64,000 nt of DNA from contig CBDCDS010000003.1 in the NCBI GenBank assembly GCA_965215365.1, forward strand, positions 1,216,001-1,280,000. Direction: 5' to 3'. This DNA comes from Gammaproteobacteria bacterium. Lineage in GTDB: Bacteria > Pseudomonadota > Gammaproteobacteria > Eutrophobiales > Eutrophobiaceae. A program made the position numbers and the translations under genes. The notes beneath the pieces are model-generated. The model made no database searches, was not told where the DNA came from, and was given only the letters and a program-made list of their open reading frames with translations. This document shows, piece after piece, positions 1-64,000 of the stretch (position 1 is the first letter of the stretch; the number at the start of each line of letters is the position of its first letter).

Positions 1-672
1 CAGGCCTTCGTTGATTTCCGGCACCTCAATCTTGAACAGCTCGATCAGCAACTCCGGCGCAGTGCGGCTGAGTATCAACTGTGGCCCCCTGTGCTCAGGA
101 TCGATCGCGCGCAGGTAGGCGCGGATCTGATCCCGTGGGCGGATGGCTTCCCTGGGGATCAATTCATCCCGCAGGATAATACCTTCCGCGTTGCCGCCCA
201 AGTCCATGATGACGTTGCCTCGTTCCACTTTTTTTACAAAACCGATGACCATTTCACCCACCCGGTCAATATAGGCGTCGAACACCTGTTTGCGCTCGGC
301 CTCGCGCACTTTTTGCATGATGACTTGCTTGGCGCTTTGCGCGGCGATGCGCCCGAACTCCACTGACTTCATCGGTTCTTCGATAAAGTCCCCGACTTGC
401 AGTTCCTGCTGCTGTTTGCGGGCGTCGGACAGGTAAATCTGGCGCGATGGAAATTCCAGGGGTTCGGCACTGTCTTCGGCCACTTCCCACTGCCGGAAGG
501 TTTCGTAGTCTCCCGTTTCCTGGTCAATGGCAACGCGCACCTCAATATCCTCGCGCTGGCGCTTTTTCGTGGCACTGGCCAGCGCGGCTTCAATGGCCTC
601 GAAAATAATTCCCTTGCCAACGCCTTTTTCGTTGGACACCACATCCACAACCATCAGGATTTCTTTATTCAC
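1..672 (-). CDS. nusA: Transcription termination/antitermination factor NusA (runs off window start)
   Basis: Manual translation from GTG at 672: MNKEILMVVDVVSNEKGVGKGIIFEAIEAALASATKKR; lies downstream of rimP. Confidence 0.95.
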   Translation of the reverse strand, partial: MNKEILMVVDVVSNEKGVGKGIIFEAIEAALASATKKRQREDIEVRVAIDQETGDYETFRQWEVAEDSAEPLEFPSRQIYLSDARKQQQELQVGDFIEEPMKSVEFGRIAAQSAKQVIMQKVREAERKQVFDAYIDRVGEMVIGFVKKVERGNVIMDLGGNAEGIILRDELIPREAIRPRDQIRAYLRAIDPEHRGPQLILSRTAPELLIELFKIEVPEINEGL

Positions 673-707
673 TGTAATACCCTAACTCTTAACGCTTGTC
701 GGTCCGG

Positions 708-1220
708 TTACCGGGCACCTCTAAAAATGCCACGAAGGGAATTTTCAGAGGTTACCTGACTGTCATCCGGGCATAGTCTGGCCCGTTCTATGGCGGCCAG
801 GGGTACATGGAATTCCCGACCGGCTTCGTCCAGGATCACGGTCTGGCCGGTCACCCCCCGGATCTGGCCGGTAATGCGCTTGCGCTGCTCGATGGCCGCC
901 GATAATCTCACTTTTACCCGCTCCCCGATAAACTGCTCATACTGTGCCCCGGTGAATAACAGCCGCTCCAGACCGGGTGATGAAACTTCCAGCAGGTATT
1001 CCCCTGCGATCGGATCTTCCACATCAAGGATACCGGACAGGTGCCGGCTGACCCGTGTGCAGTCTTCCAGGGTGATGCCTGAGTCACTGTCGATGTAAAC
1101 CCGTAGCAGCGAACCCGGTCCCTGTGGCATAAGTTCAATGCCCCAGCACACATAGCCCAGGTCGGTAATGACAGGCCGCAGCAGCGTATCTAGGGTTAGC
1201 GTTTGTGTGTGTATCCCCAT
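708..1220 (-). CDS. rimP: Ribosome maturation factor RimP
   Basis: LRVYID..GITLEDC..VS, LEVSSPG motifs; metY-rimP-nusA order. Confidence 0.95.
   Translation of the reverse strand: MGIHTQTLTLDTLLRPVITDLGYVCWGIELMPQGPGSLLRVYIDSDSGITLEDCTRVSRHLSGILDVEDPIAGEYLLEVSSPGLERLLFTGAQYEQFIGERVKVRLSAAIEQRKRITGQIRGVTGQTVILDEAGREFHVPLAAIERARLCPDDSQVTSENSLRGIFRGAR
713..756. repeat. Family B palindromic repeat inside the rimP 3' end
   Basis: GGCACCTCTAAAAATGCCACGAAGGGAATTTTCAGAGGTTACC, near-identical to copy at 1728-1771. Confidence 0.8.
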
Positions 1221-1245
1221 GGCGTTGCTTTATGGCGCTGAAAAC

Positions 1246-1272
1246 AAAAAGTGGGCATAAAGCCCACTTTAT
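1246..1272 (-). promoter_or_regulatory. rimP leader hairpin
   Basis: AAAAGTGGGC-ATAAA-GCCCACTTTT just upstream of rimP start, resembles the known rimP leader motif. Confidence 0.7.
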
Positions 1273-1312
1273 TAAACCTATACCACGAAGCCCGCCACGG
1301 CCGTTGCCAGTA

Positions 1313-1550
1313 AGGCACCTCTAAAAATTAGAGGTGCCTTTGCAGCATAAGGATGTGCTGCCATTTTTAATCACGTCAGTGATTAAAAATGAAGGAAACG
1401 GAATGTCCCACTTTTTCGGGCATTTTTCCGTTTCCGTCTCACAAATCCGCCCGGAGCGCATTTGGACGTCCGCAGGACGCCCGCAGGGGGCGTCCCAAGG
1501 ATGGGACGCATCACAAAATGCCACGGAGGGCATTTTTAGATGGTCTCTAA
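1313..1550. mobile_element. Family B MITE-like element (composite)
   Basis: GGCACCTCTAAAAATTAGAGGTGCC end; internal blocks shared with 15514-15669, 25089-25167 and 53616-53647. Confidence 0.65.
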
Positions 1551-1588
1551 CAGCCGTCAGGGGGCTCGTTATGGTCTTCCTCAATGTT

Positions 1589-1665
1589 TGGTAGCGGGGG
1601 CAGGATTTGAACCTGCGACCTTCGGGTTATGAGCCCGACGAGCTGCCAAGCTGCTCCACCCCGCA
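1589..1665 (-). tRNA. metY: tRNA-fMet (CAT)
   Basis: Cloverleaf TGCGGGG...TCGGGCTCATAACCCGA...GGTTCAAATCC...CCCCGCTACCA; GGG/CCC anticodon stem and 1:72 mismatch typical of initiator tRNA. Confidence 0.97.
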
Positions 1666-1727
1666 ATCGAATTTCCGAGTATAAAACATGTTAACCCTAT
1701 ATTTCAAGTCCTCACTGCTGTTTTTTT

Positions 1728-1771
1728 GGTGACCTCTAAAAATGCCCTCCGTGGCATTTTTAGAGGCGCCC
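1728..1771. repeat. Family B palindrome that supplies the stop codon of the adjacent lipoprotein gene
   Basis: CCTCTAAAAATGCC-CTCCGT-GGCATTTTTAGAGG inverted repeat. Confidence 0.85.
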
Positions 1772-2314
1772 TTTTGCCTGTGCGATCAGATCGGCATTCG
1801 CCCTGCGTAATGCCGGGTATCTGGCGGCCAGCGAATTTGACTTCTGAGCCAGCGTCACAGCCTGTTGCCACAAGCCTTGCTCGAACTTCAGGGCTGCCAG
1901 ACGGTGCCAGAGCCAAGGGTTTTTCGGCTCCAGTCGCAGCGCCCGCTCGACGGAGCCGGCGGCGGCGTCCGGGTTTCCCTCGCTGACATGCACATCGGTG
2001 TCATCCAGCAACGCCAGCACGGCCGGATTCTCGCTGGGGCGCTGCCCCGCAGCCGGCATCCGGGTTGCGTCAGCGTCAGCGGGAGCGGGTAACTGCACCC
2101 ATTGTTCCTGGTCTTCAGCGGCCAGCGGTTGCCCGGCGGGGAAGTCCGCAGCCGGCGGCTCCCGGTCGGCTGGCTGCGGGGGCGGTGCAACCGGCGCCGG
2201 TACAGCCGTATCCGTGCTCTGCCGGTCCTCCACCGGCGCCTCGCGCACACCAGCGCACGCGCTGAGCAGCAGCGCAGCCAGAGTGAAAACTATTGCCCCG
2301 AGATTCACTGGCAT
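1760..2314 (-). CDS. TPR-containing lipoprotein
   Basis: Lipobox LSAC, Pro-rich linker, TPR (AAGSVERALRLEPKNPWLW); downstream of mrcB. Confidence 0.85.
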   Translation of the reverse strand: MPVNLGAIVFTLAALLLSACAGVREAPVEDRQSTDTAVPAPVAPPPQPADREPPAADFPAGQPLAAEDQEQWVQLPAPADADATRMPAAGQRPSENPAVLALLDDTDVHVSEGNPDAAAGSVERALRLEPKNPWLWHRLAALKFEQGLWQQAVTLAQKSNSLAARYPALRRANADLIAQAKGRL

Positions 2315-2344
2315 CCGGTAACGGACCAGGTTGGTGTCGCAGGA

Positions 2345-2455
2345 TCAGTCGTCGCTGGTGGTACGATCGCACCGCGCCAGGGTGCGCGCCAACCAAAGCA
2401 TAGCCATACCACCTAGCACCGCAGTGAGCGCGGCAGCAGCAAGAGCTGAATTCAT
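2345..2455 (-). CDS. 36-aa single-TM small protein
   Basis: MNSALAAAALTAVLGGMAMLWLARTLARCDRTTSDD; starts 1 nt after stop of preceding small ORF. Confidence 0.5.
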   Translation of the reverse strand: MNSALAAAALTAVLGGMAMLWLARTLARCDRTTSDD

Positions 2456-2456
2456 A

Positions 2457-2624
2457 TCATTTCTCCAGACATGCGGTTCCGATTAAAGCCAGACTGCCTA
2501 ATGTTATCATCGCGCTGAGCGGCGCCTGATCAACTGCGAGCGCCCCGTTCAGCAGACCCGCAGCCGCTACAATGACGCCAGCTTGACGCAGAGACGCGGC
2601 GAGGTGGTCGTAATTAATACCCAT
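2457..2624 (-). CDS. 55-aa two-TM small membrane protein
   Basis: MGINYDHLAASLRQAGVIVAAAGLL...LIGTACLEK; extended -10 (TGcTACACT) 6 nt before the ATG. Confidence 0.55.
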   Translation of the reverse strand: MGINYDHLAASLRQAGVIVAAAGLLNGALAVDQAPLSAMITLGSLALIGTACLEK

Positions 2625-2673
2625 CACACCAGTGTAGCATATAACAAGCCAGAGTGGACAAGTTATTCGCCGG

Positions 2674-4872
2674 TCAGCACGCCGGCAGTTCGGGTTTGAA
2701 GCCCAGGATATAGGGCAGGTGCGGGAAGCTGACGCAGGCGCCGGCGAAGGGTAGTCGCGCGCCTTCCAGGGTGCCGACACCCGGTGGCGGCAGCAACTCG
2801 ATGCGGCGCAAGTCCTGGCCCTTTACCATGTTGCCCCAGAGTCTTAACGCGCCGCTGGCGCCGGTCAGTCCGATAGGGTGATTGTCATCGTGGCCAAGCC
2901 AGACCACGCCGGCGACGTCATCGCCAAAACCGGCAAACCAGCTATCGCGTAAATCGTTGCTGGTGCCGGTCTTGCCGGCCAGCGGCAGTCGTTCCGGGAT
3001 GATGCGGCGCAGGTTACGCCCGGTGCCGCGGTTGACTGCCTGCACCATCAGATAGGCGCTCAGGTAAGCGGGTTCTGCGTGCAGTGCACGGCGTACTTCC
3101 AGGCCATAGCGCTGCACCGCCTCGCCGCGCCGGTCCAGCACTTCCCTGATAGTATTTACCGGTGCCAGAAACCCGCCGTTGGCCAGGGTTTGGTAGATCT
3201 GCGCGACCTGCAAGGGGGTGAGTTCCAGCGCCCCCAGCAGCAGCGCCGGGAACGGCTTGATGTCCTTGTCCACGCCGGCTTTGTGCAGCGTGGCAGCCAC
3301 CTGTTCCTCGCCAAGCTGGCGTCCCAGCCTGACCGTTGCCTTATTGTAAGACCGGGCCATGGCTTCCGGCAGACTGACCCGACCGTGATTCCTGCCATCA
3401 AAATTATCCGGGCTCCAGGACGAGCCGTCGGCCATGGTCACGGATACATCGCTGTCGTCCAGCATAGAGGCGAGTGAATAACGTTGGGGCTGGGCCAGAG
3501 CGGTGTAATACACGAATGGTTTCACCAGCGAGCCAATCGGACGTTGCGCCTGCAGCGCCCGGTTGAAACCAACGTATTGCGCATCCCTGCCTCCTGCCAG
3601 CGCCAGCACTGCGCCAGTGCTGGTTTCCACAAAAACGCTCGCAGCCTGTAACGACCCCGGGTGCAGCGCCCCGTTGCGTTCCAGCAACGGCAGTTGTTCA
3701 CGTAATACTTGTTCGATGTGGTCCTGGCGCCGGGTATCCAGGGTGGTGAAGATCCGCAGTCCCTTGCTGCGCAGGTCGCCGGCGGCATAGTCGCGGGACA
3801 ACTGCTGCTTGACCAGTTGCAGAAAAGCCGGGTATTTGCCGGATACCCAGCGCGGCCGGGCACTCAGGTCCAACGGTTGCGCCCGCGCCCGGCGCCACTC
3901 CTGCGCCTCAATGTAGCCCTGTTGATGCATCAGGTCCAATATCAGGTTGCGGCGTTGTTGGGCCCGTTCCACGTGCCGTCTCGGGTTATACCAGGAGGCG
4001 CCCTTCACCATGCCGACCAGCAGCGCCAGTTGATCCAGGCGCAATTCGTCTAACGGTCTGGCAAAATAGAACTCGGCGGCCGCGCCAAAACCATGCACAC
4101 TGCGTTGCCCCTGCTGTCCCAGATAAACCTCGTTCACATAGGCGCCCAGAATATCCTGCTTGCTGTAGCGCCGCTCCAGCAGCAACGCCATGATGGCCTC
4201 ATTCACTTTGCGGGTAATGCTGCGTTCCCGGGTTAAAAAAAAATTCTTGACCAGTTGCTGGGTGATAGTACTGCCGCCTTGCTCCAGTTCCCCCGCCATC
4301 AGGTTATGGAGCGCCGCGCGCAGGATGCTTCTCGGTTCGAGGCCGTAATGGTTGAAGTAGTCGCGGTCTTCCACCGCCAGCAACCCTCGGATAAGTGCCG
4401 CCGGCAGCTCGTGGTAGCCGACCAGAATGCGATCCTCGTAGTTGCCCGGAAAGATTTTGCCAATCAGCTCCGGTTCAATGCGCACCAGCGGGAGTGTCTG
4501 ACCCGCACTCAGGTCCAGGATCTGTGCGATTTCCCGGTTACGCACCTCGAGTCGCAGCCGCCGGCTGTCCCGGATGCCGTCCCAGTAATGGAATTCACGC
4601 CGTATGAACTCAATGCCGGTGCCGGAACGCCGGTAGTCGCCGGCTTGTACTGGCGCGGGTGTTTTGCGGTAACCTGAACCGAGCAGCAGTTGTTCGACCC
4701 GGTCGAGGCTGAGCTGCTGACCCGGATACAACTCAACCGGGTCGGCGTACACGCGCGCCGGCAGCGACCAACGGGCGCCGGTGAATTCCGATTGCACGCG
4801 CTGGTCCAGCCAGAGCACGTAAGCCGCGCTCAGGCTGAGCAGGATGATGACGATATGGATCAGCCTCGACAC
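2674..4872 (-). CDS. mrcB: Penicillin-binding protein 1B
   Basis: TM, UB2H, transglycosylase (EDRDYF.H.G, GGSTITQQLVKN), transpeptidase SxxK (SLVK), SxN (SYN), KTG. Confidence 0.95.
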   Translation of the reverse strand: MSRLIHIVIILLSLSAAYVLWLDQRVQSEFTGARWSLPARVYADPVELYPGQQLSLDRVEQLLLGSGYRKTPAPVQAGDYRRSGTGIEFIRREFHYWDGIRDSRRLRLEVRNREIAQILDLSAGQTLPLVRIEPELIGKIFPGNYEDRILVGYHELPAALIRGLLAVEDRDYFNHYGLEPRSILRAALHNLMAGELEQGGSTITQQLVKNFFLTRERSITRKVNEAIMALLLERRYSKQDILGAYVNEVYLGQQGQRSVHGFGAAAEFYFARPLDELRLDQLALLVGMVKGASWYNPRRHVERAQQRRNLILDLMHQQGYIEAQEWRRARAQPLDLSARPRWVSGKYPAFLQLVKQQLSRDYAAGDLRSKGLRIFTTLDTRRQDHIEQVLREQLPLLERNGALHPGSLQAASVFVETSTGAVLALAGGRDAQYVGFNRALQAQRPIGSLVKPFVYYTALAQPQRYSLASMLDDSDVSVTMADGSSWSPDNFDGRNHGRVSLPEAMARSYNKATVRLGRQLGEEQVAATLHKAGVDKDIKPFPALLLGALELTPLQVAQIYQTLANGGFLAPVNTIREVLDRRGEAVQRYGLEVRRALHAEPAYLSAYLMVQAVNRGTGRNLRRIIPERLPLAGKTGTSNDLRDSWFAGFGDDVAGVVWLGHDDNHPIGLTGASGALRLWGNMVKGQDLRRIELLPPPGVGTLEGARLPFAGACVSFPHLPYILGFKPELPAC

Positions 4873-4898
4873 GTTACTTGCGTGCAGCGTAGCTCAAC

Positions 4899-5597
<699 letters not shown>

Positions 5598-5843
5598 TTA
5601 ACCCGCAGATCTCACCGAGTGATGCGAAGATCGCGCCGGATTGGTTCTGCCTGCGGGTGCCTGCGCCCGAAACCATAGTGGTTCTCTGGTTGAACAAGCA
5701 CGTGCCCGCAGGCAGCACCAAGACCAGCGAGGGCGCATCAAGCGCAGTGGGTTATGCGGAAAGAGCAGCAGTATGATCATAACTTATTGAGAGCAATTAT
5801 GTTTCACAAGGCAACAAGCGACTGGGTGAGATATGCGGGTTAA
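5598..5843. mobile_element. Family A MITE, full copy (~246 bp)
   Basis: TIRs TTAACCCGCAGATCTCACC / GGTGAGATATGCGGGTTAA; homologous to 26766-27011 and 52077-52323; no transposase. Confidence 0.9.
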
Positions 5844-6192
5844 CCCGAGCGAATACAGAATCGACGCCTATACGCCTGATTCGATCAGCGTCGCCGGTAC
5901 GGCTTACACAGACAGCATTATAATCACACCGGCGGCGGTTATAGAAGGCAGATTACCGGAGCGAGCGCCGGCGCTGGTGCCAGCACATGTGCAAGGCTTG
6001 CTTGAGCACAGCCCCGAGGTGGTGTTGTTCGGCAGCGGCAAAACTCTCACTTTCCCCCCGGACGAGGCCTGTGAAATACTCTACCGACACCAAATCGGCT
6101 TTGAGATTATGGACACCGGCGCTGCTTGTCGGGCCTTCAATTTCCTCTCGGGGGAGGGACGCAAAGTGGTGGCGGCGCTGTTTTTAAGGTAA
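5833..6192 (+). CDS. Mth938-like (DUF498) protein
   Basis: PEVVLFGSG, EIMDTGAACRAFN.L..EGR.V.AAL. Confidence 0.9.
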   Translation: MRVNPSEYRIDAYTPDSISVAGTAYTDSIIITPAAVIEGRLPERAPALVPAHVQGLLEHSPEVVLFGSGKTLTFPPDEACEILYRHQIGFEIMDTGAACRAFNFLSGEGRKVVAALFLR

Positions 6193-6214
6193 CCTCTAAT
6201 TAATAGAGTTGACC
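6188..6214. repeat. Family B mini-palindrome between convergent genes
   Basis: GGTAACCTCTA-ATTAA-TAGAGTTGACC; contains the stop codon of the Mth938-like gene. Confidence 0.6.
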
Positions 6215-6255
6215 TTTTGTCACTTTCGGACATGAACTGCGGTATTTGTTGCAGC

Positions 6256-7005
6256 TCAGCGCGGGAGCTGTTTGCGCGGGTCTATCGGCTTGCCGTTCTT
6301 GCGAATTTCAAAGTGCAGCAGGGGCGCGCCTTTGCCGTCAACGCCCATTGTGGCTATCTGTTGTCCGGCTGTTACCGTTTGTCCTTCCTTTACCACCAGA
6401 TCGCGATTGTGCGCATACGCGCTCAGGTAAGTATGATTGTGCTTGATGATGACAAGGTTGCCATAGCCGCGTAACCCGTTGCCGCTGTAAACCACCACTC
6501 CCCCGGCTGCGGCCACGATTTTCTGACCGGCGCGCCCGCCGATGCTGATGCCCTTTTTCGCAATCGGGGTTGCAGACTTGAGCAACCTGCCGCGCACCGG
6601 CCAGCGCCAGCGCGGCGTGCCGGTGCCGGTTGTGGCCTTGGGCGGGCTGGCCCTGGGTTGCGGTTTGCGCCCGGCCTGGGGCTGCTGCCGGGCGGTTGTA
6701 GCCGCGGCGCCTTGTTGCCGTGAGGGTTGGAAGCGGATGACCTGCCCCGGATAGATGGTAAACGGCGCCTTGATCCGGTTCCAGGCCGCCAGGGTTTTAT
6801 GATCGTAGCCATAACGCCAGGCAATCGAGTACAAGGTGTCGCCTTTCACGACCGTATGTTGCGTGTGCTTGCCGCGCGCTGAAGACCTGCCGGCCGCGTC
6901 CGGCTTGCTGGCCTGGGAGGAAGAGACTGGCGCTTTCACCACGGCGCAAGAGGCCAGCCCGCCCAGTAGCAACAACAGCAGGCACAGGAGGCCAAATCTC
7001 AACAT
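6256..7005 (-). CDS. nlpD: NlpD-like lipoprotein (LysM + M23)
   Basis: Lipobox LASC, LysM VVKGDTLYSIA, M23 YGNLVIIKH, LHFEIR; follows surE-pcm. Confidence 0.9.
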   Translation of the reverse strand: MLRFGLLCLLLLLLGGLASCAVVKAPVSSSQASKPDAAGRSSARGKHTQHTVVKGDTLYSIAWRYGYDHKTLAAWNRIKAPFTIYPGQVIRFQPSRQQGAAATTARQQPQAGRKPQPRASPPKATTGTGTPRWRWPVRGRLLKSATPIAKKGISIGGRAGQKIVAAAGGVVVYSGNGLRGYGNLVIIKHNHTYLSAYAHNRDLVVKEGQTVTAGQQIATMGVDGKGAPLLHFEIRKNGKPIDPRKQLPR

Positions 7006-7015
7006 AAGGCCACCT

Positions 7016-7079
7016 CTAACCCGCAGGCAGAACCCATCCGGCGCGATCTTCGCATCACTTGGTGAGATCTGCAGGTTAG
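7016..7079. mobile_element. Family A MITE fragment
   Basis: CCGCAGGCAGAACCCATCCGGCGCGATCTTCGCATCACTTGGTGAGATCTGCAGGTTAG; overlaps the pcm stop codon. Confidence 0.85.
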
Positions 7080-7735
7080 CCCTGACCCTGAAGCATGGGT
7101 ACGAAACTGACCATATCCAGGTTTTTTTCCTTAAAGCCGCTATCCGTGCGGGTTACAGACAACAATTGCTGGGCGCCGCTGCGACCGATGGGGATGATCA
7201 GGCGCCCTCCTGTTGCCAGTTGCTCCAGCAGCGCCTCCGGGATGCTGGGGGGCGCGGCCGATACCAGGATACCCTGAAACGGCGCGTGTTCAGGCCAACC
7301 CTTGTTGCCGTCTCCGTGGCGCGCCTTGATATTACGGTAGCGCAGGTTATGAAACCGTTCCCGCGCGCCTGACAGCAGGGCATTGATCCGTTCAATGCTA
7401 TACACCTGGCACGCCAGTTGCGCCAGGATGGCAGTCTGGTAGCCGCAGCCAGTGCCAACTTCCAGTACCTTGTCTATATGTTTGCTTGCCGTCAGCGCCT
7501 CGGTCATACGCGCCACCACATAGGGTTGTGAAATAGTCTGGTTGTGACCTATGGGCAGGGAGGTATTATCGTAGGCGCGGCTGGCCAGCGCTTCGTCAAC
7601 GAAGATATGCCGGGGCGTGTTGCCAATGGCCGCCAGCACCGTTTCCGATGTTATGCCCATCTCCCGCAGCTGGTCTGTCAGGCGGTCCCGGGAACGCTGA
7701 GAGGTCATGCCGATGCCCTGAAAACTTCCTGACAT
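7076..7735 (-). CDS. pcm: Protein-L-isoaspartate O-methyltransferase
   Basis: QTISQPY, VLEVGTGCGYQTA, FVPM. Confidence 0.95.
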   Translation of the reverse strand: MSGSFQGIGMTSQRSRDRLTDQLREMGITSETVLAAIGNTPRHIFVDEALASRAYDNTSLPIGHNQTISQPYVVARMTEALTASKHIDKVLEVGTGCGYQTAILAQLACQVYSIERINALLSGARERFHNLRYRNIKARHGDGNKGWPEHAPFQGILVSAAPPSIPEALLEQLATGGRLIIPIGRSGAQQLLSVTRTDSGFKEKNLDMVSFVPMLQGQG

Positions 7736-7795
7736 GGTCAGCCTGTACTCAGGTCGATCCGGGCACTGTTTCCGGTTACATCCGACATAGCGAAA

Positions 7796-8551
7796 CTAAG
7801 CGGCGCCGGCCAGCCAGTCCCTGACTCCTGGCAAGGCATCATGGCGGGTCAGGTCCACTTGCAGCGGGGTAATGGAAACCTTGTTGGCGGCGATGGCGTA
7901 AAAATCCGTGCCGGGTCCCGCATCGGCGCCGGCGCCGGCCGGTCCCACCCGGTAAACGGTACGGTTGTCGGAGTCTGTCGTGCACAACATCGGTTCTGAC
8001 TTGTGGCGCTGACCAAGGCGGGTCACGACCATGCCGGCAAGTTCTGCAAGCGGCACATCCGGGATATTGACATTTAACAGCAGGTCATTATCGAGCGGGT
8101 CTGCGAGCAGCTTGCCGACCAGGCGGGTAATGACTGCCGCCGCAGTTTCATAGTGGGTCGGGTTCTCTCCTGCCAGCGACAGGGCGATGGCCGGTCGTCC
8201 CAAAAAGCGCCCTTCCATGGCCGCCGCCACCGTGCCCGAGTAGATCACATCATCACCCAAGTTGGCGCCATGGTTGACGCCGCTGAGCACCATATCCGGC
8301 ATGTCGTCCGCGGCCAGCAAACCTGTTATCGCCAGGTGTACACAGTCAGTGGGGGTGCCGTTGATATGGAAAAACCGCTCGGCGACCTGCTCTGTGTACA
8401 ACGGCGCATCCAGGGTCAGTGAGTTGCTGGCACCGCTCCGATTCCGATCCGGTGCCACCACGGTAATCTCACCGAACGCCTGCAGCTCCCGTCTCAATAC
8501 GTCCAGGCCGACAGCCTGATAGCCGTCGTCGTTGCTTAACAGAAAGTGCAT
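7796..8551 (-). CDS. surE: 5'/3'-nucleotidase SurE
   Basis: LLSNDDG, SGASNSLT, GTPTDCV, YSGTVAAA. Confidence 0.97.
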   Translation of the reverse strand: MHFLLSNDDGYQAVGLDVLRRELQAFGEITVVAPDRNRSGASNSLTLDAPLYTEQVAERFFHINGTPTDCVHLAITGLLAADDMPDMVLSGVNHGANLGDDVIYSGTVAAAMEGRFLGRPAIALSLAGENPTHYETAAAVITRLVGKLLADPLDNDLLLNVNIPDVPLAELAGMVVTRLGQRHKSEPMLCTTDSDNRTVYRVGPAGAGADAGPGTDFYAIAANKVSITPLQVDLTRHDALPGVRDWLAGAA

Positions 8552-8554
8552 GTC

Positions 8555-9460
8555 TCAGCCCTGGTCGAACAGAAACTCCAGCAGCGCTTTCTGCGCATGC
8601 AGGCGGTTGCCGGCCTCTTCCCAGACGACGCTGCGACTGCCATCAATGACTTCGGCGCTAACTTCGGCGCCGCGATAAGCGGGCAGGCAGTGCATGAAAA
8701 TCGCGTCCGGCGCGGCCTGGGCCATGAGCTGTTCGTTGACCTGGAACGGCCTGAACAAATCCTGTTTATCCTGCTCGTCTGCTTCCTGCTTCATGCTGTG
8801 CCAGGTATCAGTCACGATCAGGTCGGCCGCGGCCGCGGCCGCCAGCGGGTCTTCGCCCAGGCTCAGGTTGGCGCCGCCTTGCGCCACCATGGCGGCACTG
8901 GGGTGGCAGGCGGCAGGGCCGGCTACATGCAAGTGGAAGTCCATAATACGGGCGGCGTTAATCCAGGAGTTGCACATATTGTTGCCGTCGCCGAACCAGG
9001 CCACTTTTTTGCCTTGGATGGGACCTTTCAGCTCATAATACGTCTGCAGGTCTGCCAGCAACTGGCAGGGATGAAAGCTGTCCGACAAGCCGTTGATCAC
9101 CGGCACCGAGGAATATTCGGCAAAGCGGGTAATGCGTTCCTGGGCGAAGGTGCGTATCATCACGGCATCGACCATTTTCGATAATACCCTGGCAGTGTCC
9201 TCTATGGGTTCGCCGCGTCCCAACTGGCTGTCCCGGGGCGACAGGAACACGCTGTGTCCACCTAAGTGCGCCATTGCGGTTTCAAATGAAACCCGGGTAC
9301 GGGTGGAGGATTTTTCAAAGATCAGCGCCAGCACGCGGCCGGCGCAGGTCTGGCGCATCTGCCGCTGTTGAAAGGCCTGTTTGAGGTGACTGGCGCGCGC
9401 GATCAGCGTCTCGATTTCAGCCGCGCTGAGGTCCGCTAAGGTCAGGAAGTGGCGCGGCAT
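8555..9460 (-). CDS. argF: Ornithine carbamoyltransferase
   Basis: SSTRTRVSF, HPCQ, HCLP. Confidence 0.96.
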   Translation of the reverse strand: MPRHFLTLADLSAAEIETLIARASHLKQAFQQRQMRQTCAGRVLALIFEKSSTRTRVSFETAMAHLGGHSVFLSPRDSQLGRGEPIEDTARVLSKMVDAVMIRTFAQERITRFAEYSSVPVINGLSDSFHPCQLLADLQTYYELKGPIQGKKVAWFGDGNNMCNSWINAARIMDFHLHVAGPAACHPSAAMVAQGGANLSLGEDPLAAAAAADLIVTDTWHSMKQEADEQDKQDLFRPFQVNEQLMAQAAPDAIFMHCLPAYRGAEVSAEVIDGSRSVVWEEAGNRLHAQKALLEFLFDQG

Positions 9461-9461
9461 C

Positions 9462-10637
9462 TCAGTGGCAGAATTCCCTGACCAGCAGGCACACCGTAGC
9501 GACGATCTGAGCTGCCTCCTGCTCGGTGATGACCAGTGGCGGCAGCAGCCGCACGACCTTGCCGGCGGTCACGTTGAGCAACAGGCTCCGTTGCAGGGCC
9601 TGCTCCACCAGCGCGCCACAGTCGCGCTCCAGCTCAATCCCGATCATCAGCCCCTTGCCGCGGATGGCAACGACCCCGTCGAGCGCGCCCAGTTGCTCCC
9701 GGAAGCGCGCCAACATGGCCGCGCCGCAGGTGGCCGCGCGCTCGACCAGCTGTTGCTCACGCAGAGTCCTGATGACCGCCAGCGCCGCGGCCGCGGCGAG
9801 CGGATTGCCGCCGAAAGTGGAGCCGTGGCTGCCGGGTTGCAACAGGTCCGCGGCCGCGCCAGCGGCCAGACAGGCACCGACCGGCACGCCGTTGCCCAGA
9901 GATTTTGCCAGGGTGACCACGTCCGGCAGGATCGCCTCATGCTGGTAGGCGCACCAGGCACCGGTGCGCCCCATGCCCGTCTGTACTTCATCCAGCACCA
10001 ACAACCAGTCATTGCGCCGGCACAGTTCACGCAACGCACGCAAGTAACCGGGGGCGGGAACGTTGATGCCTCCCTCTCCCTGTATGGCCTCCAGCATGAC
10101 TGCGACGACCCGCGTACGCACGGTCTCGGGCAGCTGCAGGGCACTCAGGTCGTTATAGGGTACATGCAGGAAACCGGGCAACAGCGGCTCGAAGCCGGCA
10201 CGCACTTGTGCGTTGCCGGTGGCACTCAGCGTCGCCATGGTGCGGCCATGAAAACTGCCGGTCATGGTGATAATGAGTGGTTCTGCCACGTGCTTGTGGC
10301 GGGCAAATTTTCGGCAGATCTTGAGCGCGGCCTCGTTGGCTTCAGCACCGGAATTGCAGAAGAACACCCGCTCCATCCCGGTCACGTCGGCCAGCTGCTC
10401 GGCCAGTTCCTGCTGTAGCGGAATGCGATAAAGGTTGGACGTATGTATTAACCGTCCGGCCTGTTCGGCAACCGCCTTGGCCACCTCCGGGTGGGCGTGA
10501 CCCAAACCGCACACGGCGATGCCGCTCAGGGCGTCTAGGTAGCGGTTCCCCGCGTGATCCGTGAGCCAGGCACCCTGACCGTTCTCGAATGCCACGTCCA
10601 GGCGCTGGTAGGTTGCCATGATTGCTCTAGCCCGCAT
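9462..10637 (-). CDS. argD: Acetylornithine aminotransferase (alternative start at 10619)
   Basis: NSGAEANE, SFHGRT, DEVQTG.GRTG, TLAKSLG; adjacent to argF. Confidence 0.93.
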   Translation of the reverse strand: MRARAIMATYQRLDVAFENGQGAWLTDHAGNRYLDALSGIAVCGLGHAHPEVAKAVAEQAGRLIHTSNLYRIPLQQELAEQLADVTGMERVFFCNSGAEANEAALKICRKFARHKHVAEPLIITMTGSFHGRTMATLSATGNAQVRAGFEPLLPGFLHVPYNDLSALQLPETVRTRVVAVMLEAIQGEGGINVPAPGYLRALRELCRRNDWLLVLDEVQTGMGRTGAWCAYQHEAILPDVVTLAKSLGNGVPVGACLAAGAAADLLQPGSHGSTFGGNPLAAAAALAVIRTLREQQLVERAATCGAAMLARFREQLGALDGVVAIRGKGLMIGIELERDCGALVEQALQRSLLLNVTAGKVVRLLPPLVITEQEAAQIVATVCLLVREFCH

Positions 10638-10670
10638 ATCTCACCCAGTCGCTTGTTGCCTTATGAAACA
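10627..10670. mobile_element. Family A MITE end fragment
   Basis: CTAGCCCGCATATCTCACCCAGTCGCTTGTTGCCTTATGAAACA. Confidence 0.85.
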
Positions 10671-10753
10671 TGTCTGCGCGGAACGGCCGCAGGCAATACG
10701 CCCGGCAGCGCCTGACCGTTCCCCGTCGGCAGCTACTTGTAGTGTGCTCAGCG

Positions 10754-11341
10754 TCAGAAAGGTAATCCGTGACCCTGTCCGACCATACACATCAGCATGG
10801 GAATGGAGAGCAAGGTGTTGGTACGCGAGGCCATGGTGGCCACTACCTTGGCCTTGGCCTTGTCCTCGTCGGAGGCGGCGACCATACCGAGGACTTTCTT
10901 CTGGTTTGGCCAGATCAACACCCACACGTTAAACAGCATGATGGTGCCCAGCCAGGCGCCCACGCCGATAATCATGGCGCCGTTTTCGAGCATGAAGGCA
11001 TTGCCAAGGCCTATCCCCATGATTTCCAGAGTGGCGGCGCCGGTGAGCCAGGTCAGCAGTGCCGCCCAGCGGAACCACAGCAACGCCAACGGGGCGACGT
11101 ACTTGCCGATGGCGGCTGGCCCCGGGCCGTCACTGTCGGCCGCTGCGGTAGCCATGGCCGGTATCTGCACAAAATTAAAGTAGTACAACAGCCCGATCCA
11201 GATTACCCCGAAAAAGACATGCAGCCAGACCATCAGCGACCACATGTTAAGGCCGCTGGCGCCAATCAGCCGGATGACCACCGCGGCGGTGACAAAGCCC
11301 AGGATCAAGGTGCCTGTTATCGTTTTAAGCGGATTCATCAT
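10754..11341 (-). CDS. PuuD/urate-oxidase N-terminal-like membrane protein (no cytochrome domain)
   Basis: WLHV..GV.WIGLLYYFNFVQ, ALLWFRWAA, NVW..IWPNQKK, SRTNT. Confidence 0.8.
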   Translation of the reverse strand: MMNPLKTITGTLILGFVTAAVVIRLIGASGLNMWSLMVWLHVFFGVIWIGLLYYFNFVQIPAMATAAADSDGPGPAAIGKYVAPLALLWFRWAALLTWLTGAATLEIMGIGLGNAFMLENGAMIIGVGAWLGTIMLFNVWVLIWPNQKKVLGMVAASDEDKAKAKVVATMASRTNTLLSIPMLMCMVGQGHGLPF

Positions 11342-11480
11342 TACCCTCCAGAGTAAGGTGTTATAAAAAATTGCGGTGCAAGGGTGATTATACTACTTGT
11401 TTCCGGTTTTTCATTTGCAAGTTTTGAGTTTCCGGTTTTTGGTTGTAGAATGGCGGGAAACCGCAAACTGAAGACCAATT

Positions 11481-11819
11481 ATGACTGACATTGTTCAAGA
11501 GTTGAAAGACATTATCTCCGCCAACCCGGTGCTCCTGTTCATGAAAGGAACACCCGATTTTCCTCAGTGCGGATTCTCCATGCGTACCGTGCAGGCACTC
11601 AAGGCGTGCGAGGCCGAGTTTGCTTATGTGGACGTGCTGGCCAAACCGGAAGTGCGCCAGAACCTCCCCAAAGTATCGAACTGGCCGACATTCCCCCAGG
11701 TCTTTGTCAACGGCGAGCTGATTGGCGGCTGCGACATCGTGTTGGAGATGCACCAGTCAGGGGAGTTGCAGACTGCGCTGGACCGGGCCGGCGCCGACGC
11801 CGACGCTACTGCTTCCTGA
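11481..11819 (+). CDS. grxD: Monothiol glutaredoxin
   Basis: MKGTP..PQCGFS, WPTFPQ, GGCDI. Confidence 0.96.
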   Translation: MTDIVQELKDIISANPVLLFMKGTPDFPQCGFSMRTVQALKACEAEFAYVDVLAKPEVRQNLPKVSNWPTFPQVFVNGELIGGCDIVLEMHQSGELQTALDRAGADADATAS

Positions 11820-12486
11820 CCAATTGTTCCATCATGCGCTGGTGTGCGGCCAGTTCTTGCGCGTCCGGTTGCAGCACTTGCAGTGGCGTCTGGCGTCGGG
11901 TCGCGCGCGGTTGCGGCAGGCTGGTTCCCGGGTGCCGTTCCTGCTCCTCGTCCAGCAGCAGGTCGGACTGGCCGCCGGTCATGGCCAGATAGACTCCCAG
12001 TAACAGTTCCGCGTCCAGCAGCGCGCCGTGCAGGTCGCGGTTGGAATTGTCGATCTGGTAGCGTTGACACAAGGCATCCAGACTGTTTCTCTGGCCCGGG
12101 TGCAGTTCCCGCGCCAGCACCAGAGTGTCAAGGATGCGGCAGTAATCCTCCAGCTTGCCCCATTGCGCGCCCAGGCGCGCCAGTTCAGCGTTGATGAACG
12201 CCACATCGAAGGGCGCGTTGTGGATGATCAGTTCACCGTCGCGGATGAACTCTAGGAACGGGTTTGCGATGTCTTCAAAAACAGGCTCTCCTGCCAGTTG
12301 CTGGTTGGTAATCCCATGAATCTCGATGGCCTCACCGGTTATCTCGCGCTCGGGGTTTATATAGTAGTGCAAGTGACGCTCGGTGCGGCGCCGGTCCTTG
12401 ACTTCGAGGCAGCCGATTTCAATAATCCGGTGCCCCTGGCCCGGCTCCAGCCCCGTGGTTTCGGTATCCAGGATAATCTGACGCAT
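11806..12486 (-). CDS. dnaQ: DNA polymerase III epsilon subunit
   Basis: MRQIILDTETTG, HNAPFD, HGALLDAELL. Confidence 0.96.
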   Translation of the reverse strand: MRQIILDTETTGLEPGQGHRIIEIGCLEVKDRRRTERHLHYYINPEREITGEAIEIHGITNQQLAGEPVFEDIANPFLEFIRDGELIIHNAPFDVAFINAELARLGAQWGKLEDYCRILDTLVLARELHPGQRNSLDALCQRYQIDNSNRDLHGALLDAELLLGVYLAMTGGQSDLLLDEEQERHPGTSLPQPRATRRQTPLQVLQPDAQELAAHQRMMEQLVRKQ

Positions 12487-12503
12487 TGCTGACCGTGCGG
12501 AGT

Positions 12504-12956
12504 CTAATCCTGCCCCTGTGTTTGCAGTCGTTCCATGGCACGGGTGGCCAGTGCGTCGGCGCGTTCGTTTTCCGTATGACCGCTGTGGCCCTTCACCCAG
12601 CGCCATTCGATTTCATGGCCCTGCGCCAGTTCGTCTAGGCGTTGCCACAAGTCCTGATTCTTGACCGGGCGTTTGGCTGCGGTGCGCCAACCACGCTGCT
12701 TCCAGTTCTCCAGCCATTGCAGGATACCATTGCGCACGTAGTTGGAATCGGTGGTCAGACGTACCCGGCAGGGCTCCTTCAGTGCTTCCAAGGCCTTGAT
12801 CGCGGCGGTCAGTTCCATGCGGTTGTTGGTAGTCTGCGGCACCGCGCCGGATAACTCTTTTTCGGTATCCCGGTAGCGCAACAACGCGCCCCACCCACCC
12901 GGTCCGGGGTTGCCGCGACAACCGCCGTCGGTGAAGATTTCAATGAATTTATTCAT
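12504..12956 (-). CDS. rnhA: Ribonuclease HI
   Basis: [29 protein letters not shown]. Confidence 0.97.
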
Positions 12957-13722
12957 GCTGCGCCGCCATGGTGGCCGTGCCCGCCGGGGCCCCCGACCAT
13001 AACAGTTTTTTATGCCATTTCAATTTTGCCGGCGATACCGGCGCCCGGCGTTTCTGCGCGACCATGATCCAGGCGGCACCGCAAAATGGCCGGCGCCATG
13101 CCCCCTGGCACTCCAGGCATAACAGGCGCCGCCAGCGCGGCCGGCCCTGGCAGGGTAGCCGAAACCGAAAATATTCGGTGGCAACCACTTCAAAACCTAG
13201 CACGGCCAGACGGCGCCTGAGGACGCCGGCGCTGTGGAAACGGCCATCCCAGGGCGGCCGTTTGCGCGCCGGCGGATACAGGCGCAGCAAACCCCAGAGG
13301 CTCCAGGGGTTGAAGCCGGCGATAATGAGCCGACCATCCTCGATCAGGATGCGCTCAACCTCCGCCAGGACTGCGTCGGGTTGTGCGGCATATTCCAGCA
13401 CATGCGGTAGCACCACAACATCGATACTGTGCAGGGCGAACGGCAGGGCTGCCGCCGAGCCCAGCGCGGCGCAACGGCTGTCGTGCATGCCGTCGGCGTC
13501 CAGGCGCAACTCGAATTTGCTCCTGATGCGTCGGGCCGAATCCAGCATCCCGTCGCTATGGGAGCCGACCTGTAGCGCGTAATACCCGAACAACCCGGGC
13601 AGCACCCGTGCCAACCTTTCCCGTTCGCAACCGGCAAGCCCGGCCCCGCCGGCGTCTCTGAGCCAGGCGGAAAATCCGGCGCGGGAAGGAGTATCAGCTG
13701 ATGTGAGAGATGTGTTTTCCAT
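12949..13722 (-). CDS. YafS-like SAM-dependent methyltransferase
   Basis: [24 protein letters not shown]; rnhA-adjacent. Confidence 0.85.
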
Positions 13723-13842
13723 GAATACGGCACGCTGTGAACAGCAGGAATCTTAACCCAGACCACAACATGATCAACCGGAATTCGCACTATTTTTTGA
13801 AAAAAACTTGACAGCCTCTCATTACACCCCTAGCATTCATCA

Positions 13843-15471
13843 ATGCGCTGTCCGAGACTGCCCCTGTTTGCCATTCCCCTCGCGCTCCTGTCAGGCGCGT
13901 GCGGCCAGCTACCCCCGAAGGAAACCGCAGAGAACCTGCCAGAAGTTATTACTGCCGAAGCGCTTGCGCAACAGGTTGAATACATTGTGCCGGAGCCGGA
14001 ACTGCTGCCGGAAGAGGCCGTAGAGGAAGTCGTGCCGGTGGAAGGCGAACCTCCTGACCCGGTTGCGCAACACGGCGATCTGTGGCAACGGCTCGGGGCC
14101 AACCTGAACCTGCCTCGACATCTGCAGCACAAGTCGGTGAAGGGCCGGCTGGCCTGGTATGCCAAAAATCAGGCCTACCTGGACCGGGTGGTGGAGCGCA
14201 GCCGCCCTTACCTGTACCATGTCGTCACCGCAGTGGAAAAACGCGGGATGCCGCTGGAACTGGCCTTGTTGCCGGTCGTGGAGAGCGCGTTCCACCCCTT
14301 TGCCTACTCACGCAGCCATGCCTCGGGTATCTGGCAGTTCATTCCCAGCACCGGCAGGATCTTCAGGCTGAAACAGAATTGGTGGTACGACGGTCGCCGG
14401 GACATCGTCGAAGCTACCCGCGGCGCGCTGGACTACCTGGAGAAACTGAGTGGTGATTTCGATGGCGACTGGCTGCTGGCCCTGGCTGCCTACAATACCG
14501 GTGAGCGCAATGTGGAGCGGGCGGTGCGGCGCAATAAAAAAGCCGGCAAGGCGACGGACTTCTTCTCCCTGCGTCTGCCTCGGGAAACCCGGGGGTATGT
14601 GCCCAGTCTGCTGGCTGTAGCGGAACTGGTAGCCAACCCGGAACAATATGGCATCGCCTGGAAGCCGGTGACCGACCAGCAGTATTTTGCCCAGGTGGAT
14701 GTGGGTGGGCAGCTCGATCTCGCCGTCGCTGCGGACCTGGCCGGGCTGAGCATGGATGAGTTTTATACGCTGAATCCGGGTTTCAATCGCTGGGCCACCG
14801 ACCCGGACGGGCCGCACCGGTTACTGGTGCCGGTTGCCAGGGAAGAATCGTTCCGGCAGCAGCTTGCGGCCCTGTCGCCGGAACAACGGCTGAGCTGGAC
14901 TTCCCACCAGGTCAATAAAGGCGAGACTCTGGGCGGCATTGCGGCGCGCTACCGCACTTCCGTGGCGGCGCTGAAATCCGTGAACGAACTGCGCGGCAAC
15001 ACCATCCATCAGGGCGATATCCTGCGCGTGGCGGCGCCTCGGGAAGCACTGAAACACTACACGCTCAGTGTGGACGGGCGGCGCTTGCGCGGGCTCAAGG
15101 ACAGCGGCGATGGCAACAAGTATATTTACACGGTAAAACGCGGCGATACACTCTGGGACATTGGCAAGCATTATGGCGTGAGCGTGAAACAACTGACAGG
15201 ATGGAATGGTATTTCCGCGCGCAAATACCTGCGTCCGGGGCAGAAACTGACCCTGTGGTTTGCTGAAGACGACAAGCAGGCGCCAACGGCAGGCGGCCAA
15301 CCGGCCAGTGACCCGTTCCACTACACCGTAAAAAAAGGCGATTCCCTGTGGTCGATAGCGAAAAAATTCAACGTCACGATTAAACAACTACTGGCCTGGA
15401 ACAACCTGCGCAAAAACAAGTACCTGTATCCCAACCAGAAAATAACGGTTTACCAGAGCGGTTCTTCCTGA
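13843..15471 (+). CDS. mltD: Membrane-bound lytic murein transglycosylase D
   Basis: Lipobox, SLT (VESAF, GIWQF, AYNTG, ETRGYV), three LysM domains. Confidence 0.94.
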   Translation: MRCPRLPLFAIPLALLSGACGQLPPKETAENLPEVITAEALAQQVEYIVPEPELLPEEAVEEVVPVEGEPPDPVAQHGDLWQRLGANLNLPRHLQHKSVKGRLAWYAKNQAYLDRVVERSRPYLYHVVTAVEKRGMPLELALLPVVESAFHPFAYSRSHASGIWQFIPSTGRIFRLKQNWWYDGRRDIVEATRGALDYLEKLSGDFDGDWLLALAAYNTGERNVERAVRRNKKAGKATDFFSLRLPRETRGYVPSLLAVAELVANPEQYGIAWKPVTDQQYFAQVDVGGQLDLAVAADLAGLSMDEFYTLNPGFNRWATDPDGPHRLLVPVAREESFRQQLAALSPEQRLSWTSHQVNKGETLGGIAARYRTSVAALKSVNELRGNTIHQGDILRVAAPREALKHYTLSVDGRRLRGLKDSGDGNKYIYTVKRGDTLWDIGKHYGVSVKQLTGWNGISARKYLRPGQKLTLWFAEDDKQAPTAGGQPASDPFHYTVKKGDSLWSIAKKFNVTIKQLLAWNNLRKNKYLYPNQKITVYQSGSS

Positions 15472-15513
15472 TATTCCCGCAACTTGATCCTGACATGTCC
15501 GGAACCAGATAAT

Positions 15514-15669
15514 GGTAACCTCTAAAAATACCCTCCGTGGTATCTTTAGAGACGGAAACGAAAAAGTATGATTTTTCGTTCCCTTCATTTTCAAGCACTT
15601 ACGTGCTTGCAGTTACTGGCAGCACATCCCTGTGCTGCACGGGCGCCTCGTGTAATAGAGGCACCCTAA
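15514..15669. mobile_element. Family B MITE-like element
   Basis: GGTAACCTCTAAAAATACCCTCCGTGGTATCTTTAGAG ... TAGAGGCACCCTA; interior homologous (inverted) to 1313-1550. Confidence 0.75.
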
Positions 15670-15694
15670 TATCAGTCGTCAGGGGCGTTTTGGC

Positions 15695-17845
15695 ATGAGT
15701 GGTTTGTTAAAATTCTTCCTGCGCGGCCTGTTGCGCTTGTTGTACCGGGTCGAAGTGACCGGTGTGGAACACTATCGACAGGCTGGCAAGCGGGTGTTGA
15801 TCATCGCCAACCATGTCTCATTGCTGGACGGCATGTTGTTGTATGCCTGGTTACCCGATGATTTGCGCTTTGCCATCAACACCCAGGTGGCTGCGCGGGC
15901 GCGCTTCAAACCGTTTCTCCGCTTTGCCGATCTGTACACCTTGGACCCCACCAATCCATTGTCGGTCAAGTCCATGGTGCATTTCCTGCGCCAGGACCGC
16001 AAAGCGGTGATTTTCCCCGAAGGCCGCATTACCAGCACCGGCGGCCTGATGAAGATCTACGAAGGGCCGGGCTTGATCGCCGATCGCGCCGGGGCAACGG
16101 TGCTGCCCGTTGCCATCGACGGGCCGCAGTACACGCGCTTCGGCTACCTGGGAGAACGCAAAATGTTTCCCCGGATCAGCCTCAAAATTCTGGCGCCGGA
16201 GCAACTGGCGCTGGACCCGTCGTTGCGTGGACATGCACGGCGCAAGGCCGCGGCCGCGCAGCTGCAGGACCTGATGACCCGCTTGTCGTTTGCCTGTTAC
16301 GACTATGACAACACTGTATTCGACGCCATCCTGCGGGCCGCGGCGCGCTTCGGGCCGCGGCGCGTGGCGCTGGAAGACCTCAAGCGCGAGCCACTGAACT
16401 ACCGGCAGTTGCTCATGCGCGCGTTCATCTTGGGGGGTGTACTGCGCCGCGCTACACAAGCCGGGGAACGTGTCGGCGTGCTGATGCCAAACGTGGCCGG
16501 CGGGGTGGTGGTGTATCTGTCTCTGGTCTTCCTGGAACGGGTTCCCGCCATGCTGAACTATACCACCGGCCTGCAAGTGCTGCTGCAAGCCTGTGACACC
16601 GCGTCGATCAGGACGGTTTATACCTCCCGGCAATTCGTGCAAAGTGCCGGCCTTGAGGCCTTGGCAACAGGTCTGGCGCAACGCGTTAATCTGGTCTATC
16701 TGGAAGACCTGCGCACGCGCATCGGAGTCACCGACAAACTGTTCGGACTGCTGCGCAGCTACTTCCCGCGCCTCGGCTACCGCCCGACGGCAAGGCCGGA
16801 AGACCCCGCCTCCATCCTGTTTACCTCCGGTTCGGAAGGCGCGCCCAAAGGCGTGGTGTTATCGCACCGCAACCTGCTGGCCAACTTTGCCCAGGCGCGT
16901 GCCTGCATCAGCTTCAAACCCGGCGATGTTTTTTTCAGTTGCCTGCCGTTGTTTCACTCGTTCGGACTGAACATTGGCTGTGTGCTGCCGCTGCTGGGCG
17001 GCTGCCGCATCTTCCTTTATACCACACCGTTGCATTACCGCATTATTCCCGAACTGCTGTACCAGACCGACGCATCGGTGCTGTTTGCCACCAATACCTT
17101 CCTCAAGGGGTATGCCCGCCACGCCCATCGCTATGATTTCAGGTCCCTGAAATACGTGCTGGCCGGGGCGGAAAAGTTGCAGGATGATACCCGGCGACTG
17201 TGGCTGGAGAAGTTCGGCATTCGCATCCTTGAGGGTTATGGTGCCACGGAATGCAGTCCGGTAGTCTCGGTGAACACGCCTATCGACAACAAACCCGGCA
17301 GCGTGGGCAAGCTGCTGCCGGGAATGCGAGCCTATCTGGCGCCGATGCCGGGTATTGAAACGGGCGGCAGACTGGTGGTCAGCGGGCCGAACGTGATGTC
17401 CGGTTACCTGCTGCACGGCACGGACGGCAGCATCGAGGCGCCGCGTACCGAGCGCGGGGAGGGCTGGTATGATACCGGCGATATTGCCGCCATTGACACC
17501 GAGGGTTACATCAAACTGCTGGGCCGGGCGAAGCGCTTTGCCAAGATCGGCGGCGAGATGATCTCCCTGACCGCGGTGGAAGAACTGGCCGCGCAGACCT
17601 GGCCAGAGCGCAATCACGCAGCGCTGGCGTTACCCGATGCGCGCAAGGGCGAGAAGATTATCCTGATTTCCGAGCACGAGCAGGCAACCCGCAAGGCATT
17701 CCAGGAAAAAGCGCAGCAACTGGGTTATGGCGAACTGTACATTCCCAGAGAAGTGTTGCACCGGCCCGAGCTACCGGTGTTGGGCACGGGTAAAACGGAC
17801 TATGTGACGCTGCAAGCACAGCTGGCAGAGCCACCGGACGCCTGA
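15695..17845 (+). CDS. aas: Bifunctional acyltransferase/acyl-ACP synthetase
   Basis: NHVSLLD and FPEG (PlsC-like); FTSGSEGAPKGV, GYGATE, YDTGD (AMP-binding). Confidence 0.9.
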   Translation: MSGLLKFFLRGLLRLLYRVEVTGVEHYRQAGKRVLIIANHVSLLDGMLLYAWLPDDLRFAINTQVAARARFKPFLRFADLYTLDPTNPLSVKSMVHFLRQDRKAVIFPEGRITSTGGLMKIYEGPGLIADRAGATVLPVAIDGPQYTRFGYLGERKMFPRISLKILAPEQLALDPSLRGHARRKAAAAQLQDLMTRLSFACYDYDNTVFDAILRAAARFGPRRVALEDLKREPLNYRQLLMRAFILGGVLRRATQAGERVGVLMPNVAGGVVVYLSLVFLERVPAMLNYTTGLQVLLQACDTASIRTVYTSRQFVQSAGLEALATGLAQRVNLVYLEDLRTRIGVTDKLFGLLRSYFPRLGYRPTARPEDPASILFTSGSEGAPKGVVLSHRNLLANFAQARACISFKPGDVFFSCLPLFHSFGLNIGCVLPLLGGCRIFLYTTPLHYRIIPELLYQTDASVLFATNTFLKGYARHAHRYDFRSLKYVLAGAEKLQDDTRRLWLEKFGIRILEGYGATECSPVVSVNTPIDNKPGSVGKLLPGMRAYLAPMPGIETGGRLVVSGPNVMSGYLLHGTDGSIEAPRTERGEGWYDTGDIAAIDTEGYIKLLGRAKRFAKIGGEMISLTAVEELAAQTWPERNHAALALPDARKGEKIILISEHEQATRKAFQEKAQQLGYGELYIPREVLHRPELPVLGTGKTDYVTLQAQLAEPPDA

Positions 17846-17943
17846 CGGGAGCCATTGACAGAGGGCAGGTTTTGCCTCATACCGGCACTCATGGACTGAA
17901 GGGACGCTCACATCTTTATTACATTTGGTGAGATATGCGGGTT

Positions 17944-18137
17944 AAGACCATGGAGCTTGATATGAATTACGAATTGATCACTATAATTTTTACCATCCTG
18001 TTGTCTTGGGCTTCAATAGTCTGGTTTATCTGGACAACCCATAAGGATACTCATGAGCAGATAGCTGGTTTGCATGAGCGCATGGCCAGCCTAGAAGGCA
18101 AAATAAGCGTTATGATGGATATGTTTCAATCCTGGCT
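17944..18137 (+). repeat. 194-bp direct repeat, left copy (IS1634 target duplication)
   Basis: Matches 20032-20225 by eye. Confidence 0.93.
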
Positions 18138-18168
18138 CCCGACTTCGACGGTTTATTTCTCTAACTGA
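17950..18168 (+). CDS. Small TM plus coiled-coil protein, copy with IS-derived C-terminus
   Basis: MELDMNYELITIIFTILLSWASIVWFIW...; last residues (PTSTVYFSN) read into the IS end. Confidence 0.6.
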   Translation: MELDMNYELITIIFTILLSWASIVWFIWTTHKDTHEQIAGLHERMASLEGKISVMMDMFQSWLPTSTVYFSN

Positions 18169-18238
18169 TTGATTTTATTGAAGGCGCGTTGACCCGTAGG
18201 CACTACAATTGCCTTGTTTCGGCGTTCTCAGGGGCGGG

Positions 18239-19894
18239 CTATTTGAGCTCGTAGGGGGTGGTGGAGTGACTCAATCCCATGATTTTGTAGAGGCGCCGGG
18301 CGGTTTCACTGATGGCGGAGGGAATCACGTAGCGGCGGTGTGTCTGTTGATGTGTCAGGACACTGTGCTGCACGTGGGCCAGCGCGTTGCGGATGACTTC
18401 GGGGGAGACCGGCTTGGCTTGCAGGGTCATGCGGTATTGCAGGTGTCGGACACAGAGCAGGGACATAAAGGCGATGGCGATGTGGGCTTCGATGCGTCGG
18501 GGGGTCCAGTGGTAGATGGGTCTTATCTTGAGATCGTGCTTACTTACCCGGAAGGTATCTTCGACCTGCCACAGGCCGCGATACTGGCTTAAGATGGCGG
18601 GGGCGGTGGTAGATGTTGGCAGGTTGGTGATAACCCCGTGCAGGCCGTCCCAGCGTTGTGCTTGGGCAATTTTATCGGGGTTGACGCTGAGGGTACTGTT
18701 GCCGTCTACCTTGAGGTATTTCTTATAACCGTAGTTGTTGAGCAGGTCTTTGGGGTTTTGGCTTTTGGCCAGTTTCTCACGGAGCTTGGCGATGGCCTGG
18801 TCGCGGTCATGCCGGTCTTTCTCGGCACGCACTGGGGAGTAGCCCACCACCAGACGGCGGGAGTCGTGGGGTAGGTCCGCCACCCGCAGTCCGTCGCTAT
18901 CTGTCAGGGTCTCATAGCGGTCTTCATCGAGCACTTGGGTTTGCAGGGCGTGCGGCAGGGACTTGAGTCGGGCACCGACGATGTAGTGCAGGCCGGCGTC
19001 CTCTAAGGCGCTGAGGTTATCCCTGCTCAGCAGCCCCCGGTCGGCAACGACCACGGCGTTGTCGGCCTGACAGTCGGTTTGTAAGGCTTTGACCACCGGG
19101 ATGAGGCTGTGTCCCTCGAAGGTGGCGCCGGGCAGCACGGTGTAGCGCACGGGCAGGCCGGTGTCGGTGACGGCCAGGGCCAGCAGCACCTGGCATTCTT
19201 TGAACTTGGCGTCTTTGCTGTAGCCGGGTTGTTTGAGCTCATCGTCGGTGAATGATTCAAAGTACAAGGTGGTGCAATCGAAGAACAGCACGCGTAGCGG
19301 CCCGCCGAGCAGCGCCCGGGCTTGGGTCTCGGCCAGGGTATTGAGGCGTTCGATACAGGCCGCATCGAGCAAGTCCATCATGCGGTAGATTTGGGGCAGG
19401 GACACTTGCACGCCGAAGTCGGCTGTCAGGGCGCGCACACTGGCCCGTTTGCTGTCCGGGTTGGCTAGGCGCGCCATCACCGTATGGAACAGCGCTTTGT
19501 GCGAGGCCCGGTAGCGCCAGGCTGGCAGCAACCGGGACAGCCCTAAGTCCTCGTACACGGCGCCGTACACCGCATGGATGCCGCTGATGACACGCTGGGT
19601 TTCCCGCAGGGCTTTGAGCTCGACTTTCAGCGGTGAGTCGTCCTGCCGGGCGCGGGCGGCGCTGAGTTGCTCGGCGACATCTTCGGGCGGGAACAGCTCG
19701 GGCTGGGTCTCGGCCTGAAGTTTGGCTTTGACCACTTCGGCTAAGTCTTTGAGCCGGACGAGCTCGTCTTCATCGAAGGCAATACCGATATGGCGCACAA
19801 TGCGCTGGCGCACGGCCTTGCCGTCACGCACTGACTCGACGAGTTGTACGGATTGACGCGGGCTGTTGGGGGTGGTTTTGACGCGCACGAACAT
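18239..19894 (-). CDS. IS1634-family DDE transposase
   Basis: FFDCTTLYFES, GYSKD, VADRG, QYRGLWQVEDTFRVSK, RPIYHW..RI.AH. Confidence 0.95.
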   Translation of the reverse strand: MFVRVKTTPNSPRQSVQLVESVRDGKAVRQRIVRHIGIAFDEDELVRLKDLAEVVKAKLQAETQPELFPPEDVAEQLSAARARQDDSPLKVELKALRETQRVISGIHAVYGAVYEDLGLSRLLPAWRYRASHKALFHTVMARLANPDSKRASVRALTADFGVQVSLPQIYRMMDLLDAACIERLNTLAETQARALLGGPLRVLFFDCTTLYFESFTDDELKQPGYSKDAKFKECQVLLALAVTDTGLPVRYTVLPGATFEGHSLIPVVKALQTDCQADNAVVVADRGLLSRDNLSALEDAGLHYIVGARLKSLPHALQTQVLDEDRYETLTDSDGLRVADLPHDSRRLVVGYSPVRAEKDRHDRDQAIAKLREKLAKSQNPKDLLNNYGYKKYLKVDGNSTLSVNPDKIAQAQRWDGLHGVITNLPTSTTAPAILSQYRGLWQVEDTFRVSKHDLKIRPIYHWTPRRIEAHIAIAFMSLLCVRHLQYRMTLQAKPVSPEVIRNALAHVQHSVLTHQQTHRRYVIPSAISETARRLYKIMGLSHSTTPYELK

Positions 19895-19901
19895 AGCCCG
19901 G

Positions 19902-19930
19902 AGGATACCACGCGCCGCCCACAATGTCAA
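19902..19930 (-). promoter_or_regulatory. Sigma70 promoter of the transposase (probably leaderless mRNA)
   Basis: TTGACA-17 nt-TATCCT, 7 nt before ATG at 19894. Confidence 0.7.
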
Positions 19931-20031
19931 GCTACAAATATCAACTAGGCACTACAACTGCCTGCTCCAAAACACGTTTTGATTTACAAGAGATTTTCAG
20001 ATAAAGTAAGCACCAGACCGTCGAAGTCGGG

Positions 20032-20225
20032 AAGACCATGGAGCTTGATATGAATTACGAATTGATCACTATAATTTTTACCATCCTGTTGTCTTGGGCT
20101 TCAATAGTCTGGTTTATCTGGACAACCCATAAGGATACTCATGAGCAGATAGCTGGTTTGCATGAGCGCATGGCCAGCCTAGAAGGCAAAATAAGCGTTA
20201 TGATGGATATGTTTCAATCCTGGCT
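20032..20225 (+). repeat. 194-bp direct repeat, right copy
   Basis: Matches 17944-18137 by eye. Confidence 0.93.
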
Positions 20226-20256
20226 CAATGATAAGACTTGCCAAAGTGTAAACTGA
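20038..20256 (+). CDS. Small TM plus coiled-coil protein (original C-terminus)
   Basis: 72 aa: hydrophobic helix, then IAGLHERMASLEGKI heptads. Confidence 0.65.
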   Translation: MELDMNYELITIIFTILLSWASIVWFIWTTHKDTHEQIAGLHERMASLEGKISVMMDMFQSWLNDKTCQSVN

Positions 20257-20268
20257 CGTTGCGTCAGG

Positions 20269-22062
20269 TTACTCCAGGCTGAACGTCAGTAGCTCATCCC
20301 CGACTTCATAACCGAACAGGGCATTGCCGCCCGCGGCTACGGTAATGTACTGTTTGCCCCGGTGCAGGTAGCTCACCGGCGGGGCGTTGACGCCATATTC
20401 GGCCTGATGGCGCCACAGAGGCGTTCCGTGGTGGGCGTCGTAGGCAACGAACAGGCCGTTGCCTTCGCCGGTAAAGACTAGGTCGCCGGCTGTGGCCAGC
20501 GCGCCGCCGACCATAGGTTGCGCCACTTGCCGTTGCCAGACCAGTTTGCCGGAGGCGACATCTATGGCGCTGAGCAGACCCCAGTCGGGCTCGGCGGCTT
20601 TCCGAAAAAAGGTAAAACTCTGCCAAGGTGCGCCCGCCTGCGGCTCCAACTTGCGGGAAAAGAACAGGGAAGGCTGGTAGAGGCCCGGGATATACACTTG
20701 TTGTAAGCCGGGATGGTAGGCCACCGGTGACCAGGACACGGCGCCCAAAGTGCCGGGCACGATGCGCACGCCGGCCGCTGACGGCGGCGCGAACAGGTTG
20801 TCCTGGTTGATGAATGGCTCGCTGCGGCGGATCAGCTCGCCGGTCTGCCGATCATGGATGAAGAACCAGCCCAGTTTGCTGGCTTGTCCCACCGCCTTGA
20901 TCGTTTCGCCGTTTTCAACCAGGTCGAACAGCACCGGCGGACTGGCAACGTCATAACCCCAACGGTCGTGTGGCACTTGCTGGTAATGCCAGCGCAGCTT
21001 GCCCGTGTCTGCTTCCAGCGCCACCAGGCTGACGGTATAAAGGTTGTCGCCGGGGCGGGTCGAGGCCTCCAGCTGCGGCGACGGGTTGCCGGTGCCGATA
21101 TAGATCAGGCCCAGTTGCGGGTCTATAGCCGGGGTGGTGTAAATGGAGCCGCCACCGTAGCGCCAGCTATCGGAGTAGGTCCGGTTGGCGCGTCGTTCTG
21201 CGGCCAGGTCCCGATTCAGCACCACACCGTAGTCGGTTTGCCGGCGCCACTGCCCCTGCCAGCCGGTTTCCGGGGTGCTGTGCCAGCGCCAGATTTCGGC
21301 GCCGGTTTCCACCTCGTAGGCAACCATAAAACCTCGTAATCCGTGCCCGCCTCCGGACTCAGAACTTCCTGACAGGCCGCCCACCGACAGCACTTGCTCA
21401 CCATCCTGCACTAAGTCCAAGTGCAGGCCGTAACCGGCGCCGGAAATACCTACCAGCACCTTGCCGGCAAACACCTGCGGCGCCAGATTAGCAGTATAGC
21501 CGGTCGGCCCCGATTGTGTTGCGCTCTTGAGTTCAGCCAGGCCCGACCGCGCCGCCAGTCGTTCGGCGTTGCCGGCCTCGGTATCTGCAATCGCCACGTC
21601 CCAGACTACCTCGCCGGTATGCCGATTCAGTGCCAGCAGGCGCGCGTCGATAGTCACCGTGAACACTTTGTCCCCATGCAGCGCCGGCCCGCGATTAGCA
21701 GGCCCACAGCAGTAGTTGCCGTCTTCCGGCAGTTCATGGTGGTAGCGCCATAATTCCTTGCCCGTATCGGCACGCAACGCGATGACATCGTTGTACGGGG
21801 TAGTCAGGTACATGATGCCATCCCGTACCAGCGGCGAGGTCTGAAACGAGCCGAATTTACCGGTATTAAAACGCCAGGCCAGCCGTAGCCGTTGCACGTT
21901 GCCGGTATTGATTTGAGACAGGGGGCTGAAGCGCTGATTGTCAAAACTGCGCCCGTACAGCAGCCAGTCACTGCTGCCGGTCAGGATGACCTCGGCGCTG
22001 ACCGGCGGCAACAGCAGCAGGATCAGGGTCGCGACAATGGCGTCTCTTATGGTGTTTTGCAT
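20269..22062 (-). CDS. PQQ-dependent dehydrogenase-like beta-propeller protein with atypical active site
   Basis: Signal peptide, RFSPL.QIN..NV..L, vicinal CC + NRG, GTGNP, RPGDNLY, HDRWGYD, GKQYI.V.AGG. Confidence 0.88.
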   Translation of the reverse strand: MQNTIRDAIVATLILLLLPPVSAEVILTGSSDWLLYGRSFDNQRFSPLSQINTGNVQRLRLAWRFNTGKFGSFQTSPLVRDGIMYLTTPYNDVIALRADTGKELWRYHHELPEDGNYCCGPANRGPALHGDKVFTVTIDARLLALNRHTGEVVWDVAIADTEAGNAERLAARSGLAELKSATQSGPTGYTANLAPQVFAGKVLVGISGAGYGLHLDLVQDGEQVLSVGGLSGSSESGGGHGLRGFMVAYEVETGAEIWRWHSTPETGWQGQWRRQTDYGVVLNRDLAAERRANRTYSDSWRYGGGSIYTTPAIDPQLGLIYIGTGNPSPQLEASTRPGDNLYTVSLVALEADTGKLRWHYQQVPHDRWGYDVASPPVLFDLVENGETIKAVGQASKLGWFFIHDRQTGELIRRSEPFINQDNLFAPPSAAGVRIVPGTLGAVSWSPVAYHPGLQQVYIPGLYQPSLFFSRKLEPQAGAPWQSFTFFRKAAEPDWGLLSAIDVASGKLVWQRQVAQPMVGGALATAGDLVFTGEGNGLFVAYDAHHGTPLWRHQAEYGVNAPPVSYLHRGKQYITVAAGGNALFGYEVGDELLTFSLE

Positions 22063-22163
22063 TTTCTTTTTTGAAAAAAGGTGTACAATAGCGCACTTTC
22101 CGTTGGTCAATGTCAACTATCAGCAGCAACCGACAGGACATTGACCGGTACAAGGTTTATTTT

Positions 22164-22421
22164 ATGGTAACACTACGATTAGCGCGCGCAGGCGCAAAGA
22201 AAAGGCCTTTTTATCACATAGTGGCTGCTGATTCACGCAGTCCCCGCGACGGCAGGTACATTGAACGGCTGGGTTATTTCAACCCGATTGCCGGCGCCCG
22301 GGAGCAGCAACTGCAGCTGGAGCAGGCGCGCGTGGATTACTGGCTGTCTCACGGCGCGCAGCCCTCTGCGCGCGTGGCGCAACTGATCAAACTCAACGCC
22401 GGAAGCACAGCCGCTTCGTGA
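22164..22421 (+). CDS. rpsP: 30S ribosomal protein S16
   Basis: [26 protein letters not shown]. Confidence 0.97.
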
Positions 22422-22984
22422 GCCCCATGCCGTCCCGGGCGGGTGATGAACTTGCCGCTCATAAGCCTGCCGGCGGCGAGTCGGAAAGACGCATTATTAT
22501 CGGCAGGATCTCCGGCGTACACGGGATACGTGGTTGGCTGAAGTTGTTCTCCTACACAGAGCCCAGGGAAAACATCTTTTTGTACCAGCCTTGGTTGCTG
22601 GGCAGGGACAATGGCGCGAGCTGGACTGAGGTCGAGTTCGTTGACCACGGTGCCAGCGGCAAGAATCTGGTGGTGAAGCTGCCGGGGCTTGAGGACCGGG
22701 AGACAGCTTTGACTCGGGTCGGCGCTATGCTGGCACTGAGCCGGGAGCAGTTGCCGGTGCCGGAACCGGGTGAGTATTACTGGGCTGATCTGATGGGCAT
22801 GGAGGTGGTGACGTTGACCGGGGAGGGTCTGGGCCGGGTGGTCGATATCCGCGCCACTGGTGCCAATGACGTGCTGATCGTGCAAGGCGAGAAGCGCCGC
22901 GTCATCCCGTTCGTGATGGCAGAAGTTGTCAGGCAGGTGGATCAGGCCGGCGCCGTTATTACAGTAAACTGGCCCTGGGATTAG
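22418..22984 (+). CDS. rimM: Ribosome maturation factor RimM (start uncertain)
   Basis: [29 protein letters not shown]. Confidence 0.94.
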
Positions 22985-23009
22985 CCCTGAGGTCAGCCTC
23001 GAGGTTGGC

Positions 23010-23750
23010 ATGGAATTAGCGATTGGCGTGGTAACGCTGTTCCCGGAGATGTTTGCCGCGGTGCGCGAGTATGGTATCACCGGAAAAGCGGTGGATGCGG
23101 GATTGTTGCAACTCAGCCCGATCAATCCGCGTGATCATGCGCCGGACCGGCACCGCAACGTGGATGACAGGCCCTATGGCGGCGGCCCCGGCATGGTGAT
23201 GCTGGCGGCGCCGTTGCTGGCGGCCATTCGCGCCGCCCGGCAGGCGTTGCCCGGGGCCGCAGTGGCCTACCTGTCGCCCCAGGGACGGCAACTCAAGCAG
23301 CAGGACGTGATGGATTTTGCCAGCCGGCGCTCGTTCATCCTGGTCGCCGGCCGTTATGAGGGCGTGGATGAACGGGTCATCGAACTGGAAGTTGACGAGG
23401 AGTGGTCCATCGGCGATTACGTGCTCAGCGGCGGTGAGCTGGCGGCCATGGTATTGATTGACGCGGTGGCAAGATGCTTGCCGGGGGCTTTGGGGAACGC
23501 AGAATCCGCCGTGGAGGATTCATTCTTTCGCGGCCTGCTGGACTGCCCCCACTACACCCGACCGGAAGTGGTGGAAGGCCGGGCGACGCCGCCGGTGTTG
23601 TTGAGTGGCGACCATGGAGCGGTGCGCAAGTGGCGCCTGAAACAGGCGCTGGGCCGCACCTGGAAACGGCGTCCCGACTTGCTGCAAGCGCGGGGCCTGG
23701 ACGCGCAAGAACAGGCGCTGCTGGATGAATACCTCAGGGAAGACGATTGA
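23010..23750 (+). CDS. trmD: tRNA (guanine-N1)-methyltransferase
   Basis: [32 protein letters not shown]. Confidence 0.97.
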
Positions 23751-23807
23751 GCGGTACCGGTGCGCTTCTGATTTTTAGAGGTGCGCATATATCTGAGATC
23801 CGGAAGC

Positions 23808-24164
23808 ATGGCAAATATTATTGAACAACTCGAAGCAGAACAATGTACCCGGGAACTCCCGGAGTTTCATCCCGGTGACACCGTGGTGGTGCAGGTCAAG
23901 GTGGTGGAAGGTCAACGCGAGCGCTTGCAGGCGTTTGAAGGCACGGTGATCGCGAAGAAGAACCGCGGCCTTAATTCCTCGTTCACGGTACGCAAAATTT
24001 CCTACGGTGAAGGCGTGGAGCGGGTGTTTCAGACTCACAGTCCGAGCATTGCCGGCCTGTCCGTGAAACGGCGCGGCGATGTGCGCCGGGCCAAGCTGTA
24101 CTACATGCGCGAGCGCCGCGGCAAGGCCGCCCGGATCAAGGAGAAGATCAAGCCGTCATCCTGA
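23808..24164 (+). CDS. rplS: 50S ribosomal protein L19
   Basis: [24 protein letters not shown]. Confidence 0.97.
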
Positions 24165-24174
24165 AGGGCTGTCT

Positions 24175-25059
24175 GTGGATGACAGAGCGCTCATCGATCA
24201 GTTTCTCGATGCCTTGTGGTTGGAGCGAGGGTTGAGTGAGAATACCCTCAGTGCCTACCGCAGTGACCTTTATTCATACTCCGCTTGGCTGGCTGGCACC
24301 TCCCGGGAGTTGTTGCAGTCGCAGCCTGAGGAGGTGCTCGGCTACCTGGCCACACTGACCGGTAAATCCGCCCGCACCAGTGCCCGACACCTGTCGGCGC
24401 TGCGCCGCTTGTTCCAATACCTGGCCCGGGAGCAGTATATCGACCATGACCCCTGCGCTCGTATCCCGGCCCCGCGCATTGGCCGTCCCTTACCGAAGTC
24501 CCTGACTGAACAAGAAGTGGAGAACCTGCTGGAGGTGCCGGACACCGCCACCGCTCTGGGTTTGCGCGACCGGGCCATGCTGGAGGTGTTGTACGCCACC
24601 GGATTGCGGGTATCGGAGCTGGTCAGCCTGCAACTGGGGCAGGTAAATTTACGGCAGGGCGTGATCCGGGTGCTCGGCAAGGGTAACAAGGAACGCCTGA
24701 CGCCGCTGGGCGAGGAGGCTGCCGACTGGGTGCAGAAATTCATGCGCCAGGGGCGTGCGGAACTGCTGACGGCCACAGCTACTCCGGCCCTGTTCCCGAG
24801 CCGCAGGGGCGGCATGATGACGCGCCAGACCTTCTGGCACGCGGTAAAACGCTATGCGTTGCAGGCCGGTATCAACCAGAAATTATCGCCGCATGTACTG
24901 CGACATGCGTTCGCCACCCACTTGCTCAACCATGGCGCCGACCTGCGCGTAGTGCAGATGCTGCTGGGTCACAGCGATATATCCACCACCCAGATCTACA
25001 CCCATGTTGCCCGCGAACGGCTGAAAAACCTGCACGCCGAACACCATCCGCGCGGGTAG
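24175..25059 (+). CDS. xerD: Tyrosine recombinase XerD
   Basis: LWLERGLSENTL.AY, ATGLRVSEL, SPHVLRHAFATHLLNHGADLR, STTQIYTHVA; upstream of dsbC. Confidence 0.95.
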   Translation: MDDRALIDQFLDALWLERGLSENTLSAYRSDLYSYSAWLAGTSRELLQSQPEEVLGYLATLTGKSARTSARHLSALRRLFQYLAREQYIDHDPCARIPAPRIGRPLPKSLTEQEVENLLEVPDTATALGLRDRAMLEVLYATGLRVSELVSLQLGQVNLRQGVIRVLGKGNKERLTPLGEEAADWVQKFMRQGRAELLTATATPALFPSRRGGMMTRQTFWHAVKRYALQAGINQKLSPHVLRHAFATHLLNHGADLRVVQMLLGHSDISTTQIYTHVARERLKNLHAEHHPRG

Positions 25060-25088
25060 CATGATTTTTGGTCGGCGCGGTTACTTGT

Positions 25089-25167
25089 GGTAACCTCTGC
25101 TTATGTGCTTAAAAATGGCAGCATATCCATAATACTGCAAAGGCACTTCTAATTTTTAGAGGTGCCT
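25089..25167. repeat. Family B repeat remnant
   Basis: Inverted homolog of 1313-1370 (AAAAATGGCAGCATATCC...GGCACTTCTAATTTTTAGAGGTGCC). Confidence 0.75.
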
Positions 25168-25218
25168 TTGTGTTATAGTCAACGCCGGTTGTTGCACCTT
25201 CCGGAGACTGAGAATACC

Positions 25219-25935
25219 ATGCACAAAATTCTGATACCGTTTTTATTCACGTTGCTCTGCACCGGCGCGGCGTATGCCGATGCCGACCGCGACGAGCGCT
25301 TGCGCCAAGCCATTACCGGGGTTTTCCCTGACGTTCAGATTACCCGCGTCAAGCCCGCTCCCATCCCCGGCCTGTACGAGGTGATGCTGGGCACGGAGCT
25401 GTTGTACCTGAGCGAGGATGGCCGCTACCTCCTGCAAGGAGACCTGATCGACCTGGGCGACCGCGTCAACCTGAGCGAGCAGCAGCGCGCCGTGACGCGC
25501 AAGCAGATGCTGGCCGGCATCCCCGTCTCCGAGACCATTGATTTTGTTCCTGATGCCGCACAACACACGGTCTATGTGTTTACCGATATTACCTGCGGCT
25601 ATTGTCGGCGTTTTCATCGCGATGTGGCAGAATTGAACGAGCGCGGCGTGGCCGTGCGCTATTTGGCCTTCCCGCGTGCCGGCGTCGATTCGGAGGCGTT
25701 CACCGATATGGAATCGATATGGTGTGCGACAGACGCAAACGCAGCCATGACCCGGGCCAAGCTGACCGACGACGCGGTCACGCCGGCGCAATGTGACAAC
25801 CCGGTCAAACGCCAATACGAACTGGGGCAGGCCCTGGGCGTACGTGGCACCCCCGCCATCTACCTGGAAAACGGTGAGCAACTGCCCGGCTACGTCCCCC
25901 CGGACACCCTGCTGCAGGCGCTCGCCGGAGAATGA
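25219..25935 (+). CDS. dsbC: Disulfide isomerase DsbC
   Basis: FTDITCGYC, YLAFPRAG, GVRGTP. Confidence 0.94.
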   Translation: MHKILIPFLFTLLCTGAAYADADRDERLRQAITGVFPDVQITRVKPAPIPGLYEVMLGTELLYLSEDGRYLLQGDLIDLGDRVNLSEQQRAVTRKQMLAGIPVSETIDFVPDAAQHTVYVFTDITCGYCRRFHRDVAELNERGVAVRYLAFPRAGVDSEAFTDMESIWCATDANAAMTRAKLTDDAVTPAQCDNPVKRQYELGQALGVRGTPAIYLENGEQLPGYVPPDTLLQALAGE

Positions 25936-25951
25936 TAGAGGTGACCATAAA

Positions 25952-26776
25952 TCACCAACGCAGCGATTTAATCACCGCCACCGTGGTGCTGCCGTTTTTT
26001 TCGGTGTGTTCCACCTTTACCTGTAAATAATCGAGTTCCGGGGCGCACCAGAATGTGGATTTGCGGTCGTTGTCCGGTCTGTGTCTGAGCATTTTTATGG
26101 TGTTGAAACTGCCCAGAGGTGTCGCCACGACCTCCTCGCCCAGTTTCTCGAAGTGGTAGGTTTTGATGCGCCCGCCATCAGCTATCTGGTAGGCGGCAGG
26201 CGTGCGCCCGTGTTGCAGGTCGTGCATGATGGTAAGCTGGTACAGCAGCTTGTCCAGCACCCCGGGTTCCAGCGGCAAGTACCAGACGTCGCCATTGATG
26301 GTGTTTTTTATCTTGCCTGCGTCCCCGTCAAACTCTATGGAAACGGCGCGTTGTTTGCGGTGGCCGGTGCGATTGTAGCGGTAAGACAAAGGTTTCAGCG
26401 TGTCGTCTGCCAGCACCAGACGGCTGGCTTCGATGATGTGCAGCTTCCTGAATAACGAGATCAGGCCCACCGTTTTTGTCTCAGAACGGTACTCATAGGT
26501 GCCATCGTCGAGTCGGGTCAGGCTGCGCGTGACCCGGGCGGCCTGGGTATTTTTCGCATACAGGACATATTCCGCTACGAACGGGCGCAAGCCGCCGTCG
26601 TTACTGTGCGCCGCCCAGGCTTGCAGACCGGTGCCGCACAGCGCCGCCAACAGGGCGCTTCTGAAAATCCCATGCAGGACATTTTCAGAGGTTACTGACA
26701 GCCCGACAATACCTGTGCAATGAAGCTGCCGCGGCTTTATACTAACCGGGACATGCAAGCGATCTCTAGCCCGCAT
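25952..26776 (-). CDS. DUF3108-like exported protein (start uncertain)
   Basis: F.A.Y.L, E.S, LDKL.YQL, TPLG.F.T.K, WCAPEL.YL.VK.EH. Confidence 0.75.
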   Translation of the reverse strand: MRARDRLHVPVSIKPRQLHCTGIVGLSVTSENVLHGIFRSALLAALCGTGLQAWAAHSNDGGLRPFVAEYVLYAKNTQAARVTRSLTRLDDGTYEYRSETKTVGLISLFRKLHIIEASRLVLADDTLKPLSYRYNRTGHRKQRAVSIEFDGDAGKIKNTINGDVWYLPLEPGVLDKLLYQLTIMHDLQHGRTPAAYQIADGGRIKTYHFEKLGEEVVATPLGSFNTIKMLRHRPDNDRKSTFWCAPELDYLQVKVEHTEKNGSTTVAVIKSLRW

Positions 26777-27011
26777 ATCTCACCAAGGCGCTTATTGTCT
26801 TAGGTAACATTTTTGCTATCAACAAGTTATGATAATACTGCTGCTTTTTCCAAATAACACACTGCGCTTGATGCGCCCTCGCTGGTCTTTTGTGCGCCTG
26901 CGGGCGCCTGCTTACTCAACCAGAGAACCACTATGCTTTCGTTCACAGTCACCCGCAGGCGAACAAAATCCGGCGCGATCTTCGCATCACTTGGTGAGAT
27001 ATGCGGGCTAA
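26766..27011. mobile_element. Family A MITE, full copy
   Basis: CTAGCCCGCATATCTCACC ... GGTGAGATATGCGGGCTAA; inverted relative to the 5598 copy. Confidence 0.9.
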
Positions 27012-28437
27012 CAGTTTTATCCCCGGAGAACATGCACAAATCCTGGTAGTCGGTGACGTGATGCTGGACCGCTACGTCTATGGCGACGCCAGCCGCATTT
27101 CTCCGGAAGCGCCGGTGCCGGTAGTCAAGGTGGCGCGGGTCGAGGAGCGCCCTGGCGGCGCCGCCAACGTGGCCGCCAACATTGGCCGCCTGGGGGTCAA
27201 GGTCAGTCTGGCAGGCATAACCGGGGATGATGAACAGGCGCGGGTTCTGGAAGCGGCATTGGCGGAGTCGGGAGTGGGTTATGGCTGTTGTCGTCTGTCG
27301 GGCGCGTCCACTATAACCAAAGTGCGCGTGTTAAGTCAAAACCAACAGTTGTTGCGTTTAGACTACGAAGATGAATTGCCCGCTCCGGCCGCGGCGCGCC
27401 TCGTTGACAGTTTTCCCGAGCAACTGCTCGCGGCCACTCTGGTGGTGGTGTCTGATTATGCCAAGGGCACGCTGGCTCAGGCGCCGGCCCTGGTCGAGCT
27501 GGCGCGCGCGCGCGGCTTGCCGGTACTCATCGATCCTAAGGGTACGGATTTTTCCCGCTACCGGAACGCCTCAATATTGACGCCGAACTACCGGGAATTT
27601 ACGGCTGTAGCAGGTAGCTGCCGAGGCGAGGATGAACTGCGAGATAAGGCCGTGGCCCTGTGTGAGGCGCTGTCGCTGGAAGCTTTGCTCATTACCCGAG
27701 GGGCGCGCGGCATGACCCTGGTGGAGCGGGCCGGGCCTGAGTTTGTCGAGCTGCCGGCCGAGACCCATGAGGTGTTCGATGTAACCGGTGCCGGCGACAC
27801 CGTCATCGCCACGGTTGCCGCGGCTCTGGCATCCGGCTACAGCCGGCGCGCAGCCGTCAGCTTCGCCAACGCGGCCGCGGGCATTGCCGTGGAAAAGCTG
27901 GGCGCGGTCACCGTGAGCGCGGCGCAGCTGAATGCCCGCTGCGGGCGTCCCGCGCGCAAGCTGCTGACGCTCGATGAATTACTGCAAGCGCGCGCACACT
28001 GTCGGGGCCGGGGTGAGAAAATGGTACTGACCAACGGCTGTTTCGACCTGTTGCATGCCGGTCATGTCGAGTGCCTGGAGCAGGCCAGGGCACTGGGTGA
28101 CCGGCTGGTGGTAGCGGTCAACGATGATGCCTCCGTGCGCCGGCTGAAAGGCTCCGGGCGGCCGTTACAGGCGCTGGATAAACGTCTTAAGACCTTGGCG
28201 GGACTGACTGCGGTGGACTGGCTGGTGACGTTCTCCGAGGATACGCCGGCGCGCCTGGTGCAGGCGCTTGACCCCGACTTGTTGGTCAAGGGCGGCGATT
28301 ACACGCCGGACCGCATCGCTGGCGCCGCGCAGGTGCGGCAGCGTGGCGGGCAGGTCGTTACCTTGCCACTGCTGCCGGGCTGTTCCACCAGCGCACTGGC
28401 GGAGGCGCTCAGGAAAGCCGGGCGGGAGGAGCCATGA
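27001..28437 (+). CDS. hldE: Bifunctional heptose kinase/adenylyltransferase
   Basis: GDVMLDRY..G...RISPEAPVPV, DVTGAGDTV, TNGCFDLLHAGH. Confidence 0.95.
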   Translation: MRANSFIPGEHAQILVVGDVMLDRYVYGDASRISPEAPVPVVKVARVEERPGGAANVAANIGRLGVKVSLAGITGDDEQARVLEAALAESGVGYGCCRLSGASTITKVRVLSQNQQLLRLDYEDELPAPAAARLVDSFPEQLLAATLVVVSDYAKGTLAQAPALVELARARGLPVLIDPKGTDFSRYRNASILTPNYREFTAVAGSCRGEDELRDKAVALCEALSLEALLITRGARGMTLVERAGPEFVELPAETHEVFDVTGAGDTVIATVAAALASGYSRRAAVSFANAAAGIAVEKLGAVTVSAAQLNARCGRPARKLLTLDELLQARAHCRGRGEKMVLTNGCFDLLHAGHVECLEQARALGDRLVVAVNDDASVRRLKGSGRPLQALDKRLKTLAGLTAVDWLVTFSEDTPARLVQALDPDLLVKGGDYTPDRIAGAAQVRQRGGQVVTLPLLPGCSTSALAEALRKAGREEP

Positions 28438-29378
28438 TCATCGTCACCGGCGCCGCCGGGTTTATCGGCAGCAACCTGCTGCGTGGGCTGAACGCAGCGG
28501 GTCGCACAGACATTATCGCGGTCGATGACCTCACTGACGGCAGTAAGTTCAGCAATCTGGTGGCATGCGACTTGCTGGATTACCTGGACAAAGATGAGTT
28601 CATGGCGTCTCTGCCGCAACGGCTTGCCGGGGTGGAGGTGGTGTTTCACCAGGGCGCCTGCTCAGATACCCGCGTGCAGGACGGCAGGTTCATGCTGGCA
28701 AACAACTACACCTGGTCGCGGCGTCTGCTGGATGCCTGTCAGGATGCCGGCGTGCCGTTGATCTACGCCTCCAGCGCCGCGCTGTACGGCAACAGCCGGC
28801 GCTTTATCGAGGCGCCGCAGTATGAACGGCCGTTGAACGTGTATGGTTATTCCAAGTTGTTGTTCGACCGTTATGTGCGCACAGTGGCGGCGCAGTCGCA
28901 GACACCGATAGTCGGCCTCAGGTATTTCAACGTTTACGGTCCCGGGGAGCGGCACAAAGGCGCCATGGCCAGCATGATCTTCCGTTTGCACGAGCAACTG
29001 CTGAAAGACGGCGTTATGCAACTGTTCAAGGGCAGTGGTGGCTACGAGGAGGGTGAGCAACGCCGGGATTTTATTTATATTGATGACGTAGTGGATGTGA
29101 ATCTGTGGTGCATGCGACAACCCCAGGTGCGCGGTATCTTCAACGTCGGCTGCGGCAGCAGCAGGAGTTTTAACGATGTCGCCCGGCTGCTGGCGGACTG
29201 GCATGGCAAGGGCCGGGTAGAGTACATGGATTTTCCGCCGGACCTGCCGGCCACCTACCAGAGTTTTACCCAGGCGGATATCTCGGCATTGCGGGCGGCC
29301 GGCTACCGCAAGTCGTTCACCGGCCTGGAGCAGGGTATCAGGCAATATCTGGACAAGTTGGGCGGGCAACCGACCTGA
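28434..29378 (+). CDS. hldD: ADP-glyceromanno-heptose 6-epimerase
   Basis: TGAAGFIGSN, HQGACSDT, PLNVYGYSK, YQSFTQAD. Confidence 0.95.
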   Translation: MIIVTGAAGFIGSNLLRGLNAAGRTDIIAVDDLTDGSKFSNLVACDLLDYLDKDEFMASLPQRLAGVEVVFHQGACSDTRVQDGRFMLANNYTWSRRLLDACQDAGVPLIYASSAALYGNSRRFIEAPQYERPLNVYGYSKLLFDRYVRTVAAQSQTPIVGLRYFNVYGPGERHKGAMASMIFRLHEQLLKDGVMQLFKGSGGYEEGEQRRDFIYIDDVVDVNLWCMRQPQVRGIFNVGCGSSRSFNDVARLLADWHGKGRVEYMDFPPDLPATYQSFTQADISALRAAGYRKSFTGLEQGIRQYLDKLGGQPT

Positions 29379-30652
29379 TGCGGCTTTTATACAGTCTGGC
29401 GCTATACCTGTGCGCGCCGCTGGTGCTGTGTTACCTGCTGTTGCGGGGAGTGCAAAACCACGCTTACCGACAACGCATTCCCGAACGCTTCGGCTGCATC
29501 CGGGCGGCAGACTCCGTAGCACCGGTGATCTGGGTGCACGCGGTATCCGTGGGCGAGGTACAGGCCGCAGCCACCCTGGTGCGCCGGTTGCTCGACGCCT
29601 ACCCGCATTACCGGGTGTTGCTGACCACGGTGACGCCCACCGGCGCGGCGCAGGCCAAGGCGCTGTTCGCCGGGGCGGTGGAGCATCGCTACCTGCCTTA
29701 CGACCTGCCCCATGCCGTGCGTCTGTTCCTGCGCCGGGTCAAGCCGCGCCTGTTGGTGATCCTGGAAACGGAAATCTGGCCGAACTTGCTCTACCATTGC
29801 CACCGCCGCGGGATTCCCACAATTCTGGTCAACGCCAGATTGTCCGCCGCTTCCTACCGCGCTTACCTGAGGTTCCGGTGTTTATCCGCGCCGGCCGTGC
29901 GCTGGCTGAGCCATATCGCGGCTCGGGGCGAGCCAGACGCAACGCGCTTCTTGGCACTGGGTGCCGACCCGGACCGGGTCTCGATAACGGGCGACCTGAA
30001 GTTCGATATGGCCATGCAGGATGCTGCTGGGGTCAACGCGTCATCACTGCGGCGCACTGTTGCGGGCGCGCGTCCGGTCTGGATCGCGGCCAGCACCCAC
30101 GCCGCTGAAGAGGAGCCGGTGCTGGATGCCTTCGACCGGGTCCGGGAAACGGTTGCGGACTGCCTGTTGATCATTGCGCCGCGCCATCCCGAACGCTTCG
30201 ACCGGGTGTATGACCGCTGCCGAAGGCGTGGTCGGGTCGTTGTCAGGCACACCGACGCACCGCGCGCCGCACCTGAGGAGGCGGATGTTTACCTGCTGGA
30301 TACGCTGGGAGAACTCAGCCGCTTCTACGGCTGTGCCGATGTGGCCTTCATCGGCGGCAGTCTGACCCCGGCCGGCGGCCACAATGTGCTGGAAGCCGCC
30401 GCCCTGGGCGTGCCCCTGGTCACTGGTGAACATACCGCTAATTTCACTGAAATTATCGACCTGTTCAAGGCTGAGCAGGCGCTGGCAATCGTCGCCGATG
30501 CCGAACAACTGGCCGCGGCCGTGACCCGCCTGTTACAGGATGAGCCGCTACGACAAACCTGCGGCCGGCACGGTCAACGATTGGTACAACAGCAGCAGGG
30601 TGCCACCGACGCAGTCATGGCATTACTGGAACGATACTCGGGCCCCGGCTGA
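29378..30652 (+). CDS. waaA: Kdo transferase
   Basis: IWVHAVSVGE, ETEIWPN, AASTH..EE, APRHPERF, GGHN.LE. Confidence 0.95.
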   Translation: MRLLYSLALYLCAPLVLCYLLLRGVQNHAYRQRIPERFGCIRAADSVAPVIWVHAVSVGEVQAAATLVRRLLDAYPHYRVLLTTVTPTGAAQAKALFAGAVEHRYLPYDLPHAVRLFLRRVKPRLLVILETEIWPNLLYHCHRRGIPTILVNARLSAASYRAYLRFRCLSAPAVRWLSHIAARGEPDATRFLALGADPDRVSITGDLKFDMAMQDAAGVNASSLRRTVAGARPVWIAASTHAAEEEPVLDAFDRVRETVADCLLIIAPRHPERFDRVYDRCRRRGRVVVRHTDAPRAAPEEADVYLLDTLGELSRFYGCADVAFIGGSLTPAGGHNVLEAAALGVPLVTGEHTANFTEIIDLFKAEQALAIVADAEQLAAAVTRLLQDEPLRQTCGRHGQRLVQQQQGATDAVMALLERYSGPG

Positions 30653-30732
30653 CGTTATGGCCGGCATCATTGATTTTAACGATATATCCATGTATCTTGG
30701 GAGCTCTATATGGTTATTGAGGAGATTGACCC

Positions 30733-31104
30733 ATGTTCAAGGCAACAACAATAATTCTGACCCTTGCGCTGCCCACAGTTGCGGCAGCCGCCGGATTTCC
30801 GACCGTTGAAACGGTCCGGCAGGTCGTCGGTTGCATGGCGCAACTTGGCGGTCAAACGGAAGAGAATTTATTGACATGCGCCTGTCGGCAGGACGTCATT
30901 GAGGCCGAATTGAGCTTTAACGCGTTCGAACAGGGCAGCCTGCAGGAGCGCTACAACAAAATGCCGGGCAAACGCGGCGGCCTGTTCCGCGACGATGAGG
31001 TCAGCAAGGGCCAGCTTGAGCAGTTAGAGGCCGTCAGGAAGCAAGCGGATACGATGTGTCCGGCAGTGAAGCGCGTCACCGCCCCGCCCCGGCCGGGGAA
31101 TTAA
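30733..31104 (+). CDS. Small exported Cys-containing protein of PQQ-dehydrogenase clusters
   Basis: Signal peptide, FPT...V.GCM...C.C..D pattern; next to SoxYZ-like gene. Confidence 0.7.
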   Translation: MFKATTIILTLALPTVAAAAGFPTVETVRQVVGCMAQLGGQTEENLLTCACRQDVIEAELSFNAFEQGSLQERYNKMPGKRGGLFRDDEVSKGQLEQLEAVRKQADTMCPAVKRVTAPPRPGN

Positions 31105-31172
31105 CGCTCGTCATAGCGGGCAATCCTTGCCCGCTATCCAGTCTGTGACGAGCCGGCGTATCGCCGTCCCGC

Positions 31173-32009
31173 CTAATTGATCGCGAACTCAGACGACCAG
31201 TGCGCGTTTTTGGTGTCGGTTGCTTCCACCGTCAGCACGCCCTCGGTTTCCGGTACAAAGAAGAAGCGCAGGCTGGGGTCCATGCTGATGGCAAAGGTTA
31301 ATTGCGCTTTCATAATCGGCGCCCCGTTGTAGCTGACATTCAGGGTGTTGACAAAATGCGCGGGGGGGTGGACATGGGAGCCGATACGCAGCGGTTGCAG
31401 ACCGGTGATATTCGGATGTTTTATCTTCAGTTGTATCAGGTTCGGTTTGGCGTACTCGACATCCCCGATCAGCTTCATCTTCATCTCGCCCATATTGGCA
31501 ATGGAATCGTCGATACTTTTCGGCGGCGGCGCAGAGCAGGCGCCCATGGCGCGCACGAAGCTCTTGCCCATGTGCAGTTCGCCGTTATTCAGCTCGGCAA
31601 TCACGCGTACATAAGTGTGGTCGTTCACGCGCACGCGCAGGGCCAGGTCGGCCTTGCCGCTGTCCGGCGTAAAGTCGAATATGCCCACCAGCGGCACCGG
31701 GTTCTTGTCAATGAAAACATGCATGCGTTGCACGTACAGCTCATCGGTCTGAGGAAACCGGGTATGGATGGAGACCGGGGTCAGCGCCGCGTCTTCCGCC
31801 CGATACGGCGCCTTGACTTCCAGCACATTCTGCTCGGCATCCTCAAATATTTCCCGATCCTGGAACGTGGCTGCCCGCAGGTTCTCCTCCCAGGCCTCAT
31901 CCGACAGCTTCTGACGCCAATCGCTGGGCATGACGTCGGCCCACGCAGTGGTGGCGGTGATGAGTATTGCGGCGACAGATACAAATGCCTTGGCGATTAT
32001 GTTTGACAT
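31173..32009 (-). CDS. Quinoprotein dehydrogenase-associated SoxYZ-like carrier
   Basis: APYRAEDAA..P, IDKNPVP, GACSAPP, HPNITGLQ, ISMDP. Confidence 0.88.
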   Translation of the reverse strand: MSNIIAKAFVSVAAILITATTAWADVMPSDWRQKLSDEAWEENLRAATFQDREIFEDAEQNVLEVKAPYRAEDAALTPVSIHTRFPQTDELYVQRMHVFIDKNPVPLVGIFDFTPDSGKADLALRVRVNDHTYVRVIAELNNGELHMGKSFVRAMGACSAPPPKSIDDSIANMGEMKMKLIGDVEYAKPNLIQLKIKHPNITGLQPLRIGSHVHPPAHFVNTLNVSYNGAPIMKAQLTFAISMDPSLRFFFVPETEGVLTVEATDTKNAHWSSEFAIN

Positions 32010-32143
32010 TGCGAACCTCGCTGGTTTTAATAAGTCGCACGACCAATATATTACCTGGCATGTTGCGCTCTGGTCAAACCCGAGCGGATATTTGCTTGAC
32101 ACCTTCCCGAATTAAGGCGCAATATGCGACGATGTAAAAAAAC

Positions 32144-32172
32144 TTGCTTGCTATATGAAAATTTCCTATACT
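32144..32172 (+). promoter_or_regulatory. Putative sigma70 promoter of xoxF
   Basis: TTGCTT-17 nt-TATACT. Confidence 0.55.
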
Positions 32173-32412
32173 CTGCGATGTCGCACCGATAACCGGTGCG
32201 CTCTGGTGAGAAGCGGGGTGATGGCGGCAGGGATTAAAGCAATCGATAATCAAAACAAAAAATCGGAATACTGTATGGTGGACACTATGCAGTGTTGATG
32301 TGTGGGCGGCGCTCTGATATTGTACTCTCAGCTATCTTTCACGATCTCGAGATAGCGGGGAGATCAGAAAAATCGAGATCAACTGTAATATAAACAAAAC
32401 GAGGAGGAGGTC

Positions 32413-34419
32413 ATGAGTAAATTTTCCTTCAGTAAGTGGATAATTGTCCCTCTGGCCCTGTTCGTGTCTGTATCAGTTTACGCCAATGACGGCGTGCGCA
32501 AGCTGATGGAGAACCCGAACTACTGGGTCTATCCGGGTGGCAATTACTGGAACTGGCGTTATTCTGAACTGGACCAGATTAACAACAAAAACGCCGGTGA
32601 CCTGGTGGCTGCGTGGACGTTCTCAACGGGACGTTTGCAGGGCCATGAGGGAGGTCCACTCGTCTTGCCGCCAAGTGAGACGGGTCTGGATTCCGATCAT
32701 CTGTTCATTCACGCATCATTCCCGAATGATGTTTTCGCCATTGATCTTGAGACCCTGGAAATTACCTGGGACTTCGTACCCCCTCAGGACGAAGCGGAAA
32801 CTGTTCCGAAAATGTGCTGTGATATCGTTAACCGCGGTCTCGGCTACAGCATGGGTCAGATCTACCTGCAGGCCGCCGACACCACCTTGTATGCTCTGAG
32901 CCCGAAGGACGGCAGCATTATCTGGCAGACCAAGAACGGCGCCGACATCTCTGACGACATGGTTGGCCCGAGCGCCGACGGCAGAGGCTATGGCCCGCAC
33001 AACGGTATGACCAACACCAATGCCCCGCACCCGATTAAGGACAAAGTCTTTACCGGTTGCTCCGGCGCTGAGTTTGGCGTGCGTTGCTGGATCGCAGCTT
33101 TCAATGCCAAAGACGGCAGTCTGGCTTGGCGCGCCTACAGCATGGGTCCGGATGAAGACATGCTCTTCGACCCGGAAAATACCATGTCCATGGGCGAGCC
33201 GGTCGGTGCTGATTCGTCGCTGAAGACCTGGTGCAAGTTCGACGCTGAGGTTGGCACCGGCAAGAGCTCCTGGGGCGAAATGGCCCTGCGCGCCAACTCT
33301 GCTGACGAGCGTCTCTGCGAGGAGACCTCCGACCAGTGGAAGATTGGCGGCGGTTCTGTCTGGGGCTGGTGGCCGGCCGATTTCGATGAGAATCTGATGT
33401 ACTACGGCAACGGCAACCCCGGTACCTGGAACCCGGTCGTACGTCCTGGTGACAACAAGTGGAGCATGAGTATTTTTGCTCGTGACATCGACACCGGTAT
33501 GGCGCGTTGGGTTTACCAGATGACGCCTCACGACGAGTGGGACTATGATGGTATCAATGAAATGATCCTGGCCGACATGACGGTTAAGGGTCAGGACAAT
33601 GTGCCTTCACTGGTGCACTTCGACCGTAACGGTTTTGCCTACACCATGAACCGTAAAACCGGCGAGCTGCTGGTGGCTGAGAAGTATGATCCGGCTGTCA
33701 ACTGGGCGACCCATGTTGATATGAAGACGGGTTACCCTCAGGTTGTCAACTCGTACAGCACGCACTTCAACGGTCAGGACGTGACCTCCAAGGACATCTG
33801 CCCCGCAGCATTGGGCACCAAGGACCAGCAACCTGCTGCCTACTCTCCGCGTACCGGACTGTTCTACGTACCCACCAACCACGTTTGCATGACCTATGAG
33901 CCGGTCAGCTACGAGGCGGGTGGCGTGACCTACGAGCAGGCTGCCGGTAGCTGGTATGTGAATGCCAACCTGACCATGTATCCTGCTGGCCAGGTCATGG
34001 GCAACGGCACCACCAACATGGGCAACTTCATTGCTTGGGATGCCGGCGAAGGCAAGATCGTATGGTCTATTCCCGAGCGCTGGTCAGTGTGGAGTGGTGT
34101 GTTGACGACTGCCGGCGATGTCGCTTTCTACGGCACGCTTGAAGGCTATGCCAAAGCAGTTGATGCCAACAGCGGCAAATTGCTGTGGCAGTTCAAGACC
34201 CCGTCCGGCATTATCGGTAACTTCCACACCTGGACGCACAAGGGCAAGCAGTACGTTGGTGTTCTCTCTGGCATCGGCGGCTGGGCTGGCGCAGTGGTAG
34301 CCATCCCGGTACTGCGTGAAATGGACGGCGGCGCTGCTCTGGGCGCTGTGGGCGGCTATCGCTCCCTGTGGAATTCAACACGTAACAGTGGCGTGTTGAT
34401 GGTGTTCGCCCTGCCGTAG
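32413..34419 (+). CDS. xoxF: Lanthanide-dependent methanol dehydrogenase
   Basis: CCD.VNRG, SGAEFGVR, GNPGTWNP..RPGDNKW, HDEWDYDGINE (extra Ln-binding Asp), CPAALGTKDQQPAA; strong SD GAGGAGGAGG. Confidence 0.95.
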   Translation: MSKFSFSKWIIVPLALFVSVSVYANDGVRKLMENPNYWVYPGGNYWNWRYSELDQINNKNAGDLVAAWTFSTGRLQGHEGGPLVLPPSETGLDSDHLFIHASFPNDVFAIDLETLEITWDFVPPQDEAETVPKMCCDIVNRGLGYSMGQIYLQAADTTLYALSPKDGSIIWQTKNGADISDDMVGPSADGRGYGPHNGMTNTNAPHPIKDKVFTGCSGAEFGVRCWIAAFNAKDGSLAWRAYSMGPDEDMLFDPENTMSMGEPVGADSSLKTWCKFDAEVGTGKSSWGEMALRANSADERLCEETSDQWKIGGGSVWGWWPADFDENLMYYGNGNPGTWNPVVRPGDNKWSMSIFARDIDTGMARWVYQMTPHDEWDYDGINEMILADMTVKGQDNVPSLVHFDRNGFAYTMNRKTGELLVAEKYDPAVNWATHVDMKTGYPQVVNSYSTHFNGQDVTSKDICPAALGTKDQQPAAYSPRTGLFYVPTNHVCMTYEPVSYEAGGVTYEQAAGSWYVNANLTMYPAGQVMGNGTTNMGNFIAWDAGEGKIVWSIPERWSVWSGVLTTAGDVAFYGTLEGYAKAVDANSGKLLWQFKTPSGIIGNFHTWTHKGKQYVGVLSGIGGWAGAVVAIPVLREMDGGAALGAVGGYRSLWNSTRNSGVLMVFALP

Positions 34420-34451
34420 GTCGAACAAACCCACTCACTGAGTTTGTACCG

Positions 34452-34486
34452 AATCCCCGGTATCTTTGATGCCGGGGATTTTTTTA
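34452..34486 (+). terminator. Rho-independent terminator after xoxF
   Basis: AATCCCCGGTATC-TTT-GATGCCGGGGATT followed by a T-run. Confidence 0.85.
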
Positions 34487-34662
34487 TGGAACCAACAGTT
34501 ACCTTATCAATCAAAAGGTGAGTATGTGTTTTCCAATATGAAATGAGACTGAAGGGCGGGTGTGTACCGTTTATGTCTGTTTGTGTTAGAATGGCGCCTT
34601 TCGGAGCCTCTGGTAAAGGGGTTCGCAACAAGTTTCATATAAAACCAGAGGGAATTCTAAAC

Positions 34663-35133
34663 ATGTCTGTAACAAAAATACTCACGGCCGCTTTGTTTAT
34701 TGTATGTGCCTTGCCGGCGGCCGGTCAGCAAACCCATGTTGTCAATGCGGAAGCGCGTATCTTCAATCCGGATGTGATCTATGTGCAACCGGGCGAATAT
34801 GTCAAATTCGTGAACATGACCTCCCACGACACCGTCTCAATTAACCAGGTGCCGCTGCCTGACGGCAAGGTATTTGAAGGAATGCTGCCTGCAGGCGCCG
34901 AAGGTTGGAAAAGTGGGATGGGCAACAATATTACCTTGCAACTGGACATAGAAGGAGTGTACCCCTATGTGTGCGTGCCTCATATCGGCTTCGGTATGGT
35001 GGGTGTTATCGTAGTGGGTGAGCCCGTGAACATTGATATAGCCATGGAAAATGCGAAAGCCAATCTCACAGGACCTTACCGACGCCTGATTGGCAAGCTG
35101 CTTAAGGTGCAACGAGCTGTCAAAGCAGGTTGA
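34663..35133 (+). CDS. Pseudoazurin-like type-1 blue copper protein
   Basis: Signal peptide, F.PD...VQPG..V.F, upstream His (SHD), C-x2-H-x4-M (YVCVPHIGFGMVG.IVVGEP.N). Confidence 0.9.
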   Translation: MSVTKILTAALFIVCALPAAGQQTHVVNAEARIFNPDVIYVQPGEYVKFVNMTSHDTVSINQVPLPDGKVFEGMLPAGAEGWKSGMGNNITLQLDIEGVYPYVCVPHIGFGMVGVIVVGEPVNIDIAMENAKANLTGPYRRLIGKLLKVQRAVKAG

Positions 35134-35173
35134 TAACCCCAGTAAGATAGATAACCCCAGAAGGTAGATAACA

Positions 35174-36040
35174 ATGAAACGATATTACCTGACGTGCCTG
35201 TTGCTGCTGTCCGCCATGCCCGCCATGGCGGTTAATGTCGAGGAAATGACTACCCTGAAAGTATGCGCAGACCCGTACATGCTGCCCTTTTCCAACCGCC
35301 AGGAACAGGGCTTCGAGAACAGGATAGCCGAGTTGTTCGCCGAGAAGCTGGGCGTGGATTTGCAGTATGAATTCTTCCCTCAGCGTATAGGCTTTATCCG
35401 CAATACCCTCAAGGCCGAATCCGAGTCAGGCCCCGGTTACAAGTGCGACCTGGTGATGAGTGCGCCGGTCAACTTCGAACGAGCGGCGGCTACCCGACCT
35501 TATTACACATCTTCTTATGCACTGGTGCTGGTCAAGGGGCGGGGCATGGATGATGTGACCTCGCCGGAAATGCTGGTGGAACGGGTCAATGATGGTTTGC
35601 GCATCAAGTTCGGCGTCACCGATCGTGGCCAGGACCAGTTCTGGGTGGCGGCCAATGGCATGATGGGAAGCATGATCCCTTATCAGGGGCAGCCCGGCGA
35701 CCCTGAAGAGTATCCCGGCAAGACCATGACTGAAGATCTGATTTCAGGAAAAATCGACGCGGCGATTATCTGGGGGCCTATCGTCGGCTATTTTTCCAGA
35801 ACCATGGCCGGCGGCGAGAATCTCATCATGCTGCCATTGCGCGATGATCCCGTGAATCCCTACCTGAAGTTCAGCTTCACCGTGGCCATGGCGGTCCGGC
35901 ATGGGGAACAGGAATGGCGCGAGCAAGTCAACCAGCTCATTGCCGAAAACCAGACCGAAATAGACGCCATCATGGAGGATTTTGGGGTGCCATTGCTGCC
36001 GTTGGAAGAAATTCAAGTACAGGACGATGATGACGACTGA
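35174..36040 (+). CDS. xoxJ: XoxJ/MxaJ-like periplasmic binding protein
   Basis: LKVCADP..LPFSN...GFENRIAE, GFIRNTL, CDLV, T.PYY.S.Y, WGP..GY. Confidence 0.9.
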   Translation: MKRYYLTCLLLLSAMPAMAVNVEEMTTLKVCADPYMLPFSNRQEQGFENRIAELFAEKLGVDLQYEFFPQRIGFIRNTLKAESESGPGYKCDLVMSAPVNFERAAATRPYYTSSYALVLVKGRGMDDVTSPEMLVERVNDGLRIKFGVTDRGQDQFWVAANGMMGSMIPYQGQPGDPEEYPGKTMTEDLISGKIDAAIIWGPIVGYFSRTMAGGENLIMLPLRDDPVNPYLKFSFTVAMAVRHGEQEWREQVNQLIAENQTEIDAIMEDFGVPLLPLEEIQVQDDDDD

Positions 36041-36800
36041 AACAGGCCTTCAGCTGCGGGTCATTGCTGGCATCCTGTGGTTACTTCTGGCGTCGTTCGC
36101 GCTGGCCGAAGATGAGGCTGAAGAGATAGCAGTCAAGGGCGCGACGCTGGGCCGGATGGGCGACTCAGCGGTGGTTGACCCGGCTACCTACGAGTTTGCC
36201 GCGGCAGAAAAAAAACTCTGGCTGGACAACCACCTGCAAAATATCAGCAGCCCGGGCCGGCTGTATTACGATTTTGTCAAGCGGGGGACGTTTGAGCAGG
36301 GTTTCAGCGACTCCGTTTACCTGGACATCCTGGCGATTAACGAGGATGGCAGCAAAAATGCGGATCTGGAATTCTTCACTGCAGAGCGCCAGCAGAGTGT
36401 GCGTCGCGACAATCTGGTCAATGTCACCGGCAACCCGGTGCTGACCATCTACATGCAGGGTGATGTCTATGAGATGAACCGCCTGACCGAGGGCAGCTGG
36501 CGTTATTTTCAGCGGCGCATCAAGTCGGCCTTTGCTGACGGCGCCACCATAGAGCCGGTGACCTTTGAGTATGACGGTGGGCAGGTGAGCGGGGAGAAAA
36601 TATCCATTACCCCGTACCTCAACGACCCCAGGCGCCGCCAGTTTGCCGCATTCGCCCCCAAGCTGTATGAGTTCATCCTGTCGGACCAGGTGCCAGGGAA
36701 GTTATACCGGATCAAGACCGTCATCCCGGGCGCCTCGCCGGACCAGGAACCGTTGATAGAAGAGATCCTCACCCTGCAAAGCGCAGAGTTCACGAACTGA
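36027..36800 (+). CDS. Exported hypothetical protein overlapping the xoxJ end
   Basis: Signal/TM segment, uninterrupted ORF with RYFQRRIK, ITPYLNDP, LSDQVPG. Confidence 0.75.
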   Translation: MMTTETGLQLRVIAGILWLLLASFALAEDEAEEIAVKGATLGRMGDSAVVDPATYEFAAAEKKLWLDNHLQNISSPGRLYYDFVKRGTFEQGFSDSVYLDILAINEDGSKNADLEFFTAERQQSVRRDNLVNVTGNPVLTIYMQGDVYEMNRLTEGSWRYFQRRIKSAFADGATIEPVTFEYDGGQVSGEKISITPYLNDPRRRQFAAFAPKLYEFILSDQVPGKLYRIKTVIPGASPDQEPLIEEILTLQSAEFTN

Positions 36801-36815
36801 ACTGCTGGTAATCTC

Positions 36816-36840
36816 CAGCCCGCATATCTCACCAAGTCGC
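36816..36840. mobile_element. Family A MITE TIR remnant
   Basis: CAGCCCGCATATCTCACCAAGTCGC. Confidence 0.75.
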
Positions 36841-36845
36841 TGCCA

Positions 36846-37676
36846 TCATCTCGCCACGTTCAGCAGCACCATCACTTCACCCTTGCCGCCGTTTGCCAAG
36901 TCGCCGCGGTACAGGCGCACCTCCGGGCCGAAGTTGCGGAACAAGCGGTAACGGCTGCCCATACGGGATAGCTGTTTGAAGAACAGGCGCAGGTATTCCA
37001 TCTTCAGCGCGCCGCAGCTTGCCAGGGTGGCGCCAAGCTGCTGCGGCCGTTGGCCCAGGATAATGGCGCCGCGTTTCATCCCGTAACCCGGCAGCTTGCC
37101 GGCCTTGCCCAGGATCAGGAGGGTACCGGCCACCATGCCGGCGCCACTGAAATCACCGGCATTGCCGCCGATCATAATCATGCCGCGTCGCATTCTCCCG
37201 CCGACATGCGTGCCGGCGTTGCCCCACACCGTGATCAGACCGTCACGCATCCCGTACCGGCCGGTGTGGGCGCCGGTGCCGATATGATCACCGGCGTCAC
37301 CTTCCACCTCAATTCGGCCCCAGTGCATGTCGAAGCCGAGCCGGTCACCGCAATCGCCGCTGACGTGGATAACGCCGCCCTTCATGCCATGCCCTAAGTA
37401 GCTGCCGCCATGGGCTTTAACATGAATCGCCCCGCGGGTCATTCCCGCTCCGATCCGGGTCACCCGTTCCGTAGTGCGGCGCAGCTCGAGGCGCTCCGGG
37501 TCGTCTCCGCTGATGGAAAACAATTCTCCCACTCGCGTCAGCCTAGAACCGTAAGTCAGCTCAATGTTGCTGACGTCCTCTACACTCAACAATCGATCCG
37601 GAGTCAACGAGGATAAGTCCAGCGACCCGCGCGGCCTATGCTTCAAAGTAAAAATCACGCTGTAATATCCCAACAA
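36846..37676 (-). CDS. fhcC: Formyltransferase/hydrolase complex subunit C (start uncertain)
   Basis: LDLS.LTPD, GxxMxxG beta-helix repeats. Confidence 0.92.
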   Translation of the reverse strand: MLGYYSVIFTLKHRPRGSLDLSSLTPDRLLSVEDVSNIELTYGSRLTRVGELFSISGDDPERLELRRTTERVTRIGAGMTRGAIHVKAHGGSYLGHGMKGGVIHVSGDCGDRLGFDMHWGRIEVEGDAGDHIGTGAHTGRYGMRDGLITVWGNAGTHVGGRMRRGMIMIGGNAGDFSGAGMVAGTLLILGKAGKLPGYGMKRGAIILGQRPQQLGATLASCGALKMEYLRLFFKQLSRMGSRYRLFRNFGPEVRLYRGDLANGGKGEVMVLLNVAR

Positions 37677-37770
37677 AAAGTAAAAACATCTGCGCTAATC
37701 TGCGTCATCTGCGGACAAGAATGAACAAAAAGTAAAAACATCTGCGCTAATCTGCGTCATCTGCGGACAA
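37672..37770. repeat. Two identical 47-bp units, period 52
   Basis: AACAAAAAGTAAAAACATCTGCGCTAATCTGCGTCATCTGCGGACAA x2; inverted relative at 38689-38718. Confidence 0.9.
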
Positions 37771-37776
37771 CATGGC

Positions 37777-38673
37777 TCACCCCAATATCTCTCGCAAATG
37801 AAAATGGTGCGGCCCCAGTTTCCCGCCATAGTTCCCGGCGCCGATACGGTAGATGCCTCGCTCCGGCCCGTTCTCGCAAGCCGCCTCAATACCAATGCGC
37901 ATGGCCGTGCGAATGGCGTCCTCGCTCAGACCGTCGATGACGATCTCCAGTACGGAACCGATCTCCTCGCTCAGCATACTGTCCACCTGGCCTTTCAGAG
38001 TAGGGCAGAACACCTCGTTGGTCGAGGCGGGTAAAAACGAATATCTCGACCCCACCTTGGAACCGGAACCGACGATGCCGCCGGGGAAGGTAGTCACCAT
38101 GCCCTTTACCGCCTGCATCGCTTGCACCGCTTTCTCGCAGGCGTTGAGGCATTGGCGCGAGGTTTTGGCCATGACCAGAAAGTTACCGCCGCCGATGCCC
38201 GGCACTACGCCGGCGCTCTCCTCACACAGGAATTCGCCGTGCATCACCGGGATGCGCCAGTAACGGATGCCGTTCAGTACCTTCGATATCTGGTAGCCAT
38301 CACCGAAATAGCGCAGGCTTTTCCCCAGCGGCAACATGGTGTCGCTGTAGGTGCCGGCAAAACAGGCGCTAGTGGCGGTGGTCATCACCGATTGCCCCAC
38401 CCGTCGGATAAGCTGGTCGGCCAGTTGCGATTTGGACATGGCGAACATGATGATGGCCACCCCGGGCCGGCCGTCCGGCGTCTGCTCCGGCGGCAACTCC
38501 CCCTCGATGCCCGCTTCGCAACCACAGGCGATTACCGAAGAAGCAAACCCGGTCAACGCCTGAGCCGCAATGTAAGCATACTTCATGTTTATTGCGGTAA
38601 TGAGCAAGCGCGTGGCCTTCATGGGAAAGGCCTCGGCAAAGGTGTCGTCGATGGTTACGCCGTTAATTTTCAT
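37777..38673 (-). CDS. fhcD: Formylmethanofuran-H4MPT formyltransferase
   Basis: IDDTFAEAF, SVIACGCEAGI, TPDGRPG, GSKVGS, GNYGGKLG. Confidence 0.95.
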   Translation of the reverse strand: MKINGVTIDDTFAEAFPMKATRLLITAINMKYAYIAAQALTGFASSVIACGCEAGIEGELPPEQTPDGRPGVAIIMFAMSKSQLADQLIRRVGQSVMTTATSACFAGTYSDTMLPLGKSLRYFGDGYQISKVLNGIRYWRIPVMHGEFLCEESAGVVPGIGGGNFLVMAKTSRQCLNACEKAVQAMQAVKGMVTTFPGGIVGSGSKVGSRYSFLPASTNEVFCPTLKGQVDSMLSEEIGSVLEIVIDGLSEDAIRTAMRIGIEAACENGPERGIYRIGAGNYGGKLGPHHFHLREILG

Positions 38674-38729
38674 GATAACTATTTTGTGTGTCCGCAGCTG
38701 GCGCAGATTAACGCAGATTATGCGTATAA

Positions 38730-40394
38730 CTATCCGCAATCATGTAACAGCAGTGCATGTCGGTTATACCCTTCCAACTCTTCCCGGCTGATTTTGAAAT
38801 TCTCCAGATTCATGCTCATGTACCTGTCAAAGTAACGTTTCAGTGATCGCTCTATGCCCGGGTCACAAGCCGGTTCCACCACATGGGTGGAGGTGATGGG
38901 CATGGCGCAGATCCGGCCGTTTTGCACGCACAGTTCGCCGCGCTTGAAGACGTATTGCGGGTGGGCGAACATGGTCTCGACATCGTCATCGGGCTGATAT
39001 ACGGTGATATCCGCAGTGGCGCCATGCCCCAGGTGACCCAGGTCTTTCAAGCCCAGACTGCGCGCCGGCGCGGCGCGGGTGATGATGGCAATCTCATACA
39101 GGGAATATTCCCGCTCAATGGAGCCCAGGATGCTGGCGTCGGCCGCGGCCGGGTTGATGGTGCTCAGCATATCATTGCGGAAACTCCGGTCCATGAGCAG
39201 CTTGATCAGGTGCGGGTAGGAGGTGAACGGTGCCCCGTTGGGATGGTCGGTGGTCATAAACACGCGCCAGGGGTCATCCGTCAGCAGAAAGATCTCCAGA
39301 CCGATGCACCATTGCAAGGCATTGACAAAATTCTTGTCGCGGTAGCGAAACGGCACCACGCCGCAACCGGCCTCGCATTCGATGTCCATACAGGTCCATT
39401 TGTGCGGGTGGGCATGGATGTGACCCTTATACTGCATCATGGTATCCGCCGATGCGGTGACCGTTTGGCCGAACATGATCTGGCCGACATCGATGGACAG
39501 GTTCTTGTGCCGGTTCACTGCCTCGGCGATGGCTGCGGCCGCAGAGGAGAATTTGCGGTCGCCCTCTTGCCCGTAACTGTGAAATTGCACATGCGTGACG
39601 TGCATGGGCCGCCCCTCGGCCGCGGCCATGGTATCAAGCGTAGTCTGGAAATTACCCGGCACGCCCAGGTTGCAGGCGTGCACATGCAGGGGATGCGGCA
39701 CCCCGAGCGTATCCAGCGCTTCGAGCAGGGCCGACAGGATGGCGCGTGGCGTCAGGCCATAATACCTGTTGTGTTCATCCAGGTCCAGCTTGCGCTGGTT
39801 GAACTTGAAGGCGCTGATGCCGCCGGGGTTCACCACCTTCACGCCCAGGGCCCGAGTCGCCCGGATCATCCAGGCTACGTAATCGTTGACCAGTTGCTGG
39901 TCCTTTTTCTGTTGCAGCAGGCGCAACAGAAAATCATCATTGCCCAGCAAGACGTAGGCGCCGGTATCCAGCATGGGTGTATCTGCCATCTCCAGGTGCG
40001 ACTGGCGCGCGTTCACCGGCATCATGGCCGGTTCAAAACAGGCGGTATAACCCATTTCCGCATAGCGATAGCCGGTAATGAAGCTGCTCGGAGCAATGGC
40101 GCCCGAACCGGAACGGAGCAGGGCGTCCGGCCCCGTCACGTGTGCGTTATGGTCTTCGGCCATTAACAACCTGGCGATGCTGATCTTGCCGCCACCGATA
40201 TGGGTATGGATATCAATCCCGCCCGGCATGACAATACACCCGCTCAGGTCAATGACCTGCCGTACCTTATCGGTCGCACTCGCAGCAACCAGCCTGCCGT
40301 CCTTGATGTATAAATCCATGATCCTGCCGTCCACCCCGTTGGCCGGATCATAAACCTTGCCACCGGCAAGTTTAATCATGCGTGGAGACTCCAT
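38730..40394 (-). CDS. fhcA: Formyltransferase/hydrolase complex subunit A
   Basis: GGIDIHTHIGG, KVVNPGG, NLGVPGN, TTDHPNGAPF. Confidence 0.95.
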   Translation of the reverse strand: MESPRMIKLAGGKVYDPANGVDGRIMDLYIKDGRLVAASATDKVRQVIDLSGCIVMPGGIDIHTHIGGGKISIARLLMAEDHNAHVTGPDALLRSGSGAIAPSSFITGYRYAEMGYTACFEPAMMPVNARQSHLEMADTPMLDTGAYVLLGNDDFLLRLLQQKKDQQLVNDYVAWMIRATRALGVKVVNPGGISAFKFNQRKLDLDEHNRYYGLTPRAILSALLEALDTLGVPHPLHVHACNLGVPGNFQTTLDTMAAAEGRPMHVTHVQFHSYGQEGDRKFSSAAAAIAEAVNRHKNLSIDVGQIMFGQTVTASADTMMQYKGHIHAHPHKWTCMDIECEAGCGVVPFRYRDKNFVNALQWCIGLEIFLLTDDPWRVFMTTDHPNGAPFTSYPHLIKLLMDRSFRNDMLSTINPAAADASILGSIEREYSLYEIAIITRAAPARSLGLKDLGHLGHGATADITVYQPDDDVETMFAHPQYVFKRGELCVQNGRICAMPITSTHVVEPACDPGIERSLKRYFDRYMSMNLENFKISREELEGYNRHALLLHDCG

Positions 40395-40401
40395 TGTTGC
40401 T

Positions 40402-40435
40402 GTTCGTCATTCCGGCGCAAGCCGGAATGACGAAC
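40402..40435. repeat. REP-like perfect palindrome
   Basis: GTTCGTCATTCCGGC-GCAA-GCCGGAATGACGAAC. Confidence 0.8.
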
Positions 40436-40467
40436 GAGGGGAGCACCGAATAACAGTTCGTTCTTCC

Positions 40468-41685
40468 TCATAACCGTTCAATAATTTGCTCGATAACTGC
40501 GGCGGCGCTGGGGGTGCCGCAGTCGCGCAGTTTTTGCAATGGCAAGGCGATGACCCCGTCGGTCCGGAACAGGTTGCCGCCGTGATCTAGCCCGGGCACG
40601 CCGGTGGGCAGATACACATCCGCCGCGCCGGCCCCGGCCTGGTGGGGGGAGAGGATGATAGTGGGCACCTCCGACGCCGGAGGGGGCTGCCTGCTAAAAC
40701 CTGAGACCCATAACAGGCAATCCGCGTCCGTTGCCGGCACCGCGTTGGCGGACGGGTGGCCGTTGGTGAAATTGATCCCGGCCGGAAAGCCGGTCTGCCA
40801 GGTGGCTACGCTCTGCCAAGAGGCGCCGCCGTTATTGCCGCCCAGCGCCAATCCGGCAAAGCGTTGCGTGACGTTCAAATCCCGCAGCAGGTCCAGGCAG
40901 GCGCCAATAATCAGCTCGGCCTGAGCCTGGGGCAGCGCCGCAGGGCTCCACACCAGCACCCCGTATTGCGCCTTGGCGACCATATCCACAAGCTGTTTGA
41001 GCTTGTCGCGTTCCGGCGCCGGCAGTTCAGTGGCGTCCGGCAGTTGCGGCTGTCTCAGCGCCGCGCGCAGCAGGGCCAGATGATTGGCAAGCCCGTGGCT
41101 CCTGCGGCTGGACAGCGCGACCCGCTGATGGGCCTCGCAGCCGTCCAGCTCGGTGCGGCCCGGTTTGCCCAGATAGCCCAGTTTTCTGTGTGGGCCGGCG
41201 AACAGCGCCTGCGCAGGATTGATGCAGCGTTCGATAAAGCGCGGGTGGCTGCCGGTGACGTTATTGCCGATGAAGAGCACGGTATCAGCCCGGTTTTTTA
41301 TCTCCCCCAGGGTCGTCATGATCCCGCCGCGGGCCTGTAGCGCCTGCAGATGCTGCAGTGCGTGGGGTTCCTGCTCATGCAACAGCGCCGCATCGATGCG
41401 TTCTGCCAGCCGCAGAGCCGCGCGCAATCCGTTCACGTCCGTGCCCAGGCCGGCAATCAGCGTCTTGCGGGATTTTTGCAGCAGCTGCGCGGCGCGCGTC
41501 AAGGCCCGCTCAAGCGGTGCCGCCACGCCGGCAATATGAGCTTCGGCAGCGGGCGCCGGCAGACTGAAACCTTGCCTGGCAAGTTTGCAGGCATTAGCGG
41601 AAACAGTCAGTCTTGACCCGCCGGCGCGTATCGACAAGTCGTCGCACAGCAGGCTGCAAAACGGGCAGGTGACATTTAACCTCAT
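40468..41685 (-). CDS. fhcB: Formyltransferase/hydrolase complex subunit B
   Basis: CPFCSLLCDDL, TTLGEIKNRAD, WQTGFP, FRTDGV..LPL. Confidence 0.92.
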   Translation of the reverse strand: MRLNVTCPFCSLLCDDLSIRAGGSRLTVSANACKLARQGFSLPAPAAEAHIAGVAAPLERALTRAAQLLQKSRKTLIAGLGTDVNGLRAALRLAERIDAALLHEQEPHALQHLQALQARGGIMTTLGEIKNRADTVLFIGNNVTGSHPRFIERCINPAQALFAGPHRKLGYLGKPGRTELDGCEAHQRVALSSRRSHGLANHLALLRAALRQPQLPDATELPAPERDKLKQLVDMVAKAQYGVLVWSPAALPQAQAELIIGACLDLLRDLNVTQRFAGLALGGNNGGASWQSVATWQTGFPAGINFTNGHPSANAVPATDADCLLWVSGFSRQPPPASEVPTIILSPHQAGAGAADVYLPTGVPGLDHGGNLFRTDGVIALPLQKLRDCGTPSAAAVIEQIIERL

Positions 41686-41692
41686 GCCGACA

Positions 41693-43057
41693 TCAATCAA
41701 GCAGTGCCAGCATCTCGCCGGTGGACGTGTATTTCTCTCGGGGTTTGCCGGTGGGTTCGCCGCGGGCGATCTCGGCGGCATCGATCTTTTTCCAGTCCTC
41801 AAAGCCGATATAACGCACCTTGCGCTCATTGAGCATCTCATAACAGGCTGCGGCGCCGCGCTTGCTTTCACCCTGGTCGAGTTTATCTAGGTCTTCCAGC
41901 AACATACTCACCGTCTCCACGCTGTCCGGCTTGTTGGTGCCAATGAGACCAGTGGGACCGCGCTTGATCCAGCCGGATGTGTACAAGCCGGCTGCAGCCA
42001 CGCCGTTCCTGATAATTCTGCCTCTGTCGTTGGCGAATACCCCGCGGGATTCGTCAAACGGCACCCCGGCCATGGGTATGCCGTGGTAGCCGATGCTACG
42101 GAACACGATACCGGTGTCCAAGGTGAAAGTCTCGCCACTGCCCCGTGCCTGCTGTGCGAAGGCCGCGCCGGACAAGGTATTTTTCTCCAGCAGCAAGCGC
42201 TGCACCCGGCGCTCGCCGACAATCTCCCGGGGACTCTTCAGAAAGGTAAAGATACAGCGCTTTTTTTTCGCTGCCGGGCGCTCGGCAAAACCGCAGAACA
42301 GGTCATAAACCCGTTTGCTGCCGGTATCGCTCAGTTCGGTTTCACTCGCCGGGTTCAGCGCCAGTTCCTCAGCGTCAAGCACCGGGTCGCAGGCCGCCAG
42401 ATCGTTGAATTCCCTCAGTTCCTTGTAGCTGAACTTGGCCTGTGCCGGCCCGCGCCGGCCGATCACGTAGATGTTCCTGATGTTGCTCTGCGCTAGCGCT
42501 GCTAAGGCATGTGCGGCAATGTCCGTGTGCTGCAATTCGTCCACGGTCTTGGCCAGTATGCGGCTCACGTCTGCGGCTACATTGCCCTGCCCGACGATCA
42601 CCGCAGTCTCATGTGACAGGTCAAATTGCCGGTCGCGATAGTCGGGGTGGCCGTTGTACCAGCCGACAAATTCTGTCGCCGTGTAACTGCCCGGCAGGTC
42701 TTCGCCGGGGATGCCCAGACGCCGGTCGGTCTCAGCTCCGCAGGTGAGAATCACCGCGTGGTGAGTGGCCCGCAACTCATCAACGCTGACATCCCGACCC
42801 ACCGTCACGTTGCCAATGTAATTGAACTGCTCCGCCTCGGCCAGCCTGGCATAGACCTTGATAGCCTGTTTCAGCTTGGGATGGTCCGGCGCCACGCCGC
42901 TGCGCACCAGACCATAAGGCGCGACCAGACGCTCAAATATGTTGATATTAACCGCAAGATCGGTCTTGAATAACGCATCAACGGCATAAAAGCCACTGGG
43001 CCCAGCGCCGACAATGGCAACCGTCAAGGGGTGTTCCGGGGTTCCTAATCGAGACAT
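41693..43057 (-). CDS. FprA/adrenodoxin-reductase-type ferredoxin-NADP+ reductase
   Basis: GAGPSGFY, PYGLVRSGVAPDH, FVGWYNGHP, GWIKRGPTG.IGTN. Confidence 0.92.
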   Translation of the reverse strand: MSRLGTPEHPLTVAIVGAGPSGFYAVDALFKTDLAVNINIFERLVAPYGLVRSGVAPDHPKLKQAIKVYARLAEAEQFNYIGNVTVGRDVSVDELRATHHAVILTCGAETDRRLGIPGEDLPGSYTATEFVGWYNGHPDYRDRQFDLSHETAVIVGQGNVAADVSRILAKTVDELQHTDIAAHALAALAQSNIRNIYVIGRRGPAQAKFSYKELREFNDLAACDPVLDAEELALNPASETELSDTGSKRVYDLFCGFAERPAAKKKRCIFTFLKSPREIVGERRVQRLLLEKNTLSGAAFAQQARGSGETFTLDTGIVFRSIGYHGIPMAGVPFDESRGVFANDRGRIIRNGVAAAGLYTSGWIKRGPTGLIGTNKPDSVETVSMLLEDLDKLDQGESKRGAAACYEMLNERKVRYIGFEDWKKIDAAEIARGEPTGKPREKYTSTGEMLALLD

Positions 43058-43212
43058 GCGACGCTATGACTTCTCTTGTTAAGTGGGGCAAGCAAAGGAG
43101 CGATGGTAGCAGAGCTATGAAAGCGCTGCAACCGTCATCAGCAACTCTGAATTGAATCCGAACCCACAGCTGCCTCTCCCGAAGGAGAGGTATGCTATAC
43201 CATGCGGGTTCG

Positions 43213-43503
43213 TTACAGGCGAAGGTGGTAACGCTCAACGTTAATCCCATTTTGTTTGCTACGGGCTTGTGCAAGATCGTAGGTGGTTTGTCGGCGTAGC
43301 CAGAATTCGGCGTTGGACCATCCTGCCATCTCCAACCGTATAGCCATTTCCGGTGAGATGCCTGCACGGCCATTGAGCACGCGGGAAAGTGTATGACGCG
43401 CTACCCCCAGGATCTTGGCTGCTTTGGTGACGTTCAGCCCGAGAGGCAGCAGGCAGTTTTCCTTGATGCTGTGACCGGGATGTGGTGGATTCTTCATAGC
43501 CAT
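43213..43503 (-). CDS. higA: HigA-family antitoxin (orphan)
   Basis: [20 protein letters not shown]...NG...IS.EMA.RL, WL..Q..YDL. Confidence 0.88.
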
Positions 43504-43584
43504 GGTTTTATGTCTCTCCTTGAACGCGGACACCTCCTTCTGCCCCTTAATATCAGAAAAGAGTGAATCAGAGGTTACTTTGCA

Positions 43585-43890
43585 TCAAAAACCCAGGGCC
43601 GCCTTCCTCTCTTCCGCACCGGGTAGCGGGTCCATGCTATCGGTGATGACCGGCAGTAACTTGGAACGTTCCGCGTTAATGGCTATCCACTCGTGCTTGT
43701 CTGCGGGCAGGTCGTCTTCTTCATAGATGGCCTCGACCGGGCATTCCGGCAGGCAGGCACTGCAATCTATGCATATCTCCGGGTCGATGTACAGCATCTG
43801 ATCGTCATAGTGGAAGCACTCCACCGGGCAGACTGTGACGCAGTCGGTAAAACGGCAGTCTTTGCAGTTGTCGGTTACGATGGTTGGCAT
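43585..43890 (-). CDS. FdxA-type dicluster ferredoxin
   Basis: C.DC.FTDCV.VCPV.CF, CIDC.AC.PECPV. Confidence 0.92.
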   Translation of the reverse strand: MPTIVTDNCKDCRFTDCVTVCPVECFHYDDQMLYIDPEICIDCSACLPECPVEAIYEEDDLPADKHEWIAINAERSKLLPVITDSMDPLPGAEERKAALGF

Positions 43891-44007
43891 GATGATCTCC
43901 GGTATTGGCTGATATTCGGTACGGTCAGACGCTTGCTTGGACCTATTATACCCCAGCTAAGGGGCATTGCCCGGCGTATAGTAATATTTCCCCCGGTTCA
44001 ACTCAAT

Positions 44008-44045
44008 ACAAGGCAACAAGCGACTTGGTGAGATATGCGGGTTAA
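44008..44045. mobile_element. Family A MITE end fragment
   Basis: ACAAGGCAACAAGCGACTTGGTGAGATATGCGGGTTAA. Confidence 0.85.
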
Positions 44046-44205
44046 AGGTCCCACAACTTGTCATTTACATCCAAAGCCAGTAGCATCTGCACTGTTACGG
44101 AGAAAAGGCCATGACCGCCACGTTTGCAATCATCATCAATCAATCGCCCGTGCTGACTCGCCCCGGACTGACAGCTGACGAGGCGCCTTGTCTTGACGCC
44201 GCAGT

Positions 44206-45195
44206 GTGGTTCTGAACAGGTCAATATCACCTGGAAAGAGTGCTGGCAGTGTCCCGGACTCGGTGAGGATCACCGCGCCGGCGCGCCTGCACCTGGGTTT
44301 TTTGGGCCTGGATGGCGCCGAGCAGGGGCGCTTTGGCAGTATCGGCGTTGGCATCACGGGGTTTTCCACGACGATAGTGGCCAGCCGTAGCGCGCGCGTG
44401 GTGGTCGAAGGGGATGATGCCGGGCCTGTCGCCGGCGCCATTCAAACCCTGCTGGAGCATTACCACATTGACACCGGGCTTAAGGTACGGGTGGAACAAA
44501 GCATTCCCCGCCATCAGGGCTTGGGTTCCGGCACCCAGCTGGCGCTGGCGCTGGGGACTGCCATCAGCGCCTTGTATGGCCTCAACGCCAGTGTCGAAGA
44601 CCTCGCCGTGGCAACCGCTCGGGGGCGGCGCTCCGGGATCGGTCTGGGCGTGTTCCGGCACGGTGGTTTTATCGTGGACAGCGGCAGGTCGCCGGGGCAG
44701 GCGCTGCCAACCATGGTACTGCGCCATGATTTTCCGGCGTCGTGGCGTCTGCTCCTGGTCCTGGACCCCCAGGCCCGGGGTCTCAGCGGCGCCGCCGAAC
44801 GCAACGCCTTCAAAGCATTGCCGGCGCTGCCGACGGAAGTCGGCGCGGCGCTTTGTCAGCAGGTCCTGATGCACCTGCTGCCGGCGCTCCTGGAACAGGA
44901 TTGCGACCGTTTCGGCGCGGCCGTCAGCAGCATACAGGCGCGCCTTGGCGCCTGTTTCAGCGCCGCGCAGGGGGGATTGTATGCCAGCAACAAGGTGCGA
45001 CAAGCGCTGGAGTTGCTGGCGCCGCGCCATGCTACCGGTATCGGCCAGACTTCCTGGGGTCCCACCGGCTTTGCCATCTTCCCGGATCACGACTGCGCCC
45101 AACGAGCTGTGGCAGCACTGGCCCGGGAGCGCCTCGAAGTGAACCTTGTCAGTGTCGGCGCGCAGAACAACGGCGCCAGTATTGCTTCCATTTGA
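44206..45195 (+). CDS. mptG: Beta-ribofuranosylaminobenzene 5'-phosphate synthase
   Basis: APARLHLGF, GHMP motif PRHQGLGSGTQ, RSGIG, GQTSWGPT. Confidence 0.92.
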   Translation: MVLNRSISPGKSAGSVPDSVRITAPARLHLGFLGLDGAEQGRFGSIGVGITGFSTTIVASRSARVVVEGDDAGPVAGAIQTLLEHYHIDTGLKVRVEQSIPRHQGLGSGTQLALALGTAISALYGLNASVEDLAVATARGRRSGIGLGVFRHGGFIVDSGRSPGQALPTMVLRHDFPASWRLLLVLDPQARGLSGAAERNAFKALPALPTEVGAALCQQVLMHLLPALLEQDCDRFGAAVSSIQARLGACFSAAQGGLYASNKVRQALELLAPRHATGIGQTSWGPTGFAIFPDHDCAQRAVAALARERLEVNLVSVGAQNNGASIASI

Positions 45196-45266
45196 TGCTG
45201 ATAGGTTCGGAGCTGACCGGTGCCGGCTCAGGTCGGGCCACAACTATTGCAAGCGCTGTAAAAAAA

Positions 45267-45296
45267 TTGAATTTTTTTTATCCGTTGCGGTATAAT
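45267..45296 (+). promoter_or_regulatory. Putative sigma70 promoter of mch
   Basis: TTGAAT-18 nt-TATAAT. Confidence 0.55.
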
Positions 45297-45388
45297 GCCA
45301 GACCTTACCGGTGTTGGTGCAGCCTTGCCGGCCAAAGCAACCATTCTCCAGAACAAACGAACCGAGGTTTATGCGGATCATGAGCGTT

Positions 45389-46414
45389 ATGTCAGCGGAA
45401 ACAAACGATAGTAAAGGCAGGAATCACTTAGCCAACACCCACAGCAGCTTGAGCATCAACGACCTGAGCATGCCGAAGGTCAACCATCTGGTCAGTTTTG
45501 CCCACGGTCTGGGTTTGAATACCCGGCGCACGGAGAACGGCAGTTTGTTGATCGATGCCGGTATCGACAGCTATGGCAGCATTGAGGCCGGGCGGCAGAT
45601 CGCGGAGATTTGTCTGGGCGGTCTGGCCACGGCCAAATTACGCGCCGCGCGCGACTACCAGAACTGGCCCTGGCATGTGGATGTGCATACCAGCCATCCG
45701 GTCATCGCCTGTCTGGCCAGCCAGTATGCCGGTTGGAGCCTGTCCCACGGGCAGGGCAACAGCACCTTCAATGCGCTGGGGTCCGGCCCGGCCCGGGCGT
45801 TGGGCAGCAGGGAGCCGTTACTGGCCGAGATCGGCTATCGCGACGAGGCCGATGCTACCTGCATCGTGCTGGAAGTGGATCGGATTCCGCCGGTTGAGAT
45901 CGCCGACAAAATTGCTGAACGCTGCCGGATTACGCCGGAAAACCTGACCCTGATCCTCACGCCCACCTCCAGTCTGGCCGGTGCCGTGCAGGTTGTCGCC
46001 CGGGTGTTTGAATCGGCGCTGCATAAGGCTCATACACTGAATTTCCCACTTGATGAAATCGTGGATGGCATGGGCACGGTGCCCTTATGTCCGCCCTCGC
46101 CGGATTTCCTCACCGCTATGAGTCGCACCAATGATGCCATTTTGTTCGGCGGCCATGTCCATTTGTTCATCAGTAGCGGCGATGAGGATGCCGAAGATCT
46201 GGCCCGGCACCTGCCCAGCAATACCTCGAAGGACTACGGCCGGCCGTTTGCCGAGGTGTTCAAGGATGCCGAATTCGATTTCTACAAGCTCGACCCCATG
46301 CTGTTCAGCCCGGCCCGGGTGACCGTCAGCTCGTTGCGCACCGGACACTCGTTCCAGGCCGGCGATGTCAACATGCAGGCCTTAAACCGGTCGTTTACCA
46401 ATATTTTCAGTTAG
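45389..46414 (+). CDS. mch: Methenyl-H4MPT cyclohydrolase (start uncertain)
   Basis: ACLASQYAGW, GSGPARAL, TNDAILFGG, DFYKLDPMLFSP. Confidence 0.95.
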   Translation: MSAETNDSKGRNHLANTHSSLSINDLSMPKVNHLVSFAHGLGLNTRRTENGSLLIDAGIDSYGSIEAGRQIAEICLGGLATAKLRAARDYQNWPWHVDVHTSHPVIACLASQYAGWSLSHGQGNSTFNALGSGPARALGSREPLLAEIGYRDEADATCIVLEVDRIPPVEIADKIAERCRITPENLTLILTPTSSLAGAVQVVARVFESALHKAHTLNFPLDEIVDGMGTVPLCPPSPDFLTAMSRTNDAILFGGHVHLFISSGDEDAEDLARHLPSNTSKDYGRPFAEVFKDAEFDFYKLDPMLFSPARVTVSSLRTGHSFQAGDVNMQALNRSFTNIFS

Positions 46415-46452
46415 CCCGCATATCTCACCAAGTGATGCGAACATCGCGCCGG
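46411..46452. mobile_element. Family A MITE end fragment overlapping the mch stop codon
   Basis: TTAGCCCGCATATCTCACCAAGTGATGCGAACATCGCGCCGG. Confidence 0.85.
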
Positions 46453-47321
46453 CTGACCTTGCCGCCCTGGTATATGACTGTTTCCTGCATGATACCAATG
46501 CGTTAAAGCCCGGTAACGTCGGCCGGCACGGGGCCGGGCACGGCATGGACTGCGCCGACTTTATGCGTAGCGCCGAGGTCGTTGCTCCGCTCCTGTGCGA
46601 TCCTGCGCGCAGGCTCGGCGAGCGTATCCTGGCCAGCGTTGAAGCCACCCGCGTCGCGGTGGGGTGCAATACCAACTTAGGTATGATCCTGTTGCTTGCG
46701 CCTATTATCCGGGTGTATGAACAGCACGGCTCCACGGCTCACTTCCGCCCTCGGCTGCGCGCCGCCCTGCGCGCCCTGGGGCGCGGGGAGTCACAGGATA
46801 TCTTCACCGCCATCCGTCACGCCAACCCGGGCGGACTGGGCCGGGTCGAACGCCATGACGTAAACGCACTGCCGGATATCGATGTTGGCGCGGCCATGGA
46901 GGCCGCTAAGGACTACGACCTGATTGCCCGGCAATACGCCAACAGCTATCGGGAAGTGGCAGGTCCGGGCGTAAACTGCTTGCAAAAATACCACCGCAAG
47001 TGGCGAAGTGTTGAGTGGGCGGTTGTTTCCTGCTATCTTATGTACTTGGGGAGCTTTGCGGATTCTCATATTCGTAGAAAACACGGAAGCGGCATTGCGC
47101 AGGAAGTGCAGGACAGAGCAATTCCCCTGTTTCAGCAGTTTGTGGGTTACGATAATCCGGAACATGCAAGAGAAGTATTATTGAGCTTTGACAGGGAACT
47201 CAAAGAAGCAGAGCTGAATCCGGGCGCCTGCGCGGACCTGACGGTGGCCAGCTTGTTGTTGTATCGGCTCGGTTGGGACTGTCGGTCGGTACAGCCGGTG
47301 GCGAGCGCCGGACAGGATTGA
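46452..47321 (+). CDS. CitG-like triphosphoribosyl-dephospho-CoA synthase family (Orf7); true start unclear, first ATG at 46545
   Basis: KPGNV upstream of first ATG, NTNLG..LL.AP, DSHI.RKHG, NPG..ADL. Confidence 0.85.
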
Positions 47322-47407
47322 TAGACCTTACGGAGGTTTATTACATGTTTAAGATTCTTGACAAACTTTGTAGCATTTTTAAATCCGAAGAAGAAGGAGG
47401 TAATGAA

Positions 47408-47920
47408 ATGGCTGTAATCGATAGAGTACTTGTTGGTGAAGCGCTGGTGGGGGACGGTAATGAGGTTGCCCATATCGACCTGATCATGGGGCCCCGCGGC
47501 AGCGCCGCAGAGACCGCGGCTTGCAACGCGCTGACCAACAATAAAGACGGTTTCACATCGCTGCTGGCAGTTGTCTCGCCCAATCTGGCGTGTAAACCGA
47601 CTACGGTGATGTTCAACAAGGTCACCATCAAAGGCGCCAAGCAGGCGGTGCAGATGTTCGGCCCGGCTCAGCGCGCAGTGTCCATGGCAGTCATGGATTG
47701 CGTGGAGGATGGCACCATCCCTGCCGATGAAGCGGATGATGTTTACATCTGCGTTGGCGTTTTCATCCACTGGCTGGCCGAGGACGATGCCAAAATCCAG
47801 GACTACAACTACGAGGCTACCAAGATGTCCATCAAACGCGCCGTAGCGCGCGAACCCAAGGCGTCTGAGGTACTGAGTAAGCGCAGTGATGCGGAGCACC
47901 CGTTTCAGGCTCACTCGTAA
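47408..47920 (+). CDS. fae: Formaldehyde-activating enzyme (alternative in-frame start at 47345)
   Basis: [42 protein letters not shown]. Confidence 0.97.
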
Positions 47921-47939
47921 GCGCACACTTGGGCGCAAT

Positions 47940-47972
47940 AAAAAAAACCCCGGCCGGTGCCGGGGTTTTTTT
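47940..47972. terminator. Bidirectional terminator
   Basis: AAAAAAAACCCCGGC-CGGT-GCCGGGGTTTTTT. Confidence 0.9.
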
Positions 47973-48035
47973 GTTGCGCCCGCCCTATGCCGGCACTCTT
48001 GCCAGGCGCCACTGCGCGCCTGACCCTAGGTACAT

Positions 48036-48740
48036 TCAGGCACGGTGAGATATTCGGGCCAGGGCTTTTATCTGTGCGGCGCCAATCGTCCCGTCGTGCA
48101 AGGCCGAGGCAACCAGCGCGCCATGGATGCCGTTGGCGGCAAGTTGGCGTAAATCTTCCACATTGCGCACGCCGCCGGCTGCGTAGAGCTGTTTGCCTGG
48201 GAGCTGCTCGCGCACGGCGCGCAGCCATTCCAGGTCCGGCCCGCAGCGGCTGCCAACATAATCGAGCGACATGATGATCACGCGTTGTGGCAATCGCTGC
48301 GGCTGTTGTGGCAGGCTGGCATCGCCGATGAGTTTCCCCCGTGCATAATCCAGAGACAGGATGCAGTGCGAATTGCGCGTATAATGCTCCAGTTGCTCAA
48401 TGGATAGACCTGTTTCCGTACCCAGCACATGTTGGACTTGACTGGCGTGGTCGTGAGCAATAAACGGCTGCAGGCCGGAATCCAGCCACAGGTTCAGGTT
48501 AGGCCAGGTCGCCAGCATGGGTGCGATGAGGTGATGGTTGTCGCCGGCGCCGGCAATGGCGTTGAGGTCGGCGAGGTAGAAGGTCTTGAACGGGAACACA
48601 GACCGGTAGGCCCGGACTACGGCCAGCAGTTCCGGCTCACGGCATAACGGCGTGGACAGCGGTGGATACAGATGTCTTTGTCCCTGCCGCGCCGCGACTA
48701 CCTTGCCGTCTTGCAAGTCGATGACGGGAATGATATGCAT
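48036..48740 (-). CDS. HisA/HisF-related protein (Orf17 of H4MPT/methylofuran clusters)
   Basis: IIPVIDL.DG.VV, YLADLNAI, VGS..GPD, AAGGVR, SALHDG. Confidence 0.88.
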   Translation of the reverse strand: MHIIPVIDLQDGKVVAARQGQRHLYPPLSTPLCREPELLAVVRAYRSVFPFKTFYLADLNAIAGAGDNHHLIAPMLATWPNLNLWLDSGLQPFIAHDHASQVQHVLGTETGLSIEQLEHYTRNSHCILSLDYARGKLIGDASLPQQPQRLPQRVIIMSLDYVGSRCGPDLEWLRAVREQLPGKQLYAAGGVRNVEDLRQLAANGIHGALVASALHDGTIGAAQIKALARISHRA

Positions 48741-49865
48741 GTAGAAAATTATACAGGTTGGGACATCGGCGGCGCGCATTTGAAAGTTGCGCGCCTCAAC
48801 CGCAACGGCGCGTTATATGCCGTGCAGCAGTTTGCCACACCTTTGTGGCAGGGGCCAGAAACGCTGGCAACGCCGGTTGCACAGACGCTCGAAGCTCTGC
48901 CTGACGGGCGCTGCGTGCACGCCGTGACCATGACCGGCGAGCTGGCCGACTGCTTTCCTGAACGCCGGGAAGGTGTGTTGCGCCTGGTGGACTACCTGTG
49001 CGGGCGTCTTGACCGGCGGCATTCCTGCTACGTCTATGCCGGCAACAAGGGCCTGGTGACGGCAGCAGATGTGCCGCGCTGCCATGCTGATATTGCTTCT
49101 GCCAACTGGCATTGCAGCGCCACGTATGCGGCGCAACGCCTGCGTTCCGGCGTGTTAGTGGATATTGGCACCACCACTACCGATATCATTCCCTTCCACC
49201 AGCGTCAGGTTTGTGCGCAAGGTTACAACGACCAGACGCGACTGCGCACGGGTGAGCTGGTCTATACGGGCCTGACCCGTACTCCGGTCATGGCGGTGGC
49301 CGCGCGGGCGCCATATAACGGTGTCTGGCAGGGTGTGGCGGCAGAGTATTTTGCCAATATGGCAGATGTCTATCGCATTACCGGCGATCTGGATGAACGC
49401 TTCGACCTGCTGCCGGCGGCTGATGGCGGCGCCAAAACCCGACACCATAGCCGCAAGCGCTTAGCGCGCATGTTGGGTACGGATTATATCAAGGGAGCGG
49501 CGGCTGCGCCCTGGCTGGAACTGGCACATTATCTTGCCGGACAACAGTATGAGACGATAGCGCGGGCTTTCACCGGCGTTATGGGTCGGCTACCCCAACC
49601 GGTTTACAAGCGCATCGTTGCAGCCGGCGCCGGCCGCTTTATTATCGGGAAACTGGCCCGAGAGCACGGTTACGAGTTGCTTCATTTTGAGGATTTACTG
49701 CCACGGGTTGAGGCCAAACCAGGGACTGAGCAAGGGGCTGAACAGGGGGATGTGAATAACTGTGCAACGGCGGTGGCGGTGGCTGCATTGGCTCTGGACA
49801 TGAAGCAAATGGCGCTTTGCAGAGCCAATCAGCATGAAGGGTACGGCTGCAATGCGTCTGGTTGA
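48735..49865 (+). CDS. Hydantoinase-like H4MPT-linked protein (Orf9)
   Basis: GWDIGGAHLK, VTMTGELAD.F, ASANW, DIGTTTTD, GELVYTG..RTP. Confidence 0.9.
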   Translation: MHVENYTGWDIGGAHLKVARLNRNGALYAVQQFATPLWQGPETLATPVAQTLEALPDGRCVHAVTMTGELADCFPERREGVLRLVDYLCGRLDRRHSCYVYAGNKGLVTAADVPRCHADIASANWHCSATYAAQRLRSGVLVDIGTTTTDIIPFHQRQVCAQGYNDQTRLRTGELVYTGLTRTPVMAVAARAPYNGVWQGVAAEYFANMADVYRITGDLDERFDLLPAADGGAKTRHHSRKRLARMLGTDYIKGAAAAPWLELAHYLAGQQYETIARAFTGVMGRLPQPVYKRIVAAGAGRFIIGKLAREHGYELLHFEDLLPRVEAKPGTEQGAEQGDVNNCATAVAVAALALDMKQMALCRANQHEGYGCNASG

Positions 49866-51204
49866 ACTCGAGTACATCCGCGATTCGGCGGCGCTGTTCA
49901 GCGCTATCGCCGCGGAACCCTGGAGCATCTTCCTGGACAGCGGCTATCCGCTGATAGACCGCGGTCGCTACGACATTATGAGCGCCCGTCCCGGCGGCGT
50001 GTTGCTCACTTACGGTGAGGAAACCCGCGTGATACGCGGGAATGCCGTGCACTATTCAAACGAAGACCCGTTCGCGTTGCTCAGGCAGGAGTTGGGGGAA
50101 CGCCGTGTCAACCTGTCCGGATTCCCTTTTGCCGGTGGCGCGCTGGGGTATTTTGCTTATGATTTGGGACGCCGGCTGGAATACCTGCCCAGCCAATGCC
50201 GGGATGATATCAACCTGCCGGACCTGGCCGTAGGCCTGTATGACTGGGCCTTGATCGTCGACCACCACCGGCGCCGCACCTGGTTGATCGCAGCGGAGGG
50301 TGCCGCACTCGGCGCGGCCGACTGGCAAGACTTGCAGGACTTGTTCAGCCGCGCTGAGCCGCAGCCAACGCCTGACTACGCGGTGCAATCCGGCCTCATC
50401 AAACATACCGGCAAGGAGCAGTATCAGGCCGCGTTTGAGCAGATTCAACGCTATATCCGCAACGGGGATTGCTACCAGGTCAACCTGGCCCAGCGCTTCA
50501 GTATTGAGGTGACGGGCGATTCATGGAGCTTGTACCGGCGTCTCAGACAGTTGAACCCGGCGCCCTATGCCTGCTTCTTCCGACTCGATGACGGTTGTAT
50601 CCTGAGTTCTTCACCGGAGCGCTTTATCTGCGTGTCCGGCGATCTGGTGGAAACCAGGCCTATTAAGGGCACCATTCGACGTTCGGTCTATGCCTATGAA
50701 GACAAGGCCCTGGCCGCGCAACTGCTGGAAAGCGAGAAAGACCGGGCGGAAAACCTGATGATCGTCGATTTGCTCAGGCATGACCTCGGCAAGAATTGCG
50801 AGACCGGCAGTGTCAGGGTCCCGCAGCTGTTTGCGCTGGAAAGCTTTGCCAGCGTGCACCACCTGGTCAGTACCGTCACCGGCCGCCTGGCTCGGGGCCG
50901 GCACGCACTGGATTTACTACGCGGCGCGTTCCCGGGCGGCTCCATCACCGGCGCGCCGAAACTGCGCGCCATGGCGATCATTGAAGAACTGGAGAGCTGG
51001 CGTCGCAGCATCTATTGCGGTGCGATCGGCTACATCGGTTATGACGGCAGCATGGATACCAACATCGCCATCCGCACCCTGGTACACAAGGATGACCGGG
51101 TCTGTTTCTGGACCGGCGGTGGCATCGTGGCGGATTCCATTGCCCAGAGCGAATACCGCGAGTGCTTTGAGAAAGCCGCAGCCATTATGCGCTTGTTTGA
51201 TTGA
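49852..51204 (+). CDS. pabB: Aminodeoxychorismate synthase component I
   Basis: GDCYQVNL, SSSPERF, RPIKGT, AENLMIVDLLR, GGSITGAPK. Confidence 0.93.
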   Translation: MRLVELEYIRDSAALFSAIAAEPWSIFLDSGYPLIDRGRYDIMSARPGGVLLTYGEETRVIRGNAVHYSNEDPFALLRQELGERRVNLSGFPFAGGALGYFAYDLGRRLEYLPSQCRDDINLPDLAVGLYDWALIVDHHRRRTWLIAAEGAALGAADWQDLQDLFSRAEPQPTPDYAVQSGLIKHTGKEQYQAAFEQIQRYIRNGDCYQVNLAQRFSIEVTGDSWSLYRRLRQLNPAPYACFFRLDDGCILSSSPERFICVSGDLVETRPIKGTIRRSVYAYEDKALAAQLLESEKDRAENLMIVDLLRHDLGKNCETGSVRVPQLFALESFASVHHLVSTVTGRLARGRHALDLLRGAFPGGSITGAPKLRAMAIIEELESWRRSIYCGAIGYIGYDGSMDTNIAIRTLVHKDDRVCFWTGGGIVADSIAQSEYRECFEKAAAIMRLFD

Positions 51205-51813
51205 ATGTGGGTCATCAAGATAGGGGGCAGCCTGGAGACCGCCCCGGGATTGCGTTCATTACTGGCATTACTGGCTGACTACGGACCGTCAGGGTTGGTC
51301 ATCGTGCCCGGTGGCGGGCGTTTTGCCGAGCGGGTGCGGCAGCAGCAACGGCAAACGGGCATAGACGACATGACGGCTCATCGACGGGCGCTGCTCGCCA
51401 TGCAACAATACGGCGCGTTATTGTGTGAGCTGGAGCCGCGCTTGTATCCGGCTGCCGACATCGGTGGCCTGCGTGGCGCAGTTGCGCAAGCCGAAATCCC
51501 GGTCTGGTTCCCCGCCCGAATGCTGTCGGCGCGCACCGATATCCCGGCCAACTGGCAGGTCACCTCCGACAGTCTGGCGCTGTGGCTGGCCGGGGAGCTG
51601 AATGCCGAGGCCTTGATTCTGGTCAAATCTATGCCGAACAGCGCCAACAACGCACAGCAACTCGCCGCGTCGGCCTACCTGGATGCCTGGTTCCCGCAAA
51701 TGATGGCAACAGCAGGAGTGAACACCATCGCTTGCGCCAGCATTGAGCAGCCGGAAGTCCTGCAACAAGCCCTCAGCTCCGGCGCCATACCCACCGAACT
51801 GCAAATCACTTGA
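51205..51813 (+). CDS. Amino-acid-kinase family protein (Orf21)
   Basis: VIKIGGSL, VPGGG.FA..VR, W.VTSDSLA.WLA. Confidence 0.87.
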   Translation: MWVIKIGGSLETAPGLRSLLALLADYGPSGLVIVPGGGRFAERVRQQQRQTGIDDMTAHRRALLAMQQYGALLCELEPRLYPAADIGGLRGAVAQAEIPVWFPARMLSARTDIPANWQVTSDSLALWLAGELNAEALILVKSMPNSANNAQQLAASAYLDAWFPQMMATAGVNTIACASIEQPEVLQQALSSGAIPTELQIT

Positions 51814-51867
51814 AAAATTCGCAACGCCCCCCCGAGGCCGCCTGACGTAAAAAGGACCGGCAAAGGG

Positions 51868-51995
51868 ATTTTAACGCAGGATTTTTTGCGTCAGGCAAGG
51901 CGGGCAACGAGAGAGGGAGGGAGTGTACACCAGGTACATGACCGACCGAACGAGGCCGCCCAACGCTGCCTGACGTAAAAAAGACAAGTTAAAAT
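51868..51995. mobile_element. Family C MITE-like element
   Basis: Imperfect TIRs ATTTTAAC..TTTTTTGCGTCAGGCA / TGCCTGACGTAAAAAA..GTTAAAAT; partial duplicate at 51834-51853. Confidence 0.55.
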
Positions 51996-51996
51996 T

Positions 51997-52035
51997 AAAA
52001 AGCCTGGCGCCTGAAGGAGGTTGGAGACGCCAGGC
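51997..52035 (-). terminator. Terminator hairpin with C/U-rich loop
   Basis: GCCTGGCG stem followed by a U-run on the minus strand. Confidence 0.65.
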
Positions 52036-52076
52036 AAAATAGCCGAGCTCCTGCTGGGCTTCCCGCTGAAAATTGT

Positions 52077-52323
52077 TTAACCCGCAGCTCTCACCAAGTC
52101 GCTTGTTGCCTTGTGAAACATTATTGCTCTCAATAAGTTATGGTAATACTGCTACTCTTTCCACCTGACACACTGCGCTTGATGCGCCCTCGCTGGTCTT
52201 GGTTCTGCCGGCGGGCATGTGATTCCTCAACCATAGCTATGGCTATGATTTCGGTCGCCGGCACCCGCAGGCAGAACCAATCCGGCGCGATCTTCGCATC
52301 ACCTGGTGAGATCTGCGGGTTGA
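52077..52323. mobile_element. Family A MITE, full copy
   Basis: TTAACCCGCAGCTCTCACC ... GGTGAGATCTGCGGGTTGA. Confidence 0.9.
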
Positions 52324-52326
52324 CTG

Positions 52327-53553
52327 TTAATCCCAGTTCAAGGTGCCCCCGGTCTGGTATTCGGTCACGCGTGTTTCAAAAAAGTTCTTTTCTTTCTTCA
52401 AGTCCATCAGTTCACTCATCCATGGGAACGGGTTGCTGGCCCCGGAATATTGCTCGGCCAGACCGATCTGGGCGCAGCGTCGGTTGGCGATGAACTTGAG
52501 ATACTCTTCAAACATGTTGGCATTCAGACCCAGCACGCCTCTGGGCATGGTGTCGCAGGCGTACTTTACTTCCAGTTCCACGGCCTCGCGTAACATGGCC
52601 ACGATCTCCTGTTGAAACGCGGCCGTCCACAAATGGGGGTTTTCGATCTTGATCTGGTTGATCACGTCGATGCCGAAGTTCATGTGCATGGACTCATCGC
52701 GCAGGATGTACTGGAACTGCTCGGCGCAGCCCGTCATCTTGTTACGCCGGCCCATGGACAGCACCTGCACAAACCCCACGTAGAAGAAGATACCCTCGAA
52801 CACGATATAAAAGGCGATCAGGTCGCGTAACAGGCGCTGGTCGGTTTCTGGCGTGCCGGTATGGAACGTCGGGTCGCCCAGACTGCGGGTGAAGCGCATG
52901 GCCCAGGCCGCCTTGTCATGGATGGAGGGAATCTCGCGATACATATTGAACACTTCGGCCTCATCCAACCCCAGCGACTCGACGCAATACTGGTAGGCAT
53001 GGGTGTGCAAGGCCTCTTCAAACGCCTGACGCAGCAGGTATTGCCGACATTCCGGGTTGGTGATGTGTCGGTAGACCGCCAGCACCAGGTTGTTGGCGAC
53101 CAGGGAATCGGCGGAGGCGAAAAACCCTAAGTTGCGCTTGATGACGGTGCGCTCGTCTTCGCTCAGCCCGTCCGGGTTCTTCCACAGCGCAATGTCCGCG
53201 GTCATGTTGACTTCCTGCGGCATCCAGTGGTTGGCGCAGGCGTCCAGATATTTCTGCCAGGCCCACTTGTATTTGAACGGCACCAGTTGATTGAGGTCGG
53301 CCCGACAGTTGATCATCTGCTTGTCATCGACATTGATACGCCCGGCGCCGAACTCAACCTCTTCCAAGCCGTTGACGCCGCCCTGGGTGGCGTCCTGGGC
53401 GGATGTCTCCTGGTAGTTCACCGCCGGCGGTGCGCCCTCAGTTGCCGCGTTCAGGTCGGCCAGGGCGTGCTCCACAACCGCTTGCGGCGGCGTGGGCTGT
53501 TCTTGCTTCGCCTGTTTCAGCCCGGCGATCGGATCATCCCAGTCAGTCAACAT
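52327..53553 (-). CDS. nrdB: Class Ia ribonucleotide reductase beta subunit
   Basis: [25 protein letters not shown]. Confidence 0.96.
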
Positions 53554-53731
53554 AAGTCTAGTCCCCCTTGTGGAATACGAGCATCAGGTCACCTCTCACA
53601 AACACGAGGTGGCCGTGCAGCATAAGGATATGCTGCCATTTTTAATGACGGCACAAGCCGGAATAACGAGTCATTGTCATTGAGGCGCCTTTGCTGTTAC
53701 CCTCATTGAGCCGCGCCAAGCCGCGCTGCCG

Positions 53732-56700
53732 TCATTGGCAGGCCTCGCAGTTCGGATCGTCCAGGCTGCATGTGGCGGCCGGCGCCTCCTTAGCGGCACT
53801 GCGTTCGACTGCGGCAAGTTGAGTTTCCCGACCGCCATCGAGCGTGCTTTTCTCGACATGGGTGGCGCCCAAGCTGCGCAGGTAGTAAGTGGTCTTGAGG
53901 CCCCGTATCCAGGCCAGCTTGTATAAGTTGTCCATCTTTTTGCCATCCGGCTCGCGCATGTACAGGTTCAGCGACTGCGCCTGATCCAGCCACTTCTGCC
54001 GCCTGGATGCGCATTCGACCAGCCAGCGCGGGTCAATTTCAAAGGCTGATGAATACAGCAGTTTCAACTCATCCGGGATGCGATCGACCTGCTGCACGCT
54101 GCCATCAAAATACTTCAAATCGCTGACCATAACGTCGTCCCAGAGCCCGTGCGCCTTGAGGTCGTGCACCATGTAGGGGTTGACTACCGTGAACTCCCCG
54201 GACAGGTTTGATTTGACGAACAGGTTCTGATAGGTCGGCTCGATGGATTGGCTGACGCCGCAAATATTGGAAATGGTCGCGGTGGGGGCGATGGCCATAC
54301 AGTTGGAGTTGCGCATGCCGGTTTTTTTCACGCGTTTGCGCAGGGCTGCCCAGTCCAGCTTAGCGCTCCGGTCCACTTCCAGGTAGCCGTTGCGGTTGTG
54401 TTCCAGTGCGTCGATGGAGTCAAGCGGCAGCAGGCCCTTACTCCACAGCGATCCCTTGAAGCTGGTGTAGGCGCCGCGCTCTTCGGCTAAGTCCGTGGAG
54501 GCCTTGATGGCGTGGTAACTGATCATTTCCATGCTGGCGTCGGCAAATTCAACCGCCTCTTTGGAGGCATAAGGCCGGCGCAGTTTGTACAGCGCATCCT
54601 GAAAGCCCATCAATCCCAAACCCACCGGGCGATGCTTGAGGTTGGAACGGCGCGCCTGCGGCACGCTGTAGTAGTTGTAGTCGATGACATTATCCAGCAT
54701 GCGCATGGCAACGCTGACGGTGTGCTCCAGCTTGGCCTGGTCCAGGCCGTTTGCGTCCACATGCTGTGCCAGGTTCACGGAGCCGAGGTTGCACACTGCG
54801 ATTTCGTCGTCGGAGGTGTTCAGGGTAATCTCGGTGCACAGGTTGGACGAATGCACTACGCCGATATGCTGCTGCGGCGAGCGCAGGTTGCAGGGGTCCT
54901 TGAAAGTGAGCCACGGGTGGCCGGTCTCGTACAGCATGGACAGCATCTTGCGCCACAAGTCCTGCGCGGCGATGGTCTTGTGCAGCTTGAGCTCGCCGGT
55001 CGCTGCCAGCTGCTCGTATTGTTCGTAGCGCCGGGTGAACTCGAGCCCGTACAACTCGTGCAGGTCCGGGGTGTCATCCGGCGAGAACAGGGTCCAGTTG
55101 CCGCCCTCACAGACGCGCCGCATGAACAGGTCGGGGATCCAGTTGGCCGTATTCATGTCATGGGTGCGACGCCGGTCATCACCGGTATTCTTGCGCAACT
55201 CCAGGAACTCCTCAATATCCAGGTGCCAGCTTTCCAGGTAGGCGCACATGGCGCCTTTGCGCTTGCCGCCCTGGTTGACGGCCACTGCGGTATCGTTGGC
55301 GACTTTGAGGAACGGCACCACACCCTGGGATTTGCCGTTGGTGCCCTTGATGTGCGCGCCCATGGACCGTACCCGGCTCCAGTCGTTGCCGAGCCCACCG
55401 GCGAACTTGGACAGCAGGGCGTCGTCCTTAATGGCGCTGAAGATGCCGTCTAAGTGGTCGGGCACCGTGCTCAGGTAGCAGGACGACAGTTGCGGCCGGC
55501 AGGTGCCGGAATTGAACAGGGTGGGGGTGGAGCTCATAAAATCGAAGGAGGACAGCAGCTCATAGAACTCAATGGCCCGGCTTTCCCGGTCCAGCTCGTT
55601 AATGGCCAGACCCATGGCCACCCGCATGAAAAACGCCTGCGGTAATTCGATGCGCACCTGTTTATCGGTGTGGATAAAGTAACGGTCGTACAGGGTTTGC
55701 AGGCCCAGGTAGGTGAACAGGTGATCGCGTTCGGGCTTGAGCGCCTGGCCCAGGCGCTCTAAGTCGTATTTCACCAGTTCGTGGTCGAGCAATCCCAACC
55801 CGGCGCCGGTTTCAATGTACTTGCGCAAATACTGCGGGTAATGCTCCGCCATCTGCGCCTGGGTGGCTTCCGTATCCTGGCCGTTGATATGGCTCAGCGC
55901 TTCCCGGCGCAGCCCGTCCAACAACAGGCGGGCGGCGGCATAGCTGTAGTTCGGTTCCTTTTCGATCATGGCCCGAGCGCTCATCACCAGCGCATGGTTG
56001 ACGTCGGCCTCGTTCACGCCGTCAAACAGATTGCGCAACGCGTCGTTGATGATGAGGCTGCCGTCAACCTGCTCTAAGGCGCTGCAGGCTTCATCCGTGA
56101 TCGCATGCAGACGCGCCACATCCAGTTGTTTCAGGGCGCCGTCGGCGGTGGTGACATTGATGTTGACACTGGCGTCGGTGGGCCCGGCAGCTGCGGCCTG
56201 TTCTTTTTCCAGGCGCGCCTGCGCCCGTTGTTCCCGGTAGATGACGTAGGCGCGCGCGACCTTCTGCTCGGCGGCGCGCATCAACGCCAGCTCAACCTGA
56301 TCCTGGATGTCTTCTATATGTACGGTGCCACCGCTGGGCAAGCGGCGCGTGACGCCCCGGGCCACTTGTTCGGTGAGCTGCGCGACTTTTTCATGCACGC
56401 GTTTGGACGCCGCGGCGGTGCCACCCTCTACCTCCAGGAAGGCCTTGGTGATGGCGACGCTGATCTTGGTAGCGTCAAAAGCCGTCACCTTGCCATTGCG
56501 ACGAATAACCTTGTAATCGCCGGGCTGGTAAGCGTTGAGCTGGCCGGCATATTCCGGGTCGGTATAGTCCGGGCTGGGGTATTCTTGTACGGTATGTTCT
56601 TGTCCCGCAGCCTTCGGCGCCGTATATTCTGGCGCTGTATATTCTGGCGCCGGGTGGCCGCCGTTCTGCCGGGCAAGCTCGTTGCCGCGGCGAACGTTAT

Positions 56701-56767
56701 CGGCTGCTACGTCAACAACGGACTCCGCCAGGGCGGTTTTATCGCTTTGCATTCGCCTTATCCACAC
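53732..56767 (-). CDS. nrdA: Class Ia ribonucleotide reductase alpha subunit (two ATP cones; start 56752 or 56767)
   Basis: TPTLFNSG, SSNLCTEI, VCNLGS, APTAT, KTTYY, C-terminal CEACQ. Confidence 0.96.
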   Translation of the reverse strand: MWIRRMQSDKTALAESVVDVAADNVRRGNELARQNGGHPAPEYTAPEYTAPKAAGQEHTVQEYPSPDYTDPEYAGQLNAYQPGDYKVIRRNGKVTAFDATKISVAITKAFLEVEGGTAAASKRVHEKVAQLTEQVARGVTRRLPSGGTVHIEDIQDQVELALMRAAEQKVARAYVIYREQRAQARLEKEQAAAAGPTDASVNINVTTADGALKQLDVARLHAITDEACSALEQVDGSLIINDALRNLFDGVNEADVNHALVMSARAMIEKEPNYSYAAARLLLDGLRREALSHINGQDTEATQAQMAEHYPQYLRKYIETGAGLGLLDHELVKYDLERLGQALKPERDHLFTYLGLQTLYDRYFIHTDKQVRIELPQAFFMRVAMGLAINELDRESRAIEFYELLSSFDFMSSTPTLFNSGTCRPQLSSCYLSTVPDHLDGIFSAIKDDALLSKFAGGLGNDWSRVRSMGAHIKGTNGKSQGVVPFLKVANDTAVAVNQGGKRKGAMCAYLESWHLDIEEFLELRKNTGDDRRRTHDMNTANWIPDLFMRRVCEGGNWTLFSPDDTPDLHELYGLEFTRRYEQYEQLAATGELKLHKTIAAQDLWRKMLSMLYETGHPWLTFKDPCNLRSPQQHIGVVHSSNLCTEITLNTSDDEIAVCNLGSVNLAQHVDANGLDQAKLEHTVSVAMRMLDNVIDYNYYSVPQARRSNLKHRPVGLGLMGFQDALYKLRRPYASKEAVEFADASMEMISYHAIKASTDLAEERGAYTSFKGSLWSKGLLPLDSIDALEHNRNGYLEVDRSAKLDWAALRKRVKKTGMRNSNCMAIAPTATISNICGVSQSIEPTYQNLFVKSNLSGEFTVVNPYMVHDLKAHGLWDDVMVSDLKYFDGSVQQVDRIPDELKLLYSSAFEIDPRWLVECASRRQKWLDQAQSLNLYMREPDGKKMDNLYKLAWIRGLKTTYYLRSLGATHVEKSTLDGGRETQLAAVERSAAKEAPAATCSLDDPNCEACQ

Positions 56768-56857
56768 ACAGGTAGTTTGTTGTTAAAATTGTCGCTCACG
56801 GGCCTTGCTAAGGGTCCGTGAACATGATGAAGCCTGTCACGTAACAGACAGTATTAC

Positions 56858-56905
56858 ACTACTATATCCTGTGGTCAAGTGGTATTTGCACTACAATAAC
56901 TTGTG
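56858..56905. promoter_or_regulatory. Tandem NrdR boxes, with DnaA-box-like sites nearby
   Basis: ACTACTATATCCTGTG and ACTACAATAACTTGTG, 32-bp period, upstream of nrdA; TTATCCACA at 56758-56766. Confidence 0.8.
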
Positions 56906-57075
56906 GATGAAGTTGTGTTCAGGCCTTGAATTTCCTGTTCACAAGTTGCGAAAAAAGCTGTGCATAAGTTTGTGAGAAGGAATAAAATGCAAGCTTTTCA
57001 ACAGTATGTCTTGCCGAGCCTGACAGGTCCCGAAGCGCGTGACCGGGCTCTGAATGAAATGAGGAAATAGCGCGT

Positions 57076-58503
57076 ATGTCAGTAAGCAAAAAACCAATCC
57101 AGGCAGAGGTGGCAGTGCTGGGCTCCGGGCCCGGCGGTTATACCGCGGCGTTCCGCGCTGCCGACCTGGGATTGAACACCGTCCTGATCGAACGCTACCC
57201 CACCTTGGGCGGCGTGTGTCTGAACGTCGGTTGTATCCCCTCCAAAGCCTTGTTGCATGCGGCCAAGGTGATCAGCGACGCCCGCGACGCGGCTGCCTAC
57301 GGCATTGAGTTCGGCGCCCCGACTATCGACCGCAGCGGCCTGTTGCGCTGGAAAGACAAGACGTTGTCCCGTCTCACCCAGGGCCTGCAAGGACTGGCGG
57401 GGCAGCGGCAGGTGACCCTGGTGCAGGGCACCGGACAGTTCACCGCCGCCAACCGCCTCAGTGTGGCGACGGCAGCGGGCGCGCAGGAGGTGGAGTTCGA
57501 GCAGGCTATCATCGCGGTGGGCTCCACCCCCATCAACCTGCCTGAGGCGCCGCAGGATGAGCGCCTGATGAATTCGACCACGGCGTTGACCCTGCCGGAG
57601 ATCCCGCAACGGTTGCTGGTCATCGGCGGCGGCAGCATCGGGCTGGAGCTGGCCGCGGTGTACCACGAACTGGGCAGCCGCATTACTCTGGTGGAATTGC
57701 TGGACGGCCTCATGGCCGGCACTGACCCGGACCTGGTCAAGCCCTTGCAGAAACGCATTGCCCGGCAGTACGAGAATATCTTCACGGCTACCCGCGTCAC
57801 CGGCATCAAGGCAAGTGACAAGGGTTTAACGGTAGGCTTCGCCGGCCCCAAGGCGCCGCCGGAAGACACCTTCGACCGCGTGCTGGTGGCGGTGGGCCGG
57901 GCGCCCAACGGCAAGCTCATCGACGCTGAGCGCGCCGGCGTACAGGTCGATGAACGCGGCTTTATCGCGGTGGACAAGCAGCAGCGCACCAACGTCTCCC
58001 ATATCTTCGCCATCGGCGATGTCACCGGCGCGCCCATGCTGGCGCACAAGGCCACCCATGAAGGCAAGGTGGCGGCAGAGGTTGCCGCCGGCCGGCCCAG
58101 CCTGTTCGATGCCAGGGTCATCCCGGGGGTCACCTACACCGACCCGGAAGTCGCCTGGGTCGGCGTCACCGAAGCCGAGGCGCAAGAGCAGGGCCTGAAC
58201 TACGGCAAAGGCCTGTTCCCCTGGGCCGCCAGCGGCCGCTCGCTGAGCATGGACCGCAATGAAGGGTTGACCAAACTGTTATTCGAGCAGCAGACCGGGC
58301 GCGTCATCGGCGCCGGCATCGTCGGCTCCAACGCCGGCGACCTGATCGCAGAAGTGGCCCTGGCCATAGAAATGGACTGCACCGCCGAAGACATTGGCCT
58401 CACCGTCCACCCCCACCCCACCCTGGCCGAAACCGTCGCCTTCGCCGCCGAGATGCACGAAGGGACGATTACGGATTTGTACGTGGGAGGTGGGGGGAGT
58501 TAG
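57076..58503 (+). CDS. lpdA: Dihydrolipoamide dehydrogenase
   Basis: GSGPGGY, GGVCLNVGCIPSK, HPHPTLAE. Confidence 0.96.
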   Translation: MSVSKKPIQAEVAVLGSGPGGYTAAFRAADLGLNTVLIERYPTLGGVCLNVGCIPSKALLHAAKVISDARDAAAYGIEFGAPTIDRSGLLRWKDKTLSRLTQGLQGLAGQRQVTLVQGTGQFTAANRLSVATAAGAQEVEFEQAIIAVGSTPINLPEAPQDERLMNSTTALTLPEIPQRLLVIGGGSIGLELAAVYHELGSRITLVELLDGLMAGTDPDLVKPLQKRIARQYENIFTATRVTGIKASDKGLTVGFAGPKAPPEDTFDRVLVAVGRAPNGKLIDAERAGVQVDERGFIAVDKQQRTNVSHIFAIGDVTGAPMLAHKATHEGKVAAEVAAGRPSLFDARVIPGVTYTDPEVAWVGVTEAEAQEQGLNYGKGLFPWAASGRSLSMDRNEGLTKLLFEQQTGRVIGAGIVGSNAGDLIAEVALAIEMDCTAEDIGLTVHPHPTLAETVAFAAEMHEGTITDLYVGGGGS

Positions 58504-58561
58504 TTTTCAGGGCATCCCTGAAAGGAGCCTTATAAAACGAGTCTGGCTGAGACAATGTGAG

Positions 58562-58972
58562 TTATCCGGCAGGGTTTTCCAAATTTTCCTTTGCAGCAGC
58601 TTTGGCAAGCGCATTATCAAAGGTAGCCAATCTTGCACGGTTGCGTAGCGCTGTTTCCAGATAGCTGGCATCGTATACGCTCAGGTTATGTCGCTCTGCC
58701 AGGTCAAGTACCATTGCTCCATCGTGGCCGGTATCCACGGAGGGTGAGAATTCGTCCCTGAGTCGGTTTAAACAAATCTCAAAAATTTTCTGTTCTATAC
58801 GTTTGGCTCGTTTTGCTCTCAGCAGGACATTGCGAATTTCATACCAGAATATGTGCGGCACGATAACATCTTCGCTATCTGGTAGTTCCATTATTATCCG
58901 AGCGGAATCACTATGCTCTTCATCGCGTAATAACTGGGCTATCATCACCGAAGCGTCAATCACTATAGCCAT
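58562..58972 (-). CDS. vapC: VapC PIN-domain toxin
   Basis: VIDAS, YEIRN, LSVYDASYL..A, LATFD..L..AA: all four PIN acidic residues present. Confidence 0.9.
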   Translation of the reverse strand: MAIVIDASVMIAQLLRDEEHSDSARIIMELPDSEDVIVPHIFWYEIRNVLLRAKRAKRIEQKIFEICLNRLRDEFSPSVDTGHDGAMVLDLAERHNLSVYDASYLETALRNRARLATFDNALAKAAAKENLENPAG

Positions 58973-61821
58973 CAGCGACGCCCCTCCTCTTTCCAACGTC
59001 GAATCTCTTCTTGAGTCACCGGTTTCATGGATGCTTTCAGTTCACTTGAAGCTTTGAGGGCTCTTCTCAGGATGAAGGCGCGGAAAGTTTTATATTCGTC
59101 GGTAAATTCGGATTGGTTGATGCGCGTGTACCTCCAGGTATCACCTGTGGTCTTACTTACACATTCGCACCAGTCCTGCGCCGCGGCGTCTTTTTGCTCA
59201 GTGCCTGTCCATACACGGCCTTTGGTTTCGATAATCCAGTTGACTTCTCTGCTGCGAGTTTTTTGAACAGCCACCCAGTCGGGGAAATAAAAACCAATAG
59301 CGCCGCTGGGTTTCAGGTAGTCAATACGAAACTGTGTGCCGGATGTGCCTTGTTCGGTGGAACCCAGCGCCGCGAAGCGCAGTATATCTTCGGCCTTATC
59401 CAGGAATTCTGCAAACTGCCGTTCGAATGCGTTGTAAGTAGCCACGTAGTTGAAAATAGTCTTGTTTGCTGTGAGTGGTGGAAGATTGCGACGCCAGGGA
59501 AAGGATTTTATTGTTGACAAACAAAAATCTTCTTTTTCAAATTCTATTTCCCGGCGTTCGGTCACAAGATCGGCAATATTACGCGCCAGGTATTTTGCGA
59601 TTCCTTCCTGTATATCAAGCCGCGCCAGATATGATCCCACCCTTTCATCTTCCAAGTCCACCGGGATACCAAAACATCGTTGTGAGATATATTCCTCCAC
59701 GATGGGATACAGTTCCGCAAAGCGGCTGGGCAATTTCGCCTGATCTATCACTTTGTTGGTAATTTTTGCCAACGATTCTCCTGCCAGCGGAACGACACCG
59801 GCTGCCATATCAGCCTGGTGTATTTCGGTATTGGTGGGAGCGAATTCCATCTTAAGCCGAATACTGAGTCTCTCATCCAGATCTTCTTGATTATGAATCG
59901 CCCCCAGCGTATTAACTTTTAGTGCCTTCAATTTGCGCACTTCGTGTTTCAGTCTCGGTTTGGTGATTGGCAGAGCAACATCATACTGTTGCTTTTCCTT
60001 GATAGGCTCTATGGTAACAGGGTGCGGGGGGGCTATGCTCGTTTCCACTACCCCGACGCCCTCAGCTTCCAGTTGCTCGCGTAACACCTTCAGCAGGTTG
60101 CGCGTGCCCAGTACTTCAAGTGTCTGAGCCCGGTCCGGACCGACCTGGGTCATCAGGCGCAGCCCCCGTCCAATCACTTGTTCCGGCAGTATTTCAGATT
60201 TGGCGGTAAAAGGTCGCAGCCCCAGCACAATGCTCACGTTGCGCACATCCCAACCCTCACGCAACATCATCACGCTGACGATAACCTTAATCGTGCTTTG
60301 TGCGCTGTCAATATCTCTGGCAGCCTGACGGGCTGTTTCAAGGTCTTTTTTGGTAATTTCCCCGCTGCGATCGGTGTGGATAACGAGCACTTCAGATTGC
60401 TTGAAGCCAAACTCCTTGTTTTCCGAGAGATATTTACCTATGGCATCGGCATGGGCGTTGTTCTCCGCCATGACGAACAACACGGGTTTGGTATCCAGCC
60501 TGCGGTACACCTTCCAGTGTTCTTTCCAGCGCTGCACTGCCGCATGTAGCCAGTACGAGAATTTTTCGCACACGTTTTCTTTGGTGATGCCGTCGGGGTC
60601 TTCAGTCGGGCGCTGTGGGTCAGCTTCTTGGGTCACAATCAAGGGCGCTTTGACAATACGGTCTTCCACTGCCTGTGCGAGGGGATAATCACAGACTGTC
60701 CAGGGGTAATACATGCCATTTTGATCCTTGGGGGTGGCGGAGAAATCGAGCCAGACATTAAGACCCCTGGGCAAAGCGCTGTGGATAGCCAGTAATGAAC
60801 TGGTCCAAGCTAGGTCGCTACGATGAACGTGATGTGCTTCATCATTGATGACTATCAGATCTTGCAGCGACTTAAGACGCCGCAGCATTGATCGCTGCCC
60901 TGAAGCAGCGAGGTCTTTGTTGGGTTTTTTGCCTAGCAATGCTTCGATAGCACTGCCTGGTGTCCACTCCTGTTCGCGGGATTCATGCAGTTGGTGGATA
61001 TTGGTCAGGAACAGGTTGTCAGCAAGGTCGGGTTCGTTGGTCTCTTCGCGCAGGATCACCTTTTGTGAAAAGGCCCCCTTCCACTCGGTGGGAATCAGCG
61101 GCAGTTGGTGGAAGATACGGTTGTTGGCAAAGTCTTTTTCCAAGCGCTGATACACGATCACATTCGGTGCCACGATCAAAAAGTTACTTGACAGATCTGA
61201 ACCGGCAACAAGTTGCTTGTGCAGGCGCGCCCAGACAATGAACATTGCCATTACCCAGGTTTTGCCTGAACCGGTGGCCTGCTTGAAAGCAAAGCGGCGT
61301 AGGGTTTCGGGGGGCAATTCCTGTACTCCCTCGTTATCCAATTCCGGCACGTAGCGGTGCAAACGCAGTTGACCATCCATAGTCGTATCAAAGCGGAAAT
61401 TGTCTGTAAACAGGTTTGTTTTGTATTGGGTAGCGTGCTGCTCAATGAGTTTCCGGGTAGTGCGCACACCGGCAATCTCAATCAACCAGACTACGGTTTC
61501 AACTGCTTCGCGCTGACAGAAGTGGAAACGGAAGGGCGGGTCGAAATCAGGAACAATGTGTTCTTCCTCAAACCAGTACTGAAACAGGCGTTTTGTTACA
61601 GGCGAGGCGCCGTCATAACCCCCATCCCGCCACACATCAACTGCCTGCCGGATTTTTGGAACCAGCAGCAAGCTGCTTTCCCTGCGCCCGGCAGCTTCGC
61701 GCCAACCATTTGATGCTTTGTCGTCCTTGATCAGGTGAAAAGCAGGTCTCTCCCATGGTCGCCGGCTGGCAATGGCCGGCAGATCTTTATCATAATTGAC
61801 CAGAGAACGGACCATGATCAA
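58972..61821 (-). CDS. Type III restriction endonuclease (Res) with antitoxin-like C-terminal tail
   Basis: ATGSGKT, DEAHH, SATP, EGWD, EQVIGRGLR, nuclease PDW..IETKG; tail ..PVTQEEIRRWKEEGRR. Confidence 0.9.
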   Translation of the reverse strand: MIMVRSLVNYDKDLPAIASRRPWERPAFHLIKDDKASNGWREAAGRRESSLLLVPKIRQAVDVWRDGGYDGASPVTKRLFQYWFEEEHIVPDFDPPFRFHFCQREAVETVVWLIEIAGVRTTRKLIEQHATQYKTNLFTDNFRFDTTMDGQLRLHRYVPELDNEGVQELPPETLRRFAFKQATGSGKTWVMAMFIVWARLHKQLVAGSDLSSNFLIVAPNVIVYQRLEKDFANNRIFHQLPLIPTEWKGAFSQKVILREETNEPDLADNLFLTNIHQLHESREQEWTPGSAIEALLGKKPNKDLAASGQRSMLRRLKSLQDLIVINDEAHHVHRSDLAWTSSLLAIHSALPRGLNVWLDFSATPKDQNGMYYPWTVCDYPLAQAVEDRIVKAPLIVTQEADPQRPTEDPDGITKENVCEKFSYWLHAAVQRWKEHWKVYRRLDTKPVLFVMAENNAHADAIGKYLSENKEFGFKQSEVLVIHTDRSGEITKKDLETARQAARDIDSAQSTIKVIVSVMMLREGWDVRNVSIVLGLRPFTAKSEILPEQVIGRGLRLMTQVGPDRAQTLEVLGTRNLLKVLREQLEAEGVGVVETSIAPPHPVTIEPIKEKQQYDVALPITKPRLKHEVRKLKALKVNTLGAIHNQEDLDERLSIRLKMEFAPTNTEIHQADMAAGVVPLAGESLAKITNKVIDQAKLPSRFAELYPIVEEYISQRCFGIPVDLEDERVGSYLARLDIQEGIAKYLARNIADLVTERREIEFEKEDFCLSTIKSFPWRRNLPPLTANKTIFNYVATYNAFERQFAEFLDKAEDILRFAALGSTEQGTSGTQFRIDYLKPSGAIGFYFPDWVAVQKTRSREVNWIIETKGRVWTGTEQKDAAAQDWCECVSKTTGDTWRYTRINQSEFTDEYKTFRAFILRRALKASSELKASMKPVTQEEIRRWKEEGRR

Positions 61822-63728
61822 GTGACCATTGCTTCAAATACCTGTGAGGTGTCGTTACCGAAGATATCGATGACCTTGACCAATATTCGGTAGTTTCCCG
61901 CTTCATCATAAGTATGCTTGTCGGAACTGAGCTGCAACGCACGTTCCTTGCGCGTGCGGTAGGCCACCCAGCCCTGCATGAAGGTGTCATTCCTGAAATC
62001 CCAGTCCACCGCCCAATAGTCGATATAATCCGACCACTTTTTGACTTTACTGCGTACCTCATCTGGAATGAGCTCTGAATTGGGGATCTCAAAATCTTCC
62101 AGTCTAACCTGTACCGTGAGTGGTTGTGAGGTTTCCACTGCTGCTTTCAGGTAGGCCAGTTCAAAGAATTGGATATCGCCTTTATCCACGGCTTGTTGCT
62201 CCATTACTTCGCGTGGAATTTGTAACAGCAGCAATTTCACTCCCTGCTTTTTCACTGCCGCCACCACCAGGTCTTGCAAGCCCATTTCCCATTCCCACCC
62301 GAGCAGGTGCAATTCCGTTTGTTTGAGATTGATACATTCCTCCACCGCGACATTGATCTCATCGAATGTCACCGGTGCATCAATCATCCCAATATGGACC
62401 AGAGCCTTATTTTTCTTGCCGTGCAAATGCGCCATACCGGCAACCGGTTGCGCGCCGTAAAGTTTGAGGATGAAAGCCAGGTATTGATAGATTGTCTGTT
62501 CGCTCGGGACGCTGCCAAAAGTTGCTCCCTGCCAGTACTGCCGCTCATACTTGCCGAGGTTCAAAATCTCGAACGGTTTGCAGTTTTCAATACCAAGCAT
62601 TCGCTTGCGGGTAACGTGGATGCCCCAACGACCCAGATCGCAGCCGATCCAGCGTCGGCCAAGTTTTTCTGCTACGGCCAGCGTGGTTCCGGAACCGCAG
62701 AAGAAATCGGCTACCAAGTAATCGGGTTCACTAGAAAGACCAATAATTCGTTCGAGTAATTTTTCAGGTTTTTGTGTGTCATATCCTGTGACCTCTGAGG
62801 TTGTCCCCATTTTATATGCCCGAGGATCAGCATAGGCCTGTTGAATATCTGACCATACTGTAGAGGCAGGAACTCCTTTACTTTCATCAAGATATTGATG
62901 TTCCCAATATCGTTCACCTGTTTGTTTATTGACACGTTGCCTTCTTCGATAGCGTCGCCCTGAATCATCGGTATATTTAAACCAGTCTTTTATATATTTC
63001 TCTGAGTACGGCAGATAAACCAAATTAAATTTGTGTGTTCCATACTTCTTGGAAAATATGAATAAAATATCATGAGCTTTTACGAGTTTGGAACCTGATA
63101 CTCGCCCACCTGAGGGAGAGCCATAGCTCCAAACTACTTCCCCAAGACTGTTGCTTTCATCGAAAATTTCGTCTAGTAAAGGGCGTAAATGATGTCCCAC
63201 ATACCAGTCAAGATGCACATATAACGTCCCTCTTTCACTTAAAAGGTCCCGTATCAACAGGAGTCGTTTATACATCATATCAAACCATGAGTCTCTACCC
63301 TTTCCCCATGTATCCCGGTATGCTTTTTCTTCTATGATGGATTGTTCTTTTTTGACATTTCCATCAGTCTCGCCAATTTCCGTCGTAAATGAAAAATCCG
63401 CGCCCGTAGCAAACGGTGGGTCTATGTAGATCAGATCAATCTTCCCGGCAAACTTCTCCAGCAGCGATCCCATTACCAGCAGGTTGTCGCCCCAAATCAG
63501 CTTATTCCGCCATCCTTCCTCAAAAGTCTCTCCTTCCTTGCCTTCATAAACATCAAAGATAGAGGACTGTATTCCTGTTTTCTGTGCCTCCCTGGTGGCG
63601 CGGCTTTCGTTGACGGTTTCAATTACCTGAAAAGGCAGGCCGACTCGTGGCGTTTCCACCAGCGTGCCATCGTCATTGTATTTCCCCGGCCAGACGAGCT
63701 CGGTTTTTGTTATATCAATTTTTGCCAT
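61818..63728 (-). CDS. Type III R-M methyltransferase (Mod)
   Basis: LIWGDNL, IYIDPPF, TQKPEKLL, DFFCGSGTT (beta order); AT-rich central TRD; ATGA overlap with res. Confidence 0.92.
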   Translation of the reverse strand: MAKIDITKTELVWPGKYNDDGTLVETPRVGLPFQVIETVNESRATREAQKTGIQSSIFDVYEGKEGETFEEGWRNKLIWGDNLLVMGSLLEKFAGKIDLIYIDPPFATGADFSFTTEIGETDGNVKKEQSIIEEKAYRDTWGKGRDSWFDMMYKRLLLIRDLLSERGTLYVHLDWYVGHHLRPLLDEIFDESNSLGEVVWSYGSPSGGRVSGSKLVKAHDILFIFSKKYGTHKFNLVYLPYSEKYIKDWFKYTDDSGRRYRRRQRVNKQTGERYWEHQYLDESKGVPASTVWSDIQQAYADPRAYKMGTTSEVTGYDTQKPEKLLERIIGLSSEPDYLVADFFCGSGTTLAVAEKLGRRWIGCDLGRWGIHVTRKRMLGIENCKPFEILNLGKYERQYWQGATFGSVPSEQTIYQYLAFILKLYGAQPVAGMAHLHGKKNKALVHIGMIDAPVTFDEINVAVEECINLKQTELHLLGWEWEMGLQDLVVAAVKKQGVKLLLLQIPREVMEQQAVDKGDIQFFELAYLKAAVETSQPLTVQVRLEDFEIPNSELIPDEVRSKVKKWSDYIDYWAVDWDFRNDTFMQGWVAYRTRKERALQLSSDKHTYDEAGNYRILVKVIDIFGNDTSQVFEAMVT

Positions 63729-63798
63729 TCTTTATTACTCAGGTAATCACACCCTCTGCACGGCATAGTACGCGCAAATCACATTCCCCGCAAATTGG

Positions 63799-64000
63799 TC
63801 ATAACATGCCCTCCTTGCGGAAGCTGAATACTTCCTGTGAGGCTATGATGAGATGATCAAGGACGCGCAGTTGCACGGTTTCTGCGGCCAGCACGATTGC
63901 ACGCGTGAGCAGTTCGTCCTGCTTACTTGGTTGCGCTCGACCGTTGGGATGGTTGTGGGCCAATACTATGGCCGCCGCTTCCCGTTTCAGGGAGGCCTCT
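63799..64000 (-). CDS. radC: RadC-family JAB domain protein (start beyond window end)
   Basis: Manual translation: AAIVLAHNHPNG...PSKQD..LT...VLDHLII....FSFRKEGML*. Confidence 0.88.
   Translation of the reverse strand, partial: EASLKREAAAIVLAHNHPNGRAQPSKQDELLTRAIVLAAETVQLRVLDHLIIASQEVFSFRKEGML

Follow-up and report, generated by a model that had tools for sequence, protein, structure and literature searches.

Restriction-modification (R-M) and toxin-antitoxin (TA) modules are two very common kinds of bacterial gene sets. In a Gammaproteobacteria bacterium, a Type III R-M operon ends in a gene for a VapC-like PIN protein, directly upstream of which stands not a small antitoxin ORF but the gene of the restriction subunit, Res. 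The locus raises the question of what holds this VapC in check. In the window analysed, the whole stretch of 64,000 nucleotides, ORF analysis placed mod, res and vapC in a compact operon, all on the minus strand, within an insert of low GC content (0.40-0.55 vs 0.64-0.67 in the flanks). The features discussed below are as follows, in window coordinates:

61818..63728, minus strand: mod, Type III DNA methyltransferase, 636 aa
58972..61821 (stop codon included), minus strand: res, Type III restriction subunit with SF2 helicase, C-terminal endonuclease and tail
58562..58972, minus strand: vapC, PIN-domain toxin, 136 aa, ATG start
58975..59112, minus strand: C-terminal extension of Res, 46 residues past the R-I-N-Q motif, in which a linker helix precedes a terminal one
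58975..59025, minus strand: terminal 17-residue motif KPVTQEEIRRWKEEGRR, of the Phd/YefM-VapB C-terminal type and the candidate peptide for neutralising VapC
58981..58989, minus strand: vapC Shine-Dalgarno sequence GAGGAGGGG, read from sequence, inside the E-E-G codons of Res

Res comprises 949 aa if the TTG start is used and 947 aa from the ATG at 61815, the form held in the database (P0001). The first-pass annotation, made from the letters alone, had described both gene junctions as overlaps. This held for res and vapC, which meet in GAG GAG GGG CGT CGC TGATG with a 1-nt overlap of stop and start, but not for the ATGA proposed between mod and res: the actual junction is TGA-tc-ATG with a 2-nt spacer, and a TTGA overlap arises only with the TTG start of res. 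Since translation of vapC is coupled to the end of res, each Res molecule would be made together with VapC. An lpdA-like gene is convergent with vapC and separated from the end of vapC by 58 nt. A promoter and terminator scan found promoter-like sites to be rarer than in shuffled controls.

Pfam, NCBIfam and PADLOC agreed on the identities of the three proteins, in line with the first reading of the operon as a Type III R-M system with VapC. Mod matched Pfam N6_N4_Mtase (PF01555, E 2.5e-37) and PADLOC MTase_III (PDLC03633, E 2.1e-126). Res matched Pfam ResIII (PF04851, E 4e-16) and PADLOC REase_III (E 8e-19), while its match to Pfam RE_endonuc reached 21.3 bits, slightly below the cut-off of 23.4, and that to the NCBIfam model of the BPTD_3080 family restriction endonuclease (E 5.7e-83) lay below the equivalog cut-off. 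The latter model ends at about residue 903-915 of Res. The helicase DEAH motif (D325, E326, A327, H328) and the endonuclease E-x-K motif (E863, T864, K865) were invariant in 36 homologues. Of the features of a Type III system, a Mod methyltransferase, an SF2 helicase Res and the order mod then res on the same strand are present, and a PD-(D/E)xK endonuclease domain at the C-terminus of Res is putative.

The third protein matched Pfam PIN well above threshold (E 1.5e-15, 58.3 bits vs a cut-off of 23.6), and its nearest solved structure was the PIN protein PAE0151 (E 3.3e-12). The four acidic PIN residues, reported as intact at first pass, are indeed present (D6, E45, D101 and D119) and are conserved in nine of ten Res-linked VapCs, the tenth, L025, being cut short before D119. 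The curated NCBIfam VapC models were not reached (TIGR00028, 19 bits vs 73.6; NF047959, 15 bits vs 80). Judged by these models, the protein is PIN/VapC-like and lies outside TIGR00028 and NF047959. We infer that it would act as a toxic RNase. It is the single copy of its type in the genome and has no paralogue.

The first-pass annotation had seen no separate antitoxin gene on either side of vapC, and this was borne out: Res is directly upstream, and no small ORF fits either the 58 nt that separate vapC from the lpdA-like gene or the res-vapC junction. A search of 5.8 billion proteins for short free proteins of 30-97 aa resembling the tail of Res returned one candidate, P0121; as this search was word-based, it is blind to more distant free antitoxins of the kind found by gene context. 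P0121 was rejected as a free antitoxin because it proved to be a C-terminal Res fragment. The genome holds seven other Phd-like ORFs, six of them with a close downstream ORF that is PIN-like by eye. One of the seven ends in ..EELQVWEGR and none has the terminal motif of the tail, so that no orphan cognate antitoxin of this type was found elsewhere in the genome.

These results bear on an explanation in which the tail is not an antitoxin at all. VapC would then be neutralised by a short peptide started at an internal Met (MKPVTQEEIRRWKEEGRR), by an RNA, by the product of a cryptic small ORF or by an antitoxin encoded elsewhere, or else VapC would be inert and the tail a relic of an insertion into vapB. 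We consider this explanation, in all its forms, very improbable. The seven other Phd-type ORFs could be cited in its favour, but six of them have a close downstream ORF of their own and the VapC of the window has no paralogue. Likewise, a Met lies 13-24 residues before the end in 55 of 66 distinct tails, but it is missing from the other 11, whole sub-lineages included, and a micro-antitoxin from an internal start was rejected on this ground. Hidden reading frames find no room in the 58 nt after vapC or at the junction, and the conserved acidic residues of the PIN domain argue against an inert VapC. The relic form is taken up below.

Res continues past its nuclease, as first noted from the letters alone, by 46 residues after the R-I-N-Q motif vs 16-30 residues in tail-less homologues. 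In an AlphaFold2 model of Res (mean pLDDT 71.5) two helices, at residues 911-929 and 935-943, follow the last nuclease strand with pLDDT of about 60-72. When the best 120 Res homologues, with identities of 58-75% in the C-terminal 300 aa, were classed by the length of their extension past the RINQ motif, 71 had 46-51 aa and counted as tail-bearing, and 49 had 16-30 aa. The tail-bearing proteins form a coherent part of the family, and their extensions end in ..EEI..W/A.(E/D)EGR. The tail is absent from 49 of 120 homologues and from 64 of 76 genome loci, which rules out that it is a general part of Res. Two matches to Res were present in the plasmid collection, at 23% identity, neither with the tail. 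On the Res core tree the tail needs three changes; the tail-less clusters P0008 and P0084 are nested among tail-bearing ones.

Conservation within the tail peaks in its terminal 17 columns (65-100% identity), where E, W, E, G and R reach 94-100%. Part of the conservation of E-E-G could serve the ribosome-binding site of vapC embedded there. However, the codons of the tail change synonymously while the residues stay conserved, which indicates selection on the tail protein beyond the embedded Shine-Dalgarno sequence alone. A relic of an insertion into vapB would not be expected to keep its amino acids, as the tail does in 71 clusters, while the codons change synonymously.

We then compared tail and vapC across loci. 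Eighty Res loci were drawn from genome contigs and 76 had a complete C-terminus, 12 of them tail-bearing and 64 tail-less (tail status of L031 and L064 was assigned by eye). A VapC ORF began at the Res stop codon, at -1 or -4, in 9 of the 12 tail-bearing loci (phmmer E 1e-23 to 2e-50) and in none of the 52 tail-less loci for which 400 nt or more of downstream DNA was present; in this comparison, proposed by the first-pass annotation, a VapC gene follows tail-bearing Res only. No VapC was found by tblastn (E <= 0.01) anywhere in the 64 tail-less loci. The association of tail and vapC had a Fisher p of 8e-9, which is to be read with the loci being phylogenetically non-independent. All nine genome loci with tail and VapC had a full-length Mod homologue upstream of Res.

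The reverse comparison started from VapC. Among 119 pooled VapC loci, the upstream gene was a tailed Res in 14 (the window included), a small ORF with an EGR/EGH-type end in 93 and unassigned in 12; a tail-less Res preceded VapC in 0 of 119. The stop/start overlap or near-overlap was kept in all 14 Res-linked loci. The fusion is not peculiar to one assembly: it recurs in 13 further loci, which span three phyla or more, with hosts in the Gemmatimonadota, Acidobacteriota, Alpha- and Gammaproteobacteria. These 13 loci, from which the association of tail and vapC is drawn, are other than the 71 tail-bearing protein clusters, and the two sets together rule out misassembly or a unique deletion as the origin of the tail.

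Three of the 12 tail-bearing loci lack VapC. L015 has lost vapC with Res and its tail intact, the L064 locus is degraded, and the tail of L014 is degenerate. The tail can thus persist for some time without the toxin, a point that might be taken to favour a tail without antitoxin function. However, a tail without VapC was seen and VapC without a tail never, and this pattern of decay fits toxin-antitoxin logic. Distances of the Res core and of VapC were correlated over 13 loci (Mantel r 0.78, p 2e-4), and on the VapC tree the Res-linked VapCs need one label change only. Such co-divergence is again not what a relic would display. On the evidence of these trees and distances, the mod-res-vapC unit is old and has been inherited together.

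The VapCs next in similarity have Phd/YefM antitoxins of 77-106 aa as partners, and 11 of 11 free partners tested passed the Pfam cut-off for Phd/YefM. The C-termini of these free antitoxins share the motif ...EEI..W/A.(E/D)EGR(R/A); real free antitoxins do carry the toxin-binding end that the first-pass annotation had described for Phd/VapB proteins. A profile-profile comparison of Res tails with free antitoxins by hhalign (Prob 84.9%, P 6.4e-6) aligned the two C-termini in register over 17 columns. The last residues of the closest free group are ..SAAEIRAARDEGRA, nearly identical to the ..SRAEIRRAREEGRA of A-type Res tails. A profile of the whole antitoxin, run with hmmsearch against the 120 Res proteins, matched the tails in register, weakly, with E of 0.01-1 per protein. 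The N-domain of Phd/YefM (PF02604) gave no match at E <= 10 in Res or in its last 60 aa, Pfam and NCBIfam identified no antitoxin family in the Res tail, and the tail alone gave only a chance match to NUFIP1 in Pfam at E <= 10 (E 0.018) and no meaningful match in NCBIfam. At the level of the motif only, the Res tail matches the C-terminal toxin-binding segment of an antitoxin, and the likeness is short.

The terminal motif was also compared across 107 loci. A tail with Trp stood beside a VapC with a residue other than Trp at position 13 in 11 of 12 loci, and a tail without Trp beside a VapC with W13 in 71 of 82. We did not adopt this swap as evidence of covariation between the tail and VapC position 13: it is suggestive, but comprises only about three independent pairs (sign test p 0.25).

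Co-folding of VapC with Res residues 898-947 gave an ipSAE of 0.32 vs 0.01 for the best of three controls, a weak pass of a sort that, for a guess with no strong prior likelihood, proves wrong more often than right. At least 61% of the contacts agreed between runs, and the pLDDT of the partner was at least 54. In calibration, 58 of 80 solved complexes scored at or above the mark, as did 2 of 110 mismatched pairs; scores of 0.60 or less came from 7 of the 80 solved complexes and from both of the passing mismatched pairs. As VapBC complexes have already been solved, the score may partly reflect likeness to them. The proposal made at first pass, that Res is itself the antitoxin, is supported in part: it passes the comparative tests put forward with it, and the predicted binding is above control but weak.

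Given these findings, we think it probable that Res carries a grafted antitoxin peptide which physically binds and neutralises VapC. In this scheme, Res would have gained, as its last ~45 residues, the toxin-binding C-terminal segment of a Phd/YefM-type VapB antitoxin, and the DNA-binding N-domain of that antitoxin would not have been acquired. The terminal helix of the tail (..EEIRRWKEEGRR) would rest on VapC and block the PIN active site, presumably in the same way as the free antitoxins of this VapC subfamily act. VapC would ride the restriction complex as a silent passenger, with Res as its sole antitoxin.

The same docking could also be imagined with no inhibition, VapC being a working subunit and the tail a means to dock the PIN nuclease onto the Type III complex, where it could cut phage RNA or DNA at the place of restriction. 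The apparent 1:1 coupled synthesis and the covalent anchor do resemble recruitment of a subunit more than a labile antidote, Res and VapC co-diverge like the subunits of one machine, and the catalytic residues of PIN are retained. We nevertheless regard an accessory nuclease as improbable: in the sister modules, classical Phd/YefM antitoxins, which act as inhibitors, carry the same terminal motif, and the occurrence of the tail without VapC but never the reverse is what a dangerous protein with an antidote should show and would not be expected of an optional subunit.

If the grafted peptide neutralises VapC, two uses of it come into question. The one that we favour, tentatively, is a guard role, in which Res that is inhibited, degraded or conformationally engaged by a phage would free or unmask VapC; the freed toxin would stop translation and abort the infection. 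Put in its widest form, the tail of a self-guarding Res would be a tripwire that drops VapC either upon phage inhibition, degradation or jamming or upon truncation of res, with RNA being cut and the infection aborted; this form we hold to be possible, short of probable. A nonsense mutation, frameshift or deletion upstream would remove the antitoxin peptide, and loss or truncation of res would thereby be punished. As a large enzyme, Res is probably stable, in contrast to the labile antitoxins of classical modules, and this counts against a release of VapC.

The other use starts from the same fused antitoxin, with VapC and tail serving to stabilise the R-M cassette rather than to sense phage. 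Loss of the island, or damage to res by a nonsense, frameshift or IS mutation, would then end the supply of the antitoxin peptide and lead to poisoning by leftover VapC. The peptide forms the very end of a 947-aa ORF, which suits such an addiction or mutational lock, as every truncating mutation removes it. A low-GC insert spread across several phyla fits a selfish mobile unit, and MNT-HEPN modules inside sister loci point the same way. Because Type III Res depends on Mod for its activity, strong addiction is not to be expected of the R-M pair by itself. On the other hand, the lock requires that VapC outlive Res, and premature termination of res may also lower the synthesis of the coupled vapC. 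Nor would the lock be irreversible, as L015 has lost vapC with Res and tail intact. We consider it rather unlikely as the main role of the tail, noting that it is compatible with the guard role and does not exclude it.

A guard of this type has a precedent in PrrC, a latent RNase in an R-M locus that is silenced by the Type Ic enzyme EcoprrI and freed by the phage anti-restriction factor T4 Stp, with shutdown of translation (PMC1484252, PMC12707154). The operon described here likewise embeds a putative RNase gene among R-M genes, and its silencing by the R-M enzyme would be analogous. However, PrrC joins an ABC-ATPase to an anticodon nuclease, has a Type I partner, and is held by non-covalent contact with no antitoxin-like peptide, whereas here the toxin is of the PIN/VapC type, the system is Type III and a recognisable antitoxin C-terminus is fused in cis to Res. 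No homology to PrrC was found: Pfam, NCBIfam and PADLOC gave only PIN for the toxin. PARIS (AriA/AriB) is called an 'RM guardian' that detects inhibition of R-M and activates abortive infection (PMC12707154). The likeness is in concept alone, as its proteins are unrelated and are not physically part of the R-M enzyme.

Related in sequence are the Phd/YefM-type VapBC modules (for example the free-standing pairs in L082-L110 and L114-L190), with the same VapC subfamily at 28-51% identity to the VapC of the window, a terminal motif ending in (E/D)EGR(R/K/A) and an antitoxin stop that overlaps the toxin start; the nearest solved antitoxin is chain 3dbo_A. Unlike in these modules, the neutralising peptide here would sit on a 900-aa restriction enzyme with no separate antitoxin gene. 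The DNA-binding and dimerising domain of Phd/YefM is missing from Res, so presumably there is no TA autoregulation.

That a short terminal element can neutralise on its own is known from the modular antitoxins of the NetFlax study, Panacea-Phd-C and similar, in which a C- or N-terminal linear element is joined to an unrelated globular domain and this domain has been proposed as a sensor; linear Phd-C on a SUMO carrier suffices to neutralise its toxin (PMC10440598). In the present case the carrier is a defence enzyme in its own right, with helicase and putative nuclease, and the toxin is VapC rather than Doc. The same paper mentions for CapRel that an antitoxin element can unmask its toxin without dissociation (PMC10440598); again only the concept is alike, toxin and antitoxin being in one chain and the proteins unrelated.

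In the literature searched, we found no published description of an antitoxin-tailed Res with VapC. The arrangement joins R-M and TA at the protein level, reduces the antitoxin to a peptide of ~20-45 residues on the end of a restriction subunit and extends beyond one genome to dozens of protein clusters and to several phyla. If the peptide works as we infer, type II antitoxin function can sit on a large, independently active enzyme, truncations of res are predicted to be self-punishing, and a sequence-defined, mutable handle is at hand on how guardian toxins like PrrC sense the restriction enzyme. Were the tripwire true as well, Res would be the first restriction enzyme that serves, within its own covalent chain, as antitoxin to a type II toxin, and a general route would be suggested by which antitoxin peptides grafted onto defence proteins turn these into sensors.

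TA modules are also embedded in other defence operons. In Pez-Ham, the type II system PezAT is genetically joined to the Hachiman nuclease-helicase; it is a complete two-gene module that acts as a transcriptional brake, with an antitoxin unfused to the defence protein (PMC13064477). In sister loci of the present operon, the MNT-HEPN TA modules lie between mod and res.

The restriction locus comprises three genes on the minus strand, with the PIN gene last, and adjoins two further genes on the mod side:

61818-63728, minus strand: mod, Type III methyltransferase of 636 aa (Pfam N6_N4_Mtase E 2.5e-37; PADLOC MTase_III E 2.1e-126)
58972-61821, minus strand: res, Type III restriction subunit (ResIII E 4e-16; REase_III E 8e-19)
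58562-58972, minus strand: vapC, PIN/VapC-type protein of 136 aa (Pfam PIN 58.3 bits, cut-off 23.6)
63799-64000 and beyond (L191:799-2733, corresponding to window 63799-65733): RadC/JAB and AAA_14/DUF4143 genes

Res has 949 aa if translation begins at a TTG codon and 947 aa if it begins at the ATG at 61815, as in the database form P0001; its C-terminal endonuclease match falls slightly under the Pfam cut-off. The junction sequence bears out the TGATG overlap described in the first-pass annotation between the res stop and the vapC start, but the ATGA overlap it claimed for mod and res is absent, the actual junction being TGA-tc-ATG. The vapC ribosome-binding site, GAGGAGGGG, is made by the E-E-G codons of Res. 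GC content is 0.40-0.55 across the three genes and 0.64-0.67 in the flanks. One flank carries a convergent gene resembling dihydrolipoamide dehydrogenase (identified by eye). On the other, mod is adjoined by a 248-aa RadC/JAB-domain gene and then a 387-aa AAA_14/DUF4143 ATPase gene, over which GC remains lowered; the gene after these, for a TonB-dependent receptor, has the GC content of the host. A search of the 16 kb past the window on this side found no tRNA gene, and no integrase appeared among the six ORFs scanned there.

Res residues 650-949 as query matched 1586 proteins (E <= 0.001), of which the best 120 were examined. In 71 of these 120 the protein extends 46-51 residues past the R-(I/V)-N-Q motif and ends in variants of ..M.PVTQEEIRRWKEEGRR, ..TMSHEEFLQWRDEGRR or ..TMSRAEIRRAREEGRA, while the other 49 end 16-30 unrelated residues past it. 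The tail thus belongs to part of the Res family, and these tail-less proteins rule it out as a general Res feature. Its best conserved part is the final 17 columns. Since the codons of these final residues vary synonymously among 14 loci (GAG/GAA, GGG/GGC/GGT, CGT/CGC/CGG/AGA), selection acts on the peptide and is not confined to the embedded Shine-Dalgarno sequence. In the AlphaFold2 prediction for Res (36-row alignment; mean pLDDT 71.5) two helices, 911-929 and 935-943, follow the final nuclease-domain strand, at moderate confidence.

A scan with the Res alignment, using one genome per species, yielded 80 loci with 33-72% identity, 76 of them with a complete Res C-terminus. The tail was found in 12 of the 76 (L003, L004, L015, L021, L023, L025, L028, L030, L031, L054, L064 and, in degenerate form, L014), two of which were assigned by eye after escaping the regular expression. 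Across several genomes vapC follows only a tail-bearing Res: an ORF matching the window VapC (phmmer E 1e-23 to 2e-50) lies directly after res in nine of the 12, its start 1 or 4 nt before the res end or shortly past it, and VapC was detected in none of the 64 tail-less loci (tblastn, E <= 0.01), downstream sequence of 400 nt or more being available for 52 of them. Fisher's test gave 8e-9, a value that overstates the evidence because the loci are related. The nine loci derive from metagenome-assembled genomes labelled Gemmatimonadota, Acidobacteriota (Vicinamibacterales, Bryobacterales), Alphaproteobacteria and Gammaproteobacteria, and all nine keep a full-length Mod. An assembly artefact is ruled out by the tail counts across these other loci and the homologues.

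The linkage was also seen from the toxin side. Among 401 genomes from this phylum, 61 have VapC relatives, a count that includes the unpublished G383, from which no locus was taken. We examined 29 VapC loci from same-phylum genomes and 80 from a metagenome scan, which with the Res loci made a pool of 119. A tail-bearing Res precedes VapC in 14 of the 119 (the window, nine genome loci and four metagenome contigs), a small ORF with an EGR/EGH-type end in 93, and the upstream partner is ambiguous in 12; a tail-less Res precedes VapC in none. The small ORFs are Phd/YefM antitoxins, all 11 tested exceeding the Pfam cut-off. Their C-termini (..SIREMIEEGRR, ..LMEWKSEGRK, ..EEWVAFKSEGRR, ..PEEIRLWRDEGRRF and, in the group nearest the Res-linked VapCs, ..SAAEIRAARDEGRA) share their terminal motif with the Res tails, so that the Phd/VapB motif described in the first-pass annotation does occur in free antitoxins paired with relatives of this VapC. 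Profile-profile comparison matched the tails (66 distinct sequences) to the free antitoxins (28 sequences) over 17 columns, C-terminus to C-terminus (probability 84.9%, P 6.4e-6). A whole-antitoxin profile hit whole Res proteins at the correct position and weakly (E 0.01-1), and Pfam detected no antitoxin family in the Res tail.

Other sources of neutralisation were considered. A hidden antitoxin beside vapC was rejected, as the 58 nt 3' of vapC hold no ORF, and a short peptide started from an internal Met was rejected because this Met is absent in 11 of 66 tails. No further VapC of this type is present in the source genome. It has seven other Phd/YefM-like ORFs (L192-L198), six of them closely followed by an ORF that is PIN-like by eye; their C-termini differ from the tail. 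The L192 antitoxin ends ..EELQVWEGR, a faint likeness to the Res tail.

VapC (10-row alignment) was co-folded with Res residues 898-947 in three runs. The ipSAE was 0.32 (range 0.31-0.36), while the best of three controls reached 0.01; contact agreement between runs was at least 61% and partner pLDDT at least 54. In calibration, 58 of 80 solved complexes reached the mark, as did 2 of 110 mismatched pairs, and scores up to 0.60 comprised just seven of the 80 solved complexes and both mismatched pairs that passed. The suggested pairing of tail and toxin is thus a weak pass. Structures of VapBC complexes in general are available, so the score may owe something to resemblance to them; for the window VapC, the closest relative with a solved structure is a PIN protein without a partner. 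When a Trp stands six residues ahead of the terminal Arg in the tail or antitoxin, VapC position 13 holds another residue in 11 of 12 loci; when that Trp is lacking, VapC has W13 in 71 of 82. This covariation, common to free and Res-fused forms, is suggestive and amounts to about three independent contrasts (sign test p 0.25).

In the VapC tree (100 rows, quick IQ-TREE, modest deep support) the Res-linked label requires one change, and the Res-linked VapCs form a single group with the seven nearest free VapCs (SH-aLRT 85). On the Res core tree (114 rows, FastTree, without tail columns) the tail label requires three changes, and 39 tail-less Res form one well-supported clade. Tail-less P0008 (923 aa) and P0084 (926 aa) branch within the tail-bearing group, apparently by secondary loss; P0008, the nearest relative of the window Res (77% identity), keeps the first part of the linker (..HRTFQEF..) but diverges beyond it. 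Res-core and VapC distances correlate over 13 loci (Mantel r 0.78, permutation p 2e-4). The simplest history would be a single old fusion of the C-terminal segment of a Phd-type antitoxin onto Res, the fused unit then being inherited and transferred whole, with occasional loss, toxin first and tail later.

We consider it fairly probable that Res is the antitoxin of VapC, the tail putatively binding and neutralising the toxin. Since the Phd DNA-binding domain is gone from the fusion, toxin autoregulation would be gone as well; translational coupling would make VapC in step with Res, and VapC would be expected to ride on the Mod-Res complex. Release might follow from phage factors that inhibit or destabilise Res or from a conformational change as Res engages foreign DNA, by analogy a guard of the PrrC/EcoprrI kind, or from loss or truncation of res, which would act as addiction or a mutational lock. 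The two roles are not exclusive. PrrC and PARIS are named RM guardians in a 2025 restriction-modification review (PMC12707154). The NetFlax study reports toxin neutralisation by a linear Phd-C element carried on SUMO, and puts forward the idea of sensor domains joined to neutralising peptides (PMC10440598). Full-text searches of the main texts of articles found no published description of a restriction subunit with an antitoxin peptide.

The three tail-bearing loci without VapC look like decay. L015 has an intact Res with tail followed about 100 nt on by a convergent gene, and both mod and res of L064 carry deletions. In the Rhodothermales Res L014:3760-5930 (plus strand) the tail is a degenerate, extended version (..LTLREQVQWRAAGHNLKLDVDE); 240 nt past this res lies not vapC but a 594-aa ORF resembling a P-loop ATPase by eye. 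The Vicinamibacterales VapC L025:6847-7203 (plus strand) is truncated to 119 aa, stopping immediately ahead of the fourth acidic residue of the PIN domain (window D119), and is probably an inactivated toxin beside an intact tail.

Two loci have a second toxin-antitoxin pair between mod and res. The insert in L025:3260-4005 (plus strand) encodes a minimal nucleotidyltransferase (Pfam NTP_transf_2 E 1.7e-10) and then a HEPN protein (E 1.4e-14), that in L004:3495-3964 (plus strand) a nucleotidyltransferase and then a 53-aa ORF; the mod-res gap of L015 has the same size as the inserts of its sister loci. These R-M operons seem to collect toxin-antitoxin modules. Elsewhere in the window, a 1011-aa upstream ORF (53732-56767, minus strand) resembles by eye the large subunit of class I ribonucleotide reductase and has short N-terminal PEYT-like repeats (..PEYTAPEYTAP..PDYTDPEY..).
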